This document shows positions 1 through 64,000 of a stretch of 64,000 bases of DNA, piece after piece (positions within the stretch are counted from its first letter, which is position 1; every line of letters begins with the position of its first letter). The position numbers and the translations under genes were made by a program. Source of the DNA: Oopsacas minuta (taxonomy: Eukaryota; Animalia; Porifera). The notes under the pieces were generated by a model. That model did no database searches. It was given only the letters and a program-made list of their open reading frames with translations, and was not told the origin of the DNA. The DNA lies in contig JAKMXF010000210.1 in NCBI GenBank assembly GCA_024704765.1, positions 558,001 to 622,000 on the forward strand. Direction: 5' to 3'.

Positions 1-35
1 CTATGGTATATTATTATTATTATTATTATATGTAG

Positions 36-3000
36 GTACGAGATCCTTCTACCCTCTATACCTACAATCTGTCACCACTCAGTGATGCTGTATACAGTCT
101 TGTGTCAAACTCTTATACATACAGACTGTCTATATGTTCAGCTCTCGGAGACTCTGTTAGCAGTGAGTGTACTGCAGCAGGAGCTTGTCAGACCAAGGGC
201 ACTACTTCTCACTCATTAGGAGGACCTAACTCAACTCTAACCTTTGCTAATGGGAGTCTTCAAATGAGTTATGAGGGGGGAGACACATGCAGTGGAGGTG
301 TAAAGAGGATGACACTTGTATCATTTACATGTGACCTCAATACCACTGGGATTAAAGAGGCAGGTTGTGTATAGCTAACGTATCCATGGTGTTTATACGG
401 TCTTTACAGGTAGAAGACCCAGAGGTTTCACATTGTTCTTATTTCTTCATTTTCTATACTGACAAAGCCTGCCCTTTCGAATACTTATTTGTTGACTGTT
501 CTTACACAGATACAAGCGGACACACATTTGACTTATCACCTCTCATCAGACAGTTTGATAACTGGAATGGCACAGTCACTAGTGGTATAACATCTGCTTT
601 TTCGAGTGCTAAGTTCTATTTGAATGTATGTCGACCTGTAACTAATATCCCAGGCTGTCATCCCTTGAGTTCTGCTTGTATGAGCATACAAGTTGGAGAA
701 GATATGAAATGGGTGAGTACTGGATATGATAAGAAATCAACTTCTTATATATTGTATTATATGATTTTCTTAGGCCAGCATTGGTAAGCCTAAGACAGGC
801 TTGAAGCCACTAGCGGGTAATGTTCATAACGGACTGAGAATTCTATACACAGAAGATGAGCCTCTAGATCTTGCTGGGGTGTGTGACGTTACCAAACCAC
901 AGACTGGAATTACGTTTTTGTGTCCGAAGAGCAGTGAAACTTCTAAACTTGATTATCCACGGTTGATTGGGGTGGATATCAGTGGATGTATATTCGAATT
1001 TGAGTGGTACACAAAGCTAGCCTGTACTGAAACAGGAACACCTGTGTCTACTCCATGTGCTTTCCAGGACCCTGTTAGTGGATTTGTATTCTCTTTATTG
1101 TCTCTAGAAGGTACAACACCAGTGAAATATGATGGTGAGTTATTTTATACAATAAAACATCATAGAAATGCCGTGAGCACTTGAATACTTGAAGCAAAGT
1201 TTCGCGAAGTTTCGTACCTGAAAGGATATGCGCAAGGGTGCTTATTCAGTCAGAAAATTAGCCACGTATGCTCGTGAATTACTTAATTAACTTTTGCTGT
1301 AAAATTGCGCAAAAAAAATGCCCACGACAGGGATCGAACCTATGACATTCGGCTTATTAGACCGACGCTCTAACCAACTGAGCTACGTAGACAAATATTA
1401 TATTTTAATTCTAATTCAAAACTTTGTTAGTTGTCTTTCCAGTTCATCTAGACAAAAAGACTGCCCCCGACAGGGCTCGAACCTGTGACCTTGGGCTTAT
1501 TAGACCCACGCTCTAACCGACTGAGCTACGAGGGCAGATAATATTCCTTTCCAATTCACCAATTTTTATATCATGTTACAATTACACCCTTTCTATAGAG
1601 AATACAAACGCTGACTCTCCTTTCTTCTACCTATCTATATGCTCTACTATTGACTCAGATCTCCTTCAATCTTCTATAAACCCAAAGTCTGGGGCTGTTC
1701 TTCTTTACCCAAATACTGTATCTGATGCTAAGAACTCGAGTTTAGGAGAAGCTAACTCAAACCTGTTGTACAGTGATAGTGAGCTAATACAGCTCAGATA
1801 CATTGAAGGAAGTGCATGTTCAAGTGGCAAGGTTATGTATTAATGTTCACTTCCTTCATGAATACAATTGTTATTATTCTTATCGTTTTTCAGAAATCAA
1901 CTCTAATCACCTTTGTGTGTTCACATCTTATAGCCTCGAGTGTGTCTTACATTAGCTCTCTGCCATCAGATGACACCTGTCTATTTGAGTTTGAATACAA
2001 GACAATCCTTGCTTGTCCTCCCATCACAACAGAATGTGTCATAACTTCTAATGATGGACAATTGTATGATCTTACCAGACTGAAGCAACTCTCTGGGACC
2101 GGGTTCCCTGTCTATATTTCTGGCCAGTATAGCGATATACCTCAATTATCTTCTCTACGAATTTCGGTGAGCAATGTTTAGCATACTACCGTTAGATATT
2201 CTACAATAGTTACGAGTGTATGCATTAGATATGTCAACCATTGGAAGCTGGTAGTACCGAAACATGTACTAATGGATCTGCATCTTGTCTGAGCTATGAC
2301 AATCATATATTCGATCTGGGACATGTAACAGGAGACCTACAGCTGAGTCAGCAGGGAGAACTCCAGCTGATATACTCAGGAGGTACAGGTTGTAGTAAGA
2401 GCGCGCTTACAGTGATAACTTTTCGGTGTGATCGTAGTGTTGGAGTTGGACAGCCTCTTCTTAGTCTACATAGGAACACGAGTGGGTCTTGTTACTATGA
2501 TATTGTTTGGGACTCTGAGTATGCTTGTGCAGTATTACCCAGTGAGGAATCTAACTGTGCTGTGACAGATACAGATTCAGGTATTATACAAATATTATAG
2601 AATGTTGTGAGGTGATGATCTAAATACTTTTTCGGATTCTATATACATACTCTGAACTTATAAATATTTTCCATTAACCTGTCAAGGTAATTGAGTTATT
2701 CATTACTACTATACTGGCTTGAAACCTGTTATCTTTAGATATGTTATTACAAGATTTTACAACATCCTCTTATCTTACATATTCTTCTAGGATTTGTATA
2801 TAACTTTACAAGTTTGAGTAAATTACCAGATATACACATACAACCTGACTCTACAGTTACCTCAGATGATTACAGCTTCACTATCTCTATTTGTCGTCCT
2901 ATAACATCATCATGTGGAGATGGTAGTGCTCATGCAGGAGCTTGTCAATATTCTGATAACACCCAGCATGTTACAGGTAAGATAACCTTATTACCATGAC

Positions 3001-6000
3001 AGATATAGAATTATATTTGTGTTATTATGTAGGATTATATAGCTCTACACTTATACTGAGTGATGGAGAAGTTCAGCTGGTATATTCTGGGGGTCAAGCA
3101 TGTCATAGTAACAATGTTAACAGAACAACAATAATACGTTTCTATTGTGACAAGACAGCAACTTCTCCTCGAGCTGTAGTACTACCTGAATTGACACATT
3201 GTCTCTATGAAATTATGCTATATACTAATCTAGCTTGTCCTCCTAGCCAACCTACGTTCAAATGCAATGCTAACAATCCTGATAACGGAAACACTTACGA
3301 TCTGTCTAGCTTACAACACAAAGCTTATTTTGAAGTATACTCTACAGATAGTATTGTGTACTACTTTAGTGTTTGTAACCTTCTACCTTCTCAATATGGT
3401 AATAAGGGTGTACACTGTGTTACTGGTTCTAGCTTCTGTGTGTTACATAAGAACAGCAATAATGTGAGTATTTACTAAGTAGACTGTATCGTTAATAGAA
3501 TGATGGTTACTAGTTTGTATTGTAGATATGGAAAGCTACTAATCTCGGTACAATGACACACTCCCCTTACCTACTACGGGATAATCTTCTCCTACTCTCC
3601 TACTCAACTGAGGATGCGAAATATAACACTACCGTGGGATTAGAGTGTTCTGAAGAGTCACAATCGGTTACAGATCCAATTCTTGTTTATCATAGTGCTG
3701 ACTTTTCTACGAATATATTCTCATGGCTAACGCTAGCAGCTTGTCAGAGCGAGGCATCTGACAGCTGTCAAGTTGTGCAATACAGCACTGGATTTACTAT
3801 AGACTTAGACAGCTTCAAAGCAGTTAGTATTCAGTCTCAATCTAATGACGTAGGAGATAAGTTAGCTATTTCTCTTTGTGGTGCTCTAACAGATCCTAGC
3901 TTAGGAGATTGCTATAGTAATAACAATACTGCAGTGTGTTACTCAAAGGGTAGCGATCACTATCCTATTGCTACCTCTAATACTTCTAAATGGTTCTACG
4001 GAGATGAAATAGTAGTTTCTTATTATAATGGATTTAACTGTTTGGACCAATCTTCTCCATTCAAGAGCTCTGTAGAGCTTACGTTACAATGTGGTGATAG
4101 TGAAAGCCAATCATTCGTAGAGCCTTCTAATGAGTGTGTGTATCAGGTTCTATGGCAGAGTCCTCTGTTATGTCAGTATCAAGTTGAATGCAGTGTTACA
4201 CATAACGGATATGATTACGATCTGAATTGGCTGAAAGCATATGATAGCAATTGGAGAGTTAGTTTGTCTGATAAAAAATTTCTTATTAACGTGTGTCACA
4301 ATCTATTGCCAGAAGAAACACAAACTTGTGACAGTACAGCTGCTATTTGCATGATTAGTGGTAATCATGCAGTTAATTTAGGTCAGGTTACTAATGGGCC
4401 TCAGTATGTTAGTGAAGGAGCCCTTCAGATTGAGTATAAGAATGGAGATGAGTGTGGAGATGGGACATACAGTTCTACTATTCAGTTTAATTGCCAGAAA
4501 GGAGCTGATTTAGAAGATTATATCACTCAATCAGTGAATGTAAGTTTATGCTAACACTATTTATTAAATACGTTTATTATATCTTCTTCTTGTTATAGGG
4601 GTGTCACTATATGTTCATCTGGGATACACACGTGGCTTGTGAAGATGCTGGAGGTACTATTATTGGTAAATGTGAGATAGAAGACACAGTAACAGGAGAT
4701 GTATATGATCTTAAACCTATTTTTGATGTAGGGATAATTAATGTCACTATTGAACCATTATTACAGATTATTGCTTGTCAAACTATAAAAAGGTGTGGAG
4801 GAGCGGTATGTTATGACAATTCTATTAGCTATGGTAAATATACTGATTCTAGTCTCAAGTTAGTGAATCATGTCCCTACACTTGAGTACAAGGATGGTAG
4901 TCCTTGTGGTAACAGCAAGTACAAGTCTAACATAGAATTTATTTGTAACAAGAGTGCAATAGATCACAAGTATGTAGAGCATTTGCCAATAGACGGTTGT
5001 ATACACTATTTTTTATGGCATACTCCATTAGCTTGTGCTTCTACTGTCACTGAGTGTAAACTGACAGTTGACAACCGTATAGTTGATATTACAGATTTGA
5101 ATAGGAAATTTGGTGCTTGGGAGGTTGACGTGAAAGGTGATAAGTTATACTTTAATCCTTGCGCTGGTATGAGTTCTTTCTTGATTAACACAAATCTGAA
5201 GAGTGAATCTTGTTCCTCTGACTCTCTTGCTTGTCTTCTATCGAAAGAAACTTTGCAAGAAGTAGGAGCTCTGGACACAGCTGTTCTTAAACTCAGTATA
5301 GATGGAAAATATCCTATAGAAACAGCTCGTAGCCAAACTAAATGTATTCTTGATAAATCTAAAACAAAGTCAATTCAAATACTCTTCTATCCAGGCTCTG
5401 CTATGATAGAAACTCCTGTATTCCAGGGTCTCCATCGTACAACTAGCTCATGTGTGATTAGTATTGTATTCAGTACTTCTCTAGTCGGAGAATCTTCTCC
5501 TATCAATGAACATAATGAACTTATAACCACAGAGACACCAGGAACATGTCATAATGTACTTGTGAAGCTGAATAAAAATAAGGATTATCACATAAGTAGT
5601 GATTTGAATGGAGAAACTCTTGATTTCTACGTAAATTTCTGTTCACATACAAGTGTGGAAGGTTGCAAAGAAGGTACAGTGTGTCTCATAAGGACTCAAG
5701 GTAGTAAAAAATCCGATCCAATTGCTCTCAGTTCTTATAAAAAACAGAGAATAAATGCTGTTAATAATTCTTATATAGAATTAATCATTAGTTCTGTTAA
5801 CAAGTCATGTCCATTTACAAATAAACACATCCTTACAGTATTCTATATATCTTGTTCTTCCCACTATACCGCAGTGAGTATTGAATTCGAATTCACTTCT
5901 CCTACAGGCTGTCTCTATGTATTCAATGTGTTAGCGCCTTCATCAGTTTGTCTTTCATACGAACCTACTGATGCGCCTCCTGGAGAATCTATAAATAGCG

Positions 6001-6371
6001 CTGGTAAGACTGCTGTCGTGTTTATTGTAGTCCTGATTGTTTGTTTGTTAGGGATATTCCTTGCTATCCTAATCACACTCTGCTTCTATAAGCGCTCTAC
6101 CAAGGGCGATCGCATGTTCTACAAGCTTAGAGCTTATCTCTCTCGTGTACCAGACGTACAGTTTAGATTCCAGAAGGTTGACGGATCTGAAATGGGTCAT
6201 TTGATTACTAATATGAGTGGGAGTGAGTCTGAGGATGAAACTGTATCTGAGATTGGACCTGTGGGTACAAGAATTGAGCCTGCTGGGTTGGACAAGTTTT
6301 CTATTTCTGATCCTCCTGCTGGAAAAGAGGGAGGAGATGGTTCTGAAGATGAAGATTTTATTAAACTCTGA
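36..6371 (+). CDS. IGF2R: Cation-independent mannose-6-phosphate receptor (IGF2R-like), 5'-partial, 10 exons in window
   Basis: Repeated Cys-patterned MRH/CIMR domains (e.g. C.Y.F.W.T..AC, C.V......YDL..L), one TM helix and an acidic tail ending SEDEDFIKL. Exons joined in frame by hand: 36-359, 410-712, 774-1134, 1599-1831, 1894-2166, 2229-2580, 2791-2976, 3033-3463, 3526-4539, 4599-6371. Confidence 0.88.
1319..1392 (-). tRNA. tRNA-Ile(AAT), copy 1
   Basis: Reverse complement folds into a cloverleaf: GTCTACG TA GCTC AGTTGGTTA GAGC G TCGGT CTAATAA GCCGA ATGTC ATAGG TTCGATC CCTGT CGTGGGC A. A T8 Pol III terminator follows (1311-1318). Confidence 0.93.
1462..1535 (-). tRNA. tRNA-Ile(AAT), copy 2
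   Basis: Cloverleaf GCCCTCG TA GCTC AGTCGGTTA GAGC G TGGGT CTAATAA GCCCA AGGTC ACAGG TTCGAGC CCTGT CGGGGGC A, with a T5 terminator just downstream. Confidence 0.95.
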
Positions 6372-6544
6372 TAATTATTTTCATAACATTAGCTAATAAT
6401 TCTTGCAGGGGTTGAGTAATATTTGTCTATATGTCTAGTGGATCAATATACACGTCATGTGAATTTATATATCTTCATACGGGATTACGTATATATTAAT
6501 TATAGCTTATTCTCGTAAATTTCATATTTTGACCTTATATCTTC

Positions 6545-7780
6545 ATGCTAGCCGAAATATACCTTTATACTATACATCGAGAGGTTGTCATGTCCTTAAC
6601 TTTGAAGCAAATTTGTCAAATCTATTATATTGCTTTCCTCCTATCTTATTCTATGAGAGTTTCCTGTGAATTCATCCCCCCATCTAATCAGATATGTATG
6701 GACGAATCTATTACTTTTGATTGTTTACTTACTGGAACTTTTCCAACTGTACAATTATTTGTCCTCAATAATACAACAATCAATTTATTTCAATTAAATA
6801 ATATTGATAGTTTCTTCGGGATAGATCTAACCCGTCTAAGTGCTACAGTTGATAATACTCTAGATCAGAATACAGGTCTGTACACATTACTCCGTGCTAA
6901 CATTACACTTGTAAATATTACAAAGGGAGATAATGGTACACTGATAGGATGTACTGCAACTACTTCTGGTAATGTTTTACTGGAAGATTCAGATACTCTT
7001 TATCTAGCTTCTCCTCCTTCTGAACTTGACATTATATTATCCCCTATACCCTCTAATTGTAGTGTTAAAGTATCATGGACTTATCCTATACAGTCTACTC
7101 TACCTATAACTGAAGAGATTACAGATTCTGTTACTAACATTATTACTTATGATCGGGTATATTTCTCGAACTTCCTAACAGCTGGACAAGATTATACTTA
7201 CACTTTAACTACCAGCAACTGTTTAGGAGACTCTATAACAGCTGATACTCAGCTGTTCTCTCTTCCTTCTCAACCTGATGCTTACACCTGTTCTGCTAAA
7301 TATGGGTCTGAAAATAGAATACTAGTTTTACAGCTGTTTGGCTATACTTCTGAGTATGCTATTGAGACTAGTTTTACATTATCTGAAGACAGTGATAATA
7401 CCATTAATTTGTCTGATACTTTTACTGAACCACGTTACTATTCTAAACAGATGTTTAATCTACCATCAACAAGAAACTATACAGTTATGTTTACATCTAT
7501 ATTGAGAGATTGTATTAGATCCCTGCAAACAACTTGTGAAACCAAACTTAATATTACTGCTAGAGTTACACCAAATCCCTCCCCTCCTCCCTTAACGAAT
7601 ACATTCGTAACCACCAGTCCTTCCACATGTAATTATATTCTCAATACCAATGACTTTAGTATATTTAATGCAATGTTCTGGGTTAGTATCATTGGGTCGA
7701 TTTTGCTGTGTTTCCTCAATATTACCGTTTGTATTAGTTTTATTTTAATCTGTCTGAACCAATTTAGACTGGTGTTTTGA
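6545..7780 (+). CDS. Ig-like + FN3-like single-pass membrane protein, paralogue 1 (essentially no cytoplasmic tail)
   Basis: Hydrophobic leader (start may be Met at 6590), Ig-like domain (C...DNGTLIGC), FN3 signature (VSW...LTAGQDYTYTL..SNCLG), Pro/Thr stalk, TM, then a stop about 7 residues later. Confidence 0.8.
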   Translation: MLAEIYLYTIHREVVMSLTLKQICQIYYIAFLLSYSMRVSCEFIPPSNQICMDESITFDCLLTGTFPTVQLFVLNNTTINLFQLNNIDSFFGIDLTRLSATVDNTLDQNTGLYTLLRANITLVNITKGDNGTLIGCTATTSGNVLLEDSDTLYLASPPSELDIILSPIPSNCSVKVSWTYPIQSTLPITEEITDSVTNIITYDRVYFSNFLTAGQDYTYTLTTSNCLGDSITADTQLFSLPSQPDAYTCSAKYGSENRILVLQLFGYTSEYAIETSFTLSEDSDNTINLSDTFTEPRYYSKQMFNLPSTRNYTVMFTSILRDCIRSLQTTCETKLNITARVTPNPSPPPLTNTFVTTSPSTCNYILNTNDFSIFNAMFWVSIIGSILLCFLNITVCISFILICLNQFRLVF

Positions 7781-7887
7781 TACGTTTGTATATTTTGAGC
7801 ATTTTAAAGCTATCTTTGTATTATAATTTCAGCTAATCAATTGAATTGAATATATTTAATGAGTGACTTATATATTTAGCTTTTCCA

Positions 7888-9237
7888 ATGAATAACCTAC
7901 TCTTACTTCTACTCTTATTATCCCTCTTGCTATGTTATATGAGAGTTTCCTGTGAATTCATCCCTCCATCTAATCAGATATGTATGGACGAATCTATTAC
8001 TTTTGATTGTTTACTTCCTGGAACTTTTCCAACTATACAATTATTTGTCATCAATAATACAACAGTCAATTTATTTCAAATAAATAATATTGATAGTTTC
8101 TTCGGGATAGATCTAACCCGTCTAAGTGCTACAGTTGATAATGCTCTAGATCAGAATACAGGTCTGTACACAGTACTCCGTGCTAACATTACACTTGTAA
8201 ATATTACAAAGGGAGATAATGGTACACTGATAGGATGTACTGCAACTACTTCTGGTAATGTTTTACTGGAAGATTCAGATACTCTTTATCTAGCTTCTCC
8301 TCCTTCTGAACCTGACATTATATTATCCCCTATACCCTCTAATTGTAGTGTTAAAGTATCATGGACTTATCCTATACAGTCTACTCTACCTATAACTGAA
8401 GAGATTACAGATTCTGTTACTAACATTATTACTTATGATCGGGTATATTTCTCGAACTTCCTAACAGCTGGACAAGATTATACTTACACTTTAACTTCCA
8501 GCAACTGTTTAGGAGACTCTATAACAGCTGATACTCAGCTGTTCTCTCTTCCTTCTCAACCTGATGCTTACACCTGTTCTGCTGAATATGGGTCTGAAAA
8601 TAGAATGCTAGTTTTACAGCTGTTGGGCTATACTTCTGAGTATGCTATTGAGACTAGTTTTACTTTATCTGAAGACAGTGATAATACCACTAATTTGTCT
8701 GATACTTTTACTGAACCACGTTACTATTCTAAACAGATGTTTGATCTACCATCAACAAGAAACTATACAGTTGTGTTTACATCTGTATTGAGAGATTGTA
8801 TTGGATCCCTGCAAACAACTTGTGAAGCCAAACTTATTATTACTGGTATAGTTACACCAACTTCCCCCCCTATTCCAACACCTACTCCCTCCATGACTAT
8901 TCCAACTCAGAGTCCACAGGATTACCTAGTATACATCATAATAGCAGTAGTTCTCTTCCTACTGTTATTATTCCTATCTTTTGTTATAATCTTGCTTACT
9001 TGTCTACTAAACAGAGGGAAAATATTCAGAAATAGAACTTCTCCTCAGAATGCTAAGGGTTTTTCTAAGCGGGTTGCAGCTCCCGCGAAAATCTCTGATT
9101 CAAATGAAAACGGGGATGAGCTAAATTACCTAAAACCAGAATTTGGTTCCAATCCTAAGAAACCTAATGCTCCTATCCCTAAGACTCTGTATGCAGATAT
9201 TAAGCATATGCCTTCTGACTACGCTACCCTACAGTAG
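7888..9237 (+). CDS. Ig-like + FN3-like receptor, paralogue 2, with ITSM/ITIM-like cytoplasmic tail
   Basis: Signal peptide MNNLLLLLLLLSLLLCY, the same ectodomain, TM YIIIAVVLFLLLLFLSFVIILLTCLL, and a tail of about 75 aa with LNYLKP, TLYADI and SDYATL. Confidence 0.88.
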   Translation: MNNLLLLLLLLSLLLCYMRVSCEFIPPSNQICMDESITFDCLLPGTFPTIQLFVINNTTVNLFQINNIDSFFGIDLTRLSATVDNALDQNTGLYTVLRANITLVNITKGDNGTLIGCTATTSGNVLLEDSDTLYLASPPSEPDIILSPIPSNCSVKVSWTYPIQSTLPITEEITDSVTNIITYDRVYFSNFLTAGQDYTYTLTSSNCLGDSITADTQLFSLPSQPDAYTCSAEYGSENRMLVLQLLGYTSEYAIETSFTLSEDSDNTTNLSDTFTEPRYYSKQMFDLPSTRNYTVVFTSVLRDCIGSLQTTCEAKLIITGIVTPTSPPIPTPTPSMTIPTQSPQDYLVYIIIAVVLFLLLLFLSFVIILLTCLLNRGKIFRNRTSPQNAKGFSKRVAAPAKISDSNENGDELNYLKPEFGSNPKKPNAPIPKTLYADIKHMPSDYATLQ

Positions 9238-9546
9238 TTATGCCTTTGTACTTGTTAGTGGTTTTATTCTTATCTAAGGTATTAATTCAGCTTAAATCTA
9301 ATCCTGCTGGTATGACCTATTAGTAATTATCCTCCCCCTTCTCTACTAAATGGATTTATATTGAATTGTTTATTTCTTTACTTTCTTTGTATAATATCTA
9401 GTGAACTGTTTACCTTATATAACTTGTATGTATAGGATATGTAGTATTTGTTTGTTGTTTTGTTTACTTTATAATAATCATACTATCCAGAATTATTTGC
9501 ACAACCAAACAATTCATATCTTCGTTCATTTTCTTACTAGTTAGCT

Positions 9547-9650
9547 ATGGCTAGCACTACATGTCCACATGTAACTAACCAAGGTCTAGAGATGGATCTT
9601 GGTAACTTATCGGCTACTGACATAGATTTCCATCTAACTAATGAGGGAGG
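9547..9650 (+). pseudogene. RRS1: Duplicated 5' fragment of RRS1 (about 35 codons) at the duplication junction
   Basis: Matches 11234-11337, then switches abruptly to the sequence of 7706 onward. Confidence 0.9.
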
Positions 9651-9831
9651 CTGTGTTTCCTCAATATTACCGTTTGTATTAGTTTTATTTTAATCTGTCT
9701 GAACCAATTTAGACTCGTGTTTTGATACGTTTGTATATTTTGAGCATTTTAAAGCTATCTTTGTATTATAATTTTAGCTAATCAATTGAATTGAATATAT
9801 TTATGACTGATTTATTTATTTAGCTATTCAA

Positions 9832-10800
9832 ATGAATAACTTACTCTTACTTCTACTCTTATTATCCCTCTTGCTATGTTATATGAGAGTTTCCTGTGAA
9901 TTCATCCCTCCATCTAATCAGATATGTATGGACGAATCTATTACTTTTGATTGTTTACTTCCTGGAACTTTTCTGCTTGTACAAGTATTTATCGTCAATT
10001 CTACACTAGTCAATTTATTTCAAATAAATAATATTGATAGTTTCTTCGGGATAGATCTAACCCGTCTAAGTGCTACAGTTGATAATACTCTAGATCAGAA
10101 TACAGGTCTGTACACAGTACTCCGTGCTAACATTACACTTATTGATATTACCAAGGAAGATAATGGTACACTGATAGGATGTCAAGCGACTAATTCTGAT
10201 AATGATTTAATTGAAGTTTCAGATACTCTTTATCTAGCTTCTCCTCCTGAACTTGACATTATATTATCCCCTATACCCTCTAATTGTAGTGTTAAAGTAT
10301 CATGGACTTATCCTATACAGTCCACTCTACCTATAACTGAAGAGATTACAGATTCTGTTACTAACATTATTACTTATGATCGGGTATATTTCTCGAACTT
10401 CCTAACAGCTGGACAAGATTATACTTACACTTTAACTTCCAGCAACTGTTTAGGAGACTCTATAACAGCTGATACTCAGCTGTTCTCTCTTCCTTCTCAA
10501 CCTGATGCTTACACCTGTTCTGCTGAATATGGGTCTGAAAATAGAATGCTAGTTTTACAGCTGTTGGGCTATACTTCTGAGTATGCTATTGAGACTAGTT
10601 TTACTTTATCTGAAGACAGTGATAATACCACTAATTTGTCTGATACTTTTACTGAACCACGTTACTATTCTAAACAGATGTTTGATCTACCATCAACAAG
10701 AAACTATACAGTTGTGTTTACATCTATATTGAGAAATTGTATTGGATCCCTGCAAACAACTTGTGAAACCAAACTTAATATTACTGCTTTAGTTCTATGA
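9832..10800 (+). CDS. Ig-like + FN3-like protein, paralogue 3, stops before the TM (secreted form or pseudogene)
   Basis: Signal peptide and full ectodomain. TGA at 10798-10800 precedes the stalk, and the downstream TM/tail region is mostly deleted. Confidence 0.7.
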   Translation: MNNLLLLLLLLSLLLCYMRVSCEFIPPSNQICMDESITFDCLLPGTFLLVQVFIVNSTLVNLFQINNIDSFFGIDLTRLSATVDNTLDQNTGLYTVLRANITLIDITKEDNGTLIGCQATNSDNDLIEVSDTLYLASPPELDIILSPIPSNCSVKVSWTYPIQSTLPITEEITDSVTNIITYDRVYFSNFLTAGQDYTYTLTSSNCLGDSITADTQLFSLPSQPDAYTCSAEYGSENRMLVLQLLGYTSEYAIETSFTLSEDSDNTTNLSDTFTEPRYYSKQMFDLPSTRNYTVVFTSILRNCIGSLQTTCETKLNITALVL

Positions 10801-11233
10801 ACTCCCTCCCTTACCTCCATGACTACAAACACAGGTTTACCACCTCAGAGTCTACCGTATTACCTAACATACATCATAATAGCAGTAGTACTCTATGCCT
10901 TCTGACTACGCTACCCTACAGTAGTTATGCCTTTGTACTTGTTAGTGGTTTTATTCTTATCTAAGGTATTAATTCAGCTTAAATCTAATCCTGCTGGTAT
11001 AACCTATTAGTAATTATCCTCCCCCTTCTCTACTAAATGGATTTATATTGAATTGTTTATTTCTTTACTTTCTTTGTATAATATCTAGTGAACTGTTTAC
11101 CTTATATAACTTGTATGTATAGGATATGTAGTATTTGTTTGTTGTTTTGTTTACTTTATAATAATCATACTATCCAGGATTATTTGCACAACCAAACAAT
11201 TCATATCTTCGTTCATTTTCTTACTAGTTAGCT

Positions 11234-12368
11234 ATGGCTAGCACTACATGTCCACATGTAACTAACCAAGGTCTAGAGATGGATCTTGGTAACTTATCGG
11301 CTACTGACATAGATTTCCATCTAACTAATGAGGGAGGTGTTCCTAATGAGCAGGAGTTATTGAACAGATCACAACAATGTGTTCAAACAATGTTCAGTCA
11401 GCTGTCTAAACTTCCTCACGAGAGAGACGGACATCTGTCAGTTGTCAAACTACCTGAACCTAAAACCCAGCTTCCAAGATATCAACCTCTTCCTCAACCT
11501 AAGCCTCTGACTAGATGGGAGAGATATTCCAAAGAGAAGGGAGTGAGTAATAAGAAGAGGAGTAGGATGGTGTGGGATGAAGGAGGACAGGAATGGAAAC
11601 CAAGATGGGGATACAAGAAGGCTAGTAAGAGACCAGAGGATCAGTGGTTGGTTGAGGTAAGTACTAAGTTATTACTTATATATTAGATTAATTCTATCAA
11701 TTATTATGCTATTAGATTCCAGACCAGAAGGATCCATATGAAGATTACTTTGAGAAGGCTAAAGAAGAGAAGAGAGAGAGGGTAGCTAAAAATGAGTACC
11801 AGAGAGTGAGGAACCTTATGAGAGACCATGAGGGTAAAATTAAAGCTCCACACCTCCTCACAAATCAGGGACAGAAAGGAGGAAGGAAGGAACTTAATAT
11901 GATGACTAGCCTTGCAAAGGTTTCTACTCCATCTCTTGGAAAGTAAGTATTAGCTATATACACGTAGTTGTGATAATATTTATCTTCTGATATATTTATA
12001 GGTTTAGTGAGAAAGTTAAAGGAGAACCTAAATCCATCCGTGGGCAGAAGAGAAGGTTTGATCCTGTGTTAGGAGATTTAAAATCAGAACGAGACAAACA
12101 GTTGAAACTCTTAGAAACAATATCAAGAGATAAACCCATAGTGAATGTTAGTAAAGCAGTCAACAGGTATATTGATAAGAAACAGAAGTCTAATAGACAG
12201 ACAGAGGATAATTATGATAATGAAGATACACAACCAAGACATAAAAGTAAGTTTGGTAAAAAGATGAAAGGGAAAACTCCCTTGAAAACGAAACTACCTA
12301 AAGCAGGTAAGAAAGTTGAGAAAAAACTGAAAAGATTGCAACAGACGAAAAGAAGAATGAAACTTTAG
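11234..12368 (+). CDS. RRS1: Ribosome biogenesis regulatory protein RRS1, 3 exons
   Basis: Motifs LPRYQPLPQPKPLTRWERY, WKPRWGYK, KNEYQRVRN, STPSLGKF. Exons 11234-11656, 11716-11942, 12002-12368; both 59-bp GT-AG introns keep frame. Confidence 0.95.
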
Positions 12369-12601
12369 TAAAATCCTTCCATCCAATTAGTTTAATCAAA
12401 TCACTTTTTAATTATTGTGATTTGTTTTGTAATTTAATTAATAATATAAAATTCCAATGATTAGGTTTATCATAGCTTTGTGCGTAATAAGATCTATCTT
12501 CTAATGAAATTCTAACTATAATTATGTTTACGAACTTATAACGTAATTTGTAATTACTTATAAAAGCAATATTACAGTAGTGAGTATAGTTTAAGAAGGA
12601 T

Positions 12602-14329
12602 ATGTGGCTGTTTGACAGGTTTGTGCTATTCCGCGCGTTCTCATTGCGAGGGTTTCTCAATGATCTCCCGAGATACATTTTCGTGACTTTATGGATGCTT
12701 ACGAATATCGGCCTATTTATTGGGTTCTTTGTGCAATTTGAAACGTTCCCTCGATATTTCTACTTCCGTATGATTAGCCGTCAGGGTCTATCGTTTGCAA
12801 GAGCTCCTGCTGCTGTTATTAACTTCAACTCTATGCTTATTCTATTACCGGTGTGTCGGAATTTAATCTCGATTATCCGTGGAACATGTTTTCGTTGCTC
12901 TCGTAGTCTACGGAAAGCTCTTGACAAGAACATCAGTTACCACAAGCTATTTGCTTGGACTATCATTTTCTGCTCAGTCATACACACTGCTGCACATTAT
13001 TACAACTACGAGTTTATCATAACTGATGCTGCCAGTCCACAACGCTTCGAACAAGTTCCTTCTAATCCCCTAAGGAACAATCCTCTTATCTATCTTCGTC
13101 TGTTAGAGAATAGGTCTCTCGTCCTACCTCTTGATGCAGTCCTCTTAAACTACATGACGTATGCAGGTATAACAGGTCACATAATGTGGCTTATACTATT
13201 TCTAATGGCAACTTCTTCTGTTGAAGTTATACGTAAGAGTTTCTTCGAAATATTCTGGTATACTCATCACCTGTTTATTTTCTATTTTATTGCGCTTGGT
13301 ATCCATCAGTTTCAAATGATACTTCCATTTCAATCCAATGTGGATGTGAGTGATCCTTTCAACTGCTCTAGATTACCTGTGGATACTACAGGTGAAGGGT
13401 GTGAAATATTGCCTACCTTTACCGCTGCTCGCCCTAGTTCCTATAAATGGTTTGTTATCCCACTAGCTATCTATCTTGTAGAGCGATTGATCCGATTCAT
13501 AAAGAGCCTTATTCCTGTACAGATTGTTCATGTAGAAGAACATCCTTCTAGAACACTTGAGATTCGTATGAAACGTAGGTTCTTCCGTCAGGATGTAGGT
13601 CAGTATGTGTTCGTTAATATTCCATCCATCAGCTTTCTAGAGTGGCACCCTTTCACACTCACTTCCTGTCCAGAGGACAATCCAGAATTCAGTGTCCACA
13701 TCAGAATTGTAGGAGATTGGACAGAAGCCCTGCTTAAGAAAGTTAGACAGAAGGGATCTAATGTTCGTAGCACTATAATTACTATTGATGGCCCTTTTGG
13801 TACAGCAAGTGAAGATGTGTTTGATTATGAGATAGCTATGCTGGTAGGAGCTGGTATCGGTGTAACTCCTTTCGCTTCTATTCTGAAATCGATTTATCAT
13901 AAACGTAAGAATATGAACCTTAAGAAATTATCTCAGATATATTTCTTCTGGGTGTGCCCACAGCCTCAGTCATTTGAATGGTTTGCTACTCTCCTCAAAA
14001 CGATTGAGAAATCTCTCCAAGATGAAGGTTGTCCAGATCTCATTAAGTATGAGATTTATCTAACTCGTGGATGGACTGCAGCGGAAGCACGAAATATCTA
14101 CCTCCATGAGGACGACATTGAAGATCCGATCACCCGTTTGGGAGCTAAGACTAACTACGGACGACCTAAATGGGATGAGATATTCGCTACCATTGCTGAA
14201 AATCACTCTAAAAAGAAGGTGGGTGTGTTCTTCTGTGGACCGCCTATACTTTCAAAAGAACTACACTTCCAAGCTAACAAACACTCTACCAATAACTGTA
14301 GCTTTTCTTATAACAAAGAGAATTTCTAG
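12602..14329 (+). CDS. NOX: NADPH oxidase, NOX1/2-type (no EF hands), intronless
   Basis: Ferric-reductase TM region with heme His pairs (YHK...IH, THH...IH), FAD motif HPFTLTS, NADPH motif GAGIGVTPF, FCGP, and C-terminal KENF. Confidence 0.95.
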   Translation: MWLFDRFVLFRAFSLRGFLNDLPRYIFVTLWMLTNIGLFIGFFVQFETFPRYFYFRMISRQGLSFARAPAAVINFNSMLILLPVCRNLISIIRGTCFRCSRSLRKALDKNISYHKLFAWTIIFCSVIHTAAHYYNYEFIITDAASPQRFEQVPSNPLRNNPLIYLRLLENRSLVLPLDAVLLNYMTYAGITGHIMWLILFLMATSSVEVIRKSFFEIFWYTHHLFIFYFIALGIHQFQMILPFQSNVDVSDPFNCSRLPVDTTGEGCEILPTFTAARPSSYKWFVIPLAIYLVERLIRFIKSLIPVQIVHVEEHPSRTLEIRMKRRFFRQDVGQYVFVNIPSISFLEWHPFTLTSCPEDNPEFSVHIRIVGDWTEALLKKVRQKGSNVRSTIITIDGPFGTASEDVFDYEIAMLVGAGIGVTPFASILKSIYHKRKNMNLKKLSQIYFFWVCPQPQSFEWFATLLKTIEKSLQDEGCPDLIKYEIYLTRGWTAAEARNIYLHEDDIEDPITRLGAKTNYGRPKWDEIFATIAENHSKKKVGVFFCGPPILSKELHFQANKHSTNNCSFSYNKENF

Positions 14330-14829
14330 TAGCTCTACTCCTTGAGGTCTCCATAACGTGTGAATACTGTTTACTGTGTGTGTATGGATTATTTTATTTT
14401 GTATATACCTGTTTTGATGCTAGCCTTTGCTTTACAGCATAACATTCTTGCCATATAGATATTGTGTTATTTTATTTACTATTGCTGTTATTATCTGTTG
14501 TCTTAGCAGAGTTTATTTCTAGTACATTTGCCAGCTGGCCTACATCATGCAGTCATACTAACATATTTCGATTACAAACTATTAGTTTGTTTTGACCTTA
14601 CAAATATTGTATATTCCCCTGTTAGGCAATAATTAGTTTGCATCATTTATCAAGGCTACATATATCATCAGCAGCAGCAACCAATGTGACTTTAACTTAC
14701 AATATTAATGATGTGACGTTTAATACGTACATTCGTTGCAGGGTTATACTATTCCTTAATATTCTTAATATCAAATTACTAATTCTACAAATGAATGAAA
14801 TATTACAATTTGTTTATGATTAGAGAAGC

Positions 14830-17800
14830 ATGAGGAATCTCCAGTTATTCTCCTGTGGGAGTTATCATTTATTGAGGGGGATTTTCGCTATTGATGCTGA
14901 TACAGGTGATATTTGGTTGATAAGCGATAGTTTGAAACTGTTTTGTTACAAAGAATTGGGAAAAACTTGCAAGGAACATGTTAATCTATCTCTTGAAGCA
15001 AATCTTGAATCTTCTAACGCTGTTATAAGTTTAGATTATGTATTAGACTTAGAATCTGTGTATTTCGCTCTTAGAAATGGAGACATATACAAGTTCTCTG
15101 TTGAATCAGACGAGCTAGATAATATTGGTTCTGTAGCTTGTGGTTTAGAGTGTGCTGTGTGGAGTCCTGATCAAGAGATTATAGTGCTAGTCTCTACAGA
15201 AGGGAAAGTTGTAATGCTTAGTAAAAACTGTGATCCTATTTCAGAATCTAACCTTTTAACTGGCGAATTCGGGGAAGCTAGTCCTATAGTGCTAGGATGG
15301 GGGAAGAGAGAGACTCAGTTCAAAGGGAAAGCTGGTAAATATGTAGATTTAAAGGATAAAGATAGTCAAGAATCTGTCAATATTCTGACAAGTGATGACA
15401 GGAAGGTTAGAATCTGTTGGAGAGGTGATGGGCAGTTTTTTGCTATTTCCTTTGTAAATATTTCAAAGGGTTTAAGAGAAATTAAGATATTCACCCGTGA
15501 GTGTGTGCTACACGCCACAAGTGAATCTGTTGCTGGTATCGGTCAGTCTCTATCTTGGAAACCTTCTGCTAACCTAATAACAACCAACCGTACTTCACAC
15601 AGACAGGAGATTGTATTCTTTGAGAAGAATGGTTTGAGGTATGGAGAGTTCTCTCTACCCTGTCATGTTACAGAATATTTTGTGAGAGAGGTTGAATGGA
15701 ATTCTAATTCTACGATACTTCTAGTACTGTTAGAGCCTCTGATTTCAGATACTAAAACTCTAGTTCAGCTATGGACATGTAACAACGCCCATTGGTACCT
15801 CAAACAAGAGATTTGCTTCCCATCTGTTAGCTCTCCTACACTAATCAGATGGAATACTATACAGCCTAATACTCTACATATTCTAACACAATCTGGCTCT
15901 TATCTTACTTACGAATTGAGAACTGTTGTAACTCAGTCAAATGAGTATGATAACTGGATAGCAGTGATTGACGGCTGTAGAGTATTGCTATCTCCATTTC
16001 GTGATCTTACAGTACCTCCCCCAATGTCCAGCTGTTCTGTGGAGTTGAGTAGACCCGTTATAGAGGTTATTTTCGGGAGAGAAGAATACAAAGATAGAAT
16101 TCTTTGTCTGTTATCTAACTATACAATAATAGAATTAAAACACAGCAAATCAGATGGAAATATAAATAATTCTGAATTCTTAGACAAGACAGGATTTTAT
16201 AGCTTATCTAAACCATTCCATTTCAGAGATAATACTACAGATATTTCATATCACACTATACGACATATCCAGTGGATAACTGTATATTTATTATTAGCTC
16301 TATCTTATAGCAGTGATGCCAAAGAACATAAGATAGAGCTTTATAATATTCTGAGTGAGGAGAGAGAAATTGTTCTTGTATCAGTTGTTACTACAATAAA
16401 ACCTATTCTAACACTCATATCTTGTTCCGATAGTTTAGCTGTAGAATTCATAGATGGAGAGGTGAACCGTGTTAGTTGTACTAACGAAACACTCTCGTTA
16501 CAACCTTGGGTTAACTTGCTCTATCCATCACATCGCATTAGTATAGCTAGGTTTTCTGGAGAGGAACATATTTTGGGATTCACTGTTAACGGGAGATTGT
16601 TTCTAGACACAATTGAGTTATGTTCTAATGCGACGTCTTATTACCTTCATAGTCACTTCCTTCTAATCACTACCAGTAGTCACTATTTACACTCAATCAA
16701 TCTATCTACACCAATATATGAGCTACCAGCTATTCTACCTACTCAGTCTCATACAACTAATGATGCTGTACGTAGAGTAGAGAGAGGAGCAGAGATTATA
16801 ACCGCAGTTAGTAACGATAGCAAAGTTGTTCTCCAGATGCCCCGTGGTAACCTCGAAGCCATTCATCCACGTGCTCTGATTCTAACCATTATAGCTAAGC
16901 TTCTAGACAATAGAGAGTATTCTGTAGCATTTGCTATCCTTCGTAGGCAAAGAATAAATATGAATTTATTTCATGATTATAACCCTGAAATATTTATAAG
17001 TTCAATTCATGATTTCATAACACAAGTCCACCAGCCTCAGTTCTTGAATATTTTCATAACAGAGCTATCAGATCAAGATATTTGTACTACGATGTATCCT
17101 AACATGAAGAGACATGTCACTAATATTAATAGTGAGAATAAAGTTAACTCTGTGTGTGATATCATGGTAGAAACTTGTGAGAAAGCTAATAATACTAACT
17201 TATATCTGCTGCCTATATTAACCGCTCTGATTAAGAGATCTCCGTCTCAGCTAGGAGAGGTTTTAACCCGAATTAAGAACATACCAGTAACAAGCAAAAC
17301 TTCTCAAGAAGATGCTCTCAAATATATTTCTCTCCTTATTGATATGAAGCAGTTATATAAGGTAGCATTAGGTACTTATGACTTTGATATTATGTTACTT
17401 GTAGCCCAGAACTCTAATATGGATCCTAAAGAGTATCTTCCTTTCATGAATAATCTCAAATCTCTAGAAGAAAATTACAGAGCTTATTTTATAGATTGTC
17501 ATCTCTGTAAATATGAGAGTGCATTAGTACATATCCTGAAGTGTAGAGGCCGTGAGGAGGAATGTATCGCTTTTATCAATAAGCACGAGTTGTATAGCAA
17601 AGCATTAGAACAGATCCCTACAGGAGATGGTGAGCTTATTCAAAGGGTCTCTTTGGCTTATGGGAATTGGCTTTGTTCAAAGGAGAAGTATCCTGAAGCT
17701 GGACTTGTATTTATACAAATTGGAGAGCTCGCATTGGCCCTCAAAGCTTATAGAAAGAGTGATAACTATCATCGAGTACTATCACTTGCACTTCAACTTA

Positions 17801-18705
17801 ATTTGCCAAAAGATTCATTCCATAAAATAGTCTATGAGTTAGTTAGTAAGCTAAAATCTATTAATGAGATTATGACTACATCTCAAATACTCTGTGAGTA
17901 TACACAGGATTATGAAGATGCTATCTTCCTACTGATAGAGAACAATATATTTAATGAGGCATACAGACTTATATACAAATACTTACGGATAGATTTGCTG
18001 GAAACTCACTTCAAACCGAAGTTAACAGAAACTGCACAGAACATGCTTTCTATGCTAATCGAGTCTAGAACAATTGTAGAGAAGTATGTTAGTAGACTTG
18101 AAATAGTTTTGACAAACAAACTTGAGGAAGGACAGACTTATTTTGAGGAGGGAGGTGACATAAGGGATCACGAGTTCTTTTCAGAGCAGAGCAGCGTAAC
18201 AGGACAGTCTCAAACAAACTCTATAAGTTCTAAAGGTTCTAAGAGTAGCTCTAAATCTGCTAGAGGCAGTAGGAGTAGAAAGAAGCAAGAAAGGAAAAAG
18301 TATAGATTGAAGGAAGGGAGTGCTCATGAAGATATAGCTCTATTGGAAGAGATAAGGGGGGTAGTAGTCAGAGTTGATCAGATACAAGATGATTTGAATA
18401 TTATTTTAGATCTGTTAATAATAACGAATCAACGACTATTAGCACGAGACCTACAAACAAATGCTCGTGCTACCATCACCTATCTTGCTTCTATTATTCC
18501 CAAGACATGGCATAAACATAGACTAATAACAATATCTCTCTCATTAGTTCATGAGGATGGAATCATATCCAGTCCTAACCTGTGTACTGGTATTATAAAT
18601 GTGTTAAAAGGAGGAGATTTATTTCCAGCACAGACAGATGTAGAAATATCAGAACCATTAATTCGCAGTATAAAATGGGAGATTAGCTATCTATTGAGTT
18701 CATAG
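14830..18705 (+). CDS. ELP1: Elongator complex protein 1
   Basis: 1291 aa intronless ORF with GWGKRETQFKG, WRGDGQFFA, LQMPRGNLEAIHPR, RRQRINMN, MDPKEYLPF and a basic C-terminal region. Confidence 0.97.
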   Translation: MRNLQLFSCGSYHLLRGIFAIDADTGDIWLISDSLKLFCYKELGKTCKEHVNLSLEANLESSNAVISLDYVLDLESVYFALRNGDIYKFSVESDELDNIGSVACGLECAVWSPDQEIIVLVSTEGKVVMLSKNCDPISESNLLTGEFGEASPIVLGWGKRETQFKGKAGKYVDLKDKDSQESVNILTSDDRKVRICWRGDGQFFAISFVNISKGLREIKIFTRECVLHATSESVAGIGQSLSWKPSANLITTNRTSHRQEIVFFEKNGLRYGEFSLPCHVTEYFVREVEWNSNSTILLVLLEPLISDTKTLVQLWTCNNAHWYLKQEICFPSVSSPTLIRWNTIQPNTLHILTQSGSYLTYELRTVVTQSNEYDNWIAVIDGCRVLLSPFRDLTVPPPMSSCSVELSRPVIEVIFGREEYKDRILCLLSNYTIIELKHSKSDGNINNSEFLDKTGFYSLSKPFHFRDNTTDISYHTIRHIQWITVYLLLALSYSSDAKEHKIELYNILSEEREIVLVSVVTTIKPILTLISCSDSLAVEFIDGEVNRVSCTNETLSLQPWVNLLYPSHRISIARFSGEEHILGFTVNGRLFLDTIELCSNATSYYLHSHFLLITTSSHYLHSINLSTPIYELPAILPTQSHTTNDAVRRVERGAEIITAVSNDSKVVLQMPRGNLEAIHPRALILTIIAKLLDNREYSVAFAILRRQRINMNLFHDYNPEIFISSIHDFITQVHQPQFLNIFITELSDQDICTTMYPNMKRHVTNINSENKVNSVCDIMVETCEKANNTNLYLLPILTALIKRSPSQLGEVLTRIKNIPVTSKTSQEDALKYISLLIDMKQLYKVALGTYDFDIMLLVAQNSNMDPKEYLPFMNNLKSLEENYRAYFIDCHLCKYESALVHILKCRGREEECIAFINKHELYSKALEQIPTGDGELIQRVSLAYGNWLCSKEKYPEAGLVFIQIGELALALKAYRKSDNYHRVLSLALQLNLPKDSFHKIVYELVSKLKSINEIMTTSQILCEYTQDYEDAIFLLIENNIFNEAYRLIYKYLRIDLLETHFKPKLTETAQNMLSMLIESRTIVEKYVSRLEIVLTNKLEEGQTYFEEGGDIRDHEFFSEQSSVTGQSQTNSISSKGSKSSSKSARGSRSRKKQERKKYRLKEGSAHEDIALLEEIRGVVVRVDQIQDDLNIILDLLIITNQRLLARDLQTNARATITYLASIIPKTWHKHRLITISLSLVHEDGIISSPNLCTGIINVLKGGDLFPAQTDVEISEPLIRSIKWEISYLLSS

Positions 18706-18963
18706 TTTAGAATCTTTTTCTTGAATGAATTAATAGAATTGTGTAGGTAGTGGGCACCTTATTTTATTCCCAATTCTTACGTTTTTTAACTTTATTCAAT
18801 GGCTCAAAGCCACTAACCAAGACATCTTTACATACTCGTACCTGTGTTAAGACCCCATGACCAAATAGCATTTATTTCTATTCCTTCGAACTGTGACATC
18901 AATGCCACATATGTTAGGCTTTATATTTTTATATAAATGTGATTTTTGCTCTCTTTTACATAA

Positions 18964-19416
18964 ATGGTTGCGAATAGTACATGTACCCAATTTGAAATGT
19001 CTTTTCAGACTCTTCAAGCAATTCTATGGATTAATATTATTACATTAATCACTGTAATGTCTTTTTGGTTACTGGCACTATTATATGGCTTATGTTATTT
19101 GCAACGAAAATCCAACCTAAATACTGTTACTTCGCCTCCTAGGTCAGTTTTAATACCTCCCCGACATTCAATATCATCTGTTGGAGGACTTAATTTAAGT
19201 GTGCGTGATGTAGTACGAAGAATTAGTACACATTCTAGACTTGATCAAGATGATTGTGTAACTATTGGTAACAATGGTGTTAAAGTGTCAGATAATTTGC
19301 ATCTTATCAAATCTACCCAGTATCAAGAGCAGCCACTAGAAAGTGACTCTGACCTTGAATCTAATGCGATGATTAATCTCGAAGATGGAACCACATTAAC
19401 TCAATCATCTATTTAA
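18964..19416 (+). CDS. Small orphan single-pass membrane protein
   Basis: 150 aa ORF with one N-terminal hydrophobic helix followed by a Ser/Arg-rich then acidic segment. No family recognised. Confidence 0.55.
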   Translation: MVANSTCTQFEMSFQTLQAILWINIITLITVMSFWLLALLYGLCYLQRKSNLNTVTSPPRSVLIPPRHSISSVGGLNLSVRDVVRRISTHSRLDQDDCVTIGNNGVKVSDNLHLIKSTQYQEQPLESDSDLESNAMINLEDGTTLTQSSI

Positions 19417-19627
19417 TTAGTATTTTCTGCTTTCTTATATTGAGTGATATGTATTAAAATTGCTATATTTTGTGTAATTATTTGGTGAAGATTATATTGT
19501 GCGATGCAAGTTTTCGTGCTCCTGTTAGTTGGATTTGTGCATGCTTCTAAGAGGATCTTTGTTGACGATATGGTCTAATCTTTGTACGTAATTAATCCTT
19601 CTACATACTTATGTGTGTACTTTGCTT

Positions 19628-19773
19628 TTGAAGAGCTCTGTAGAATTTCAATTATTTATGCCCTTTCCATCCGAATTCCAGCGCCAGGAATGTAAAGTCT
19701 AGGTTTTGAATACGATTGAATAACCAATCAAATTCCAGCATTTACCGTCCATTGAAACGGGCCTAACTTCAAA
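19628..19773. promoter_or_regulatory. Candidate G2/M promoter elements (CCAAT box plus CHR-like TTTGAA) upstream of cyclin B3
   Basis: TTTGAA at 19628-19633 and 19705-19710, AACCAATCA at 19722-19730, TTCAAA at 19768-19773. Confidence 0.35.
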
Positions 19774-19900
19774 ATCTGTAGGTTATAAATACAAAGTTTT
19801 AAAAGATATATCCACAAACTTCTCACAAGTTCAGTACTTCTACCTTACAACCTTCTGCCTCTCAATCCCCGAACTACAACAAAAGTAAATACAATCAATC

Positions 19901-20896
19901 ATGCCGACAGTCGTTGTCCATAACCTTGAAAACGCCCGAATTATACTCGGGAATGTAACAAATGAAATACAACCCCTAGATGTTAAAGATAAGACTAAAC
20001 TTAATTTCCCTAGCAAAACAACGGTAAAACCGAATGACAACAAGCCAATCCATATTCCCATTCCCTGTAGCAATGAATTGAAGGAATTCTCAGATATCTT
20101 CTCAGATCTTGAGTACAATAACGAGTATATTCTAGAGGTGTACAGCAACACAGCTAAATTAGAGCACCGGTTCATACCGGTAGATTATTTCTCCGTAGAG
20201 CAGCATCGTGTAACTGAGAAGATGCGTACCATCCTGATTGAGTGGTTGGTTCAGATCCAAGAAGAGTTCCAGCTTTGTCACGAGACACTTTACAAAGCAG
20301 TCATCATAAAGGATCTGTACTTATCACGCACAACGGATTGTATCAAGTTGGAAGAATATCAGCTGGTGGGTGCTTGCTCCCTCTGGATTGCCTCGAAATA
20401 CGAGGAAATATATCCTCCAAATCTTGCAAACTTCTCTTCTCTCTGTGACAACATTTACTCTAAGCGTCGCTTCATGCAAATGGAGAGAGACATAATGCGA
20501 ACAATCGATTTCCAACTCTACATGCCTGTTCCTTACACGCTGACTCGTGTACTGAATAAGATAGTAGATGGGAATATGGCTCTACTCACGCTAGCACGAT
20601 ATATCTGTGAATTAACACTAGTTAATTTCGACTGCTGCCAATTCGCTTCTTCTAGGGTAGCAACATCCTGCTTTTTCATAGCTTTGAAAATGTACGAACA
20701 TGATTGGTCTCAAAAGATCCAAGAGTTCACAGGTTACTCCCCTTTCTCGCTCAAACCGGTAATTATTAAACTTAACGAAATCTTGCACGAATCCTTCCAG
20801 AACAAAAAGAAAACTCAAATTCGTCTAAAGTATATTCATCCAGTGTTCTTCAAGGTTGCGCAGAAATCTCCAATTCCTACATCGGCCCTATTCTAA
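19901..20896 (+). CDS. CCNB3: Cyclin B3-like
   Basis: Cyclin box MRTILIEWLVQIQEEFQLCHETLY, QLVGACSLWIASKYEEIYPP, and the B3-type C-terminus KYIHPVFFKVA. Confidence 0.8.
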   Translation: MPTVVVHNLENARIILGNVTNEIQPLDVKDKTKLNFPSKTTVKPNDNKPIHIPIPCSNELKEFSDIFSDLEYNNEYILEVYSNTAKLEHRFIPVDYFSVEQHRVTEKMRTILIEWLVQIQEEFQLCHETLYKAVIIKDLYLSRTTDCIKLEEYQLVGACSLWIASKYEEIYPPNLANFSSLCDNIYSKRRFMQMERDIMRTIDFQLYMPVPYTLTRVLNKIVDGNMALLTLARYICELTLVNFDCCQFASSRVATSCFFIALKMYEHDWSQKIQEFTGYSPFSLKPVIIKLNEILHESFQNKKKTQIRLKYIHPVFFKVAQKSPIPTSALF

Positions 20897-21080
20897 TGGT
20901 TGATTGATTGTCTATTTGCTTTTTTGATGCTTGTAAAATTTCGAACTACACTGAACTGCTTGAAATCAATTAAACCTTACAACATGGTTGTACTATTTAC
21001 TTTATTTTTAGTATAATAATATTAAGGGATAGAATAGCTAAAGTTGTTTATTATAATTATCCTGTTTATATTGGTAGAAA

Positions 21081-21995
21081 ATGGCGAATTCTAAAGAAAA
21101 CGTGAGCTATACTCCTTGGGCCCCCGATCTATTCGAAGAATCGTTAGATTTTAATCTGGAATCAGTCATTAAAGCTAGCTTAGATAGAGATTTCGCTCTG
21201 ACCGTAGCTAAGCCTACGCACCTAGCCTCAGCTAATAAACCACATAAACTAGCTCCCACAGATTTGTATTATAGTATCCCAAATGTTTACAAAGAAAATA
21301 TCAACTTGCTGAAGACCGCTAGATCTATCCATGTCCAAAACTCTTATATTCAATCCAAACTTAGTTCTGACCCCAGTTACAAACCCTCGGAGTTACAACA
21401 ATCCACCGCTTCCCAATTTATCCCTACACACTCCCTTGACAGGAATAACTTTACTCAAACTTTTCCTAAGTTAGATGAACGTAGTATTTATCAGATTGCT
21501 AGGAAGTCAGTATCTCTAAGTCTCTTAAATGCAGGATTTACACATTCTAAGTCATCAGCACTCGATAAACTGGTCGATTCGTTGAATACTTTTTTGCACA
21601 AACTTTGCATTATCCTTAAATCTAACTCTCAACCAAATCCTGATAATAATTTCCTGGAAGACTTTGTAGATCCTCTTGAACAAACGCTCATAGAATTGGG
21701 ATCTGATGGATATGAAGGTTTATTCGAGTTTTGGCAAGAACATATGGTTAATTACCATCAAAAGCTTGCTATAGCTGGGACTAAGTTAATTCAAGTCCAA
21801 GAAGGATTGGTCCATAGAGTTATTGGGAGTACTGAGCATACGGAAACTATCCCAGAGAATGTTGTAGAGATGAGTAGCTCGATGATAGAAGTAGCTGCCC
21901 ATGGCTCTGTGCTTGAAGACTCTCAGGATTCAAACGAATCTCCTTATTCAGATGAAAAGCCAAGCAAACATGTTAAGAGAATTAAATTATGTTGA
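21081..21995 (+). CDS. SUPT7L: SAGA/STAGA subunit SUPT7L-like (histone fold)
   Basis: Histone-fold segment VSLSLLNAGF...ALDKLVD followed by LEQTLIELG...LFEFWQEHMVNYH, resembling SUPT7L. Confidence 0.78.
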   Translation: MANSKENVSYTPWAPDLFEESLDFNLESVIKASLDRDFALTVAKPTHLASANKPHKLAPTDLYYSIPNVYKENINLLKTARSIHVQNSYIQSKLSSDPSYKPSELQQSTASQFIPTHSLDRNNFTQTFPKLDERSIYQIARKSVSLSLLNAGFTHSKSSALDKLVDSLNTFLHKLCIILKSNSQPNPDNNFLEDFVDPLEQTLIELGSDGYEGLFEFWQEHMVNYHQKLAIAGTKLIQVQEGLVHRVIGSTEHTETIPENVVEMSSSMIEVAAHGSVLEDSQDSNESPYSDEKPSKHVKRIKLC

Positions 21996-22081
21996 CTGTT
22001 TAATTCATTAACTTATTTTAATTATACTTAATAATATACATAAACGAATCTGTTATTTATCTTGTATAGTACAGTAAACTG

Positions 22082-22540
22082 TCACCATATTTGCTGTATA
22101 GTAGCTTGATTATAGGAATAAGAGTACAACGCATGTTTATATCGGCGTATTTCTGCCTCTAATTTTATTATTTCCTCTTTCAAGACATTCCTTTCAAAAC
22201 GATTCTTCAATATGTCAATATCGAGAAATGCAGTTTGAAACACCTTCTTACGAGCGTGTTTATTTGATGCCTTCTTTGCTTTTTCGCTTCTTCTGAGCTC
22301 TCTCATTCCATCCTTGAAGTCTTCTGGTACTAATCCCTGCTTTTCCAAATACTTGACTATGTCATCTAGTTCTTTCAAGGGAATTGACCTAACCTTCTCT
22401 CGATTCACAATCTTTTTAATTTGGCTCCAACATTTATTTTTTAAGATAAATTGAAGTTTTTTATCAGATACACTCGAATTGAAAAGTTTCTTGACATTTA
22501 TTTCACCACTGTCAGAGCGTTGGTATGTGTAACGGGCCAT
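22082..22540 (-). CDS. Divergent Maf/CNC-type bZIP protein
   Basis: SIPLKELDDIV resembles the extended homology region, followed by basic RELRRSEKAKKASNKHARKK and zipper VLKEEIIKLEAEIRRYK. Confidence 0.7.
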   Translation of the reverse strand: MARYTYQRSDSGEINVKKLFNSSVSDKKLQFILKNKCWSQIKKIVNREKVRSIPLKELDDIVKYLEKQGLVPEDFKDGMRELRRSEKAKKASNKHARKKVFQTAFLDIDILKNRFERNVLKEEIIKLEAEIRRYKHALYSYSYNQATIQQIW

Positions 22541-22757
22541 GTGAATTATACATCAACGTTGAATTTTAATTTATATTTATATTTTCTATCTTTACAAATA
22601 TTACATATTCCACAGTCAAAATGTATGGAAATATTAAATTGATTTTTTGAAGTAATTAACTTACTCAATAATAATCATTCATTTAAAGGTGTGAATGATG
22701 TGATGTCAAATATCGAATTCGGGCTAATTTAATACTATTTTTATAATTAGCAAATTG

Positions 22758-24047
22758 ATGGGAGCAAATAGCTTCATAAGCCTGGTAGGTGGTGTAATAT
22801 TAGCTCTCATCTTAGGAGGATATTTTGGACACCCTTATCTCCCTGCTCCCAAGCCCTTAGTATTCGCGATTGATCTCGGTACAACCTATTCTAGCGCTGC
22901 TGTCTTCCTGCCTGGCCAAGGGATAGTTGAGGTCATTTCTGTTCAAAAGGCTTCCAGCATTCCAAGCGTCGTAGCGGTAACTAAGAAAACTGTTCTAGTA
23001 GGATATCCCGCTCTTCAACAGATTGAGAAGAACCCCAGATACACGTTCTATGACGCTAAGAGGTTTATTGGGAAGAAAATATCAAAAGATGAGTTTGATA
23101 TAATCAGATCTCGCTACCTGTTTGATATGGATATTCTAGAAAGTTCTATTCAATTCAAATTACCGTCTATTAATCCACTTGACGCAATGAAAGAGTACAT
23201 GTCTCCTCAAGAAATGAGTTCTATAATAATCGACGAATTAAAATCTTCAGTTCAAGAGTACCTACAATTAACTAATCTGAATAAAGTAGTGTTAGCCTTG
23301 CCTGCCGAATTTGATGCAGAACAACGTGAAGCAACTATAGCAGCTGCGAATTTATCTAAACTGAATGTTCTTGCTGTTATAAGTGAGCCTACTGCTGCTG
23401 CTCTGGCCTACGGACTAGATAAGCAGAGTAAAGTGGGGTCTATAATAGTTATAGATCTTGGAGGAGGAACTCTTGACGTATCACTACTGGAGAAGAGAGC
23501 TGCTACATTCTACACTGTAGCTATTGCTGGTAATAATCATCTCGGGGGACAAGACTTCACTGACAGACTATCTAGGTTCGTATTATCTAAAATAGAGGAC
23601 AGAGAGTTGAGTAGTGAAGTTTTACAAGAAATTAAGAGAGAGTCTGAATTAGTAAAACTAATTCTGACTAATAAGACTACAGCTGAATTCCAATTGAACA
23701 CTGATGGAGTTAAGTTGAGGTTTGAAATAAGTAGGAAAGAATTTGAGAAGATGAATGAGGATCTATTTGATAAGATAACTGAACCTATTAGTGTAGTGTT
23801 AGATTTCGCAGAAATCACAACTGAAGCTGTTGACGAAGTTATTCTAGTAGGAGGTTCAACTAGAATCCCACGAGTGAGGGAACTCATAAGTTATTACTTC
23901 AAAGGGAAGAGACTTGACATCTCTGTAGACCCAGAACTAGCTGTGGTTAAAGGGGTAGCGTTACATGCAGGTGTGGTCAGTGGATCATGGCCTCTTAGAG
24001 TAGCAGCTATTGATGTACCTACTTCTGTTAAAAAGATTGAAATATAG
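22758..24047 (+). CDS. HSPA13: HSP70 family member 13 (STCH)
   Basis: N-terminal hydrophobic anchor, IDLGTTYS, VIDLGGGTLDVS, ILVGGSTRIP; ends after the ATPase domain. First ATG at 22758 (the track started at TTG). Confidence 0.92.
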   Translation: MGANSFISLVGGVILALILGGYFGHPYLPAPKPLVFAIDLGTTYSSAAVFLPGQGIVEVISVQKASSIPSVVAVTKKTVLVGYPALQQIEKNPRYTFYDAKRFIGKKISKDEFDIIRSRYLFDMDILESSIQFKLPSINPLDAMKEYMSPQEMSSIIIDELKSSVQEYLQLTNLNKVVLALPAEFDAEQREATIAAANLSKLNVLAVISEPTAAALAYGLDKQSKVGSIIVIDLGGGTLDVSLLEKRAATFYTVAIAGNNHLGGQDFTDRLSRFVLSKIEDRELSSEVLQEIKRESELVKLILTNKTTAEFQLNTDGVKLRFEISRKEFEKMNEDLFDKITEPISVVLDFAEITTEAVDEVILVGGSTRIPRVRELISYYFKGKRLDISVDPELAVVKGVALHAGVVSGSWPLRVAAIDVPTSVKKIEI

Positions 24048-26097
24048 AAGACAACTTTAATTGTTTGATCTATCTCACAGGTATAGATATATTGTATTTT
24101 GCTTGCTTTCGGTAAGATTGTTGTGTTTAATGATTTTTACAACCATAATGCCATTTGAATTTCTAGAAATCTGTCAATATTTTGTTGATTACATCACTCA
24201 ATTAATACAATGTATTTTGGCTGTATAGAATGTAGATATACTATCTATGGTTTGCATAACCTGTATTCTATCTAATTTGCTGATTATCCATTGTACTTTG
24301 AGTTAAAATTGTTGTGTAAGACTGTAAGTAATTACAAAGAACTCAAGAATAATTACCAATCTTTTGTGACCTTTATCGAATCTAATATAACGAAAGTTTA
24401 CTGTGTCAATTAATGATAGTTATTCTTTTTCTAAGAAACTAAGTTCAGCATGTTGTGTGTAGAATTCAGTAAAACAGAATTGTATATTCTAAGAATAAAT
24501 TGTGAGTTGTATTTTCTTATTTCCAGGTTAAAGATCAATTCACACCGAAATATTATCTTATTTTATTTTGACATAATCACTACTTACTAGTTCTAATCTG
24601 TATCAAATCCTGAAAGTGTTATTATTTGTTTATTGAAAATTATTCTGATAATAGTTAGGTTGCATTAAAGTATTTCTGCCACAAAAAGCCATTACAATAT
24701 GACATTAAATTATGAATTCTAGGCATTAACGTGATGAAGCACTGCAATCGATTTTGGAGAATTTTTACAATTAGCCATGAATATGCTAAATTAGTTAACT
24801 TAGGCCACTGAATGCCAAGATTGAAGTTCACAATCTTCTGGCATTACGATGTCATTATAAGTTGTAATCGAACATCAGCCTTACGAAATTCATATGAGAT
24901 ATCTCAGTGATGGTTCTGAATTCTCACTACAGGTTGGGAAATGGTGATCTGAAGGCATTGTTAATAAATAGTGAAATTCTCATTAAATATTGTTTATATT
25001 TTCTTTGAAGTGCTATTTTGAATCAAAACGCATTAATCGCTAATAATTGTAAAATGACATCGGTACTGGCTCATTTCTAACTTATTTTGTTTGTATCTTT
25101 ACAAGCTCCAGGCACACTAGTCATTGCATTCAAATATTAATTAGAGAGATAGTTTCCTAGAATATAGATGTTCCCAGCTCTACTCGGTGGTTTATCTTTA
25201 TCAAACAGGGTCAACAATTATGTGGTGTCAAAAAGTAATGGTTTCTAAGCAATATATTATATCGTTGCGACTTTCGTAACTGTCCTTCTATGTTATATTC
25301 ATTACCATATTGGTATTAATTTGGTTGAATTTAGTCAACCACATTTCAATTGAAGATTTTTTTGATATATTTATCTAGTCTGGTACAGTGATTGGAATTA
25401 ATTCTAACCTGTTTTTGAATATATTTTAGTTCCCCCAGGATTAGTTACTTGGACATTCAGGCAGATGACAGCTGGCTGCTAATTGTAACAAATGAACAAA
25501 TGCGGCAAAAAATTCATAAATTAAAATGTGATTATGTGCCGCTGACTGTACTAGTAAGACAAATAAGAGATTAGAGCCCTATCAATGCCTGTTTCTGAGT
25601 AATTAAATTACATTATCTGTATAGTACATAGTACTCGTGTCATATCAATCAAATCCTTACTTTACTATTCTTTCTTCCAATGCGCTGAATCCTGCAAACA
25701 ATCATTGGATGTGCTGCTTACTTCCTCGTGTTGCTTTCATGTAAGAATTCACTATACAATGAGTGTGAAATCTGGCTAATTGTGTGGATATTCATCAAAT
25801 CTACTGATTAAACCATACTGCATTCTCTAATACATTTAGAATGGTAATTTATTTCATTTATGACTTCTCCAAGAAAATCATATGAAATCTTAATGTGCAC
25901 ACCATCAGTGACTCATTGTCTTAAACAAATCATTGAGATATTATTGAACCCTAGGCAAGTTTCCCATAATTATATAATTATGTCCATTGGCTTTATTATG
26001 GCTCTACACAGGTGCTAATTATTATCACTATGTCACATTCATGTATAATTCATTAATAATGACAATTAAGTAAATTAGACCTGTCAGCTTATTGGCT

Positions 26098-27189
26098 ATG
26101 GGAATTAGAAAGCGTGCCCGCGCGCTTGTTCTCACCATACTCTCTCTCACGAGGAATCCGAACACAACCCAGCTAGAGTCCTGCATGAACTGTATGGACC
26201 CCTGTCTCAAAGTGTTCGAGAAGCTTATCCTTGTGATTGGTCCTGTCTGTGTGTTACTGGTAATGTTAGGGGTTTCATTTGTAGTATACACCATGTATTG
26301 CTATATTGTACCAATCCTCCAGAAGAGACATCCTATTATTTTCTTCTCAGAGGTGCTCTATGGTCACTGGCTGTTAGTTAATGTTGTGTTTCATTACTAT
26401 AAGGGCGTAATGACCAAACCTGGCTCTCCACTGCCAGCGCAGCGTATTGACGAATCTCTTCTGGAAGATGGCTGGAGTATTTGTAAAAAGTGTGATCAGC
26501 CGCGGCCAGCTAGAGCTCACCACTGCAGACTCTGTGGGGTTTGTGTGTTGAAAATGGATCATCACTGTCCCTGGCTTAACAATTGTGTTGGACATTACAA
26601 TCATAGACATTTCATGCTATTCATAATCTATATTTGGCAAGCAGTATTGTTTGTTATGTGTACTTCTGGAAATTATGCACTGAGCGTGATGGTTGGCTCT
26701 CGCAGTCTCGCTCACTGGCTTCTTTCAGAAACTCCTTTCAGATTCATTTTGGCACTTTTTGCCACCAATCCAGAGCTACATACCAGAACCATAGGAGAGG
26801 TAACTATGGTAATGTTACTGTTCTTCATATGCTTTGGAGTTTGGATCGGTTTAACAATTCTTGGAGGGTGGCATCTATATCTCATCTCTAATGCAGAGAC
26901 CTCTATCGAATGGAATGACAACCGTATTATGTCAATGGAATTCTCCCGTAGGGGCAAAGTATTCGTTAACCCATACAATTACGGGCTTAAGAACAATTGG
27001 AAACTATTCTTAGGTTTGGTCCATAACAGAAACATATTTCGTCACGTCCTCCTCCCTTCTGGGCACCCCCCAGCTGGTAGTGGTTCCAACTGGAAGTTGG
27101 GCTACCTTGTTAAAGCTCCAGAGCCTGTACAGCCTCGTCAAGGTTATCAAACAACTACAGACAATAATGGAAAAGTATTTCCTGTTTAA
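26098..27189 (+). CDS. ZDHHC16: Palmitoyltransferase ZDHHC16-like
   Basis: DHHC-CRD (CKKCDQPRPARAHHCRLCGVCVLKMDHHCPW), YGHWLLVNVVFHYY, NPYNYGLKNNWKLFLG. First ATG at 26098. Confidence 0.85.
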   Translation: MGIRKRARALVLTILSLTRNPNTTQLESCMNCMDPCLKVFEKLILVIGPVCVLLVMLGVSFVVYTMYCYIVPILQKRHPIIFFSEVLYGHWLLVNVVFHYYKGVMTKPGSPLPAQRIDESLLEDGWSICKKCDQPRPARAHHCRLCGVCVLKMDHHCPWLNNCVGHYNHRHFMLFIIYIWQAVLFVMCTSGNYALSVMVGSRSLAHWLLSETPFRFILALFATNPELHTRTIGEVTMVMLLFFICFGVWIGLTILGGWHLYLISNAETSIEWNDNRIMSMEFSRRGKVFVNPYNYGLKNNWKLFLGLVHNRNIFRHVLLPSGHPPAGSGSNWKLGYLVKAPEPVQPRQGYQTTTDNNGKVFPV

Positions 27190-27617
27190 GTTGTGTTCAT
27201 TGAATGCATTGTCAATGCTATTGTTTGTTTATTAACTAATTGCAGTGATGGCTAGAAATGTTTAACTGATTTAATTCATTTATATTTTTATATTTTATAA
27301 CCTAAATCATCTGGTCAAGAGATTATTTTAATTTTTATCTCTTAAGAATGCTCTGACATCTTTACAATATGCATCTTCATAATATGGATATTCATGTTAG
27401 GAATTACATAGCCTCTTGATATGTATAGTTATTTTGACGTTCTCCCTCCCTCATTTGTTATTGTATAGTAAACACTACATTTCTCGCCAATTACTTATCA
27501 TTTAATACATTCGTTGCAACATTGAGATTCCGCATGATTTTGTACTTGCTTATTGACAACTAAACCAGTTGTGACTTTCAATTGTGATACATACATAAAG
27601 CTTGTTAATTAATTAAT

Positions 27618-30464
27618 ATGGCTAATGTGATGACTCAAAAACTTCACAGTCATGAAGTTCCAAATAAAACCGCAATTAATCGGCAGGAAGCTAATAATGC
27701 AATAATCTCACTCAATAAATATTTTCGTTCCCCTAACATCAGTGAACAGTGTGAAGCTATAGTCAGACTTGGGCCAATAATATCCTCCTATCCATTTCCG
27801 TCAATTGTGAACACAGCTTTTCATAAGCTCGCAGATATTTACTCAAAATGTTCCAACACACTAAGAATTGCTATTCTCCAAGTATTCGATCAGTGGGCTG
27901 AGCATTTTAATAAGATATCAATGTTGGATGAATTCTATCGTAAAATATTTGGTGTGTCTGTGACCACTGATCCTGTGGCTCGCGCGATCACCTTACGCGT
28001 ACTAGGGCATATTTCTAGAATTTTCCCTGAGAAGAAGAATGCTCATCGCTTTATCCATCTATCTTTTGATTCCACGTACAAAGAAGAGGTTATTGCAGCT
28101 ATTTTCGCTGCCAATTGCTTTTGTGAGCACTCACAGACGTTTTGTGCCGGTGTATGCCCGCGGTTAATCGAGATGATCCAGGAGATATCTACTCCCATTG
28201 ACGTCAAGCTTGAACTCCTGAGGGTATTCGAGCACATGGGACATGATCCAGAAACTGCGTTACAAGTTAAGAATTTCTGCGTACAAATGTTGCATAGTTA
28301 TTCTTCGAAAGACTTCACATCAACTTTACTGAATACAATCACTAAGCTCAGTATAAAATCGATGTTACTTGTTGTGGATAATCTCGCTATTCTTTGCAAT
28401 ATTTCCTTACAAGATACTCGTAAATCAATTCAACTTGTTTGCTGTAAGAATCTACAACTTTTAGCCCAAAATGCATCGCATCTATGGAATAAGGAGAGTA
28501 TGTCTAATCTACTGAAATTAGCAGAAATGACTCCACATAGCATAATTCGTGCAGAAGCTCTCTTTGTAATATTCAGACTTGCTCAAGTGGACTTTATGGA
28601 TACTTTATTTGATGAGTTAAACATATTTGAGCGTTGTTCTACTCTAGCATACCACAAGGACATACGAGTATGCTTATCTGCATGTAAGGTATTAGTCGAA
28701 GTAGTCACACGAAAATATGAGATAGGAAATTATCAGTCAAATGACAATGCTAGTTTACAGAGTTTAGTAGACCAGACTGATTCTAGAGTTGTCCCTTTGT
28801 TTGGTATTATGTTTATAGACGAAGAGTCTTCTGAATTTATAAAGAGTAGTATTATATCTCTTGCCCAGAGGTTATCTCAGATCAACCAATTATTTGCACA
28901 GCGATTGTCCTCTGTCATTTCTACTACTTTATCAAATCTACCTACTCCATGTGAAAAATCAGAAGCTCTTTACAGAACATTGACTGTAATTTTAGTATCT
29001 TCTTCGCTAGATTTATCTCATCTCATTCCATTGCTTATTTCTCATTTAGAGAGTACAGAAACTCTTCAATACATTTTCTCAATAATTCACTTGTTAATGC
29101 TAATACATTATGCTCCTCTTAATCTCTCCACCAGATCCTCTTTCAGAATTGATGTGCTCCCTGTGATTATCCGCGTATTGAATAGCCTGGAACATCCTAA
29201 CAAATTATGGTTTCAATATAGGATAGCTAAGCTAGCTCTCACCAATAATTTCCATGAACTGTCTTTGCCTATAATTTCCTCTCTCTCAAGACTTCCCACT
29301 ACAGAACAATACCGTATATTCTTTCAATCAATTGCTGCATTTAGTCGGGCTGAGACCCTGCTAATGGTTTCTTGTGACTCTATAGAGGTTAACCACCATA
29401 TGGAAATAGATAACGAGTCATATGATGGGACATTATGTTCATTTGATCCTTCAATTCTCCTTAATGTAATTAAACTATATTGTTGTGGCATTTCTAGTCT
29501 GCAAACTTGTCGCACTCTCCCTAATAGAGAATTTTGGGAGTGTTTTCTCCAGTTGCGTAGTGACCTGCTGTCATTTCTGCATCAAGTCCTAATAGCTTGC
29601 AATCAGATAAGACTAATGCCTCGCTCTACCCTGTCACAGCCTGATAGAACTGTTCAAATATTCAATAAGTGTATAAAGAAGATATCCATCTCTCTTGATC
29701 TTCTGCAGGAGTGTAGATATAGAAGTTTTAGCGCTGATTCATCCACTCTCTCATATCTAAATATTATAGAACTCTCTTATAACACCCTTGTCATGCTTAT
29801 CCGTAAGATTATCCTTAAAGAAGATTATAATCTGCAATTAATTAGAGATAAGTTACTGAAAGCCCCTAAACTAAAGTTCCTCAGACAATACACGGATCTA
29901 TGTGAAGTCAGTCTAACTCACCTCTCCAAAAACTTACATTTTATTAATGATCCAGTTTCTCATCAACATATTAATTTTATTAAAACTTTCTGTTTTTCTC
30001 TAATTGTTACACCATTCTATTTCCCTCTCTACTTCTTCCACTGCAGACATAATCTTCAGATTCAATTGTCTTTCTCAAACTTGCCAGAGAAACCACAGGA
30101 CCCCATCACTTTGTCCCTTGACACTAGTTTGTCATTCTCAGTTGAAGGAATTATCTCTGAAAAACAGGTCGCCAGCTCATCACAGAAGATAAAGGGGGTT
30201 ACGGTGAAGACACATGTGCGTCCAGATAATAATTCAGTTCGTTCTAGTCCCTCTCCAAATACACAAACTTTAACGAAACAGGCTGATCTCCAGCAAGATA
30301 ATTTTAATGCTTCCTTCCTTATTCACTTTACACATCCGAGCCATTATTATCTTGACATATCAGTTCATCTAGTTGATGAAGATGGTACCACGTGGTTAGC
30401 TACCAATTTAGACTCAAAGCCTCCTCAATGGAGAGTTCTCTATGCAATAGAGGATAACCCATGA
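27618..30464 (+). CDS. INTS7: Integrator complex subunit 7
   Basis: N-terminal EQCEAIVRL...YPFPSIVNTAFHKLADIY, DPVARAITLRVLG and helical repeats; 948 aa. Confidence 0.92.
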   Translation: MANVMTQKLHSHEVPNKTAINRQEANNAIISLNKYFRSPNISEQCEAIVRLGPIISSYPFPSIVNTAFHKLADIYSKCSNTLRIAILQVFDQWAEHFNKISMLDEFYRKIFGVSVTTDPVARAITLRVLGHISRIFPEKKNAHRFIHLSFDSTYKEEVIAAIFAANCFCEHSQTFCAGVCPRLIEMIQEISTPIDVKLELLRVFEHMGHDPETALQVKNFCVQMLHSYSSKDFTSTLLNTITKLSIKSMLLVVDNLAILCNISLQDTRKSIQLVCCKNLQLLAQNASHLWNKESMSNLLKLAEMTPHSIIRAEALFVIFRLAQVDFMDTLFDELNIFERCSTLAYHKDIRVCLSACKVLVEVVTRKYEIGNYQSNDNASLQSLVDQTDSRVVPLFGIMFIDEESSEFIKSSIISLAQRLSQINQLFAQRLSSVISTTLSNLPTPCEKSEALYRTLTVILVSSSLDLSHLIPLLISHLESTETLQYIFSIIHLLMLIHYAPLNLSTRSSFRIDVLPVIIRVLNSLEHPNKLWFQYRIAKLALTNNFHELSLPIISSLSRLPTTEQYRIFFQSIAAFSRAETLLMVSCDSIEVNHHMEIDNESYDGTLCSFDPSILLNVIKLYCCGISSLQTCRTLPNREFWECFLQLRSDLLSFLHQVLIACNQIRLMPRSTLSQPDRTVQIFNKCIKKISISLDLLQECRYRSFSADSSTLSYLNIIELSYNTLVMLIRKIILKEDYNLQLIRDKLLKAPKLKFLRQYTDLCEVSLTHLSKNLHFINDPVSHQHINFIKTFCFSLIVTPFYFPLYFFHCRHNLQIQLSFSNLPEKPQDPITLSLDTSLSFSVEGIISEKQVASSSQKIKGVTVKTHVRPDNNSVRSSPSPNTQTLTKQADLQQDNFNASFLIHFTHPSHYYLDISVHLVDEDGTTWLATNLDSKPPQWRVLYAIEDNP

Positions 30465-31440
30465 TTAGCTATATTCCTTACGTATGAAATTATAGGTTGA
30501 TCAGTGGGAGTTGCATCTCTTTGCAATCTCATTGAAATCTGAAAATCGTTTAGCTGTTATTAATACGTATCTTGGTTAATATTTATTTACGTATTGAGTG
30601 CACGTACTGCATCATTAGATTTGATCAGCCCTCTCAATACAGCTAAGCTGATTAATGAAATTAGTGCTTTTCACAAATTCTTATAAAGCACTTTTAACAC
30701 TTTCTATTATTTGTTAAATAATTTGTTATTTGATCCAACATGTGATGGTCTTTGCACGGACAGTATATTTAGTCTAATTTAATATTCTAATTATGCTACA
30801 TTAGAAATCTACTGGATATACCATTTCATATATTATTGAAAGTCATTGAGCAGTCTTAGCAGGGGTTAAGTATGGTAGAACTACTATCACTGATTGAAAA
30901 TCAAGTTAAATGCCTTAAATTATACTTCGTATCGAATAACAATTAGTTTCTAAAAGGCAGGCAACAGGCTAGTCATCACAGACAATGAGTTTCTTAGCAT
31001 GTACTAGGCGCAAAAGGCGACATGCACTAGGCGCAATAGGTCAGTATATGTTCTTCATGCAGACGTAAACTTGCCTGTATTAACCTGCCTCTTATTCCTA
31101 ATTTTAGTATTAGGTTTCCAGTGCCATCTCTGTACAATTATTATCGTTGTTACAGAGTTGTGCTAATTAGCTTGATCAGTTGTATGAATCTATTTTACAC
31201 TAGTTTGTAAGGACATATCTAGTTGTAGTGACTTTCTCTCTGCTAATCCAATCGATATTACGGATTCCCCTAAAGCATGGCAACTATTGCTACTTAGAAA
31301 TGTATTGTTATCAATGAATACATAGCACATTATTACGCTAATTGGTTGGTAATTGTTCAACAAGTTAACATTCGCAGAGTTAACATTCTCAGAGTTAATA
31401 ATCTATTGATTAATTATCTTAATTAAAAAAAGGCTGTGAG

Positions 31441-32172
31441 ATGTATAACCTTATTCAAAGGTTGAGACTTCTCACTGCTTATAGACATTATTGTAATGTA
31501 GATTGCTCTGCGATTAATTCTTGTTTGTTTTACACCAGAATACCTTACCGAATATCGTATCAATCTATGGCTCAATCGAAGAGTGCTATCCCACAGGTCG
31601 TGTTTGTATTAGGACCACCAGGCTCTGGGAAGGGTACACAGTGTGCTAAACTTGTTGAAGAGTTTAAGTTCACTCATTTGTCTGCTGGAGAATTGCTACG
31701 AGGAGAGATCACGAAGGGTTCAAAGGACGGTGCTCTTATACAGAAATTGATGGATGAGGGTAAAATAGTGCCTGTAGACATTACTTGCCGTTTGTTATAT
31801 AACTCTATGCAAGAGAGCTCTTCTAATAGATTCTTGATTGACGGATTTCCAAGAAATAAGGATAATGTTGATGGATGGGAACGTATAGTTGGTGATAAAG
31901 CTGACGTTAAATTCTGTCTGTTCCTGGACTGTCCAAAGGAGGTGTGTCTCTCTCGGATAATGTCTAGGCACGAAGGACGTACTGATGATACACCAGAGAA
32001 GTTCAAATTAAGGATTGACACATATTTCAAAGAAACAGTTCCAATAATTGAACATTTTGGTACAATTAATAAACTCCGTTCTATTCCAAGTGACCGTACT
32101 ATTGAACATGTGTATGCTGATGTAAAGACTGCTATCGGATCGGAATTCGAAATTGGGAAGTTCGAGCCTTGA
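31441..32172 (+). CDS. CMPK1: UMP-CMP kinase
   Basis: VVFVLGPPGSGKGTQC, HLSAGELLR, GKIVPVDIT, FLIDGFPRN. Alternative start at 31567 (MAQSK). Confidence 0.95.
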   Translation: MYNLIQRLRLLTAYRHYCNVDCSAINSCLFYTRIPYRISYQSMAQSKSAIPQVVFVLGPPGSGKGTQCAKLVEEFKFTHLSAGELLRGEITKGSKDGALIQKLMDEGKIVPVDITCRLLYNSMQESSSNRFLIDGFPRNKDNVDGWERIVGDKADVKFCLFLDCPKEVCLSRIMSRHEGRTDDTPEKFKLRIDTYFKETVPIIEHFGTINKLRSIPSDRTIEHVYADVKTAIGSEFEIGKFEP

Positions 32173-34034
32173 AATTACCTTGAGTAGTAATGCTAGATAA
32201 TATATTGCTTTAGTAATTCTGTATTAGTTACATTGTATTCAATGAGAAGTTGTATATGACAATTTCCTAGACATTATACGCATTTGCATTAAATATTGAA
32301 CTACGTAACTGTGAAACAAACATATATGCTACCTTTCTCAATTTCAATTGTATACATTTCCATAATTAATGATGAGGTCCTCTATAGGTTATAATGTATA
32401 GTGTTATTGAATTTGTGAATTTTGTGTCTTCTAATTTCCTTACCCCTAAATCTGTATTGTTCTGTTTTTAGCTTAGTTATCCTAAAACCAATTGAAACTT
32501 TATATCTGGGAAAATTGAGATCCTATTGATCCTCCTTTGACCCCTAGAGGTATATAGATATTGTTTCATTTATCCTTCCTTTGTTGTGCTTACATAATCT
32601 TAGTTTGGATAGCTCTTAATTACACGTTATACTCTGCAACTCCTTCCCTGGGCGTGAGTACTGTAAACACAAAAGGTAACTAAGTGTTGTTCTTCCTTTC
32701 TCTACTGTGAGATTGTTCAATTTGTTTAAGCAAGCTATAATTAAACTCTTATTTAAAGGTTAATTAAACAGTTTTGACTCTAAAGGATTTACCCACTCAT
32801 GTTTTACTTCCAGTGATTCAGTCATCATGATTATATTTCAATACAGCACTTTTATGCAAAGATAAATTATCAATAGCAATTTTCGAATGTTTCTCCGTTC
32901 AATTTAAGTATTATGACCATCATAGCTTGATCTTCTGACAAGCATTTTATTAATTATTCAGATCTTGTATGTTGCTTACAGAATATGCCTTCAAAATCTG
33001 ATTTAATGAAATTTTATATTAAAGTTATTGGAATTCATTAAATATTATAAACTAAGCTAACAAACTTTGCTAGAAGTCAATATAGTATATTTCCTTTCTA
33101 TAATCATTATTGGTAATTAGTTCATTGGAATAATTATATTTATTAATTGTCTACTGTCGCATTCTTAAATAATCATAGGGGCAAACCTTCCCGCTACGAA
33201 GCAGGATGCGTTAGTATGCAAAAATTAATCATACCTACTAATAATTTTATTGTAAAATCATCCCTTGATACTTTGTTGATAATTTCTGCGAAGTTGTGAT
33301 TCTAATATTACATATGACCTCCCTCAATTTTGTATAGTGTATTGTGAGTTTAGCTATTACTTGATTATGTATTTCTAATTAGAGGTCGATAAACCAAGCC
33401 TGATCTATATACTAGATATTTACTCCATCCTTAGGGTGGTGCTAAAAGTAATCAAGAAAGTCATCTTAATATCATGATAATATTATTATAGTAAATACAC
33501 ACTCTATCCCTCCCCTTTGCCTGATATCAGGTTATTAATTGGATTTATCTATACAGCTCATATACTAGTCTGGTTCGAAATTAGAACCGCCTTGCGTGAG
33601 ATACGTAATATTGCCAGTTTTAATATTGTTTTTCTGAGGACTCATTCTGATTTGATTTCTAAGCACATGCTTACTTTTGCCATGTTGTAATATATGAATT
33701 ATATACTGACAAATTATATTTATAATTTATAGTGACGTAAGAATTCAATTACTTTTTAAAACAAGATTTGACCTCTTGCGAGACAAGATAAGGTTGTATT
33801 TATAGAATTTTATGATAAAGGTGGATATTTAATGCTTATGTGAAGTTTTCCAGTGCCATCTGAAATTGTGACTTAAAATCACGATTGCTCGTACAAGTAA
33901 GCAGTAATTCTATTTTGATTATATCCACTTGCGAATACTCACATTACTGTAGCATTTATACTAATATACTGTATCTTAATATTCACAATTACAATGATGT
34001 ATCATTTTAGACTGAACACTACAGTTATACTAAC

Positions 34035-35564
34035 ATGACTGATTTAGAACCTCCTCCACTTGAAGATTCCTCACACACTGTACCAATAGTCCCTACCATT
34101 GAGAATGAGTCCCCTGAGGCAGTTGCATCCGCACCCGCCCTAGAACCAGATGAACCATCACCTGAAGTAATGTTCATGTCTGCTAAACAGGATCATGACC
34201 CAATTGTCGAGCTAAATGGTCCTGGAAGTTCTGAGGATGAATTGAAGTCTTTCAGTTTTGAGGGACAGCCTGCTCAGCTGCCTGTCAGTGAGTTGCGAGA
34301 AGTTTCTATTGATATTGAGAAGGAAAAGAAGACTTCAGCTAATAGAGATAGCGGGGATTATAACTTCCAGACATTAGCTGCTGGCCTGTCGGTAGAACCA
34401 GAAGAAATTAAGGGAGATTACGATATCACTATTACGGTTAGTGATCCTGATAAAGTAGGAGATGGAATGGGGGCTTTCATGGTATATCAGATTACCTGTA
34501 CTACTAGCATACCTACATTCAAAGCTGCTGAATGTACGGTGAGACGGCGATTCAGTGATTTTCTGAAACTACATGCTGAGCTCTGTGAAAAACACGAATG
34601 CAAGGGAAGGATTGTTCCTCCAGCTCCCGAGAAGTCTATGCAGAATCTCACCAAGGTTAAAATGTCCAAGGCAGAGAACACTGGTTCCTCTGAATTTATT
34701 GAAAAGAGGAGGGCTGCTCTTTCGAGGTATCTCAACAGAATCGCTAAGCATCCGATCCTAGTGCAAGATCCCATTTTCCGTCAGTTCCTTGAAAATCCTG
34801 GAGATCTCCCTTATGCTAAAGATATGTCGTACATGAGTGGAGCTGGTATCATGCGAGCTATGAAGAATGTAGGTGCTCAGCTGTCTAAAATGACAACAAA
34901 GATGACAGAAACAGACATGTGGTTTGAGATGAAACTAACTCAGATCGAAGCACTTGATTCTCACTTGAGGAAGCTGCTAACCTCTGTTGAGATTATGGTT
35001 AATGAGAGACGGATTTTGTGCAATGCTGGAGGTAGTTTAGCATCTAATTTGGCTTTGTTGAGTCAGACAGAGGACAATAACGCAGTAGCAGGAGCTATTT
35101 CTCATCTCTCTGACCTGGAAGGCAAAGTTCATGATTTGAATGAGAAACAATGGCACTGTGATTACTTCTTATTGGGGGAGATGGCAAGAGATTATATCGC
35201 GATTATTGCCAGCATCAAGAGTTGTTTTGATCTCCGAGTTAAGATATACCAGACCTGGCAAATGTCTCAGAACACACTTGTGAAAAAGCGCGAACAGGAG
35301 GTTAAGTTACAATCTCAGGGTAAACATGATAAAGTTCCCCAAGTACAAGCTGAAATCGGTGTCTTGGAGCAACGGGTTCAAGAGGGACAGGACAGCTTTG
35401 ATGCCATCTCTAAAAACTTCCGAACTGAAGTTGAGCGATTTGAAAAGAACCGAGCTATTGAATTTAAACAAACAATCTTGAAGTATTTGAGAGAAATGCT
35501 AGAGCATCAGGAGAAGATGTTAAGTTGCTGGCAAGAGTTCCTTCCTGAAGCTCAGAACATCTGA
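34035..35564 (+). CDS. SNX1: Sorting nexin 1/2 (PX-BAR)
   Basis: PX domain (VSDPDKVGDGMGAFMVY, VRRRFSDFLKL, PPAPEKS, FIEKRRAAL) followed by a BAR domain. Confidence 0.93.
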   Translation: MTDLEPPPLEDSSHTVPIVPTIENESPEAVASAPALEPDEPSPEVMFMSAKQDHDPIVELNGPGSSEDELKSFSFEGQPAQLPVSELREVSIDIEKEKKTSANRDSGDYNFQTLAAGLSVEPEEIKGDYDITITVSDPDKVGDGMGAFMVYQITCTTSIPTFKAAECTVRRRFSDFLKLHAELCEKHECKGRIVPPAPEKSMQNLTKVKMSKAENTGSSEFIEKRRAALSRYLNRIAKHPILVQDPIFRQFLENPGDLPYAKDMSYMSGAGIMRAMKNVGAQLSKMTTKMTETDMWFEMKLTQIEALDSHLRKLLTSVEIMVNERRILCNAGGSLASNLALLSQTEDNNAVAGAISHLSDLEGKVHDLNEKQWHCDYFLLGEMARDYIAIIASIKSCFDLRVKIYQTWQMSQNTLVKKREQEVKLQSQGKHDKVPQVQAEIGVLEQRVQEGQDSFDAISKNFRTEVERFEKNRAIEFKQTILKYLREMLEHQEKMLSCWQEFLPEAQNI

Positions 35565-36243
35565 ACCTTCTTGTATATTTTTGGTAAATATTTATATTTA
35601 GATAGGGCTTGAATGAAATGGTAGATTAGTTTAATTCATGTCATGTCAGATTACGTTACATAACAATACATCCTGAATGTTGGATGTATTCTTATTATTG
35701 AGGTAATTGTTTATTATAATTTCTTATAATCTATATTTGGCGTTTATTTGGGGATATTTATTCTCGCTATTGATTTTTGGTGTAAGTTATTGCGATAACG
35801 TTGGCTTTGCTTCTTTAATTAATTGCCATGCAAAATCACTGAAAGAAGTTTGCATTATGTAGGAAATGTCAGATCGCTATCTGTAATTTGATCATAAAGT
35901 GAATTAACGATTAAGAAATCCATCTTATCTCTGTGATTAATCTGGTATATTACTTGCTTAGTTCTTTCAATTATACACTCATCCCATATCCAAAGAGCTA
36001 TTATATCAATTGCAAGCTTGCAATTAATCTACAGAATGACTAGCTAAATTTGCTGATATTTACTATTTACCCAATTATTGGTGACAATAATCCTAATTAT
36101 AATTTGGTTATTACTTCATTTAATTAACTTTAATCATTCGCATTGCTTGATATGTTCAATTATCAACAACAATAGTCTAAATTTATTATTAGCAAATGCT
36201 TAAAAATTTGTGAATTATGATATTCACCTATCCTTTTCCGCCT

Positions 36244-36570
36244 TTACTTTGAACTCATCGCTACCAATTGTTTCAAACCTTCGACTGATTTGTATAGTGT
36301 CTCTTTCGCCACTGCAGTTGCCATTATTTCGCTTTTGAGTTCATCGTTTAATTTATTGAGAGCCTGTATCTTCTTTTCTTGCTCACGACGCTCATAATCG
36401 CTCAGATAATCATCATCGCTGTCATAATCACTCACGAAATCTTCATCGTCCTCGAAATCTGAGCATGAATCGCTGAACGAAATCATATCGCTATACATCG
36501 CTAAATCAAATTTATTAAAATCAATTATGACATTACTATCCTCATTTACTGTTTGTGTACTGTTTGACAT
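36244..36570 (-). CDS. Small orphan protein: acidic tract plus leucine-zipper-like coiled coil (108 aa)
   Basis: First ATG at 36570 (the track started at TTG), D/E-rich middle, heptad-patterned C-terminus, and a TATA box upstream. Confidence 0.6.
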   Translation of the reverse strand: MSNSTQTVNEDSNVIIDFNKFDLAMYSDMISFSDSCSDFEDDEDFVSDYDSDDDYLSDYERREQEKKIQALNKLNDELKSEIMATAVAKETLYKSVEGLKQLVAMSSK

Positions 36571-36659
36571 TTTTTCTCTCGTTTGGTTTTGTGTAAGTTG
36601 ATTAAGTCTTTTCAAAGATGTTGGTTGTCGTTGGTTAAATCACTGCTGCCACAGAGCTG

Positions 36660-36667
36660 TATTTATA
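36660..36667 (-). promoter_or_regulatory. TATA box of the acidic-zipper gene
   Basis: TATAAATA on the minus strand about 90 bp upstream of the ATG. Confidence 0.5.
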
Positions 36668-37569
36668 CTTCAGTAAGCTAGCGATATCCCAATTCTGCAT
36701 TAGGTAACCCCAATGTATATACTAAAACAATGTGTGATGACTTTATCCAGTCTTGCGTTGCCTTACAATAGATTCTTTCATTCTTTTCACTATTGAAACT
36801 CAGATTCTATTCTTATCCCTGGGCTTTAAGAAACTCAATAAGCTACGGATTTTGATTCTCCTTTAATTGAAGATTACTTGCTCTATAGTATTTGTATGGT
36901 GTTTGTAGTTCATCTGATTAGATATCAGATTGTTGCTAGCTATTCGTGCTCATAATTCGAGCAGTATGCAATCTAATGTCGAATAATTAATCGTTGAATT
37001 TTCATGAGTTGAGCATCAATAAGCCCTGATCATTTCCCAATACAAATAACTAATAACTAATCTTTCCTATTTATGAATATCAACCATCTTTATAATTACA
37101 GCTAATGTGCTGTAGCAAACAATTAATGTGCTACGTAACTGTACCTTCACTAATATGTTATTATACTTTCTAAGTGATAGTTAGGGATCTTGCGCTTGCC
37201 TTACAAAGCATAAATTTTATGATCTTTGCAACTATCACCATGATATGAGCTATAATTTCATCCAAATAACTGATTACTGCTTTCTATTGAAAATAGATAT
37301 TATTTACTTCTAGCCATCTGCTAAAGAGGTTATCAATTCTTGACGCATTAACTCAGTATTGTTCATCGAAGCATTTTAATATTGTCCTAGTTTGCCTATA
37401 AGATGCTTAATGGCCACAACTGAGGTATTTTGAACGATTAAATGCAGATAAATTCAGCGTGAAAATAATATTAATGCAAATCGCTATTATGTAATTACTA
37501 AATGTTTTCAAACATAAACAGCTTTAATATCATCTTATTTATGAGGTATAATTCAGCCAATTTATAATC

Positions 37570-38481
37570 ATGGCCTCCAACAGTATTGAAGTCAATTTAC
37601 AATCTCAACTTGATGAAATTGAAGTTATTGAATCAATGTTTAGTGGAGAAGGTGAAGCGATTATAATCACAAATACAACTCCCTTCACTGAGGCTAAACA
37701 TTATCTAAATGGACATATCCAACATTTTGATTCTATTCTATCGTTCACAGTGAAACTTTGTGTAACATTACTACATCCACCTGATGAAATTAGGACTGGG
37801 ATTAAATTGCATTGTAGCTTTCCTAGAGGTTATCCTATCTCTGCTAGTCCCAGAGTACGAGTTATCTGCGATGGAATCTCCAATAGTTCCCATATTAATT
37901 TTGATAATAAGCTATCTGAACACATTAATAGTATACCTGTGGGTGAACAATGTTCTGTATTAGATGTAATAGAATGGATACAAGAAAATATAAATAAATA
38001 TATTCAAATTAATTCTCAACCTTCAAAACCCACGAATTCAATGACTAATTCAACCAACAATGACAGTTTGACATTATCCCGTATTTGGATATATTCTCAC
38101 CACATATACAGTATTATTAAACGAAAGAATATTCTGAACTGGGCGGAAGAGCTTAAGCTGACCGGATTCTCTCTTCCTGGAAAACCTGGCATTATTCATG
38201 CTGAAGGAAATACTAGCTGTGTGGATGAGTTTTATTCAAGGTTGAAAGCTCTCAATTGGAAACGTTTATCTTGCAAACTGAAAGAAGACCTTGGAATAGT
38301 TACTTCTAGTGTTGAGAAGAAATTTTCAGATTTTCAAGAGATCAGCTTTGATCCTCACGGGAGTAGGGATTATCATATGGATCTTGGTAAGTTCTTTCAG
38401 TTTCTTAAGGACCACGGATTAGAAGATAAATTCCAAATACTCTTCGGAGTCAAAGGCACAGCTTCCAAAGTATATTCGTAA
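37570..38481 (+). CDS. RWDD2: RWD domain-containing protein 2 (A/B)
   Basis: RWD domain (QLDEIEVIESMF, FPRGYP) and C-terminal RIWIYSHHIY..KRKNI, GFSLPGKPG, YHMDLGKF. Confidence 0.88.
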   Translation: MASNSIEVNLQSQLDEIEVIESMFSGEGEAIIITNTTPFTEAKHYLNGHIQHFDSILSFTVKLCVTLLHPPDEIRTGIKLHCSFPRGYPISASPRVRVICDGISNSSHINFDNKLSEHINSIPVGEQCSVLDVIEWIQENINKYIQINSQPSKPTNSMTNSTNNDSLTLSRIWIYSHHIYSIIKRKNILNWAEELKLTGFSLPGKPGIIHAEGNTSCVDEFYSRLKALNWKRLSCKLKEDLGIVTSSVEKKFSDFQEISFDPHGSRDYHMDLGKFFQFLKDHGLEDKFQILFGVKGTASKVYS

Positions 38482-39232
38482 TATATTTTATCTTACACTA
38501 ATAATCTCTCTATTGTGTACGAAGTATTACAATATTGTCAGGTATTAGAAATAACTTATACTACATCCTCTTGCGTAACAGATTGCTTTATCTGTTAATT
38601 TTCATTTGCAACTTTGTTGCTAAGTTTATGAAGGATCATTAGCATTTGATTCTAATTTTATAGACTTTACAACACACAATTAATCTATAATTTTGTATTT
38701 CATTTCTCCGAATTGTATCCTTATTTAATTCATATTGATTGTTCGTTTTGTGCCTAGAATTTGCGTGAGGTTATGTAGCTGAAAAGTATTTAAGTATTTC
38801 AATAGCCTCACTGGAATCATGTCCCAGATCTTCTTGCCTAATGTCGACACTATATGGAAGTATACAGAGCTTTTTGATAAATGAAATTGTATTTTCACAT
38901 ATAGTGAAATATTATCCATTATTCTTGGTTTTAAGCTAATAGTCTGTTGCAAACAGTTTGAACTTTTAAGAAGGCATTTCTATCAATTCTTGGACTATTT
39001 AGAGCCTTCTTACTTTGTATTCTATTAATGCTTATCTTTAACTGAATTAAAACTTAAAGAACACATAATTACTTAGACTAGTTGTAATTGCAAAGTAGAC
39101 TTTTACACTAGTCTGAGATATCTGAGCACTTTGAATACATTTTGGTTACATAAGTAGATTCATGTGTCAGTTATATTATAACTTACCAAACTAGCATATC
39201 ATATATTCTTTGTGATACAATTGTGAGTTAGA

Positions 39233-41065
39233 ATGGCCAGCAAAAAAACAGACTTCTCTAGTTATGTTGCAATGACACATGAAGCTCTAGTGTCCGAGAT
39301 TCCAAAACTCGACCGCATGAGTCAAGCGGAGAGACTCAAACACAATCGTAGACGTAGGGAGAAGCAGATCAAGAAATGGAAGGAGGTGGAAGAGAGGGAG
39401 TTCAAAAAGCATTTGGGGCGTGGCGCAGGAAAGAAAGGTTCCGCAACTCAGCTGATAAAGAACACTGACTCGACTAAGAAACAACAAGTAGACTTTATTA
39501 GTCAGTCAAAACTATTTGACTTTGTTTCAAAAAGGACGATAAGAGATATGAAAGCATTCTTAGACAAATCTAGCGAAGAGGATCAGGTCTCTCTAATCGG
39601 TTCAATAAATCATCACGGCATGACTGCTCTACACAAGTGTGTTGCAGAAGGTGCTACTAAAATCGCAGAGGAGCTGATCTCACGAGGTGCTGACGTCAAC
39701 ATCGGGGACAAGGACCAATGGACACCACTACACGCAGCAGCATTCATCGGAGACCTAGACATGGTGGATTTATTCGTGGCTAGCAATGCTAACCTCATGA
39801 AATTGAACCTTGATCTTCAGACCTGTCTAGATCTAACGGAAGCTAAAGATGTGAAGGAATTTCTAAAAGAGCAATTCGCCAGAGAGAATATAACAGAGGA
39901 AATGTTGAAAGAACTCAAAGATGCTCCCTCAGCTGCCATGCTATCTGAGGCTGATAGTCTGTCTGTGGAAGAACTGAACAAGGGAAAGTATGATAACGGA
40001 GCTACTCTCCTGCATATAGCAGCTTCTAACGGATTTAATGAGGTAGTAGATACACTACTAAAGAAGGGAATAGATCTGGAGGTGAAGGACGAAGATGGAT
40101 GGACTGCTCTACATGCAGCTGTCTACTGGGGACAGGAGAGTACCATAGCCAAGTTATTGTTAGGAGAAGCTTCATTCAATGCTGAGACTAATGCTGGTGA
40201 AGATGTACTAGCTCTTGCGCCTAATAACAACCTCAAGGAGAGGATTGAGTCTATGTTCACTGACTACAGTAAGGAGAAAGCTAAGCAGTTCTTCGAATCT
40301 ATCGACTCGTTAGGGCCTCGCGCACGGGACGCGAGAAGCAGTAGCATAATGGCTAAACAGATGATGAAATCCCCTGAAAAACGCACTGAGGATCAGGTAA
40401 CAAATGCAATGATCATGGGTACCAATCTGGGACTGATTGATGAGGATGATGACACGTTCAATCTCTACTTCAATTCGAGTGTTGATATTTCTGATCCTTA
40501 CCTCCGTACGGTGTATGGAGATAACTACGATGAGCCAAAGAGGATGTCTCTATCTAGTGACTCTATGACTAGTTCTGTATACTCACTCAAACAATCTTCT
40601 AGAGAATGTATTTTTGCGTCTAAGACCCCGTCAACTCCATTAGATGATGATGAAGTAGGGTTTGGAGTAGCAGTAGCAGGTACATTAGGATCTATATTGG
40701 AGCGTGCTACTGAAAAGACAGCTTCTTCTAACCTTAATTCTACTATTACGACACAAGATGCTACCATAAAGGATTTAGTTCCAGAACCTGAGGATCTTAC
40801 TCCGACTGATGACCCTGAAAAGGAACCTACAGCTGCAGAAAAGTTTGCTACTCAGCACACTTCCGATGAATTAACTACAAAAACACAGTCTCTGGATATT
40901 CCGCGGGAACAGACTGAACAACAGAGAAGTATGAGTGACATTCCGGTGCCGAAACGCGGCAAGGCCCAGACTTCCTTGGTGCCGAGATCAAAGGAGGGAG
41001 CGAGAAATAAACAGACAAAAAGAGGACTTAAGAGCAAAAGTAAGGTTGAATGTACTATTTTCTAA
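39233..41065 (+). CDS. PPP1R16: Ankyrin-repeat PP1 regulatory subunit, PPP1R16 (MYPT3/TIMAP)-like
   Basis: N-terminal ERLKHNRRRREKQIKKW, ankyrin repeats (GMTALH, WTPLHAAA, GATLLHIAASNG, GWTALHAA), and C-terminal CaaX-like CTIF. Confidence 0.75.
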   Translation: MASKKTDFSSYVAMTHEALVSEIPKLDRMSQAERLKHNRRRREKQIKKWKEVEEREFKKHLGRGAGKKGSATQLIKNTDSTKKQQVDFISQSKLFDFVSKRTIRDMKAFLDKSSEEDQVSLIGSINHHGMTALHKCVAEGATKIAEELISRGADVNIGDKDQWTPLHAAAFIGDLDMVDLFVASNANLMKLNLDLQTCLDLTEAKDVKEFLKEQFARENITEEMLKELKDAPSAAMLSEADSLSVEELNKGKYDNGATLLHIAASNGFNEVVDTLLKKGIDLEVKDEDGWTALHAAVYWGQESTIAKLLLGEASFNAETNAGEDVLALAPNNNLKERIESMFTDYSKEKAKQFFESIDSLGPRARDARSSSIMAKQMMKSPEKRTEDQVTNAMIMGTNLGLIDEDDDTFNLYFNSSVDISDPYLRTVYGDNYDEPKRMSLSSDSMTSSVYSLKQSSRECIFASKTPSTPLDDDEVGFGVAVAGTLGSILERATEKTASSNLNSTITTQDATIKDLVPEPEDLTPTDDPEKEPTAAEKFATQHTSDELTTKTQSLDIPREQTEQQRSMSDIPVPKRGKAQTSLVPRSKEGARNKQTKRGLKSKSKVECTIF

Positions 41066-41332
41066 ATATAGTACTTTTTATTCATAAAGAATTTTAGCAG
41101 ATACTTTTTCACATTTGTAAATTTGTTCCCTCTGCTACCAGGACATTGCTATTCTATATTATTTCCTCTTTGTTCTGCTGTATATATATAATAGGTGTGT
41201 TAAGATATGTATATATTTGAGTTATAGATTACAATCAGTAGACATAATTATTTTCTACTCGGAAAGGTGGCACAAACCTTGCCTTGGCCTTGGGAGAGGT
41301 ACGTATCCAACACTAGGAACATTTTGTTACTA

Positions 41333-41489
41333 CAGTGTATCCTGGTTATAAGGACCTCCTTGGGAGTTGCAATACATGTCCTTATAACCGGCATAAAGTA
41401 TACAGGAATATATGAAAACCGTTTCCAGAGGATGGTACTTGAATCCGGCGTGTTCTTATATTCTGTTTTATTATAACCGGCGTCCACTG
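41333..41489. mobile_element. 157-bp Tc1/mariner-pogo-type MITE
   Basis: TA|CAGTG...CACTG|TA. Imperfect TIRs CAGTGTATCCTGGTTATAA and (reverse complement) CAGTGGACGCCGGTTATAA, plus an internal inverted copy GTCCTTATAACCGG at 41378-41391. Confidence 0.75.
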
Positions 41490-41972
41490 TAATGTACAAA
41501 ATATTAATTTGTCATTAAACGTGGTAAGAGTGTGTGTACTATATTTTAAACTAAAAAAATAACAAAACATTGGGCCTCGAAACCGTCTCAACATTATAGA
41601 TCGCGGTGATCTCAGATTGTTGTTGACAAAATTCAACCAAACATAGAGAAGTTAGAAAGCACGCATCAGCGACATATATCCCAATGATTTCTGAATTCAT
41701 TCTTGTTGAATCTTGTTACAAATGCATTTTGTCGTAGCTACAGAAATACGGAATGTTATCTGTTCATTATTCAGGTACTATTCTTCTTGAATTCCAGAAA
41801 TTGGAGATATTATTTGATTATATTTAGTAGATTATAAAGTTGCTTTTCGAAGATAACATTTATCCATCTCTGTCTAGATCTACTCAAATACACGTATTTA
41901 ATATTTTAGAGTCGCGTAGTAGTTAGTTACTTGACGAAGAAAATAGTTGTGTTTCAATAATGAATATATCTT

Positions 41973-42041
41973 GGGCTGGGGGCCGTGAAACACATGATTC
42001 ACTCAAAAGGGGACGATCAACAAAAGGTTTGAGAAACACTG
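41973..42041. mobile_element. Probable solo terminus of a hAT (Charlie-like) element
   Basis: Ends ...AAAAGGTTTGAGAAACACTG (reverse complement CAGTGTTTCTCAAACC), typical of Charlie-type TIRs. GC-rich against the flanks; no partner end found. Confidence 0.5.
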
Positions 42042-42715
42042 TATTATTGTATACTTAATACAGAACTGGTGAATATTACGCCAACGACTAATAACTGAGA
42101 AACTGAACATAATTCCTGTCTAAACATATAATTCTGATAATATCTATTCTAATTAACATATTGCAAGTGATGGAATCTATCATCAAGCAAGGTGTCAGAA
42201 GTACCATCGACTATCCATAGTTTAATTTTCCACCTTTCTAAGTGAGGTAAATGATCCCGTCATCATTTAATTACTATATACTTGTATAAACTGCGATATG
42301 GATATAATACAATTCACATTTCATTTCTATTGGAACCACCGTTTAACGACTGCTTTCATTATACACTTCCAAGGTGAGAAATTATTATCATCTCTGTATG
42401 TTATTTTTATGTAATGTTATATCATAATATCTTTATCTTCATGTGACACCCTTTACCAGAATTATCACATCTCCCTTCTTTCCAAAATATATCGATGTAA
42501 TTAAATTCACCCCTAATTAATTATTCCTAACCATTTAATATAATTACTGCTCAGCTCAGTCTCCCTTAGAGTGGTTTCGCTGCATATTTTAACATGTAGC
42601 AGTTGTTATGCAACACCTGATGTATAACTTTCACAGAATACATAAATTGCCGAACTCTCTCTAATTAATTTTTTGTATTAAGTCGCGCTGGGATTATAAT
42701 TTTCAATTTTTTTTA

Positions 42716-42777
42716 TGCATAAAGTTGTGTTTCATGGGATTATTATCTCAAAATCCCATGAAACACAACTTAATGCA
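42716..42777. repeat. 62-nt near-perfect inverted repeat (26-bp stem, 1 mismatch, 10-nt loop)
   Basis: TGCATAAAGTTGTGTTTCATGGGATT / ATTATCTCAA / AATCCCATGAAACACAACTTAATGCA. Confidence 0.9.
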
Positions 42778-45032
42778 GGACTGGGTTATTGAATTTGTGG
42801 TCATTTATAAAAGGAAATTTTTGGTAATATACTAGCTCGTTCATAAGTTGGAGAATTATAGATTAGATTGGAATTTACTTGTAGCGAATAACAATCAAAT
42901 ATACGTAATTATGGTTTAATTGGTGTTAACTAATTAGAGTGACAGTCCCAATTTCCAAGTTCAAAGACTAGATTTGACTAACGTTAACATCATTCTTCCT
43001 GTCATAAACCAATTATAAATTAATTTGATTGATATATTCGCACTATTCACCAAATATGTATGTTGCTCAATGCTATCCTCTATAATATTATTAAGTAATT
43101 AAAAATTAATTATTCATTGCTGTAACAAGTCATCCCCCCTAATTAAATACGAATATATTTTGAGGCTGTAATACCAATTTGTAATAAGACAGTTGTATTA
43201 GTTAATTACAATGGAGCCTCTAACCTCTATTATCATCATTATTTACTTTTCCAATCTGCTACGTGTTAGGTACCGCTAGTCCTGCCCGCGGTTACTGAAA
43301 TTTCATTTATAAAATTATTTTACTAATTGTGCCTTCATCAAACGGTACATCTGTTGGGAAGTCAGTACCCATCACTTTTGTTATCATAGCTCTACCCGAG
43401 ACCAATATAATTCAGCTTTTAGTTGAGCAATTAATCAACAATTAATTAACTCAGTGTCTCGGGTCAATTCACTACATTATGCAGCTTATTTCAATACTCC
43501 ATCACATTCCTAGCTGGATTTATTCTTAATTAATTAATTGAGCTACTCTACGAAATTGTAATTGTAATGTTAGTCAATTAATAGATTAGTGTGGAATCGT
43601 ATCTCTCCTAGTTGTGTCTGTGTGATTAACCCGGCAATTGCCTTATTTGCTTGGATTATACTCTAAATTAATTAATTACTATTCGAGAACAATTAATCAG
43701 CCTGTACCAGGTTGAGTAATTCGTTACAATATCAGATATTCTTGTTGCTAGATCCATAATTATATTTACCATATGGAGACAACCATCTGTGTTTAACGAT
43801 TATGAGGCGATTTGTTATACGAGAAAATATTCCTTCATTTTAGAATCTGAAAACTAGACAACGATATATACACTTTAATGAATTAATGTACATCTATATA
43901 TTATTTATGGTCATTTCTTATCTAATTAGAAGTAAGGTTTCCCTTATTTGAGATATAGTTATGCAGCATAATTGTTTACATATACTTATGAATATTTATA
44001 CGACCAGTGTTTATATTGCCCCTTGGCCTAGTGGAGCTGAGAGATGAGTTAACGGTTGGATTATTCCACCTATTGCTGATCCAATAGTTGCTAATGATTC
44101 TATCTGCCACTTATCTAAATTATGTTCCAACGGCTTAATTAATGACATTAATGTGGCAGTTCTGACTGCCTAATTGCCAGTAGTTTCGTTTTCGTATTTA
44201 TTGTATTGTTATAGTCTCTTTAATTTCTCGATAGTTCAGTATCTACATGATGATTCCTCAAATTTATACATTATGCTCTCTTTTACTTCATATCTTCTTT
44301 CTATTATTAAATTGGCTGCATTTTACAAAATATTTAATTAAATTCCCGCTCTTTGACAGTTTCATTTCAAACATTTTCGCAAGTTTGTTACCAGCTGTTA
44401 TATTCGTTGTTTGCATAGGTCACGTATCCTCGACAAACTAATCCTACTAGGTTTATCCCGACGAGTATTTACAGGATTTTGAATTCATTCGATTTCGGTA
44501 AAAATTAACATCAATACTTAGTTATAATTGATAATAACAATCATACGTATTAGCTCTTTACCATCTAGTAAAGTTACTACTAATCCTTACAAAATACTTC
44601 TGTTCCATTTACTTACCGATTTACAAATATTGCATACAATCACAACAAGATATGAATTGTTATCACTTATCAATACCAGCCGTATAATTATGTAATTATT
44701 TAGATAATTACTTTGTATGAAGCGTTGCCTTTTATTATACTCTGAGGTAAAAATTTATTACCTTTAATTATCTTTAAGAATATGCATTATTTCATACACA
44801 GACGCCATCTGGTATAAATCTATTTGTCTGCACTACCATAAGTACTGATATGATATATTTTATCGCGATTAATAAGTTAAAAAATCTTTTTAATTAATTG
44901 GTGCCATTTATATTATTTGAAGATTTTAATCTTTGATAAATTTTCCATAGAAATTTCGCGTATGTTAAAATTCGATTTTTGCATTGTATCAAGCCATTAG
45001 CCCTCGTTATTATTGACAAGCTCAGTTCCAAG

Positions 45033-45040
45033 TATAAATA
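45033..45040 (+). promoter_or_regulatory. TATA box of the homeobox gene
   Basis: TATAAATA about 135 bp upstream of the inferred ATG at 45174. Confidence 0.5.
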
Positions 45041-45173
45041 CTCTTACTTGAGCAATTAATTAGTACTTAAGCATTTCATAACTGGCCCGTCAATCATTGA
45101 TATGCATAAAAATTCGACTCGCTAATTATCCTACTGCGCTGTTTAGGCAAATCATATATCTATTGATTGATTG

Positions 45174-48100
45174 ATGATACTCGATACAGTCACGTCTTCG
45201 AATATCTACACACCTGACTCTACGCACCAATACACTACTCGAATTCTACCCGATAAAGAGGAGCGTACATCGATGATAGCTCTCATAAACTTTCTTCAGA
45301 TTCACCATTTGGATGTAAGTGCAAATTACGATATTTATATTCAGTAATTCGTTTCCGTATTTAGCTAGAATATTTGATTTGTACATTGCTCCACCGATGT
45401 TTGTTACTTGATTTACTTGTCTTTTCGGGTTTTAAATTGAAAAAATATATTTTATGCTGTAAGTATATTTCCCAAATGTTACGCATAGTTAATTACGCTA
45501 CTTGCATGAATAAAACTTATAATAAATATTTAATTACTGAATTGGAGTTGTTAACTAAATAATTGTTCATCTTTTCTATATATTAGAAAATAATTATATA
45601 ATCTCTTTTATTGTACTGGCTTTTGTTTGTGCATTTAACCTTATAGTTTATCAGCCCACTGGAACATTATTCATTCCTTCTCTGTAATAATTATATGACA
45701 GTCGATTATTCGGTCTTTTTCCTTCCCCGCGAATTATATACATGAAAATTGTCTCTGTCACTGAGACGGTTAATATACGCTAAGAATATGCCTTACTTAA
45801 GATCTCATTATAAGACTGTATTACATTTGTGAATCAATTTGTACAAGACTATATTTACATAGTTTGTTTAGTAATACAAGTGGATAGTTACCGCCCTTGT
45901 ATTAATGATAGGAAATTGTTATCTATCTTTTTAGGAAACTCAAGCAGCCTTGCTTCAAGAACTCTGTCTTACTGAGAATTCTGAGGTTACATTGGATGAA
46001 TTGCAACAGGCAATTAATAAGTAAGTTAATTTATCCACCTTGCATGACTAATCATTGTTTGTTCTAACAAGTGTATTTTCTCTCTCTTCCACCGTCTATT
46101 GCTTTTGTTTTTATGCATTTTGATGAGGAATCCCACTTCAACATGTGCTCATAGATGCATATATTCATTGGAAGCATGTACATTATATAATTGCCTACTT
46201 GACTTAACCTGGTTAATGACCTCAAAATTCTTTGATACATGTCTAATGCGTTCGTAAATATTCTAATTTTTTGTTGTTGGAATTTATTCTTATTAAAATA
46301 TTTACATTTGTAGCTGACGTATAAATTATTTTAATAAGTTTACCTATTATTTGCTGCACTTGGCTAATTGTACGCACTTATTTCTATTAATTTTTGGTTA
46401 TTCTAAAACTTATGGCTTTACAATTTGTACAGTGGGTGGCTAATTACATTTACACTGATTTCTGAATCCGAAAAATTCTATGTTAGCTAGAAATTCCTGA
46501 ATAAAAACTGACCATATGCCAAACTACTTATCAAATTTAATTATGAGTCGCGATTTAATACGAATCCGTTCGTCTGAATCATCTTGTGAATAATTCCCAT
46601 TTCTCTACATCTCTGGCTATGTTTATACTATTGTATTATGTGTAGGAGGGATAACAAATTGATGGGTGGGAGTAGAGCTCAATATCATGGACACTTATCC
46701 CCTCTACCAATGGATACTGAAGAGGATTACAGAAAGATCCAAACAGCTCTACCTTCTTCAGTTCTATTGACTAATGATAAGTCACATCCTCCAATCTATA
46801 ATGAGATATCTGTGGGTACAGCTATACAACATAGTTCTCCTCCTAGCTTTATTCCTGCTACCTCCCCCATGATTATCCCTAAAGTAGAAGCTGCTTCTTC
46901 CCCAAATGATCCAATTTCTATTCTTGTGCATACGCCCATTTCATCATCTCCTGGCACCTCATCAAGCTCTGCTTCTTACCAAGTTCCGATCATCTTAAAC
47001 AACTTTTCAGGTTCTGATCAGCCTAATAACGTTCTCACGCTTTTACAACCACCTCAGAATGTAGCTACAACGAATCCTACTCAGCAGCAGACTCAGATTC
47101 TATTGGATGTAGGTTCTAACTCTCTGTCTCAGCTACAGCATATTGGTGCTAAGAGTTTGAATGGAGTTATTCCTATACAACTTAATCTGTCTACTAGAGA
47201 ACAACAGCAGCAACAACAGCAACAACAGCAACAACAGCAACAGCAGCAGCAGCAGCAGCAGCAGCAACAGCAACAACAACAACAACAGCATAAACTAGTA
47301 AACACAAGTATACCTATAACTCAACCTCAATCTCAACCGATTATCATAAATTCTCTCGGTAATGACATAAACACTGCAGTTGGTTACGTTTCTACCAAAA
47401 TCGTATCTCCAGCCACACATTCTTCAAACCTTATTCAAAATAATCCATCTTTAGCTTTCCATGTTCAGCACCCTACCAACACACAAGCTATTACAAAACC
47501 TCTTTTGATCCAAAAGGAAGTTTCACAAACAAACAAAGATAACAACAGACGTCCAATCCTAAGTTATTCTCAGGTACCTCCCACTATATCACAAGCTCCT
47601 AAGACCGTATTAACTTCTAATGGTATTTGTCAGGTAGAGAATCTGCAAATAGCTGGTAACGCTGCCTGGGTGAAGGATACTCCTGGAGATATCCATGCTA
47701 TTCCTATTATAAATACTACAATCAGTCCTCACTTCAGTTTCGATCCTGCTTTTGAGTTAGGACAGCGTAGAAGGAAGAAGAGAGCTGTTTTCGCTCCTCA
47801 GGTCAGAAGGACGTTAGAAAATTCATTCGAACAAAACACTCGGCCATCTCGTCGCGAGTTGGAGTTTCTAGCAGGAAAACTTGGGCTCCTATTCGAGGAG
47901 GTACGTGTTTGGTTCTGCAACAAGCGGCAGAAAGAGAGACAGCAAATGCAGCAGCTAGTCAATGATCAGCCGCAAGGAGATACATGTGGAGATTCTTATA
48001 ATGTATATGCTGATGGATCTCCTCCAATTCCTGGAACCCTACAATCTGATGACTCCCTCCATGAACAAGATTTTCATGTGAAGGAGGAATTCGATTCGGA

Positions 48101-48236
48101 CAATAATATATCACTACCCCCTGGTGTATCAGATTCAAGCCAATTAGCACCAACAGAACTTTTATCAGAATCAAGAGATTCTGAATTCAAACACTCATTT
48201 GAACCTCGCTTCACCTCAGTAGAACAAAGCTCATAA
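45174..48236 (+). CDS. Homeodomain protein (POU-type HD, Cys50) with N-terminal LisH-like motif and polyQ; 3 exons, about 605 aa
   Basis: Exons 45174-45314, 45935-46020 and 46646-48236. GT-AG junctions (GAT|gtaagt, tttttag|GAA, AA|gtaagt, tgtag|G) keep frame. HD at about 47769-47948 contains VRVWFCNKRQKE. Confidence 0.78.
47202..47288 (+). repeat. (CAA/CAG)29 polyglutamine tract
   Basis: 87 nt of mixed CAA/CAG codons including a pure CAG run. Confidence 0.97.
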
Positions 48237-48656
48237 TACTAATGATATTTTTATCTTTTTGATTTGATTGTTATCCAGTCAATTCTCTAAGTAAGCTGCT
48301 CGAGTCATATATATTTTATATGCTATTACAATATTTCAATATTGCTTGATAATTTGTGTCCCGTCTGGCTAATATGCTCTTTGTGAACTTGTTTAGATAG
48401 TTTAACTCATAGATTACCATTTGCATTAATGCTGAATGGTTACAAACGCAAAGACTTCTCAGAATGACAATTTATGTAAATATGTCCACAATTTATAATA
48501 AAGCAATACACGTAGTTAGAAATATTTGTAGACAAGTTGACATTTATAACTGATAATATTACATAAAGCGAATACTTAAATAATCTCCCAGCTAATTTTT
48601 ATCTATTGTTTAGCTGTATAATTTATGACCGAATTAGTTGAAATATTGGAAGATAC

Positions 48657-51476
48657 ATGGCTCGATTAAGTATTAATAAGAAAACGAGTTCTATATTTTA
48701 TATGGATGGACAGGGACAGGACCTGCCTTCTCCATTCGATATACCAGGAAATAGTTGCAATATCAGAGAAGCTCTAACTTCTCCAGTCTCTCCAACTAAT
48801 TCTTCTCCATCTCCTTGCGTAGAACAGAGTTGGGAGATTTTACACAGGAATCGTAATAGATCACTAGATATTGACATGATACCGAATTTCAATAACATGT
48901 CACTGATGGAAATAGAGTCTGGTAGATCAGAAATTTCTATTGCAGCTAAACGTATGTCTTCTGTTGTTACCAACAGGGTTGAGAAGCCTCTGTGTGGGCA
49001 CTTACTCAAGATGGGGAATAACGGGTGGATAAAGATTCGAAAAGATCGATGGTTCAAATATATCCCTGAAACGGGTAGACTTAGTTATTTCAGAAGTTCA
49101 ACTGACTATATACCTCTAGGCTCCATACCAATATCAGAAGCTACTTTCACTTATAATGTTGATCAAATTGAAAAGTGTCAGTTTCAAATCAACACTGCGA
49201 ATAGGACTTATGACTTGCAAGCTAAGAGTGAGCAGGAAATGATGGGATGGCTTAGAGAACTTCAGGGAAAGCGGAAAGAATTTATATCACTGGAGAACAA
49301 CATGCTAACTGAATCGGTTAAATCTACGATGGAAGATCTAGAGTCTCAGAAAAAAGAACTGAGTTTGATTGAGGCTGACAAAGGATTTAAACGAAACCGT
49401 GGTCATTCCCACTCTTCTCACGACTTCTCACACACTCAAACATATCATGATAACTTCTCAGGATTATCAAGTATGCTCAAACCTCATGTGACAAAATCTT
49501 CTACGATATTTAGAAATAATAGCAACAATTTTCCTAATTCAGGTTCTAAAAAGGATGGATCATCTCCATGGCCATGCGACAAGTGTCAAGATTACCAAAA
49601 GCAAATAAATGGGCTCAAGGGTCAGAATGACCTCTTGACCCAACAGCTGGAGGACAAGTGCCAAGTTATAAAAACATTACAGAGTGCAATGAGGAGTCTA
49701 GACATACAATATAGATCTATTTCTGCGGCTATTGAATCATCTCCTAATGCTAAGAAGAAACTATCAAATGTATCTGAAATAGGTACACAAGATTTTTCCT
49801 CAATTCTACAGGATTTGAATGAAGAAATTGAAATATTGAAGGAAGAGAAATCTGCATGCGAGAAGGAGAATCAAGACTTACAAGACCAACTACAAACTTT
49901 GGAAGAAATAATGCAGGCTAAGGAAAATGTTATACTCTCTCTTACTAAAGAGATATACTCTCTAGAACACACAGATAAGCCACCACCTGTAGACGCAGTG
50001 CTACTCAACCACGAGCCTACTCTTCAAGAACGTCTCTATGAATCTAAACAACAAATAAATGCATACAAAACAAATACTGAGTTTATGAAGAAAGAAGTTG
50101 ATGACATACTATCTTTACACAAACAAAAAGAAGAGAACCTCAATCTCTTAAGAGACCAGTTCTCTAACCTTGAGGCAGAACATGATAAGCTTAAAGGCAA
50201 ATATCTTATTTTGTTAAAAGAACTGAACAAACCAACTGCTTGCAACTTTCTAGACTCAGAACTGTTGAATAATATGCTGAAAGAAGCATTAAATGAAACT
50301 CGTACAAGAGCATCTACTATCTCGATCACTGACCATCTAAACTTCCAAGAATATGATCCTTATGGTTTCGCTTATTTTGACTTGGAGATGAGTGCTGAAC
50401 AGAAAGAAGTGCTTATTAAAGCTTACTTGAAAACTCTTCATGATAATAAAGTGGAGGAGTCCCAGCACAATGAAAAATGGAACGCATACGTACACAGGAC
50501 TGGACGTAGAGAGAACTTCCCACAAACCAAAGAACTAAAGGATTTAATTCGATTTGGAATTCCACAGACATTCCGTAAAGAAGTATGGAAGAGTATGATT
50601 AAGAAACATATAGCCAAAACTCATATAGACTTAGATGAGAGCTATTATAAGAACTTGCTAGAGCTCTCTCAAGGACAGACTGCTGCTATTAAACAGGTAC
50701 AATTGGATCTGTTACGTACTCTACCTAATAACAAACACTTCAGGAGAGAGGATTCAGACGGAATCAAGAAGCTGAATAGAGTTCTGCTAGCTTTCTCATA
50801 CCATAATCCACGTATTGGATATTGCCAGGGGATAAATAGAATAGCTGCCATATTGTTACTACTGTTAGATGAGTTTGATGCGTTTTTAGGGATGGTAGCA
50901 ATTATTGACGTCATAATGCCTCAGGATTATTACACTGACAAATTACTGGACTCACAAGCTGATCAGAGAGTATTCAATGATTTCTTGTCAGAGAAAATAC
51001 CCCGTCTCGCTTCTTACTTGCAGAAAGAGAGCTTGGATATTTCTCTAATTACATTCAATTGGTTCTTTACAGTATTTGTTGATGGATTTCCTCCTGATTT
51101 AATGTTCAGGATATGGGACTGCTTCCTGTCAGAAGGTTGTAAGATCTTGTTTCGATACTCACTAGCCTTCTTCAAAATGCACGAAGAGAAACTATTGCTA
51201 TTCCCTGCTAGCGCCTATTTCAAACTAGTGAAGGAGCTAAGTGAGTCCACATTCGACTCTAGAAGGCTGTGTCACATAGCATTCTACGAGCTGAACCCGC
51301 TAGCTACCAGAGATGTAAATAGAAAGAGACAAATGCACCAGGCTGACGTAAAGCAGGAGATAAAGGAAATGGACGCTAGACGTGAGAGTGCTCTACGTGC
51401 TTATAAAGAGAGAGAAACTACTGTTGTAAGGATGTCTGAGCTGGAGAATAATGAGGAAGTTTATAACAGTGACTAA
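48657..51476 (+). CDS. TBC1D2: TBC1 domain family member 2-like (PH, coiled coil, Rab-GAP TBC)
   Basis: PH domain (LCGHLLK...RWFKY...LSYFR), coiled coil, and TBC motifs IKQVQLDLLRTLP and IGYCQGINRIAAILL. Confidence 0.88.
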   Translation: MARLSINKKTSSIFYMDGQGQDLPSPFDIPGNSCNIREALTSPVSPTNSSPSPCVEQSWEILHRNRNRSLDIDMIPNFNNMSLMEIESGRSEISIAAKRMSSVVTNRVEKPLCGHLLKMGNNGWIKIRKDRWFKYIPETGRLSYFRSSTDYIPLGSIPISEATFTYNVDQIEKCQFQINTANRTYDLQAKSEQEMMGWLRELQGKRKEFISLENNMLTESVKSTMEDLESQKKELSLIEADKGFKRNRGHSHSSHDFSHTQTYHDNFSGLSSMLKPHVTKSSTIFRNNSNNFPNSGSKKDGSSPWPCDKCQDYQKQINGLKGQNDLLTQQLEDKCQVIKTLQSAMRSLDIQYRSISAAIESSPNAKKKLSNVSEIGTQDFSSILQDLNEEIEILKEEKSACEKENQDLQDQLQTLEEIMQAKENVILSLTKEIYSLEHTDKPPPVDAVLLNHEPTLQERLYESKQQINAYKTNTEFMKKEVDDILSLHKQKEENLNLLRDQFSNLEAEHDKLKGKYLILLKELNKPTACNFLDSELLNNMLKEALNETRTRASTISITDHLNFQEYDPYGFAYFDLEMSAEQKEVLIKAYLKTLHDNKVEESQHNEKWNAYVHRTGRRENFPQTKELKDLIRFGIPQTFRKEVWKSMIKKHIAKTHIDLDESYYKNLLELSQGQTAAIKQVQLDLLRTLPNNKHFRREDSDGIKKLNRVLLAFSYHNPRIGYCQGINRIAAILLLLLDEFDAFLGMVAIIDVIMPQDYYTDKLLDSQADQRVFNDFLSEKIPRLASYLQKESLDISLITFNWFFTVFVDGFPPDLMFRIWDCFLSEGCKILFRYSLAFFKMHEEKLLLFPASAYFKLVKELSESTFDSRRLCHIAFYELNPLATRDVNRKRQMHQADVKQEIKEMDARRESALRAYKERETTVVRMSELENNEEVYNSD

Positions 51477-51732
51477 CTACACATGGTTGTATTTTATTTA
51501 CAAGGATTTTAATGTGTTTATTTGTATATTTTGTTTATTGGAAATTCTTCTTACCTAACCTCGTTTTTGCGATAATTTTATTTTTCTCTGCACATTTTGT
51601 ATTTACATCCCTTTAGTATATAATTATCTCTATTAGTTCTGGCGCTCACGGTACTGGTTATTTTTGGAAATTTGTGTTAATTTTAACAGTTTTTTATACT
51701 CTTACTGTATTTCTAATTACTAGAGGGAGGTA

Positions 51733-53391
51733 ATGACTGATGGGGATGCCAATCTAGCAGGTGATGGTCTGAATATAGAGTTGTCTGTTTGGCTACAACA
51801 TCTGAGTATGGAGAATACATCAAATAAGGAAGCTACCAAACAGTTAGTTGATCTGTTCGGTCGATTCAATATTCCAGCAGAATTTGTAAATCTCCTTATA
51901 ATAACAGCTAGTAACGGGTCTTTACACGAATATCTGAGGAATCTATCTAGTCTCATTGAACGAACTCTCAAACATGCTCACGTCACTCAGAGGTCAGGAC
52001 AGGATGTGTTACCGCCTATCCCTCTGGAGGAGGGGGAGAGGAACGAATTGGAGGAGCTGATATCTCCTCAGACTACAGATACACTCTTCAATACAGAATC
52101 CAATAACTTATTTGAACACACACGTACTCAGTTAGTGCTAACTAATAATCTCATTATTCTATTGATTGTACATATATCTAATATTATATTTGCTAGGGTT
52201 AATGAAGCCCTAAGAGAACTAATGGTTATAACCACTCATGACGATAATCTAGAGAGACAGTATAAAGAAATGTGTGCACAATGCTCTAAACTATTCTCTG
52301 ATCTAGACAGAGCTAAGCGAGAAGTGTTCAAGCTACGAGGCAAGATATCAATCGTAGAAATGACTCCAGAGAGAATGAGAATTGAAATGAACAAACAGAA
52401 AGAGAGAGATATGAAGAAAGCACAACAAGTAGATAGAGATTTGCATGAGAGCAGGACTGATGAGTTAGCTCAAGTATTGAATGAGAGGCCTATACGTAAG
52501 AATGCTCCTCGCCTCCCAATACCAGCACCTATACCTGTGACACGTATTCCTAAGAAGAGAGCTAGACACACAGACATCCCTCCACCAGTAGAAGGGTGTC
52601 AATGCTCTGTATGTAAAACAGTACAGGGTCTAGGATCCAGTATGATTGTACCAGTAGGTATAGAGTCCATACAATCAGGACAACAGATATTATTAGGAGA
52701 TAGGGTTATAGTTAAGGGACAGAGACCTGGTACTGTTAGGTATCTGGGTAAGCTAGAGGATCACAAGAATGATCTCGGTAATGAAGTGTTTGCAGGAGTT
52801 CAGTTAGATTATCCAGTAGGTGTACATAATGGTACATTCAATGGAAAGAGATACTTCTCTTGTCCAGCTAAACACGGTGTATTTCTACCTCTGAGAGACG
52901 TTATATGTGTGAGTAATCGAGCTGTTGTACCTCTCTCCACTTCTCTAGCTCTTAAGCGGGCTAAGAAGAGACAGGAAGCAGAGGAGAAGGCTAAGAAACA
53001 GCTGATAGAGCAAGAACGTGCTTATCAATCAGGAATAAAATATCTTAATGAAATTGAACAGAAGAGATACTCAATGGACAATATCAATGTGTTATCTCTT
53101 GAGACACCGCTCACCAGTTATAAGAAGCTGGAGAAGAAAATCTCTCTAGATTCAGGTAAACTGATACAATCTACTGATTTCTCTAAGACTACACCTGATA
53201 AAGAAAAATTAGAGATGAGGAATAGGATGGATAATTTGCTCCTTAAGAGTAGGAGTATTTATGATGAAAAACATCCTTCTCATGTGATTTCTAGCCGAGA
53301 AATGCAACCCGAATCACTATCCAGATACGGACGGCCTGATGGGACAGGAGGACAAGGGAGGAGAGAGGTAACAATCTCAGTTACTAATTGA
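51733..53391 (+). CDS. CAP-Gly domain protein with N-terminal helical/coiled-coil region
   Basis: GDRVIVKGQRPGTVRYLG...AGVQLDYPVGVHNG...RYFSCPAKHGVF. Confidence 0.85.
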   Translation: MTDGDANLAGDGLNIELSVWLQHLSMENTSNKEATKQLVDLFGRFNIPAEFVNLLIITASNGSLHEYLRNLSSLIERTLKHAHVTQRSGQDVLPPIPLEEGERNELEELISPQTTDTLFNTESNNLFEHTRTQLVLTNNLIILLIVHISNIIFARVNEALRELMVITTHDDNLERQYKEMCAQCSKLFSDLDRAKREVFKLRGKISIVEMTPERMRIEMNKQKERDMKKAQQVDRDLHESRTDELAQVLNERPIRKNAPRLPIPAPIPVTRIPKKRARHTDIPPPVEGCQCSVCKTVQGLGSSMIVPVGIESIQSGQQILLGDRVIVKGQRPGTVRYLGKLEDHKNDLGNEVFAGVQLDYPVGVHNGTFNGKRYFSCPAKHGVFLPLRDVICVSNRAVVPLSTSLALKRAKKRQEAEEKAKKQLIEQERAYQSGIKYLNEIEQKRYSMDNINVLSLETPLTSYKKLEKKISLDSGKLIQSTDFSKTTPDKEKLEMRNRMDNLLLKSRSIYDEKHPSHVISSREMQPESLSRYGRPDGTGGQGRREVTISVTN

Positions 53392-53548
53392 AATATAACC
53401 CTATTTATTATAGAATATGTCACTTTTTATATTTCTACTACGAATATTATTCTTTTTGTATTTTCTATTTGTATCTCTTAAGTTATTATAACTTCCCGTA
53501 TTTCCCTGCTTACATCTGTACATATAATATAATACTATTTCTCAGTGT

Positions 53549-53869
53549 ATGGCTGCTGTAGTAGAGCTTCTTAGTTTGGATGTAACCATCGAGTTTAACG
53601 GGGGTGCAGAATTGCTGTTTGGGAAGAAGAGAAGGCACCAGATCTCTCTCCCTCAGACTGGAAATAGTTGGACAATTCAGAGACTTCTCTTCTGGCTGCG
53701 TGACAATATACTGACGTCACGACCTGATTTGTTTATTCAGAATGATACAGTGAGACCAGGGATACTGGTGCTTGTTAATAATACAGACTGGGAGCTGTTG
53801 GATGGTCTTAACTACCAGCTGCAACAGAATGACGTCATAGTATTCATATCTACATTACATGGCGGTTAA
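53549..53869 (+). CDS. URM1: Ubiquitin-related modifier 1
   Basis: [29 protein letters not shown], and C-terminal FISTLHGG. Confidence 0.97.
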
Positions 53870-53987
53870 CATAATTACAGTAGTATTTTGTGATATACAT
53901 ATATTTGTAACAACTGAGACAAGCAATATTTATACTTTGTACTTACGCCTCATATAGTATTATAACCGTTTACCTGTCAGTAGCCAG

Positions 53988-56009
53988 ATGTCATTTTTCG
54001 ATCTCTCTGTGACTGGTACAGCTCCGAAATGGGCGGCACGACAGCCAGTGATTGTATCTCGCCCCCCTATCAAACCCCCTTCATTTTCAGTTCATCCAAG
54101 TAAAGCTCCTTTCTACAACCGCAATCTTACTCAGGGGTACCATCCTCCCAAACATGTCCCTGGTACCACACAGCAACTCATGAACTACACCAATCAGCTG
54201 ATGGGAGCAGCTAAGGAGTACTCATCTCAGAATAAGAATAAAACTGTACACATCGATAAGGAAATAAACATTAAGCCTGATCCTCTATCTATTAATAAGC
54301 AAGATGTAAATACAAACAAACAAGATATTCCCACTAAGCAGAAGAAACCATTAGCTTCTTCTAAAGTAAAACCTTATAGAGCTACGAGGAGTAGACGAGC
54401 TCCTCAAGGAGTACCAAAGCTGAATCTATCTCAGCTGTGTGAGCCTGATGAAGAGATGATGCCAATACAGCTAATTCCATCTCGTAAGAACTCTGAGAGT
54501 GAGACTGTACGCAGCTGGGGGTCACCAGAAACTCTAAGAAAGGATAAAGAGACTCAAGATAATGGTTCCGTACAGAAAACTCAAGAACAGGTCAAGGATA
54601 AATCAAAAGATAAACCTATAGTCCCTCTTCTAGACCTTGCTATGCTTAGCAGTACTAGGAAATACAGTCATGATACTCTAACAGACATAGAGAGTATTCC
54701 TTCTAAGCCTGCTACACTCTCCAAACCTAATCTTAGTAATAACGAATATGTGAATGCTACTAAACCTAAGCTGACTACAGCATGGGGAGAGACTAATGCT
54801 CATGGACTTATCATGCATGAGAATAGGAAGTTATACAGATTTACAGAAGAGGTGCTAGACCAAGAGATGGGGAAGCAGTCTGTTAGCGCTGGTACTCGTA
54901 GTGACTCATATCTCTCTTTCCAGAACTCTATCCCAACAACTCGTGTATCTAGTGGGTCACGTGTACAACCTAGTGACCTCAGTAAAAGACTCAGGTTTGG
55001 AGCTAGGATCCTGTCTCGTAGAGGGAGAGATTCAGCTAGAGAGTTGTGTGGATTCTATTTTGTAGGAGATAACACTATGACTATATACGAGTTCAGACAA
55101 TTCGGACAGAGGTCTTCTGCATTGCCTTTCCTACAGAGGAGACCTTATAGACATCTGATTGGTGAATTGAGAGATGATCAGGTACTGGTAGGAGACATAT
55201 TTTCTGGACTCACTCTATGCTTCTCTACTGCTAACCAACCCTCCCTCCCTGATCCTCTGAAGAGGTACACTCGTCTCTATCTGAGGATTACACAGGTTTG
55301 TAACTACTATACTAACTAACTAGCTAACTAATTGATTAATTATTAGGTAGACGAGAAGTCAAAAGAAGAGCTGAAACAATATCTTAACGGAGAAGAGGTT
55401 CTATACAGAAGATCTCTGTTACGAACAACTTACGATATTACAAACTCAATTCAGAATTCTATCTGGTCTGTACTCTCTAAGAGGTCTCCTAAATCTCTCA
55501 TTAACTTCGGACGGTATCTCCTCACAATAGACACGACTAGCTCGGGTTATCTATCCAAAGGTCAGCTGTTACTCGCATTGAAGACATTCCATCTCTCTCT
55601 GACTCCAGACCAATTCCAATCCATATGGGACCTGTCCTCTGGCATGGAAACAGGAGGGCGTGTCAGTCACGAGCAGTTTAGAAGACTACTACTCGGAGGA
55701 CTCCCAGATGAAAGGAGAGTAGCTATGAGAGTAGTACTCGTTAAGCTAGATGCTAACAAGACAGGAGAAATACAGTTGTGGCAGATGAAGAAGTTTTTCT
55801 GTACAAGAAGACACCCAGATGTGTTAGAAGGTAAACTAACAGAAGAACAATGCTATTCAGATTTCTTCTCAGCTTTCTATAACGATAAATACAAATCTCC
55901 TGATATTCTATCGTATGCTGAATTAGAAGATTATTACGAATTCGTAAGTCACACAGTAGAAGATGATACAAGATTCAAATCTATCCTCAAGAACTGTTGG
56001 GGCATCTGA
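53988..56009 (+). CDS. CAPS2: Calcyphosin-2-like EF-hand protein, 2 exons
   Basis: LRFGARIL...RELCGFYF..D..MTIYEFRQFG and C-terminal EF hands ending LKNCWGI. Exons 53988-55295 and 55347-56009 join in frame across a 51-bp intron. Confidence 0.8.
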
Positions 56010-56525
56010 GCTACTATAAATCAACCAACTCACTCGTTTATAATAATTGCCCCAGAAATTAATGGGGTTATTCGAGATTTTTACCTGCGGCCATATATAA
56101 TAACTGTTTTACTGTTATTTCTCTTGTACTCTTGTAATGTATACCATTTGTACACTTTTATACTATATTAATCATAGAGATATTATTGAAACATTGTTGC
56201 AATTTACCTGAATTAAATGAGGTCACTGGTTTGTTTTTGGGGATGATGTTTGTATTTCTTAATATAATTAGATGCATAAATCAAACAATACCCTCCTACA
56301 CAATTATGATATTCACGTGTAAAGTGATAGCGCATGATATTGATTTAATTGCATTACACCCTTTCTCAAGCTTCTCGTTGTCTTGTGAAACTTTTGTTCA
56401 TTTTATCCTGCAATTGAAACAGTCATATGAATAGTTGCAACGATATATAAATAAGCAATCGACTAGACATATACAGTCATTGAATTTAGTAAATTATATT
56501 CAAAACCTGGTACAGTTTTGTAAAA

Positions 56526-58754
56526 ATGGATGATGATGTATTCGATGGCAATTCTCCACAAATTTGTATCAACCGAACTGCATACAATGCCAAAACATTA
56601 GATGAAACTTATCCACCAACTCCAGCTCTCTCAATCCCGCAACAAGTTAAAAGTTTATTGAAATCTCACTGTAGATTTGATGGTGCCTGCATTGGAAGAT
56701 TCTTTCTCGCTCGCTTTCCAATATTCAAATGGATATACTCTTACAGGCTACGTAGATACTTATTGGGTGACATTCTTTCTGGCACGACGGTATCCATGCT
56801 CCACCTCCCACAGGGCATGGCTTATGCTCTGCTAGCACTACAACATCCTGTATATGGATTATATACCAGCTTCTTATTCTCATTCATATATCCAATATTT
56901 GGTACTTCTAGACACGCATCTCTTGGAACTTTTGCTGTAGTAGCTTTACTAACTTCAAATGCTATCCGTGAGATAGCTACAGTCGCTACCATTAGCAATT
57001 CTTGTTCTATGAACAACTTTACTAATATCTCTCGAAATTCTACTCTAGCATTTACACCAGATGTGCTAGAGAGGATTGCTATAGCCAGCACACTCACGTT
57101 CCTTATTGGTTGTATATTCCTTATATTTGGTGTCTTAAGACTTGGTTTTATTTCTAATCTACTCTCTCGTCCTTTCACGCGTGCCTACGTGGCGGGAGCA
57201 GGCGTGCATGTATTCGTAGCTCAGATAGACACTCTGTTTGGTATAACAATCTGTGACGTAATACCTACTATATTCAAGGTACCTTATCAATTATATTTTA
57301 TAGCAGAACAGATAGTTATGCTGCGGATCACTTGGCTGTCTATTGTAATATCGATTATTAGTATTATCGTACTTTACATAGTAAAATTCTTGGATGACTT
57401 CTTGCAGAAAAAGAAATTTCCATTCCCAATTCCAGTCCAATTGGTACTCATCGTTATTTTCACAATTGCTTCCTACTTTGCGAAATTTGAAGCTAACTTT
57501 GGTGTGGAAATAGTAGGCTATATTCCGCGTGGAGTTCCAAGCTTTATGTTACCTAACCCCAGTTATTTCCTGCCTCTTCTTGATAATGCCATTATCATAA
57601 CAGTCGTGTCATACTCTACTGGTATCTCCATGATACAAGTTCTAGCCGACAAGCATGATTATAAAGTCGATGCAAATCAAGAGCTATTCGCTAACGGTAT
57701 GTGTAACTTTATTTCCTCCTTCTTCTTCTCTATACCTGGTAGCGTATCATTCTCCAGAAGCCTTATACAGAATGGCAGTGGGGGTAAGACTCAGCTAGCC
57801 AGTATATTTGCTGGTTTTATCATACTCCTGTGTTTGGTCGCGATAGCCCCTCTTTTCGAGTCCCTACCTACGCCCGTACTAGCTTCTACTGTCGTAGTTG
57901 CTCTCCACGGACTGTATTTGCATGTGTTAGATCTGCCATTTTACTGGAAAATATCGAAATACGATCTGTTCATATGGATAGTCACATTCCTATCTACCGT
58001 AATTATCAATGTGGAAATAGGACTAGCTTGTGGTCTAGTTGTGAGTCTTATTGTGTTTGTTGTAAGGACTATTCTTGTATCCCCTGTACTCCTGGGGAAC
58101 CTAGCTTCTTCAGAGTTGTATGTCAATGTCAAAGAGTTTGAAGATGTCACTGTCAAATCATCTGTCAAAATAATTCGTCACTCAAGTCCATTATATTTCG
58201 CAAATGCTTCCAAACTCAAGAATTTTATTATGGAACAACTTCCTAACAATCCTAGCGCAGAGGTAGATCTGGGGTGTGGTCCTGCTTTATATAGAGGTGT
58301 ACAACACCTCAGGAATAGGAAGAATAACAAACATATACAATTAGAACAGATTAACTCATTTAAGAATTCGGAATCAACAACAGCTAACATTACTACACCA
58401 ACAACACCTCAAGATAATATGTTTGTAAACAAGTTCTGTGTTATTCTGGATTGTTCCTGTATTCCTTTCATTGACTCAGTGGGTGGTACAACTCTATGCG
58501 ATATAAACAGCTGTTTGACAAAGAAAGATTATCTCTTCTACCTGACAGGAGCTTCACGAGGATTGAGGGAGGATTTGATAAGAGCTAGCGGTCAGAAATG
58601 GGAAAATATTCTAGAATGTATATTCCCGTCTATACAAGATGCATTGAGTGCACTCAAACAACCGACTAAACATCCACTAGTTAGAATTACTTTGAATCCT
58701 TGTCTCATCCAGCACGCTCTGGTAAAACACGGAGCTAGGGAAAGTAGTGTTTAA
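56526..58754 (+). CDS. SLC26: SLC26 anion transporter (sulfate permease/prestin family) with STAS domain
   Basis: GDILSGTTV...PQGMAYALLA, FGTSRHASLG, DANQELFANG, SFSRSLI, GGKTQLAS, and STAS motifs LYFANA and ILDCSCIPFIDSVG. Confidence 0.93.
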   Translation: MDDDVFDGNSPQICINRTAYNAKTLDETYPPTPALSIPQQVKSLLKSHCRFDGACIGRFFLARFPIFKWIYSYRLRRYLLGDILSGTTVSMLHLPQGMAYALLALQHPVYGLYTSFLFSFIYPIFGTSRHASLGTFAVVALLTSNAIREIATVATISNSCSMNNFTNISRNSTLAFTPDVLERIAIASTLTFLIGCIFLIFGVLRLGFISNLLSRPFTRAYVAGAGVHVFVAQIDTLFGITICDVIPTIFKVPYQLYFIAEQIVMLRITWLSIVISIISIIVLYIVKFLDDFLQKKKFPFPIPVQLVLIVIFTIASYFAKFEANFGVEIVGYIPRGVPSFMLPNPSYFLPLLDNAIIITVVSYSTGISMIQVLADKHDYKVDANQELFANGMCNFISSFFFSIPGSVSFSRSLIQNGSGGKTQLASIFAGFIILLCLVAIAPLFESLPTPVLASTVVVALHGLYLHVLDLPFYWKISKYDLFIWIVTFLSTVIINVEIGLACGLVVSLIVFVVRTILVSPVLLGNLASSELYVNVKEFEDVTVKSSVKIIRHSSPLYFANASKLKNFIMEQLPNNPSAEVDLGCGPALYRGVQHLRNRKNNKHIQLEQINSFKNSESTTANITTPTTPQDNMFVNKFCVILDCSCIPFIDSVGGTTLCDINSCLTKKDYLFYLTGASRGLREDLIRASGQKWENILECIFPSIQDALSALKQPTKHPLVRITLNPCLIQHALVKHGARESSV

Positions 58755-58974
58755 TTTGTGTACTTACTGTGTTTTAGCAGTTCTCCTACTCATAAGCTTG
58801 TAGATATATGTATATTCAATTCACATAACTAATCTACTTCACATACTATCGCAATACTAATATACAAAAACATAAATAATGAAATATATGAATCTCCAGT
58901 TTCAAATTGACTCATTTCTATAACCTAAATATCTAGTTTATATAATGTTCTGAACTATTACTTGCTAGTGGAAA

Positions 58975-61900
58975 TCAATGCCAGTTAAGAACATTGACGT
59001 GACCGTATTGGTCCCCTACTAGTAGATACAAGTGAGTGGACTTGGAGGAGGGGGAGGGGTAGATTTTCGCGTGGGTAACGGGGGACTTGCATCTGTACTC
59101 TCCAGTCTGTTCTAGAGTCAAGTTTTGATTCTGTGTAGAGAGGGACCAGAATTTAACTTTAGTGTCCATACCACATGAGATGAGCTGATTGTTTGACAAC
59201 AACAGAGCTGTAATTTTCTTGTCATGAAGTTTGAATCTATTAAACTCATTACTATCATCTTCTGTAAAGGCCACAGCTGTACCTGTTGAATCTCCGATTA
59301 TTTTGAATCTTTGGTAGATAACAAAATGTGTGGGGAATGCTCTCTTAGGATATTTAGCACTTCTACTCTTCTTTGACTTATCTTCTGTTTCTGTATAGAA
59401 CCCCTCTATGCTAGGAGTACTGAATGTATTGGTGAGAGTGTTGTTGAACCCTATGACAGCTAGCTTCTTGTCCATGCTAAGCAAGTAGAGATCTTGGTTG
59501 TGGAAACTCATAGACATTACCCAATCTTTGAATCCTGGATCAAGTATAGTAAGCTGAGGTAGTTTTCCTGCTTCTATTGCAGACATATCGTAAACTATTA
59601 TTTTCCCAGACCAGTAGCCAACCATCAGCTGACTCTTACTGCTGAGATATCCTAGTGTCGTGATTGAACCCATCGTCACTTCCTGCACCGACCGACGTAT
59701 CCTGGGGTACCCCTGATTGGGATTGTACCCCCAGCAAATCAGCTTGGAGTCCTCTCCGGCTGTGCAGAAGCACTTGTCTGTAGGATAACAACTAACTGTA
59801 GGAGCCCTTTCGTGTCCAGTTAAGCTGTGTATCTTTTTGAGTATTAGCTAAAGCAAAATTCAATAATTACGTATATTAATTCTGAAGTAATTAGCTCACA
59901 TTGTTAGGAGATCGCGTAGAAGTTCCTACTCTCCATGATACATCCCATAATGATACAGCTGTTTCCCGTGAAGTCATAATAATTCTGTTTCCTGTTGGAG
60001 AGATTGACAGAGAAGAGATAGGAGCATTATGGCAATGGAATGACTCATAAGGATTCTCTTGATCCAATTCTGGTTGCCATAGTTTGACACTAGTATCCAT
60101 TGAAGAGGTTATGAAGTGGTTGTTGGGTGTAGTAGCTAGTGACACAATCCTGTCTCCATGACCCGTTATGCTACAAATCTCATTAGCAGTGAAAGGCTGC
60201 CATAACTTTAAACTCCCATCATCAGATGCTGTAGCTACTTTTATATCTTCCAATCTGATTGTCTTCCTCTTTCTAGATGGATCATTCTCCTCATCATCAT
60301 CATCTGCCCAATCGTATCTCCATCCTTGAGATTCAGTGTCCTGTTTAACCTACTTAACAGGATTAATACAACTCTAATACAATAAGTTATACGGGGCATG
60401 TACCTTAGATTGTCTCGTTAGAGTTTCAGAGCTAGATGCCATGTGAATGTCACACGAATTGACACGTTGTTTATGACAATATAGAGTAGTGATCTCCACC
60501 CCTCTATGAGTCCATATCTTGACTGTACCATCCAAACAAGCAGAACCGACGACTCCATTAGTAAACACTACTTCGTTAATAGAGCTGGTGTGACCTATAA
60601 AACTGCCTTTCTCCTTTGCATCCTTTGCTTCTTTAACATTCCACATTTTGAGAGTGAAGTCCTGAGATCCTGTAATAACGAAGTCTCCAGAGTCTGAGTA
60701 AGCGCAGCAGCTTATCCAATCCTATCGTATACTCGCATCAAATATATTTATATATTTATAGCTAACAACATTAGTTACATTATACACACCTTATGTCCTG
60801 CGTCAATACATTTCATAACTTTATGGTTAAGTGTGTCCCAGATAATGATATTACAATCCTGACTAACTGACACCAGCTTCATCCCGTCAGGAGAGAAGCA
60901 TACTCCTGTGACAATTGACACGTGTCCTCTCAGAACTGCATCAGGTAGAGATACCTCCCCTTTTAGCTTCTTTCCTCGAACGTCACTACTCCATAGACAA
61001 ACAGTGTAATCAGCTGCGCCTGTAGCGATGTGGTGCAGATTCCAAGCCAAACAGTAGACTCCTGCTTCATGGGATTTTAATATTTTAGTGTTTTTCCCTG
61101 TTTCTGTGTCATATGCCATCACGACGCCATCATCATAACTGAATTAATTAGACATTATAAATAACTGTAATGTATAAATAATTATAATTAGAGATATGGT
61201 AGAGAAGGTTTGCTTGGTAGTTATAGACGGGTGGGGTATTTCAGAAGAGACAGAAGGGAATGCAATTAAAAACGCAAAAACACCAGTTATGGATGAGCTA
61301 TGCACGCTGAGTCCTAGCTATCTTACTCTCAACGCCTCGGGACTAGCTGTTGGTCTGCCTGATGGGTTGATGGGGAACAGTGAGGTAGGGCATCTTAATC
61401 TGGGGGCAGGTCGTCCTGTGTATCAGGACATTGTACGTATAAACCTTACTTGTGAACAGAATGAATTAGGGAAGCAAGCTAACCTAGTTAAGGCATTTGA
61501 TATATGTAAGAGTGGAAATGGGAGATTGCATTTGATGGGTCTGGTGAGTGATGGGGGAGTTCATTCACATATTAACCATCTGTTCGCGTTTCTACAAACT
61601 GCAAAAGCTGCAGCAATTCCACACACATACATACACTTCATTTCTGACGGAAGAGACACAAAACCAACCTCTGGAATCAGTCATGTTTCTAAACTACATG
61701 ACTTCCTTAAGCAGGCCAATTACGGGTCCCTAGCTACGGTGGTGGGTCGTTACTATGCTATGGACAGAGACAAACGACACGAGCGAGTAAAGAAGGCGTA
61801 TGAGGGGTTCGTCCAAGGAATCGGAGAGAATGTAGATTCTATAGAAGCAGTAGTAGAATTGATGAAGTCAAGATATGAAGCTGAAGGTGACAACAAACAA

Positions 61901-64000
61901 ACTGACGAGTTTATGCAGCCAATAATTGTAGACATGGACGGGCGTATAAGAGATGGAGATGTACTGCTATTCTTTAATTACAGATCAGATCGTATGAGGC
62001 AGATAGTAGAGGCATTCGGTATCAATCCTCAGTTCGAAACTAACGTTCTAGCTAAGAACTTGCATATTCTGTGCATGACGCAGTATAAAGAAGATTTCCC
62101 ATTCGACATAATATTCCCTCCACAAGTTAATACTAATGTAATAGCAGAATGGCTATCTGTAAATCATATCCCTCAATTCCACTGTGCAGAGACGGAGAAG
62201 TATGCACATGTTACGTTCTTCTTTAACGGGGGTCAGGAGAAGCAGTTCGAGGGGGAGGAGAGATCCTTAGTCCCTTCCCCCAAAGTAGCTACATACGATC
62301 TAAAACCTGAGATGAGTGTTATGGAAGTAGCAGAAGAAATGTGTAAAGCAATCAAATCTGGTAAGTACCCGTTTCTAATGTGTAACCTAGCTCCACCAGA
62401 TATGGTAGGACACACAGGCAAATATGATCCTTGTGTATTAGCCTGTCAAAGCACTGACGTAGCTATAGGGATGATGCGAGAAGCTTGTAAGACTTCTGGA
62501 TACACACTGCTTGTTACAGCTGATCACGGGAATGCAGAGAAGATGTACAGTGAGACAGGAGGACCCCATACAGCACACACCACTAACAGAGTACCATTCT
62601 GTATGTATGGGTCTAAGAGAGAATTCAAGAAGTGTGAGCATGACCCCGCACTGTGTGACGTAGCTCCTACCATTCTAACTCTAATGGGATTTAATCCACC
62701 CAAACAGATGACTGGACAGAATCTCCTTAGTTAAGATTCAAAGATTGTGATAGTATACTTAAGAATTGGTTAATAATATTGTGTATTAGTTATGTTAATA
62801 AGATTTCAGTAGTAATGTATAGTTATACTTACCCCACAACACATGTATCCCCGCTTCTAGGAGACCACTCCAGACATCTAGCAGCAAAATTTCTCTTGTC
62901 TATTTTCATCTGTAGAGCTCCATTCCACGTAGAATAAGTGCAAACTAGTCCCTCGTAATAACCGGCGAGTATAAACTGACCGCAAGGACTGAATTTAACC
63001 TTCATGGCGTATCCTGCTCCCGGGGAGGAGATTGAGAGGAGAGGTTTACCTATTAAACCAGACCAAACCTTAGCTTTGCAATCTTCACTTCCTGTAACCA
63101 GGAACTGTCCATTGGGCGTGTAACACAAGCTTGTCAGAGGTAGATTGTGTCCTATAATTGATCCCACTTGAGTCCCTGCCTTAGTTGACCATATCTTAAC
63201 CTCTCCGTTGAGTGACGCACTAGCTACATGTCTGCCTGAGGGGGCGTAGGCTACTGCTCTGACGGCTGAAGTATGCCCCTTCATGATCTTGAGTTTCCTC
63301 TGATTAAATGTATCCCACATTCTGACATTACAATCCCAGCCTCCGAATACAGCTAGCTGGTTATCAGGATGTAGTGCTACACAGTTAAGAGGTTTTACTG
63401 CTATTTTAAGTTGTGATACAAATGCACCTGTCTTTGAATTCCACACACATCCAGTACAATCCCAACTAGCTGATATTATTTGCTTGCCATTACTTCCTGC
63501 TACACATTGAGATATTTTCTTAGAATGCTTCTTCATAACTGATATTCTGTGTCCGTCTATCACATCCCAGAGACAGAGAGTCTTGTCTTCTGAAGCTGAA
63601 CACATCCTTGTATCACCTACAAACCAAATATTGCATAGATGCATATACATCATATAACAATGTGCCGTAATTACCTGAGAAACATAAACTGACGATAGGA
63701 CCAGCATGTCCTACAAATGTCTTGGCTTCTTCTCCTGTGTTTATGATGTATAGCTTGATTAGACAGTCATTTGTACCACAGGCTAAATGCCTACCATCCT
63801 ATTTGCAAATATGTTAATTAGTCATATACTATACTTTATGATATTTGATATATATTTACCTGTGAGACCGCGAGACACTTTGCGACATGTCCCTGTTGTC
63901 CAATTGTCATCTGATCTAACACCTCTCTGGAAGGCTTGTTCTCCCAGAAAGCTAACTGTCCTAAGGAGTCTCCCTTCCTTGAGGTCAATATCCGCTCTCC
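58975..64000 (-). CDS. TEP1: Telomerase protein component 1 (TEP1)-like, 3' WD40 region, 5'-partial
   Basis: Many WD40 repeats. LVTGSEDCKAKVWSGLIGKP and terminal LLVGDQYGHVNVLNWH resemble TEP1. In-frame exons: 64000-63860, 63798-63675, 63616-62833, 61138-60790, 60721-60404, 60349-59900, 59847-58975. Confidence 0.83.
61196..62734 (+). CDS. gpmI: Cofactor-independent phosphoglycerate mutase (iPGM), intronless, nested in a TEP1 intron
   Basis: LVVIDGWG, MGNSEVGHLNLGAGR, GRYYAMDRD, FNYRSDRMRQ, ETEKYAHVTFFFNGG, DMVGHTG, TADHGNAE. Confidence 0.97.
   Translation: MVEKVCLVVIDGWGISEETEGNAIKNAKTPVMDELCTLSPSYLTLNASGLAVGLPDGLMGNSEVGHLNLGAGRPVYQDIVRINLTCEQNELGKQANLVKAFDICKSGNGRLHLMGLVSDGGVHSHINHLFAFLQTAKAAAIPHTYIHFISDGRDTKPTSGISHVSKLHDFLKQANYGSLATVVGRYYAMDRDKRHERVKKAYEGFVQGIGENVDSIEAVVELMKSRYEAEGDNKQTDEFMQPIIVDMDGRIRDGDVLLFFNYRSDRMRQIVEAFGINPQFETNVLAKNLHILCMTQYKEDFPFDIIFPPQVNTNVIAEWLSVNHIPQFHCAETEKYAHVTFFFNGGQEKQFEGEERSLVPSPKVATYDLKPEMSVMEVAEEMCKAIKSGKYPFLMCNLAPPDMVGHTGKYDPCVLACQSTDVAIGMMREACKTSGYTLLVTADHGNAEKMYSETGGPHTAHTTNRVPFCMYGSKREFKKCEHDPALCDVAPTILTLMGFNPPKQMTGQNLLS

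Follow-up and report, generated by a model that had tools for sequence, protein, structure and literature searches.

A locus in the glass sponge Oopsacas minuta encodes what we conclude, with moderate confidence, to be a glass-sponge (hexactinellid)-specific pair of type I surface glycoproteins that is built like a paired receptor. The window, by which we mean the whole 64,000-nucleotide stretch that was analyzed, contains three ORFs of one family on the + strand (Table 1), and their ectodomains are 80-92% identical in protein alignments. A preliminary description had read these as three tandem ORFs sharing an ectodomain, with TLYADI and SDYATL in the tail of copy 2, and all of these features lie where it had placed them. 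Its proposal of a paired-receptor partition gains from comparison with other species; tailed and tail-less genes with a common ectodomain occupy the syntenic locus of at least seven other glass-sponge genomes, including Vazella pourtalesii, in the order CIMR, tail-less gene(s), tailed gene, RRS1, NOX, ELP1 (loci L001-L006, L009, and L010). A distant species retains both the pair and the synteny even though ectodomain identity is only 33-36%. Exhaustive searches with phmmer and a profile search returned only glass-sponge loci, plus one multi-FN3 protein, and in the literature we found no paper describing this Ig-FN3-FN3 family.

Table 1 Features of the O. minuta locus, with positions counted from the first letter of the window
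Feature	Position	Strand	Description or basis
Copy 1 ORF	6545-7780	+	411 aa; tail-less type
Copy 1 parts: signal peptide, Ig-like D1, FN3 D2, FN3-like D3, stalk, hydrophobic anchor	6545..7780	+	ORF, alignments
Copy 1 homogenized (gene-conversion) tract, mature ectodomain only	6649..7585	+	97.1% identical at the DNA level to 7935-8871 of copy 2
Copy 1 type-specific anchor FNAMFWVSIIGSILLCFLNITVCISFILICL	7664..7756	+	F..FW invariant among homologs
Duplication source unit	7705..9650	+	3' end of copy 1, whole of copy 2, its 3' UTR, start of RRS1
Copy 2 ORF	7888-9237	+	449 aa; tailed type
Copy 2 domains: signal peptide; D1, residues ~21-139; D2, ~140-222; D3, ~223-320	7888..9237	+	AlphaFold2, fold searches
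Copy 2 Thr/Pro-rich stalk, then TM helix (residues 344-375)	8917-9012 (TM)	+	AlphaFold2
Tail motif 1, ELNYLKPEF	9118..9144	+	E-L-x-Y-x-x-P-x-F invariant in 10/10 tailed genes
Tail motif 2, TLYADI	9184..9201	+	T-x-Y invariant, +3 = I, L or M in 10/10 tailed genes
SDYATL	9214..9231	+	O. minuta only; fits ITIM; with YADI fits ITAM
Second duplication unit, holding copy 3	9650..11337	+	DNA comparison with the first unit
Copy 3 ORF	9832-10800	+	322 aa; copy-2-type gene cut off after D3
Copy 3 remnants: stalk and half TM (10801-10893), deletion junction, end of copy 2 CDS	10801..10924	+	Comparison with copy 2

A shared ectodomain on two kinds of membrane anchor

AlphaFold2 predicts three beta-sandwich domains in copy 2 (domain pLDDT 85-93), and Foldseek finds matches to Ig-FN3-FN3 proteins at E values of 1e-11 to 1e-12. 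Modeled alone, D1 has a pLDDT of 86.6 and aligns to an antibody VL domain with a Z score of 8.4 (95 residues aligned, 2.7 A); it also aligns to the Ig domains of IL-1R, and its best matches in Foldseek and VIA are without exception Ig domains. The nearly invariant C41 lies on predicted strand B and the invariant C117 on strand F. D1 yields no significant match to the Pfam ig model (E = 0.11, under the cut-off and in a single copy only), and the family profile matches the Ig domain of JAM-A weakly (E = 0.014). The second domain (residues 135-228) matches a protein with 20 FN3 domains by phmmer at E = 1.3e-13, and one homolog (P0017) matches the fn3 model at E = 0.0025; D3 is FN3-like by fold alone. 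These models support an outer part composed of an Ig-like D1, an FN3 D2, and an FN3-like D3. The Ig-FN3 ectodomain that had been proposed thus stands up to structure prediction and fold searches, with FN3 present twice.

The 74-residue tail of copy 2 is disordered in the model. Only two blocks of the tail are invariant, each with a tyrosine: ELxYxxPxF, which has Pro at +3, and TxYxx[I/L/M]. Three tyrosine motifs had been singled out earlier, and if they matter they should recur in orthologs. This holds for LNYLKP, which lies in the first block, and for TLYADI, claimed as an ITSM; both are kept in all ten tailed genes, and TxYxx[I/L/M] is ITSM-like and equally a YxxPhi sorting signal, which YADI and YSDI fit. 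It fails for SDYATL, claimed as an ITIM, which is absent from every other species compared; indeed, no canonical ITIM ([ILVS]xYxx[ILV]) is conserved across the tails of the tailed genes compared. The same O. minuta residues form an ITAM-like YxxI-x6-YxxL, and locus L010 has YTDI-x11-YAYI, but an ITAM (YxxL/I-x6-12-YxxL/I) is not conserved either, with the second Tyr missing in the six other species. The label 'inhibitory' given to copy 2 is not established, because SDYATL is confined to O. minuta, where YADI-x6-YATL fits the ITAM consensus too. The tailed gene is encoded by Trinity transcripts from Vazella, which run colinear with the ORF in the genome.

Copy 1 has, as described before, a different stalk, an anchor with Asn and Cys inside it, and almost no tail; seven residues follow the anchor. 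Its true start is likely the second Met, at 6590, by comparison with other species. The region is also represented by a fused gene model, KAI6655209.1. We compared its tail-less counterparts (P0008, P0011-17, and the genes at loci L005 and L006): the C-terminal hydrophobic stretch is 27-34 residues long, with conserved motifs, and the proteins end 0-14 residues past it. The Asn in the middle of the anchor is present in eight of the 11 tail-less homologs and missing in three. No charged residue (Lys, Arg, Asp, or Glu) occurs in the anchor of any homolog aligned, and an 'activating' partner role for the tail-less gene is not supported, since its anchor lacks a charged residue for pairing with an ITAM adaptor.

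Gene conversion and polymorphism of the ectodomain

In an ectodomain tree, tail-less and tailed genes cluster by species or sample with 100% bootstrap (SH-aLRT 99-100), and a tree uniting all tailed genes is rejected (AU p = 8.5e-44). The signal peptide, stalk, anchor, and tail are type-specific and conserved between species. The tract of homology between partners spans about 0.95 kb (CDS nt ~50-1000) in eight of nine pairings, with eight species compared, and 1.1-1.2 kb in the ninth pairing and in species X; in every species it covers the mature ectodomain. The tracts are mosaic; in the Vazella pair D1 is 100% identical and D3 only 77%. These trees and alignments show that the ectodomains stay alike within each species through recurrent gene conversion, over about 0.95 kb.

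The converted region is also polymorphic. On two haplotype-like contigs of ERZ25072730, taken as alleles by assumption, D1 differs by 8.5% compared to 1.5% in the flanking genes (p = 7e-29), and divergence at synonymous sites is 0.109 in D1 and 0.030 in the flanks; D1 is 5-6 times as diverse as the flanks. In Vazella the tailed gene falls into at least two allele classes, set apart by a tract converted from the tail-less gene. D1 variants are common to both genes of one haplotype, among the 2-4 haplotypes available per species. Omega for the family is about 0.37, compared to 0.04-0.15 in neighboring genes, and was significantly above 1 in none of the comparisons made (p = 0.33). The excess divergence of D1 and D3 may reflect tract edges being converted less often, and a converted tandem pair may be characteristic of the O. 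minuta genome at large instead of pointing to an immune system.

A recent third copy

Comparison of the DNA shows that copy 3 arose very recently, as a 1.95-kb duplicate of copy 2 that is confined to O. minuta. The source unit ends with the first 104 nt of a copy of the RRS1 CDS (9547-9650), and the second unit matches it at 99-99.6% in non-coding DNA, 98-99% in D2 and D3, and about 93% in D1; between 7888-8956 of copy 2 and 9832-10894 of copy 3 the identity is 93.6%. Copy 3 does end before the TM, as reported, at an in-frame TGA (10798-10800). Past this stop, a decayed stalk and half TM continue in frame; a 250-bp deletion, corresponding to 8957-9206 of copy 2, then joins them to the final 31 nt of the copy 2 CDS, which are out of frame. 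Where other species have an extra copy, it is instead a second tail-less gene, one of them frameshifted. The idea of a receptor triad gives way here: its third member is very recent, partly deleted, and found in O. minuta only, and the conserved unit is the pair.

The product of copy 3 would be a secreted ectodomain at best, and the gene is possibly a pseudogene. We give a functional secreted decoy somewhat less than an even chance. Its ORF, with the signal peptide and D1-D3, is uninterrupted and terminates precisely where D3 ends, but the stalk and half-TM remains and the deletion resemble decay rather than design. Upstream (9650-9831) and in the 3' UTR, copy 3 matches copy 2 at 99%; nonsense-mediated decay is not expected of an intronless CDS such as this one, and a model protein (P0002) is present in the protein database searched. 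However, omega in its D1 is 1.4, indistinguishable from neutral, and among the loci compared such a copy is known from O. minuta alone, third copies elsewhere being of the tail-less type.

Candidate functions of the pair

Vertebrate paired receptors (KIR, LILR, SIRP, PILR, and CD200R, and also CEACAM1 versus the GPI-linked CEACAMs) are encoded by adjacent genes whose near-identical IgSF ectodomains are kept alike by gene conversion, and in which one member has a tail with tyrosine motifs and the other has no such tail; they evolve fast, are polymorphic, and gain and lose copies. The sponge genes are likewise neighbors with nearly the same ectodomains and differing signaling ends, and they too evolve fast, are polymorphic, and have gained and lost copies. 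In contrast to the vertebrate receptors, they have a domain set of Ig plus two FN3 and are unrelated in sequence, their tails have no conserved canonical ITIM, and their tail-less anchor has neither Lys nor Arg, with no known ITAM adaptor.

As a paired receptor, the tailed protein would be phosphorylated on its two invariant tail tyrosines and dock SH2 proteins, with a signal that could be either activating or inhibitory. Copy 1 would be unable to signal alone; it could bind the same ligand as copy 2, as a decoy or competitor, or else rely for signaling on a partner that its anchor recruits. The ligand probably binds to D1; since no other part is as polymorphic, the ligand itself is probably variable too: self markers, or microbes and symbionts.

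It is unlikely that the locus instead encodes a homophilic adhesion molecule with two membrane-anchor isoform genes that binds syncytial tissue together. The tyrosines would then serve sorting (YxxPhi) or cytoskeletal adaptors, and the polymorphism would be a side effect of gene conversion and weak constraint. NCAM, with its TM and GPI forms, the nectins, and the JAMs offer parallels. Contactins, NCAM2, and IgLON are among the best structural matches, together with cytokine-receptor alpha chains, and the weak JAM-A match and the fit of YADI and YSDI to YxxPhi point the same way; the invariant ELxYxxPxF block, however, is no sorting motif. Structural adhesion molecules are usually conserved, which argues against this reading given the omega and the D1 diversity described above. 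The short tail-less C-terminus resembles that of GPI signals, but F..FW and the mid-anchor Asn are conserved between species, as would not be expected of a GPI signal that is cleaved off.

More doubtful still is a role in glass-sponge allorecognition, as a determinant of fusion or rejection in the manner of Hydractinia Alr1/2. A polymorphic D1, matched by gene conversion between the tailed and tail-less genes of each haplotype, would recognize in trans only an identical D1 on the other tissue, and the balance of tailed and tail-less proteins would decide between fusion and rejection. Hexactinellids discriminate self from non-self without aggregation-factor genes (PMC5400394), and the raised D1 diversity, with variants common to both genes of a haplotype, would suit such a role; yet alleles differ modestly (at 7-16% of D1 residues, in few haplotypes) and two Vazella individuals have an identical tailed protein (L006 = L007). 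Alr proteins combine a V-set domain, I-set domain(s), and a single Fn3-like fold, share an interdomain disulfide and six invariant Cys, and come from a 41-gene complex whose homophilic allodeterminant function is demonstrated (PMC9546547). The sponge proteins resemble them as polymorphic type I products of tandem paralogs. Both start with a divergent, V-like Ig domain, have an Fn3-like domain next to the membrane, and continue into a TM and a tail with ITAM/ITIM-like tyrosine motifs, the architecture reported for Alr (PMC9546547); the domain set of the sponge proteins, Ig plus two FN3, differs. The kinship with Alr suggested earlier has a language-model neighbor as its sole link, the ESM-Atlas 'Allorecognition 2' cluster (0.93, 179/256 features shared), which the tool's calibration rates as no more than a lead; neither phmmer nor profile search detected homology to Alr at the sequence level. 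Fester and uncle fester of the Botryllus fuhc locus are, similarly, polymorphic invertebrate receptors, proposed to integrate activating and inhibitory self/non-self signals, but they belong to another family and architecture, with far larger diversity and a genetically supported function (PMC12582321, PMC11507803).

A cytokine-receptor-like alpha chain for a secreted ligand is highly improbable: CRLF1, IL-11RA, IL-6RA, CNTFR, and gp130 D1-D3 are among the top AFDB/Swiss-Prot and PDB matches, and the Ig-FN3-FN3 order is that of IL-6R, IL-11R, CNTFR, and CRLF1, but TM-scores of 0.2-0.3 reflect nothing beyond this common order, searches found no homology in sequence, D3 lacks WSxWS, D2 has two conserved Cys rather than the four of the cytokine-binding module, and the tail lacks box 1. 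Such alpha chains exist in membrane, GPI-linked, and soluble forms, and the tail-less/GPI-like and soluble sponge proteins would correspond to CNTFR and soluble IL-6R.

The allorecognition reading, if true, would mean that paired-receptor logic was invented independently in an animal lineage that is among the earliest to branch off.

The receptor pair and its conservation

ORF calling on the window, from the glass sponge Oopsacas minuta, placed three forward-strand ORFs where the preliminary description had put them. In alignments their common ectodomain is 80-92% identical, and the C-termini differ (see the table); the motif coordinates of that description also proved correct. The observation is confirmed, and its interpretation as a triad of inhibitory, tail-less and soluble receptors finds partial support: the genes form a genuine pair resembling paired receptors, both conserved and polymorphic, and represent a new family.

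Features of the locus (window positions, unless residues of copy 2 are given)
Feature	Position	Strand	Remarks
Copy 1 ORF	6545-7780	+	tail-less type
Copy 2 ORF	7888-9237	+	tailed type
Copy 3 ORF	9832-10800	+	truncated copy-2-type duplicate; in-frame TGA at 10798-10800
D1 (Ig-like)	about residues 30-133		copy 2, AlphaFold2
D2 (FN3)	residues 140-216		copy 2, AlphaFold2
D3 (FN3-like)	residues 228-318		copy 2, AlphaFold2
TM helix	residues 344-375		copy 2, AlphaFold2
Block 1, E-L-x-Y-x-x-P-x-F	9118-9144	+	ELNYLKPEF in O. minuta; invariant, 10 tailed genes
Block 2, T-x-Y-x-x-[I/L/M]	9184-9201	+	TLYADI in O. minuta; invariant, 10 tailed genes
Duplicated unit	7705-9650		copy 1 3' end, copy 2 and its 3' UTR, RRS1 upstream region, first 104 nt of RRS1 CDS
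Second unit, in tandem	9650-11337		
RRS1 fragment	9547-9650		first 104 nt of CDS, with upstream region, between copies 2 and 3
Intact RRS1	begins at 11234		apparent intron at about 11687-12065
CI-MPR-repeat ORF run	4611-6371		upstream of the receptor pair
KAI6655209.1 (LOD99_2497)	7205-9237		chimeric model; predicted splice sites at about 7628 (donor) and about 7879 (acceptor)
Acceptor-like TTTAG	7875-7879, 9819-9823		8-9 nt 5' of the start codons of copies 2 and 3

An exhaustive phmmer search (1.84 billion representatives) and a profile search found no relatives outside syntenic loci; the one match beyond this set is a generic multi-FN3 protein. On contigs from other glass sponges (L001-L006, L009 and L010), Vazella pourtalesii among them, CIMR-repeat genes are followed by the tail-less gene or genes, the tailed gene, RRS1, NOX and ELP1, an order that holds for every family member whose contig was examined. 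Even the most distant locus, L010, whose ectodomain is only 33-36% identical, has both gene types, so the ancestral, conserved unit is a pair of one tail-less and one tailed gene. That the tailed gene is expressed, with a coding sequence uninterrupted by introns, follows from Vazella pourtalesii Trinity transcripts (EukProt), which encode it and match the genomic ORF colinearly. No tail-less transcript was found in the part of that set examined, its 90% cluster. A single fused gene in the Vazella metagenome scaffold L008 was considered as a copy-number polymorphism and rejected as a scaffolding artefact, since a run of N at 4135-4235 joins a tail-less 5' end to the tailed gene. The ORFs with cation-independent mannose-6-phosphate-receptor (CI-MPR) repeats, present upstream of the pair in every species (L001-L010), are probably one large multi-exon CI-MPR-like gene, with a last exon for a TM segment and an acidic tail.

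The NCBI protein KAI6655209.1 includes a stretch 100% identical to copy 2, its gene model being a fusion of copy 1's 3' half with the whole of copy 2; copy 1 has no public gene model of its own. Could copy 1 acquire a tail by splicing? Its stop and the copy 2 ATG are only 107 bp apart, and every tail-less gene, including 10 of 10 elsewhere, ends 0-14 residues past a long hydrophobic anchor, which argues against this; the sole spliced alternative is the NCBI chimera running into copy 2.

The third arm of the proposed triad is not conserved, because copy 3 is found in O. minuta only. It belongs to a tandem duplication that is not present in other species and is very recent, given 99-99.6% identity between the two units outside coding sequence; the same 1.95-kb duplication left the RRS1 fragment. 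Species B and C have a second tail-less copy instead, that of species C carrying a frameshift. In species C this copy is the middle gene (L003 6586-7777; ORFs 6586-7275 and 7181-7777) and combines the tail-less type with the signal peptide of the tailed type; its frameshift marks either a pseudogene or an indel error of long reads. In copy 3, the premature stop is followed by a decayed stalk and half a TM segment, and a 250-bp deletion takes out the remaining TM and the tail. It could be secreted, since the promoter region, the signal peptide and D1-D3 have all stayed intact; the suggested soluble form survives as a candidate product, not as a conserved part of the system.

Differences between copies 2 and 3 are concentrated in D1 (28/339 nt) relative to D2 and D3 (7/552 nt; p = 3e-7). 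Synonymous differences are also excessive in D1 (p = 0.03), and its omega of 1.4 is not different from 1 (p = 0.33). No further paralogue that might have donated this D1 was found in the window or among the O. minuta annotated proteins searched. The simplest account is that copy 3 arose by unequal crossing-over between haplotypes with different D1 alleles.

Ectodomain fold and signalling ends

The proposed Ig-FN3 ectodomain is supported by structure prediction: an AlphaFold2 model of copy 2, built on a 20-sequence alignment, has three beta-sandwich domains (pLDDT mostly 85-93), with a Thr/Pro-rich stalk before the TM helix and a disordered tail after it. Modelled alone (pLDDT 86.6), D1 matched only Ig domains, the best being antibody VL and IL-1R Ig3 (Z 8.4), and its strands B and F bear the conserved Cys41 and Cys117, respectively. 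By sequence, D2 is an FN3 domain (phmmer E 1.3e-13 against a 20x fn3 protein); Pfam scans of all family members gave no match above the cut-off. Foldseek retrieved contactins, NCAM2 and members of the IL-6R/IL-11R/CNTFR/CRLF1/gp130 family by their Ig-FN3-FN3 segments (E 1e-11 to 1e-12) at low TM-scores, so that domain order is what they have in common. We rejected a cytokine-receptor reading because WSxWS, the four-Cys module and box 1 are all absent. A search of AlphaFold clusters gave as nearest structural matches A0A1X7TTJ2, A0A1X7UEI6 and A0A1X7UNT1, which are Ig/FN3 membrane proteins as yet uncharacterised; they have about 16% identity to copy 2 and presumably, judging by the accession series, come from the demosponge Amphimedon.

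Across the tail of about 75 aa, only two blocks are invariant. Block 2 satisfies both the ITSM consensus and the YxxPhi sorting signal. Block 1 is not an ITIM because it has Pro at +3; pYxxP is a Crk/Abl/PLC-gamma-type SH2 site. Of the tyrosine motifs first described, the ITSM-like TLYADI and the block containing LNYLKP are thus conserved, and SDYATL, read as an ITIM, is restricted to O. minuta among the 10 tailed genes compared. The O. minuta arrangement YADI-x6-YATL fits an ITAM equally well, the L010 tail has YTDI-x11-YAYI, and the second tyrosine is absent in the six other species. These data leave tyrosine-based signalling by the tailed protein well supported at the sequence level, but not its sign; the label 'inhibitory' is not established. 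At the outer edge of the tail-less anchor F..FW is invariant, 8/11 genes have an Asn in its middle, and no charged residue occurs in the anchors compared across tail-less genes. The anchor may serve for GPI attachment or, as a TM segment, for recruiting a partner by polar contacts.

Exchange and polymorphism of the ectodomain

Maximum-likelihood analysis of the ectodomain clusters tailed and tail-less genes by species or sample (bootstrap 100%, SH-aLRT 99-100). The type label requires 8 changes on the resulting tree, the maximum possible, and the data reject a tree in which the tailed genes form one group (delta lnL 1402, AU p = 8.5e-44). The C-terminal modules cannot be aligned between types, yet each type's module is kept across species. 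Within each species, DNA homology between the two types spans about 0.95 kb at 90-97% identity, from near the end of the signal peptide to the end of D3, in 8/9 pairings; it reaches 1.1-1.2 kb and takes in the gene start in the second tail-less copy of species B and in species X. Between species, dS over this region is about 0.9. Conversion boundaries coincide with the borders of the mature ectodomain in most pairings. One Vazella pair is 100% identical in D1 and 77% in D3, and another Vazella allele has a D3 that is 100% identical to the tail-less gene; this mosaic identity indicates that gene conversion is still active within populations.

The assembly ERZ25072730 has the whole locus on each of two contigs of similar read depth, L002 and L009, which we read as haplotypes of one sample. 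Their flanks are about 98.3% identical, whereas D1 reaches only 91-93% in all three genes; D1 has 8.5% differences per site and the flanking genes have 1.5% (p = 7e-29), an excess that is both synonymous (0.109 vs 0.030) and non-synonymous (0.078 vs 0.011). In Vazella metagenomes and transcripts there are two or more allele classes and a number of D1 variants, the two genes of one haplotype having the same D1 variant, and the tyrosine motifs are constant throughout. Within species, D1 omega is 0.6-2.6, not significantly above 1, and we do not claim positive selection. Residues 48-61, 83-96 and 118-131 of D1 show some enrichment of variable sites. We rejected hypervariable, CDR-like loops, given that D3 is as variable as D1 (variable comparisons per site: D3 0.96, D1 0.95, D2 0.53); an edge-of-tract effect is an adequate null for the loop variation, and rarer conversion at tract edges could explain part of the polymorphism.

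Relation to known recognition systems

Paired receptors, in which one binding domain is joined to unequal signalling ends, are regarded as a hallmark of vertebrate innate immunity; among invertebrates, to our knowledge, only a few allorecognition systems have been proposed to use them. The glass-sponge pair follows the same logic. Two defining features of the vertebrate receptors are absent: the 10 tailed genes have no conserved ITIM, and the tail-less member lacks a charged TM residue. The overall architecture, Ig, two FN3 domains and a tail with tyrosine motifs, resembles that of the Hydractinia Alr proteins, which combine domains of V-set, I-set and Fn3-like type with tyrosine-motif tails (PMC9546547). 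The nearest ESM Atlas language-model cluster is 'Allorecognition 2' (0.93; 179/256 features in common). Neither phmmer nor a profile search detected sequence homology to Alr, so this neighbour remains a lead, and an allorecognition role for the locus is not established. Literature searches found no published description of the family.

We know of no molecular basis for self/non-self discrimination in hexactinellids. These sponges do discriminate, and they lack the aggregation factors of demosponges (PMC5400394); the locus is thus a concrete, small and intronless candidate. It has the genetic features of paired receptors: the gene pair is old, conversion has recurred within the ectodomain only, the tail keeps invariant tyrosine motifs, the Ig-like domain farthest from the membrane is polymorphic, and copies have been gained and lost. 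It is also a clean natural case for how gene-conversion boundaries are held at domain borders, and as a candidate it is amenable to genotyping and grafting.

Follow-up and report, generated by a model that had tools for sequence, protein, structure and literature searches.

Vertebrate leukocytes carry paired receptors of opposing function, among them KLRC/NKG2, KLRB, Ly49, and PIR, which evolve by merohomogenization (Fossum et al. 2011, PMC3210942). Comparable pairs are CEACAM1/CEACAM3 (PMC2832619, PMC5112662) and Siglec-11/16 (PMC5701461). Concerted evolution of the ectodomain only has so far been described for vertebrate paired immune receptors, and here we describe it in glass sponges. Judged by its sequences, a gene pair of Oopsacas minuta and its relatives appears to match the merohomogenization-type, ectodomain-restricted concerted evolution of the vertebrate receptors. 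As in those systems, the genes are linked and have near-identical ectodomains and differing membrane and cytoplasmic modules, the ectodomains group by species and the signalling modules by type, and mosaics arise from conversion tracts that at times involve non-functional copies. Unlike the vertebrate receptors, the sponge family is specific to Hexactinellida and consists of one Ig-like and two FN3-like domains, and its tail-less partner has no charged transmembrane residue but only a mostly conserved Asn. We found no published description of this gene pair, and the genome paper makes no mention of it.

The Hydractinia Alr family, part of an invertebrate histocompatibility complex (PMC9546547), resembles the sponge genes in that divergent IgSF genes of an early-branching animal are clustered in tandem, with a variable membrane-distal V/I-like domain and ITIM/ITAM-like tail motifs. 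The sponge locus differs in that it holds only two to three copies, is syntenic across species, and is not expanded.

The window analysed here is a stretch of 64,000 nucleotides from O. minuta (GCA_024704765.1, contig JAKMXF010000210.1, positions 558,001 to 622,000), and all coordinates are given on its forward strand, on which the three copies and the duplicated units lie. The locus order, which is kept in five species, is a mannose-6-phosphate-receptor-like gene, a tail-less copy, a copy with a tyrosine-motif tail, and RRS1. Copy 1 (ORF at 6590–7780) is the tail-less form. It has its own signal peptide, followed by an Ig-like domain (D1) and a pair of FN3-like domains; beyond the stalk come a membrane anchor of a distinct type (FNAMFWVSIIGSILLCFLNI...) and nearly no cytoplasmic tail. 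Copy 2 (7888–9237; ORF, AlphaFold model, and fold matches) is the full-length tailed form of 449 aa, composed of a signal peptide, Ig-like D1 (about residues 30–135), FN3-like D2 and D3, a Pro/Thr stalk, a transmembrane helix (344–377), and a tail with the tyrosine motifs NYLKP, TLYADI, and SDYATL. The public gene model LOD99_2497 is a fusion of parts of copies 1 and 2.

Copy 3 (9832–10800; ORF and alignment of the copies) is a truncated form of 322 aa that includes only the signal peptide and D1–D3. It ends with an in-frame TGA at 10798–10800, inside the stalk. A reading of this TGA as a sense codon was rejected, since copy 1 also terminates with TGA. In the alignment, a deletion junction lies at 10893/10894, where 251 nt corresponding to copy 2 positions 8956–9206 are absent. 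This loss shifts the frame and removes most of the transmembrane helix and the entire cytoplasmic tail. Either copy 3 is decaying, or it encodes at most a secreted ectodomain.

Alignment also defines a duplicated unit. In its first occurrence (7705–9650), copy 2 is accompanied by an upstream region and a 3′ flank and by the initial 104 nt of the RRS1 ORF (9547–9650). In the second (9651–11337), the same two regions accompany copy 3, together with the beginning of the intact RRS1 gene at 11234. The junction between them reads GGGAGG followed directly by CTGTGTTTCC, with a microhomology of 1 nt. The flanks of units 2 and 3, including the 104-nt RRS1 fragment, are about 99.5% identical.

Concerted evolution of the ectodomain is found throughout the family. 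In five species, the ectodomains of linked copies are 85–97% identical within species and 51–71% between species. They group by species and the anchor/tail modules by type, with C-terminal module scores of 65–138 among tail-less forms, 181–433 among tailed forms, and 25–48 across types. Tail-less copies of the four other species retain the anchor type of copy 1, and the membrane span of these anchors contains no K, R, D, or E. Tailed forms conserve (E/D)EL(H/N)Y(I/L)xP and also TxYxD(I/L), the latter except in species C (TEYAAM), and SDYATL is an O. minuta addition. By inspection only, these tail motifs fit YxxP, ITSM, and ITIM/ITAM patterns. No sequence relatives of the family were found outside the glass sponges. 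An Ig-FN3-FN3 pair of a tail-less form and a form with conserved tyrosine motifs, syntenic in at least five glass-sponge genomes, is of interest to comparative immunology.

Copy 3 is a mosaic. Copies 2 and 3 differ by 0–1.3% over the flanks and most of the coding sequence and by 15–35% in four short tracts, two of them within Ig-like D1 and the others in the 5′ UTR and the stalk. The substitution density by successive segment is 1.3%, 15%, 0%, 35%, 0.8%, 19.5%, 0.4%, 21.8%, and 0.5%. Tract A (9805–9841; copy 2 7861–7897), taken from the alignment and the list of differences, covers the 5′ UTR and start codon region. It carries six substitutions (6 of 40 nt when counted over copy 2 7861–7900) and one indel, all non-coding save one synonymous change in codon 4. 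Tract B, the first patch or patch B (9974–10007; copy 2 8030–8063; residues 48–59), differs at 12 of 34 nt, and tract C, the second patch or patch C (10141–10217; copy 2 8197–8273; residues 104–129), at 15 of 77 nt. Tract D (10726–10893; copy 2 8785–8955), seen in the alignment, extends from the end of D3 into the stalk, differs at 36 of 165 nt plus indels, and holds the TGA. Its first part (10726–10787) resembles copy 1. Sites specific to copy 3 number 28 among 903 three-way aligned positions, with 11 in one 40-nt span and 15 in one 80-nt span, and no permutation among 20,000 was as extreme (p<5e-5).

An earlier note on this DNA had described near-identical duplicates with hypervariable patches. 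The near-identity is borne out by 2 substitutions in 443 aligned nt of the 3′ flank and by 2 substitutions and one 3-nt indel in the FN3-like region (copy 2 8274–8784). The 8 changed codons and 12 substitutions after the first Ig Cys were reproduced. For the second patch, the 9 changed residues and 2 purely synonymous codons were recovered (15 substitutions), but Nei-Gojobori counts 4 synonymous differences. The proposed clustering of copy 1 versus 2 differences in the first patch proved weak, since on a post hoc view 5 of the 22 differences fall within 64 nt. Tracts A and D, which lie outside the Ig domain, are absent from that note, as are the copy 3 TGA and the 251-nt deletion.

It is extremely unlikely that copy 3 is an assembly artefact in the form of a mis-joined haplotype or a chimeric consensus. 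The runs located, all in the form of contigs and none of them RNA, comprised four from the assembly's own sample and one from a relative of about 93% identity, and the check used Logan contigs from three runs of that one sample. In all three runs, contigs match without difference the copy-3-specific patch B (9910–10140) and the stop/deletion junction (10759–10923), and this recurrence argues against an artefact. The depth of these contigs is similar to that of single-copy flank, and segments common to the copies have roughly three-fold depth, which also argues against one. On the other side, Logan contigs are chimeric between copies, as in one of 777 nt that joins patch B of copy 3 to patch C of copy 1/2, and they cannot show alleles. 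A short-protein search for fragments of copy-3 D1 from other samples found none.

The differences in the patches are old and symmetrical. Patch sites were polarised with ten outgroup sequences from four other glass-sponge species. The outgroup base is present in copy 3 at 13 of 27 patch sites and in copy 2 at 12, with 2 ties (Tajima-type chi-square 0.04). At codon 57, copy 3 and three of the four outgroup species have TCT where copies 1 and 2 have AAT, and at codon 109, copy 3 and 10 of 10 outgroup sequences have GAA, versus GGA. Had copy 3 merely mutated away from copy 2, at least 13 matches in 15 sites would be expected with p=3e-5. Within the patch codons, the distance between copies 2 and 3 is 0.237, versus 0.298 to species A, and in the remaining ectodomain it is 0.010, versus 0.297. 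Because the patch divergence is near the between-species distance, the patches represent old sequence set in a backbone that was homogenised recently. Reticulation involves all three copies, as copies 1 and 3 have derived bases in common, to the exclusion of copy 2, at codons 142, 300, and 314.

These results bear on diversifying selection, which the earlier note had offered as one reading. In situ, copy 3 would have arisen from copy 2 by a very recent duplication, and positive selection would have driven fast replacement in its CDR-like loops. The outgroup polarisation largely refutes this, since copy 3 is ancestral at half of the sites and its branch thus has no acceleration. Nei-Gojobori counts, with dN/dS compared with 1, give 11 non-synonymous and 1 synonymous differences for patch B (omega 4.8, p=0.24) and an omega of 0.87 for patch C, neither significantly different from 1. 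For both patches together the counts are 22 and 5 (omega about 1.5, Fisher p=0.46). The excess of replacements in patch B and the involvement of the BC and FG loops favour selection in situ. Against it, synonymous and non-coding differences cluster along with the amino acid changes. There are 5 synonymous differences in about 32 synonymous sites within the patches versus 2 in about 193 elsewhere (Fisher p=7e-4), the diverged non-coding tracts are as divergent as the coding ones, and two of the four tracts are non-coding or stop-bearing. The omega of patch C, the 6 of 17 replacements that are conservative I/V/L swaps, and the stop codon and deletion that cut copy 3 short weigh on the same side. 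Diversifying selection is therefore not supported, and we regard its action in situ on a recent duplicate as very improbable. A point against conversion as the sole explanation is that linked copies of species D, and less markedly those of species A, differ in the BC-C-C′ stretch as well; given this and the counts for patch B, some selection may have acted on that stretch. A deaminase-like hypermutation signature was also considered and dropped, given the mixed spectrum, the many changes at A, and the ancestral state of half of the sites.

The D1 domain is a predicted beta-sandwich that belongs to the Ig superfamily (I/V-set type) by its modelled fold, and Pfam gave no significant domain, its best match being PF00047 in copy 1 only (E=0.11; 13.3 bits against a cut-off of 21.8). 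The AlphaFold model of D1 alone has a pLDDT of 89, and its best VIA-align match is OPCML Ig1 (Z 9.4, rmsd 2.1 over 93 residues), with DIP, NCAM Ig1, antibody V domains, and nectin D1 among the other top matches. The cysteine pair, C41 in strand 37–47 and C117 in strand 114–120, is invariant or almost so, and the segment D110-N-G-T-L-I-G-C117 has the canonical spacing of the D-x-G-x-Y-x-C-like motif ahead of the F-strand Cys. The whole copy 2 ectodomain has fold matches to Ig, FN3, and FN3. Its order of one Ig followed by two FN3 domains resembles gp130, IL-11R-alpha, and CNTFR-alpha ectodomains and contactin/NCAM modules (Foldseek E 4e-11 to 1e-9). The TM-scores of 0.2–0.3, the 10–14% identity, and a failure to note a WSXWS-type motif set the sponge protein apart, so this likeness is architectural only.

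The earlier placement of the patches in the BC/C-C′ and FG regions is roughly right, but the changes span whole contiguous stretches and also take in the EF loop and strands F and G. In the model, patch B runs from the last part of the BC loop through strand C and the CC′ turn into strand C′. Patch C runs from the last part of strand E through the EF loop and the portion of strand F beyond Cys117 to the FG (CDR3-equivalent) loop and strand G. The changed positions lie in the BC and FG loops and the C, F, and G strands of one sheet, and also in the CC′ turn, at the adjacent strand positions 54 and 55, and in the EF loop. The I/V/L swaps occur in strands and in loops at the membrane-proximal end. 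Contiguous changes and such swaps fit DNA tracts better than a selected surface.

We consider it probable, at roughly 70%, that the patches are old relic tracts of a mosaic copy 3 left by segmental gene conversion, not new substitutions. Under this model, the tandem Ig-FN3-FN3 surface proteins of O. minuta would have their ectodomains kept near-identical by repeated short-tract gene conversion, and concerted evolution would be limited to the extracellular part of the three copies. The backbone and flanks of copy 3, which share about 99.5% identity with copy 2 or, close to where D3 ends, with copy 1, would result from very recent homogenisation or duplication. The four tracts (5′ UTR, patch B, patch C, and stalk) would be un-overwritten old sequence of one deeply diverged tailed-type lineage. 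Both lineages would have changed at about equal rates, with synonymous and non-coding sites diverging alongside. A mosaic history of this kind, which the earlier note had offered beside selection, is strongly supported by the co-clustered synonymous and non-coding differences, the outgroup symmetry, and the states shared by copies 1 and 3. That the mosaic was produced by conversion and not by some other recombination route is our inference, as is the direction of transfer. Patchy synonymous divergence between linked copies also occurs elsewhere, with a pS in species A of 0.33 in D3 versus 0.04 in D2. Coincidence of paralog-difference hot spots across species was examined and rejected, as agreement with the O. 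minuta profile is poor (Spearman -0.11 to 0.42, with only species D at p=0.02). What looks like antibody-style hypervariability in an earliest-branching animal would thus be a clear case of mosaic gene conversion. It also serves as a caution that sharply clustered amino acid differences between near-identical duplicates may be old unconverted sequence and not selection.

The unit junction, which looks like a single simple tandem duplication, counts against the conversion reading. If the duplication is old, the 99.5% identity of the flanks and the simple junction imply that conversion must have swept the non-coding flanks too. If it is recent, an old donor is required, and none is in the assembly. 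A search of the whole assembly (61 Mb) for donor DNA of copy-3 D1 gave only the three copies, the patch B and patch C strings are unique in it at up to 3 mismatches, and the only candidate from a protein search for a donor, a distant paralog of 41% identity on contig C324, has unrelated sequence in the patches. For this reason, we consider a recent import quite improbable. In that history, copy 3 would have arisen from copy 2 by a recent duplication and would afterwards have taken in four short conversion tracts from a diverged paralog now lost or unassembled. Such an import would explain the simple junction and the 99.5% identical flanks, and other species do gain and lose extra, chimeric, or broken copies at the orthologous locus. 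The import would need four separate tracts from one vanished source, and the assembly lacks that donor.

Another possible but unlikely history is allelic. Copies 2 and 3 would derive from two highly different alleles of a single tailed gene, placed in tandem by one unequal, microhomology-mediated exchange between homologous chromosomes. The patches would then be ancient allelic lineages under balancing selection, as at histocompatibility loci, and polymorphism would be expected. One such event accounts for the identical flanks, the simple junction, and four old tracts of similar divergence (15–35%). The age of the patches fits long-lived alleles, synonymous sites beside balanced sites are expected to diverge, and patch B has its excess of amino acid changes. 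Set against this, contig pieces specific to copy 2 or copy 3 have about the word depth of single-copy flank in two of three runs, which is weak evidence, and low heterozygosity is expected for the cave population from which the sequenced sponge came (PMC10280926). Moreover, the 5′ UTR and a stop-bearing stalk are not obvious targets of balancing selection, and omega is not significantly different from 1.

The relic tracts might also be more than accidental remnants. It is doubtful, although conceivable, that copy 3 is a secreted, anchor-less copy in which selection has kept an alternative binding face made of BC-C-C′ and the FG hairpin. The locus would then encode a receptor, a partner, and a decoy or variant that evolve by ectodomain-restricted conversion. 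If true, glass sponges would have a system of receptor, tail-less partner, and soluble decoy like that of vertebrate paired immune receptors, with a possible use in self/non-self or microbe recognition.

Templated diversification from pseudogene donors is exemplified by chicken psi-V gene conversion and by the antigenic-variation cassettes of pathogens. The sponge locus resembles these systems in that the truncated, silent-looking copy 3 holds alternative sequence for parts of the binding domain of its intact neighbour and in that conversion appears active at the locus. It differs in having only one such copy and in that transfer here would be mostly into copy 3, not out of it. A minor observation concerns the reads at 9355/11042, where a loose end traced only to a second, 93% identical RRS1 gene on contig C310 and to no Ig donor.

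The three neighbouring Ig-like receptor genes are tandem, intron-less ORFs flanked by a mannose-6-phosphate-receptor-like gene and the RRS1 gene. Copy 1 (6590-7780) is tail-less, copy 2 (7888-9237) is full length at 449 aa, and copy 3 (9832-10800) is truncated to 322 aa. The O. minuta assembly used consists of 365 contigs totalling 61.46 Mb, and the genome paper gives the same size, 61.46 Mb, and contig number, 365 (PMC10280926). The NCBI protein LOD99_2497 includes copy 2; in this public model (P0001, 592 aa; window 7200-9237), a predicted intron connects the 3' part of copy 1 with the complete copy 2. It is probably an artificial fusion, because a signal peptide and a stop codon are present separately in copy 1 and copy 2. 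Mannose-6-phosphate-receptor (CIMR) repeats form a long array on the 5' side of the receptor genes (1-6371), broken in the six-frame list into several ORFs, the last of which (586 aa) carries a TM segment and an acidic tail. This array is probably a single multi-exon cation-independent M6P-receptor-like gene.

A simple tandem duplication comprises units 7705-9650 and 9651-11337, with 104 nt from the start of the RRS1 ORF abutting the upstream region of the receptor gene at the junction. The duplication also made a small chimeric ORF (9547-9699), in which RRS1 codons 1-35 are followed by 13 in-frame codons, derived from the end of copy 1's anchor region, and a stop. Copy 3 ends at an in-frame TGA (10798-10800) and lacks the 251 nt equivalent to 8956-9206 of copy 2, which encode most of the anchor and the entire tail. 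A second copy of RRS1 with 192 nt of upstream sequence is present on the minus strand of contig C310 (window 11042-12197 against locus L019, 373-1500; 93% identity), and this homology begins where the read contigs had a loose end (9355/11042).

The diverged patches amid near-identical flanks described in the earlier note are real and statistically strong (15-35% versus 0-1.3%). Copies 2 and 3 differ by 0-1.3% in the flanks and most of the coding sequence, but by 15% in a 5' UTR tract, 35% in patch B (9974-10007 of copy 3), 19.5% in patch C (10141-10217) and 21.8% in the stalk. None of 20,000 permutations clustered the copy-3-specific sites as strongly. An assembly artefact is extremely unlikely, because copy-specific contigs occur at single-copy depth. 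In three runs of the source sample, contigs match patch B of copy 3 and its stop/deletion junction exactly; the read evidence consists of contigs only, from one sample plus one relative.

The 27 patch differences were polarised against ten sequences of four other glass-sponge species. The outgroup base is found in copy 2 at 12 sites and in copy 3 at 13, with two ties. At codon 57, copy 3 shares TCT with three of the four outgroup species, and copies 1 and 2 have AAT; at codon 109, copy 3 has GAA in common with all ten outgroup sequences, and copies 1 and 2 have GGA. Had copy 3 mutated from a copy-2 template, the chance of at least 13 outgroup matches among 15 sites would be 3e-5. From these alignments, polarisation argues decisively against fresh hypervariation in copy 3. 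In situ positive selection following a recent duplication is accordingly very improbable and essentially refuted, as copy 3 is no poorer in outgroup bases than copy 2 and its branch is not accelerated (relative-rate statistic 0.04). In patch codons, the distance between copies 2 and 3 (0.237) is near that between O. minuta and species A (0.298), versus 0.010 and 0.297 in the rest of the ectodomain. Therefore, the patches are old sequence in a young backbone. By inspection, the copy-3 stalk is also nearer the outgroup anchors than the copy-2 stalk is (LPYYLTYIIIAVVL versus LPPYITYIIIAV in the outgroups).

We favour a model, at a probability of roughly 70%, in which the ectodomain is kept uniform by gene conversion between the tandem copies. 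The copies would overwrite one another, and the patches would be relics of an old tailed-type lineage that escaped conversion. At codons 142, 300 and 314, copies 1 and 3 have derived bases in common that copy 2 lacks, and sequence exchange has involved all three copies. Segmental gene conversion, one of two causes proposed earlier, is thus upheld both by these shared bases and by the old patches in a young backbone. Copy 3 may be an old paralog that was mostly overwritten or a recent duplicate given old sequence. The main rival, which we consider unlikely, is that copies 2 and 3 are divergent alleles joined by a single unequal exchange, in which case the patches would be ancient balanced alleles. 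Under the gene conversion model, the patches result from a process already known, mosaic conversion within a tandem receptor family, acting here in a new, sponge-specific one.

The other proposed cause, diversifying selection, is unproven and partly contradicted by the lack of copy-3 acceleration and by synonymous changes that also cluster in the patches (5 in ~32 synonymous sites versus 2 in ~193 elsewhere; Fisher p=7e-4). The dN/dS ratio is 4.8 in patch B (11 nonsynonymous differences and 1 synonymous, p=0.24), 0.87 in patch C and ~1.5 overall (p=0.46). Of the four diverged tracts, two either are non-coding or contain a stop codon. Selection may shield the patches.

Pfam gave no significant domain. 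The AlphaFold model of copy 2 includes a signal helix, three beta domains and a TM helix (344-377), and the ectodomains that it most resembles in fold are of the Ig + FN3 + FN3 type, among them gp130 D1-D3, IL-11R-alpha, contactin and NCAM2. Modelled by itself (pLDDT 89), the first domain matches I/V-set Ig domains (Z 9.4, rmsd 2.1 over 93 residues) and has canonical spacing of Cys41, Cys117 and a D-x-G-x-x-x-x-C motif. Mapped onto DSSP strands (37-47, 52-55, 58-60, 93-103, 114-120 and 126-132), the altered residues of patch B lie at the end of the BC loop (48-50), in strand C (52, 54, 55), at the CC' turn (57) and in C' (59). Those of patch C lie where strand E ends (104), in the EF loop (105, 109), in strand F (118), in the FG loop (121, 123, 125) and in strand G (127, 129), and a single predicted G-F-C-C' sheet holds both patches. 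The CDR-like placement suggested earlier is therefore roughly correct for the BC and FG loops, but changes also occur in loops of the opposite domain end and at adjacent strand positions. I/V/L swaps account for 6 of the 17 patch replacements.

Homologues are confined to a handful of ENA assemblies, four of which keep the same arrangement: a CIMR-like gene, one or more tail-less copies, a tailed copy, then RRS1, NADPH oxidase and ELP1. The pair of tail-less and tailed genes is syntenic in five glass-sponge assemblies (window 6545-10925; loci L015-L018). Linked copies share 85-97% ectodomain identity inside each species and 51-71% across species, and anchor/tail modules cluster by type across species. 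This amounts to concerted evolution restricted to the ectodomain, as in vertebrate paired receptors, where it is termed 'merohomogenization' (PMC3210942; also PMC2832619, PMC5701461). Linked copies of the other species also carry patchy synonymous divergence, at other places. The stretch at residues 43-62, which takes in patch B, varies repeatedly between linked copies: in O. minuta, in species D and, to a lesser degree, in species A; no recurrent paralog differences were found in patch C when O. minuta was compared with the other species.

Extra, chimeric or broken copies are present in species B and D, and copies at this locus have been repeatedly born, shuffled and lost. The middle copy of species B joins a tail-less anchor with a tailed-type signal peptide. 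That of species D (L018, 6278-7608) has a tailed-type 5' end and is broken, with an ORF of 215 aa and 1.3 kb of homology at 91%.

Tailed forms keep the tyrosine motif (E/D)EL(H/N)Y(I/L)xP in all five species and TxYxD(I/L) in four, with TEYAAM in species C instead. By inspection, the last two tyrosines of the O. minuta tail (YADI-x6-YATL) fit an ITAM pattern and, equally, ITSM + ITIM. Tail-less anchors have FW(V/I)...LLxxLN in common; they carry no charged residue, and an Asn is conserved in most. More distant paralogs occur within O. minuta (locus L004 on contig C324, 125-562; 41% identity over the Ig domain) and in another assembly (P0017, 412 aa, tail-less type, 36% identical), and a 1779-aa protein (P0018) has 16 matches to the first FN3-like domain.

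Follow-up and report, generated by a model that had tools for sequence, protein, structure and literature searches.

POU transcription factors are defined by two DNA-binding halves, the POU-specific domain (POUs) and the POU-type homeodomain, which are tethered to each other. In LisH regulators such as SSBP/LUFS, TBL1, LEUNIG and Flo8, an N-terminal two-helix motif is followed by Q- or P-rich regions, and to our knowledge none of these proteins contains a homeodomain. POU-class homeodomains that lack the POUs have also been described. The highly divergent homeobox protein HDX belongs to the POU class, has no POUs and carries an atypical homeodomain of 68 aa (PMC2211742). In Mnemiopsis leidyi, only one of the three POU26 homeodomains has an upstream POUs, which is missing from MlPOU26b and MlPOU26c (PMC2959044). 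For Oopsacas minuta itself, a homeobox inventory lists three POU entries, one of which is LOD99_2513, named 'Pou1/OmPOU1' (PMC10280926, supplement 3, Table S14, Fig. S10). The domains of LOD99_2513, for which InterProScan was added to Pfam, were listed as 'HD + POU', and its best BLAST match comprised 59 aa at 72.8 bits, corresponding to 9% of the protein; the inventory text makes no mention of POUs decay, mini-exons or LisH for this entry (PMC10280926).

We analysed a 64,000-nucleotide stretch of the O. minuta genome, referred to as the window, which contains a gene encoding a POU-type homeodomain protein at 45174-48236. The best explanation of the data, to which we assign a probability of about four in five, is that of an expressed four-exon gene for a lineage-restricted POU-class factor, derived from a bipartite POU gene whose POUs has decayed to a remnant. 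This gene is probably LOD99_2513, and would then already be part of the published inventory: a 59-aa match with 9% coverage fits a protein of roughly 600-690 aa whose homeodomain is its sole recognisable part, and the protein predicted here has about 605 aa (47 + 28 + 1 + 529). The annotation of the gene as 'HD + POU' would have to be corrected to one that names the homeodomain and, of the POUs, no more than a remnant.

The gene was compared with the systems described above. With the canonical POU factors of the sponge group and of the POU6 type it shares a homeodomain with 62-67% identity that includes V47, W48, F49, C50, N51 and the RQKE tail, the same order of linker and homeodomain, and a remnant that aligns to helices 2-3 of their POUs. 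It differs from them in the failure of Pfam to recognise a Pou domain, in an altered helix 3 and a helix 4 that is shortened or deleted, and in two additions, a module at the N-terminus that two mini-exons encode and a long polyQ tract. Two canonical POU genes are also present in O. minuta. The likeness to HDX is that of a POU-class-like homeodomain protein without a POUs; however, the atypical 68-aa homeodomain of HDX is not found in the sponge gene, whose typical 60-aa homeodomain places 57 residues on Pfam positions 1-57 with no insertion. MlPOU26b/c, compared here by description only, likewise represent POU-class homeodomains without POUs in a non-bilaterian animal, but they belong to another phylum and no N-terminal module or polyQ has been described for them. 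With LisH regulators the sponge protein has in common an N-terminal helical motif and a Q-/P-rich region, its own segment being a putative LisH only. An earlier note on this DNA had proposed a new transcription-factor architecture in which LisH dimerisation replaces the POUs; a POU-class homeodomain without POUs has precedents in HDX (PMC2211742) and MlPOU26b/c (PMC2959044). The locus is best read as a POU gene in which the POUs is vestigial and an N-terminal module has been added, and this is not a categorically new architecture. The coordinates of its features are collected in Table 1.

Table 1. Features of the POU-type gene, with positions given in the window; a slash marks an exon boundary.
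Feature	Position	Strand	Details
Exon 0, 3' end (non-coding 5' exon)	42347..42373	+	donor GT at 42374; sequence ...CCAAG/GTGAGA
Exon 1	45147..45314	+	acceptor TTTAG/G at 45146/45147; donor GAT/GTAAGT
Exon 1 CDS	45174-45314	+	ATG at 45174; 47 codons
First half of LisH-like segment (exon 1 aa 28-47)	45255..45314	+	predicted alpha helix aa 28-43
Exon 2	45935-46020	+	TTTAG/GAA...AATAA/GTAAGT; 28 codons + 2 bases; phase 2
Exon 3, coding part including stop codon	46646..48236	+	acceptor TGTAG/G; joint 46020>46646
ORF, 532 aa	46638-48236	+	own ATG at 46638, not the true frame entry
polyQ, 29 glutamines (ORF aa 189-217)	47202..47288	+	within Q/P-rich region; length variable between species
Vestigial POU-specific domain (ORF aa 304-346)	47547..47675	+	putative; invariant core NGICQ-EN; BLASTP, phmmer, profile alignments
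POU-type homeodomain (ORF aa 378-437)	47769..47948	+	V47, W48, F49, C50, N51, Q54; Pfam PF00046

The structure and expression of the gene were studied in four sequencing runs of one sample. Three of them were flat and contained the introns, and are therefore DNA. The fourth, run X4, behaves like RNA, its run type not being recorded: the depth of its contigs was about 700-3600 in the exons versus 10-15 in the introns, a contrast of roughly 100-fold. One X4 contig contained exactly the joints 45314>45935 and 46020>46646, both of the GT..AG type, and in a second one exon 1 was followed by the opening 9 letters of exon 2. Both junctions had been predicted in the earlier note, and both are present in a spliced contig. 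As the sides of the X4 joints are short (20 and 30 letters), the gene model rests on these joints combined with conservation. The acceptor at 46645/46646 completes a split AAG codon, and the frame of the ORF is entered at 46647. The proposal that two mini-exons are spliced into the reading frame of the 532-aa ORF is borne out by the sequence, by the X4 joints and by the conservation in orthologues described below.

Run X4 also revealed the 5' end of the gene. The 25 letters that precede 45145 in an X4 contig match the window only at 42347-42371, and from this unique match, together with the sequence ...CCAAG/GTGAGA, it follows that the 5' exon ends at 42373 and is joined to exon 1 at 45147. 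Since a TGA in frame with the ATG at 45174 stands at 45168, downstream of this junction, exon 0 is untranslated with respect to the POU-type protein. A possible uORF has its ATG at 42298. Altogether, the gene is composed of four exons, of which the first belongs to the 5' UTR and the other three are coding, and it is real and expressed. Searches for a spliced protein derived from a transcript, in which the whole ORF, the N-terminal 184 aa and exon 1 were used as queries, returned only genomic ORF calls or nothing. The window as a whole is AT-rich eukaryotic DNA in which genes are closely packed.

Five syntenic orthologues were found, with the gene order RWD - Ank - POU-type gene - PH/TBC RabGAP - CAP-Gly - Urm1. 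They come from six related loci that represent five orthologous species, the loci L001 and L002 encoding an identical protein. In every related locus, tblastn located the peptides of exons 1 and 2, in the same order, on the upstream side of the large ORF. Identity of exon 1 was 64-66%, with 34% in the most distant locus, and that of exon 2 ranged from 64 to 93% across species. The start ATG, both GTAAG donors and both YAG acceptors are kept in the window and in all six related loci, and so are the 'AA' with which exon 2 ends in phase 2 and the exon 3 start 'G-AGR-GAY' (K-R-D); in two species, the conserved frame reaches the acceptor, upstream of the ATG of the ORF itself. Substitutions in both mini-exons are concentrated at third codon positions, with 90, 48 and 166 differences at positions 1, 2 and 3 in exon 1 and 87, 28 and 237 in exon 2.

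These data bear on whether the gene could be a decaying, non-functional duplicate of a POU gene. A degenerated POUs and Q/P tracts that vary in length are what such a duplicate might show, but this explanation is very improbable, given a homeodomain that hardly varies between the window and the five orthologues, reading frames and splice sites that are intact in the window and in six of six related loci, the coding pattern of substitution in the mini-exons, and the high depth of the exons in run X4. A profile search of 1.84 billion representative proteins returned only 4 family members at E≤1e-30, and beyond these only generic POU homeodomain matches. As far as sequence searches can tell, the gene family is lineage-restricted and occurs in no more than a few related genomes.

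The earlier note had ascribed POU hallmarks to the homeodomain, and several lines of evidence agree with it in addition to the readable motif. Pfam matched the Homeodomain family at ORF aa 379-435 (E 1e-14), no other family rising above noise in the 532-aa ORF, and all 75 non-orthologous database matches carry Pou plus Homeodomain. The best PDB matches were POU2F3, Oct-1, Oct-2 and Pit-1 (E 5e-14 to 5e-11), and the best non-POU match was DUX4 (E 2.5e-9). The large POU group with 62-67% identity has the signature 'AVF-PQ ... LLPEEVRVWFCNKRQK' and includes the two sponge-named sequences, namely Halisarca 'Pou6' and a Halichondria protein cluster ('POU2F3-like'), the latter being the one usable label that the cluster names yielded. 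In AlphaFold2 the homeodomain reached a pLDDT above 90. The predicted homeodomain belongs clearly to the POU class on these sequence matches. Placement within the class is taken from a quick 60-column tree, in which the orthologues stand beside the sponge-containing POU group, with the bona fide POU6 clade near and supports of only 80-85.

The region upstream of the homeodomain was examined for a POUs. Pfam Pou (PF00157) gave no match in the 532-aa ORF at E≤1. AlphaFold2, run on the six-sequence alignment of the ORF, folded only aa 383-446, and in the part of the ORF before the homeodomain pLDDT was below 50 with no helices and no helical bundle. When 75 POU proteins were used as tblastn queries on the window and on every locus, introns and upstream sequence included, no hidden exon with an intact POUs was found.

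A different picture emerged from alignments with POU proteins. BLASTP against P0049 and phmmer against Pit-1 produced alignments that extend straight through the Pou domains, pairing 'RRPILSYSQ' with 'KRIQLGYTQ' and 'SNGICQVENLQIA' with 'QSTISRFEQMQLS'. A POUs HMM built from the 75 relatives matched there as well in five of the six orthologues, with p values of 0.03-0.08, and about 1-3% of shuffles reached its score at the right position. Profile-profile comparison by hhalign gave p=0.1 in a different register, and neither this comparison nor the HMM search was significant. In a reciprocal test, the 90 residues preceding the homeodomain in the six orthologues were made into a profile, which was run against 168 POU proteins from which the homeodomains had been removed. 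The profile scored at least 3 bits on 29 of these 168 proteins, as compared with 0 for a reversed and 1 for a shuffled control, the targets having been picked by a search whose profile contained the pre-homeodomain region and their POU domains being mutually non-independent. The matches share a single register, at profile positions of about 19-60 and 29-46 aa before the homeodomain, and they fall inside the Pfam Pou domains at model positions of about 22-59, corresponding to helices 2-3. The best E-values were 5.6e-4 to 8e-3 (Z=168), and the best target was of the POU6 type, with 208 bits to POU6F1.

These results suggest that ORF aa 304-346 represent a weak, decayed remnant of POUs helices 2-3 in the canonical position. 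The residues of helix 3 that make up the recognition site are replaced in it (SNGICQVE versus SQ(S/T)(A/T)ICRFE in POU proteins), and its helix 4 is shortened, or deleted in two orthologues; judged by the family model and the predicted structure, the remnant is not a working POUs. Of the statement in the earlier note that no POUs is visible, the part that stands is the silence of Pfam Pou and the folding of the homeodomain only; the part that does not is the complete absence of the domain, given the weak but position-correct remnant.

The lineage might never have had a POUs, its homeodomain having split off before the POUs joined, an option that has been discussed for HDX; the remnant would then be a product of chance. 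This explanation could draw on the failure of the remnant in Pfam and hhalign and on the merely marginal outcome of the single-sequence tests. We nevertheless regard it as improbable, since the homeodomain nests among POU proteins with intact POUs, the two sponge-named sequences included, and the profile matches POUs helices 2-3 in one register and at the canonical distance, with the controls essentially silent. The putative remnant lies in the canonical place, and the protein would therefore be a POU factor that has degenerated and not one that lacked a POUs from the start.

The N-terminal module encoded by the two mini-exons was studied for its possible relation to the LisH motif. AlphaFold2 on the exon 1 alignment predicted a helix at aa 28-43 with a pLDDT of about 90, ending 4 residues before the exon boundary, and the first 12 codons of exon 2, an exon of fewer than 30 aa, correspond to the proposed second LisH helix; the LisH-like segment is thus interrupted by intron 1. 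Residues I38, F40, L41, H44 and L46 are invariant in exon 1, and T2, Q3, A4, A5, L7, E9, L10 and L12 in exon 2. By eye, the pattern hydrophobic-x-x-F-L ... T-x-A-A-L-L-x-E-L agrees with most positions of the LisH consensus. At two positions that are usually conserved in LisH, a Gly following helix 1 and a small residue in the 'T/S-A' pair, the sponge segment has His and Gln.

Database searches were carried out with each exon separately. Pfam scans of the separate exon peptides from six species gave no LisH match at E≤10, and the exon profiles retrieved no LisH protein from the PDB at the same threshold, every query in both searches being half of a motif and thus of low power. The only PDB matches were chance ones to a chitinase, RAMP1 and a designed binder. 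The Pfam scans of the exons likewise returned a single chance match, to Ste50p-SAM (E 0.048), in two of the six species. A search of the ESM Atlas with exon 1 gave noise only, in the form of bacterial FixO clusters with low recognition. When the exon 1 and exon 2 profiles were compared with the 75 POU relatives, no common N-terminal module was detected. As a separate candidate, an HNF1-type N-terminal dimerisation domain was ruled out, as no Pfam HNF-1_N match was obtained and the homeodomain has no HNF1 insertion.

Two interpretations of the module were weighed against these results. In one of them, exons 1 and 2 encode a true LisH, and homodimerisation replaces the POUs in a LisH-polyQ-homeodomain architecture. 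The strong conservation of the segment, the confident helix that stops short of the exon boundary, the by-eye fit to the consensus, and a POUs that is non-functional by HMM and fold are all in line with such a proposal; on the other hand, Pfam and PDB were silent on each exon, although these were weak tests, and His and Gln occupy two conserved positions. The identity of the segment as a LisH is doubtful on this balance, and the architecture as a whole is only a tentative proposal. That it is a genuine LisH dimeriser, enabling a POU-type homeodomain without its POUs partner to bind paired sites as a homodimer, is unlikely. In the other interpretation, the module is unrelated to LisH and represents a helical motif specific to the lineage, onto which a cofactor or another part of the same protein docks. 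We consider the chances of this interpretation to be a little short of even: no family in Pfam, the PDB or the Atlas was matched by the module, it is absent from the 75 POU relatives, and its gene family is limited to few related genomes, but the by-eye LisH pattern is fairly good and the half-motif searches had low power.

What does hold of the layout proposed in the earlier note is its general outline: two mini-exons encode a conserved helical module at the N-terminus, a Q-rich/polyQ region follows, and the POU-type homeodomain lacks a working POUs. For a factor of this kind, derived from a bipartite POU gene with decayed POUs, the ancestor was probably a canonical POU gene with both halves that belonged to the sponge/POU6-related group. 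The POUs of this ancestor would have decayed to a remnant of roughly 40 residues that the family model no longer recognises and for which no fold is predicted, and the POU-type homeodomain, still intact, would now bind DNA by itself. The Q-rich/polyQ region may serve as an activation or condensation region, and the N-terminal helical module of exons 1-2 might mediate a protein-protein contact, either self-association or the docking of a cofactor. Such a contact could make up for the loss of the second half of the DNA-binding unit.

A POU factor in which the POUs has decayed would represent, in the glass-sponge lineage, a case where the homeodomain half is under near-absolute constraint while the POU-specific half decays, and where the protein has kept, beside the homeodomain, a polyQ tract and a small N-terminal module that is conserved. 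It would offer a natural case for asking how far POU function needs the bipartite domain. If the N-terminal module dimerises, the gene would be an example of domain loss offset by oligomerisation. If, moreover, the LisH proved true, it would be a natural experiment in an early-branching animal, in which intramolecular bipartite DNA binding was replaced by intermolecular dimerisation.

Two further observations concern exon 3. Its first half, for which AlphaFold predicted no fold, contains the conserved blocks YQVPIILNN, ILLDVGSNSL and LNGVIPIQLNL. Further downstream, contigs from all four sequencing runs break at the polyQ run.

Comparison of the orthologous proteins of the POU-type gene revealed that the stretch AGNAAWVKD (9-10 residues), the counterpart of what remains of helix 4 of the POU-specific domain, is missing from two of them, P0003 and P0004 (encoded at loci L004 and L005, respectively). 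The absence of these helix-4 residues from both proteins indicates that erosion of the remnant is still ongoing within the clade. Four short blocks in exon 3 were invariant in the window and the five orthologues. These blocks were modelled by AlphaFold as strands with low confidence, and no family was matched by them.

The POU-type gene lies in a conserved series of genes, RWD/Prp3_C, ankyrin, POU-type gene, PH+TBC RabGAP, CAP-Gly, Urm1 and sulfate transporter, whose order was kept in all related genomes examined (window 37570-51476; L001-L006). Identity between species in the 300 bases 5′ of the start ATG (44874-45173) was 70-73%, in comparison with 58-63% in intron 1 (window vs L001 and L003-L005), which suggests that this stretch is conserved as 5′ UTR, as acceptor or for regulation. 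The 5′ UTR exon also contains an ATG at position 42298, whose frame, after the 42373/45147 splice, would reach a TGA at 45164-45166. A possible uORF would thus stop shortly 5′ of the main ATG, provided that the transcript includes this upstream ATG.

Features of the POU-type gene and its neighbourhood (window coordinates)
Feature	Position	Description
Candidate uORF	42298-42373 + 45147-45166	32 codons; frame read across splice
Four short blocks	46980-47180 (ORF aa 114-181)	YQVPIILNN, NN-TLLQ, ILLDVGSNS, LNGVIPIQLN
PH+TBC RabGAP	48657-51476	Single 939-aa ORF

Sequencing run X4, whose library kind is not on record, behaves like RNA-seq, with a ca. 100-fold depth contrast between exons and introns and with spliced contigs (window 45100-48300), and it may serve for other genes of the Oopsacas minuta genome. 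At position 45178, C replaces T in about half of the X4 depth, so that codon 2 reads ACA (Thr) instead of ATA (Ile). This C was absent from all three runs of that sample that behave like DNA; it may represent an allele, an artefact of the contig or a difference at the RNA level.
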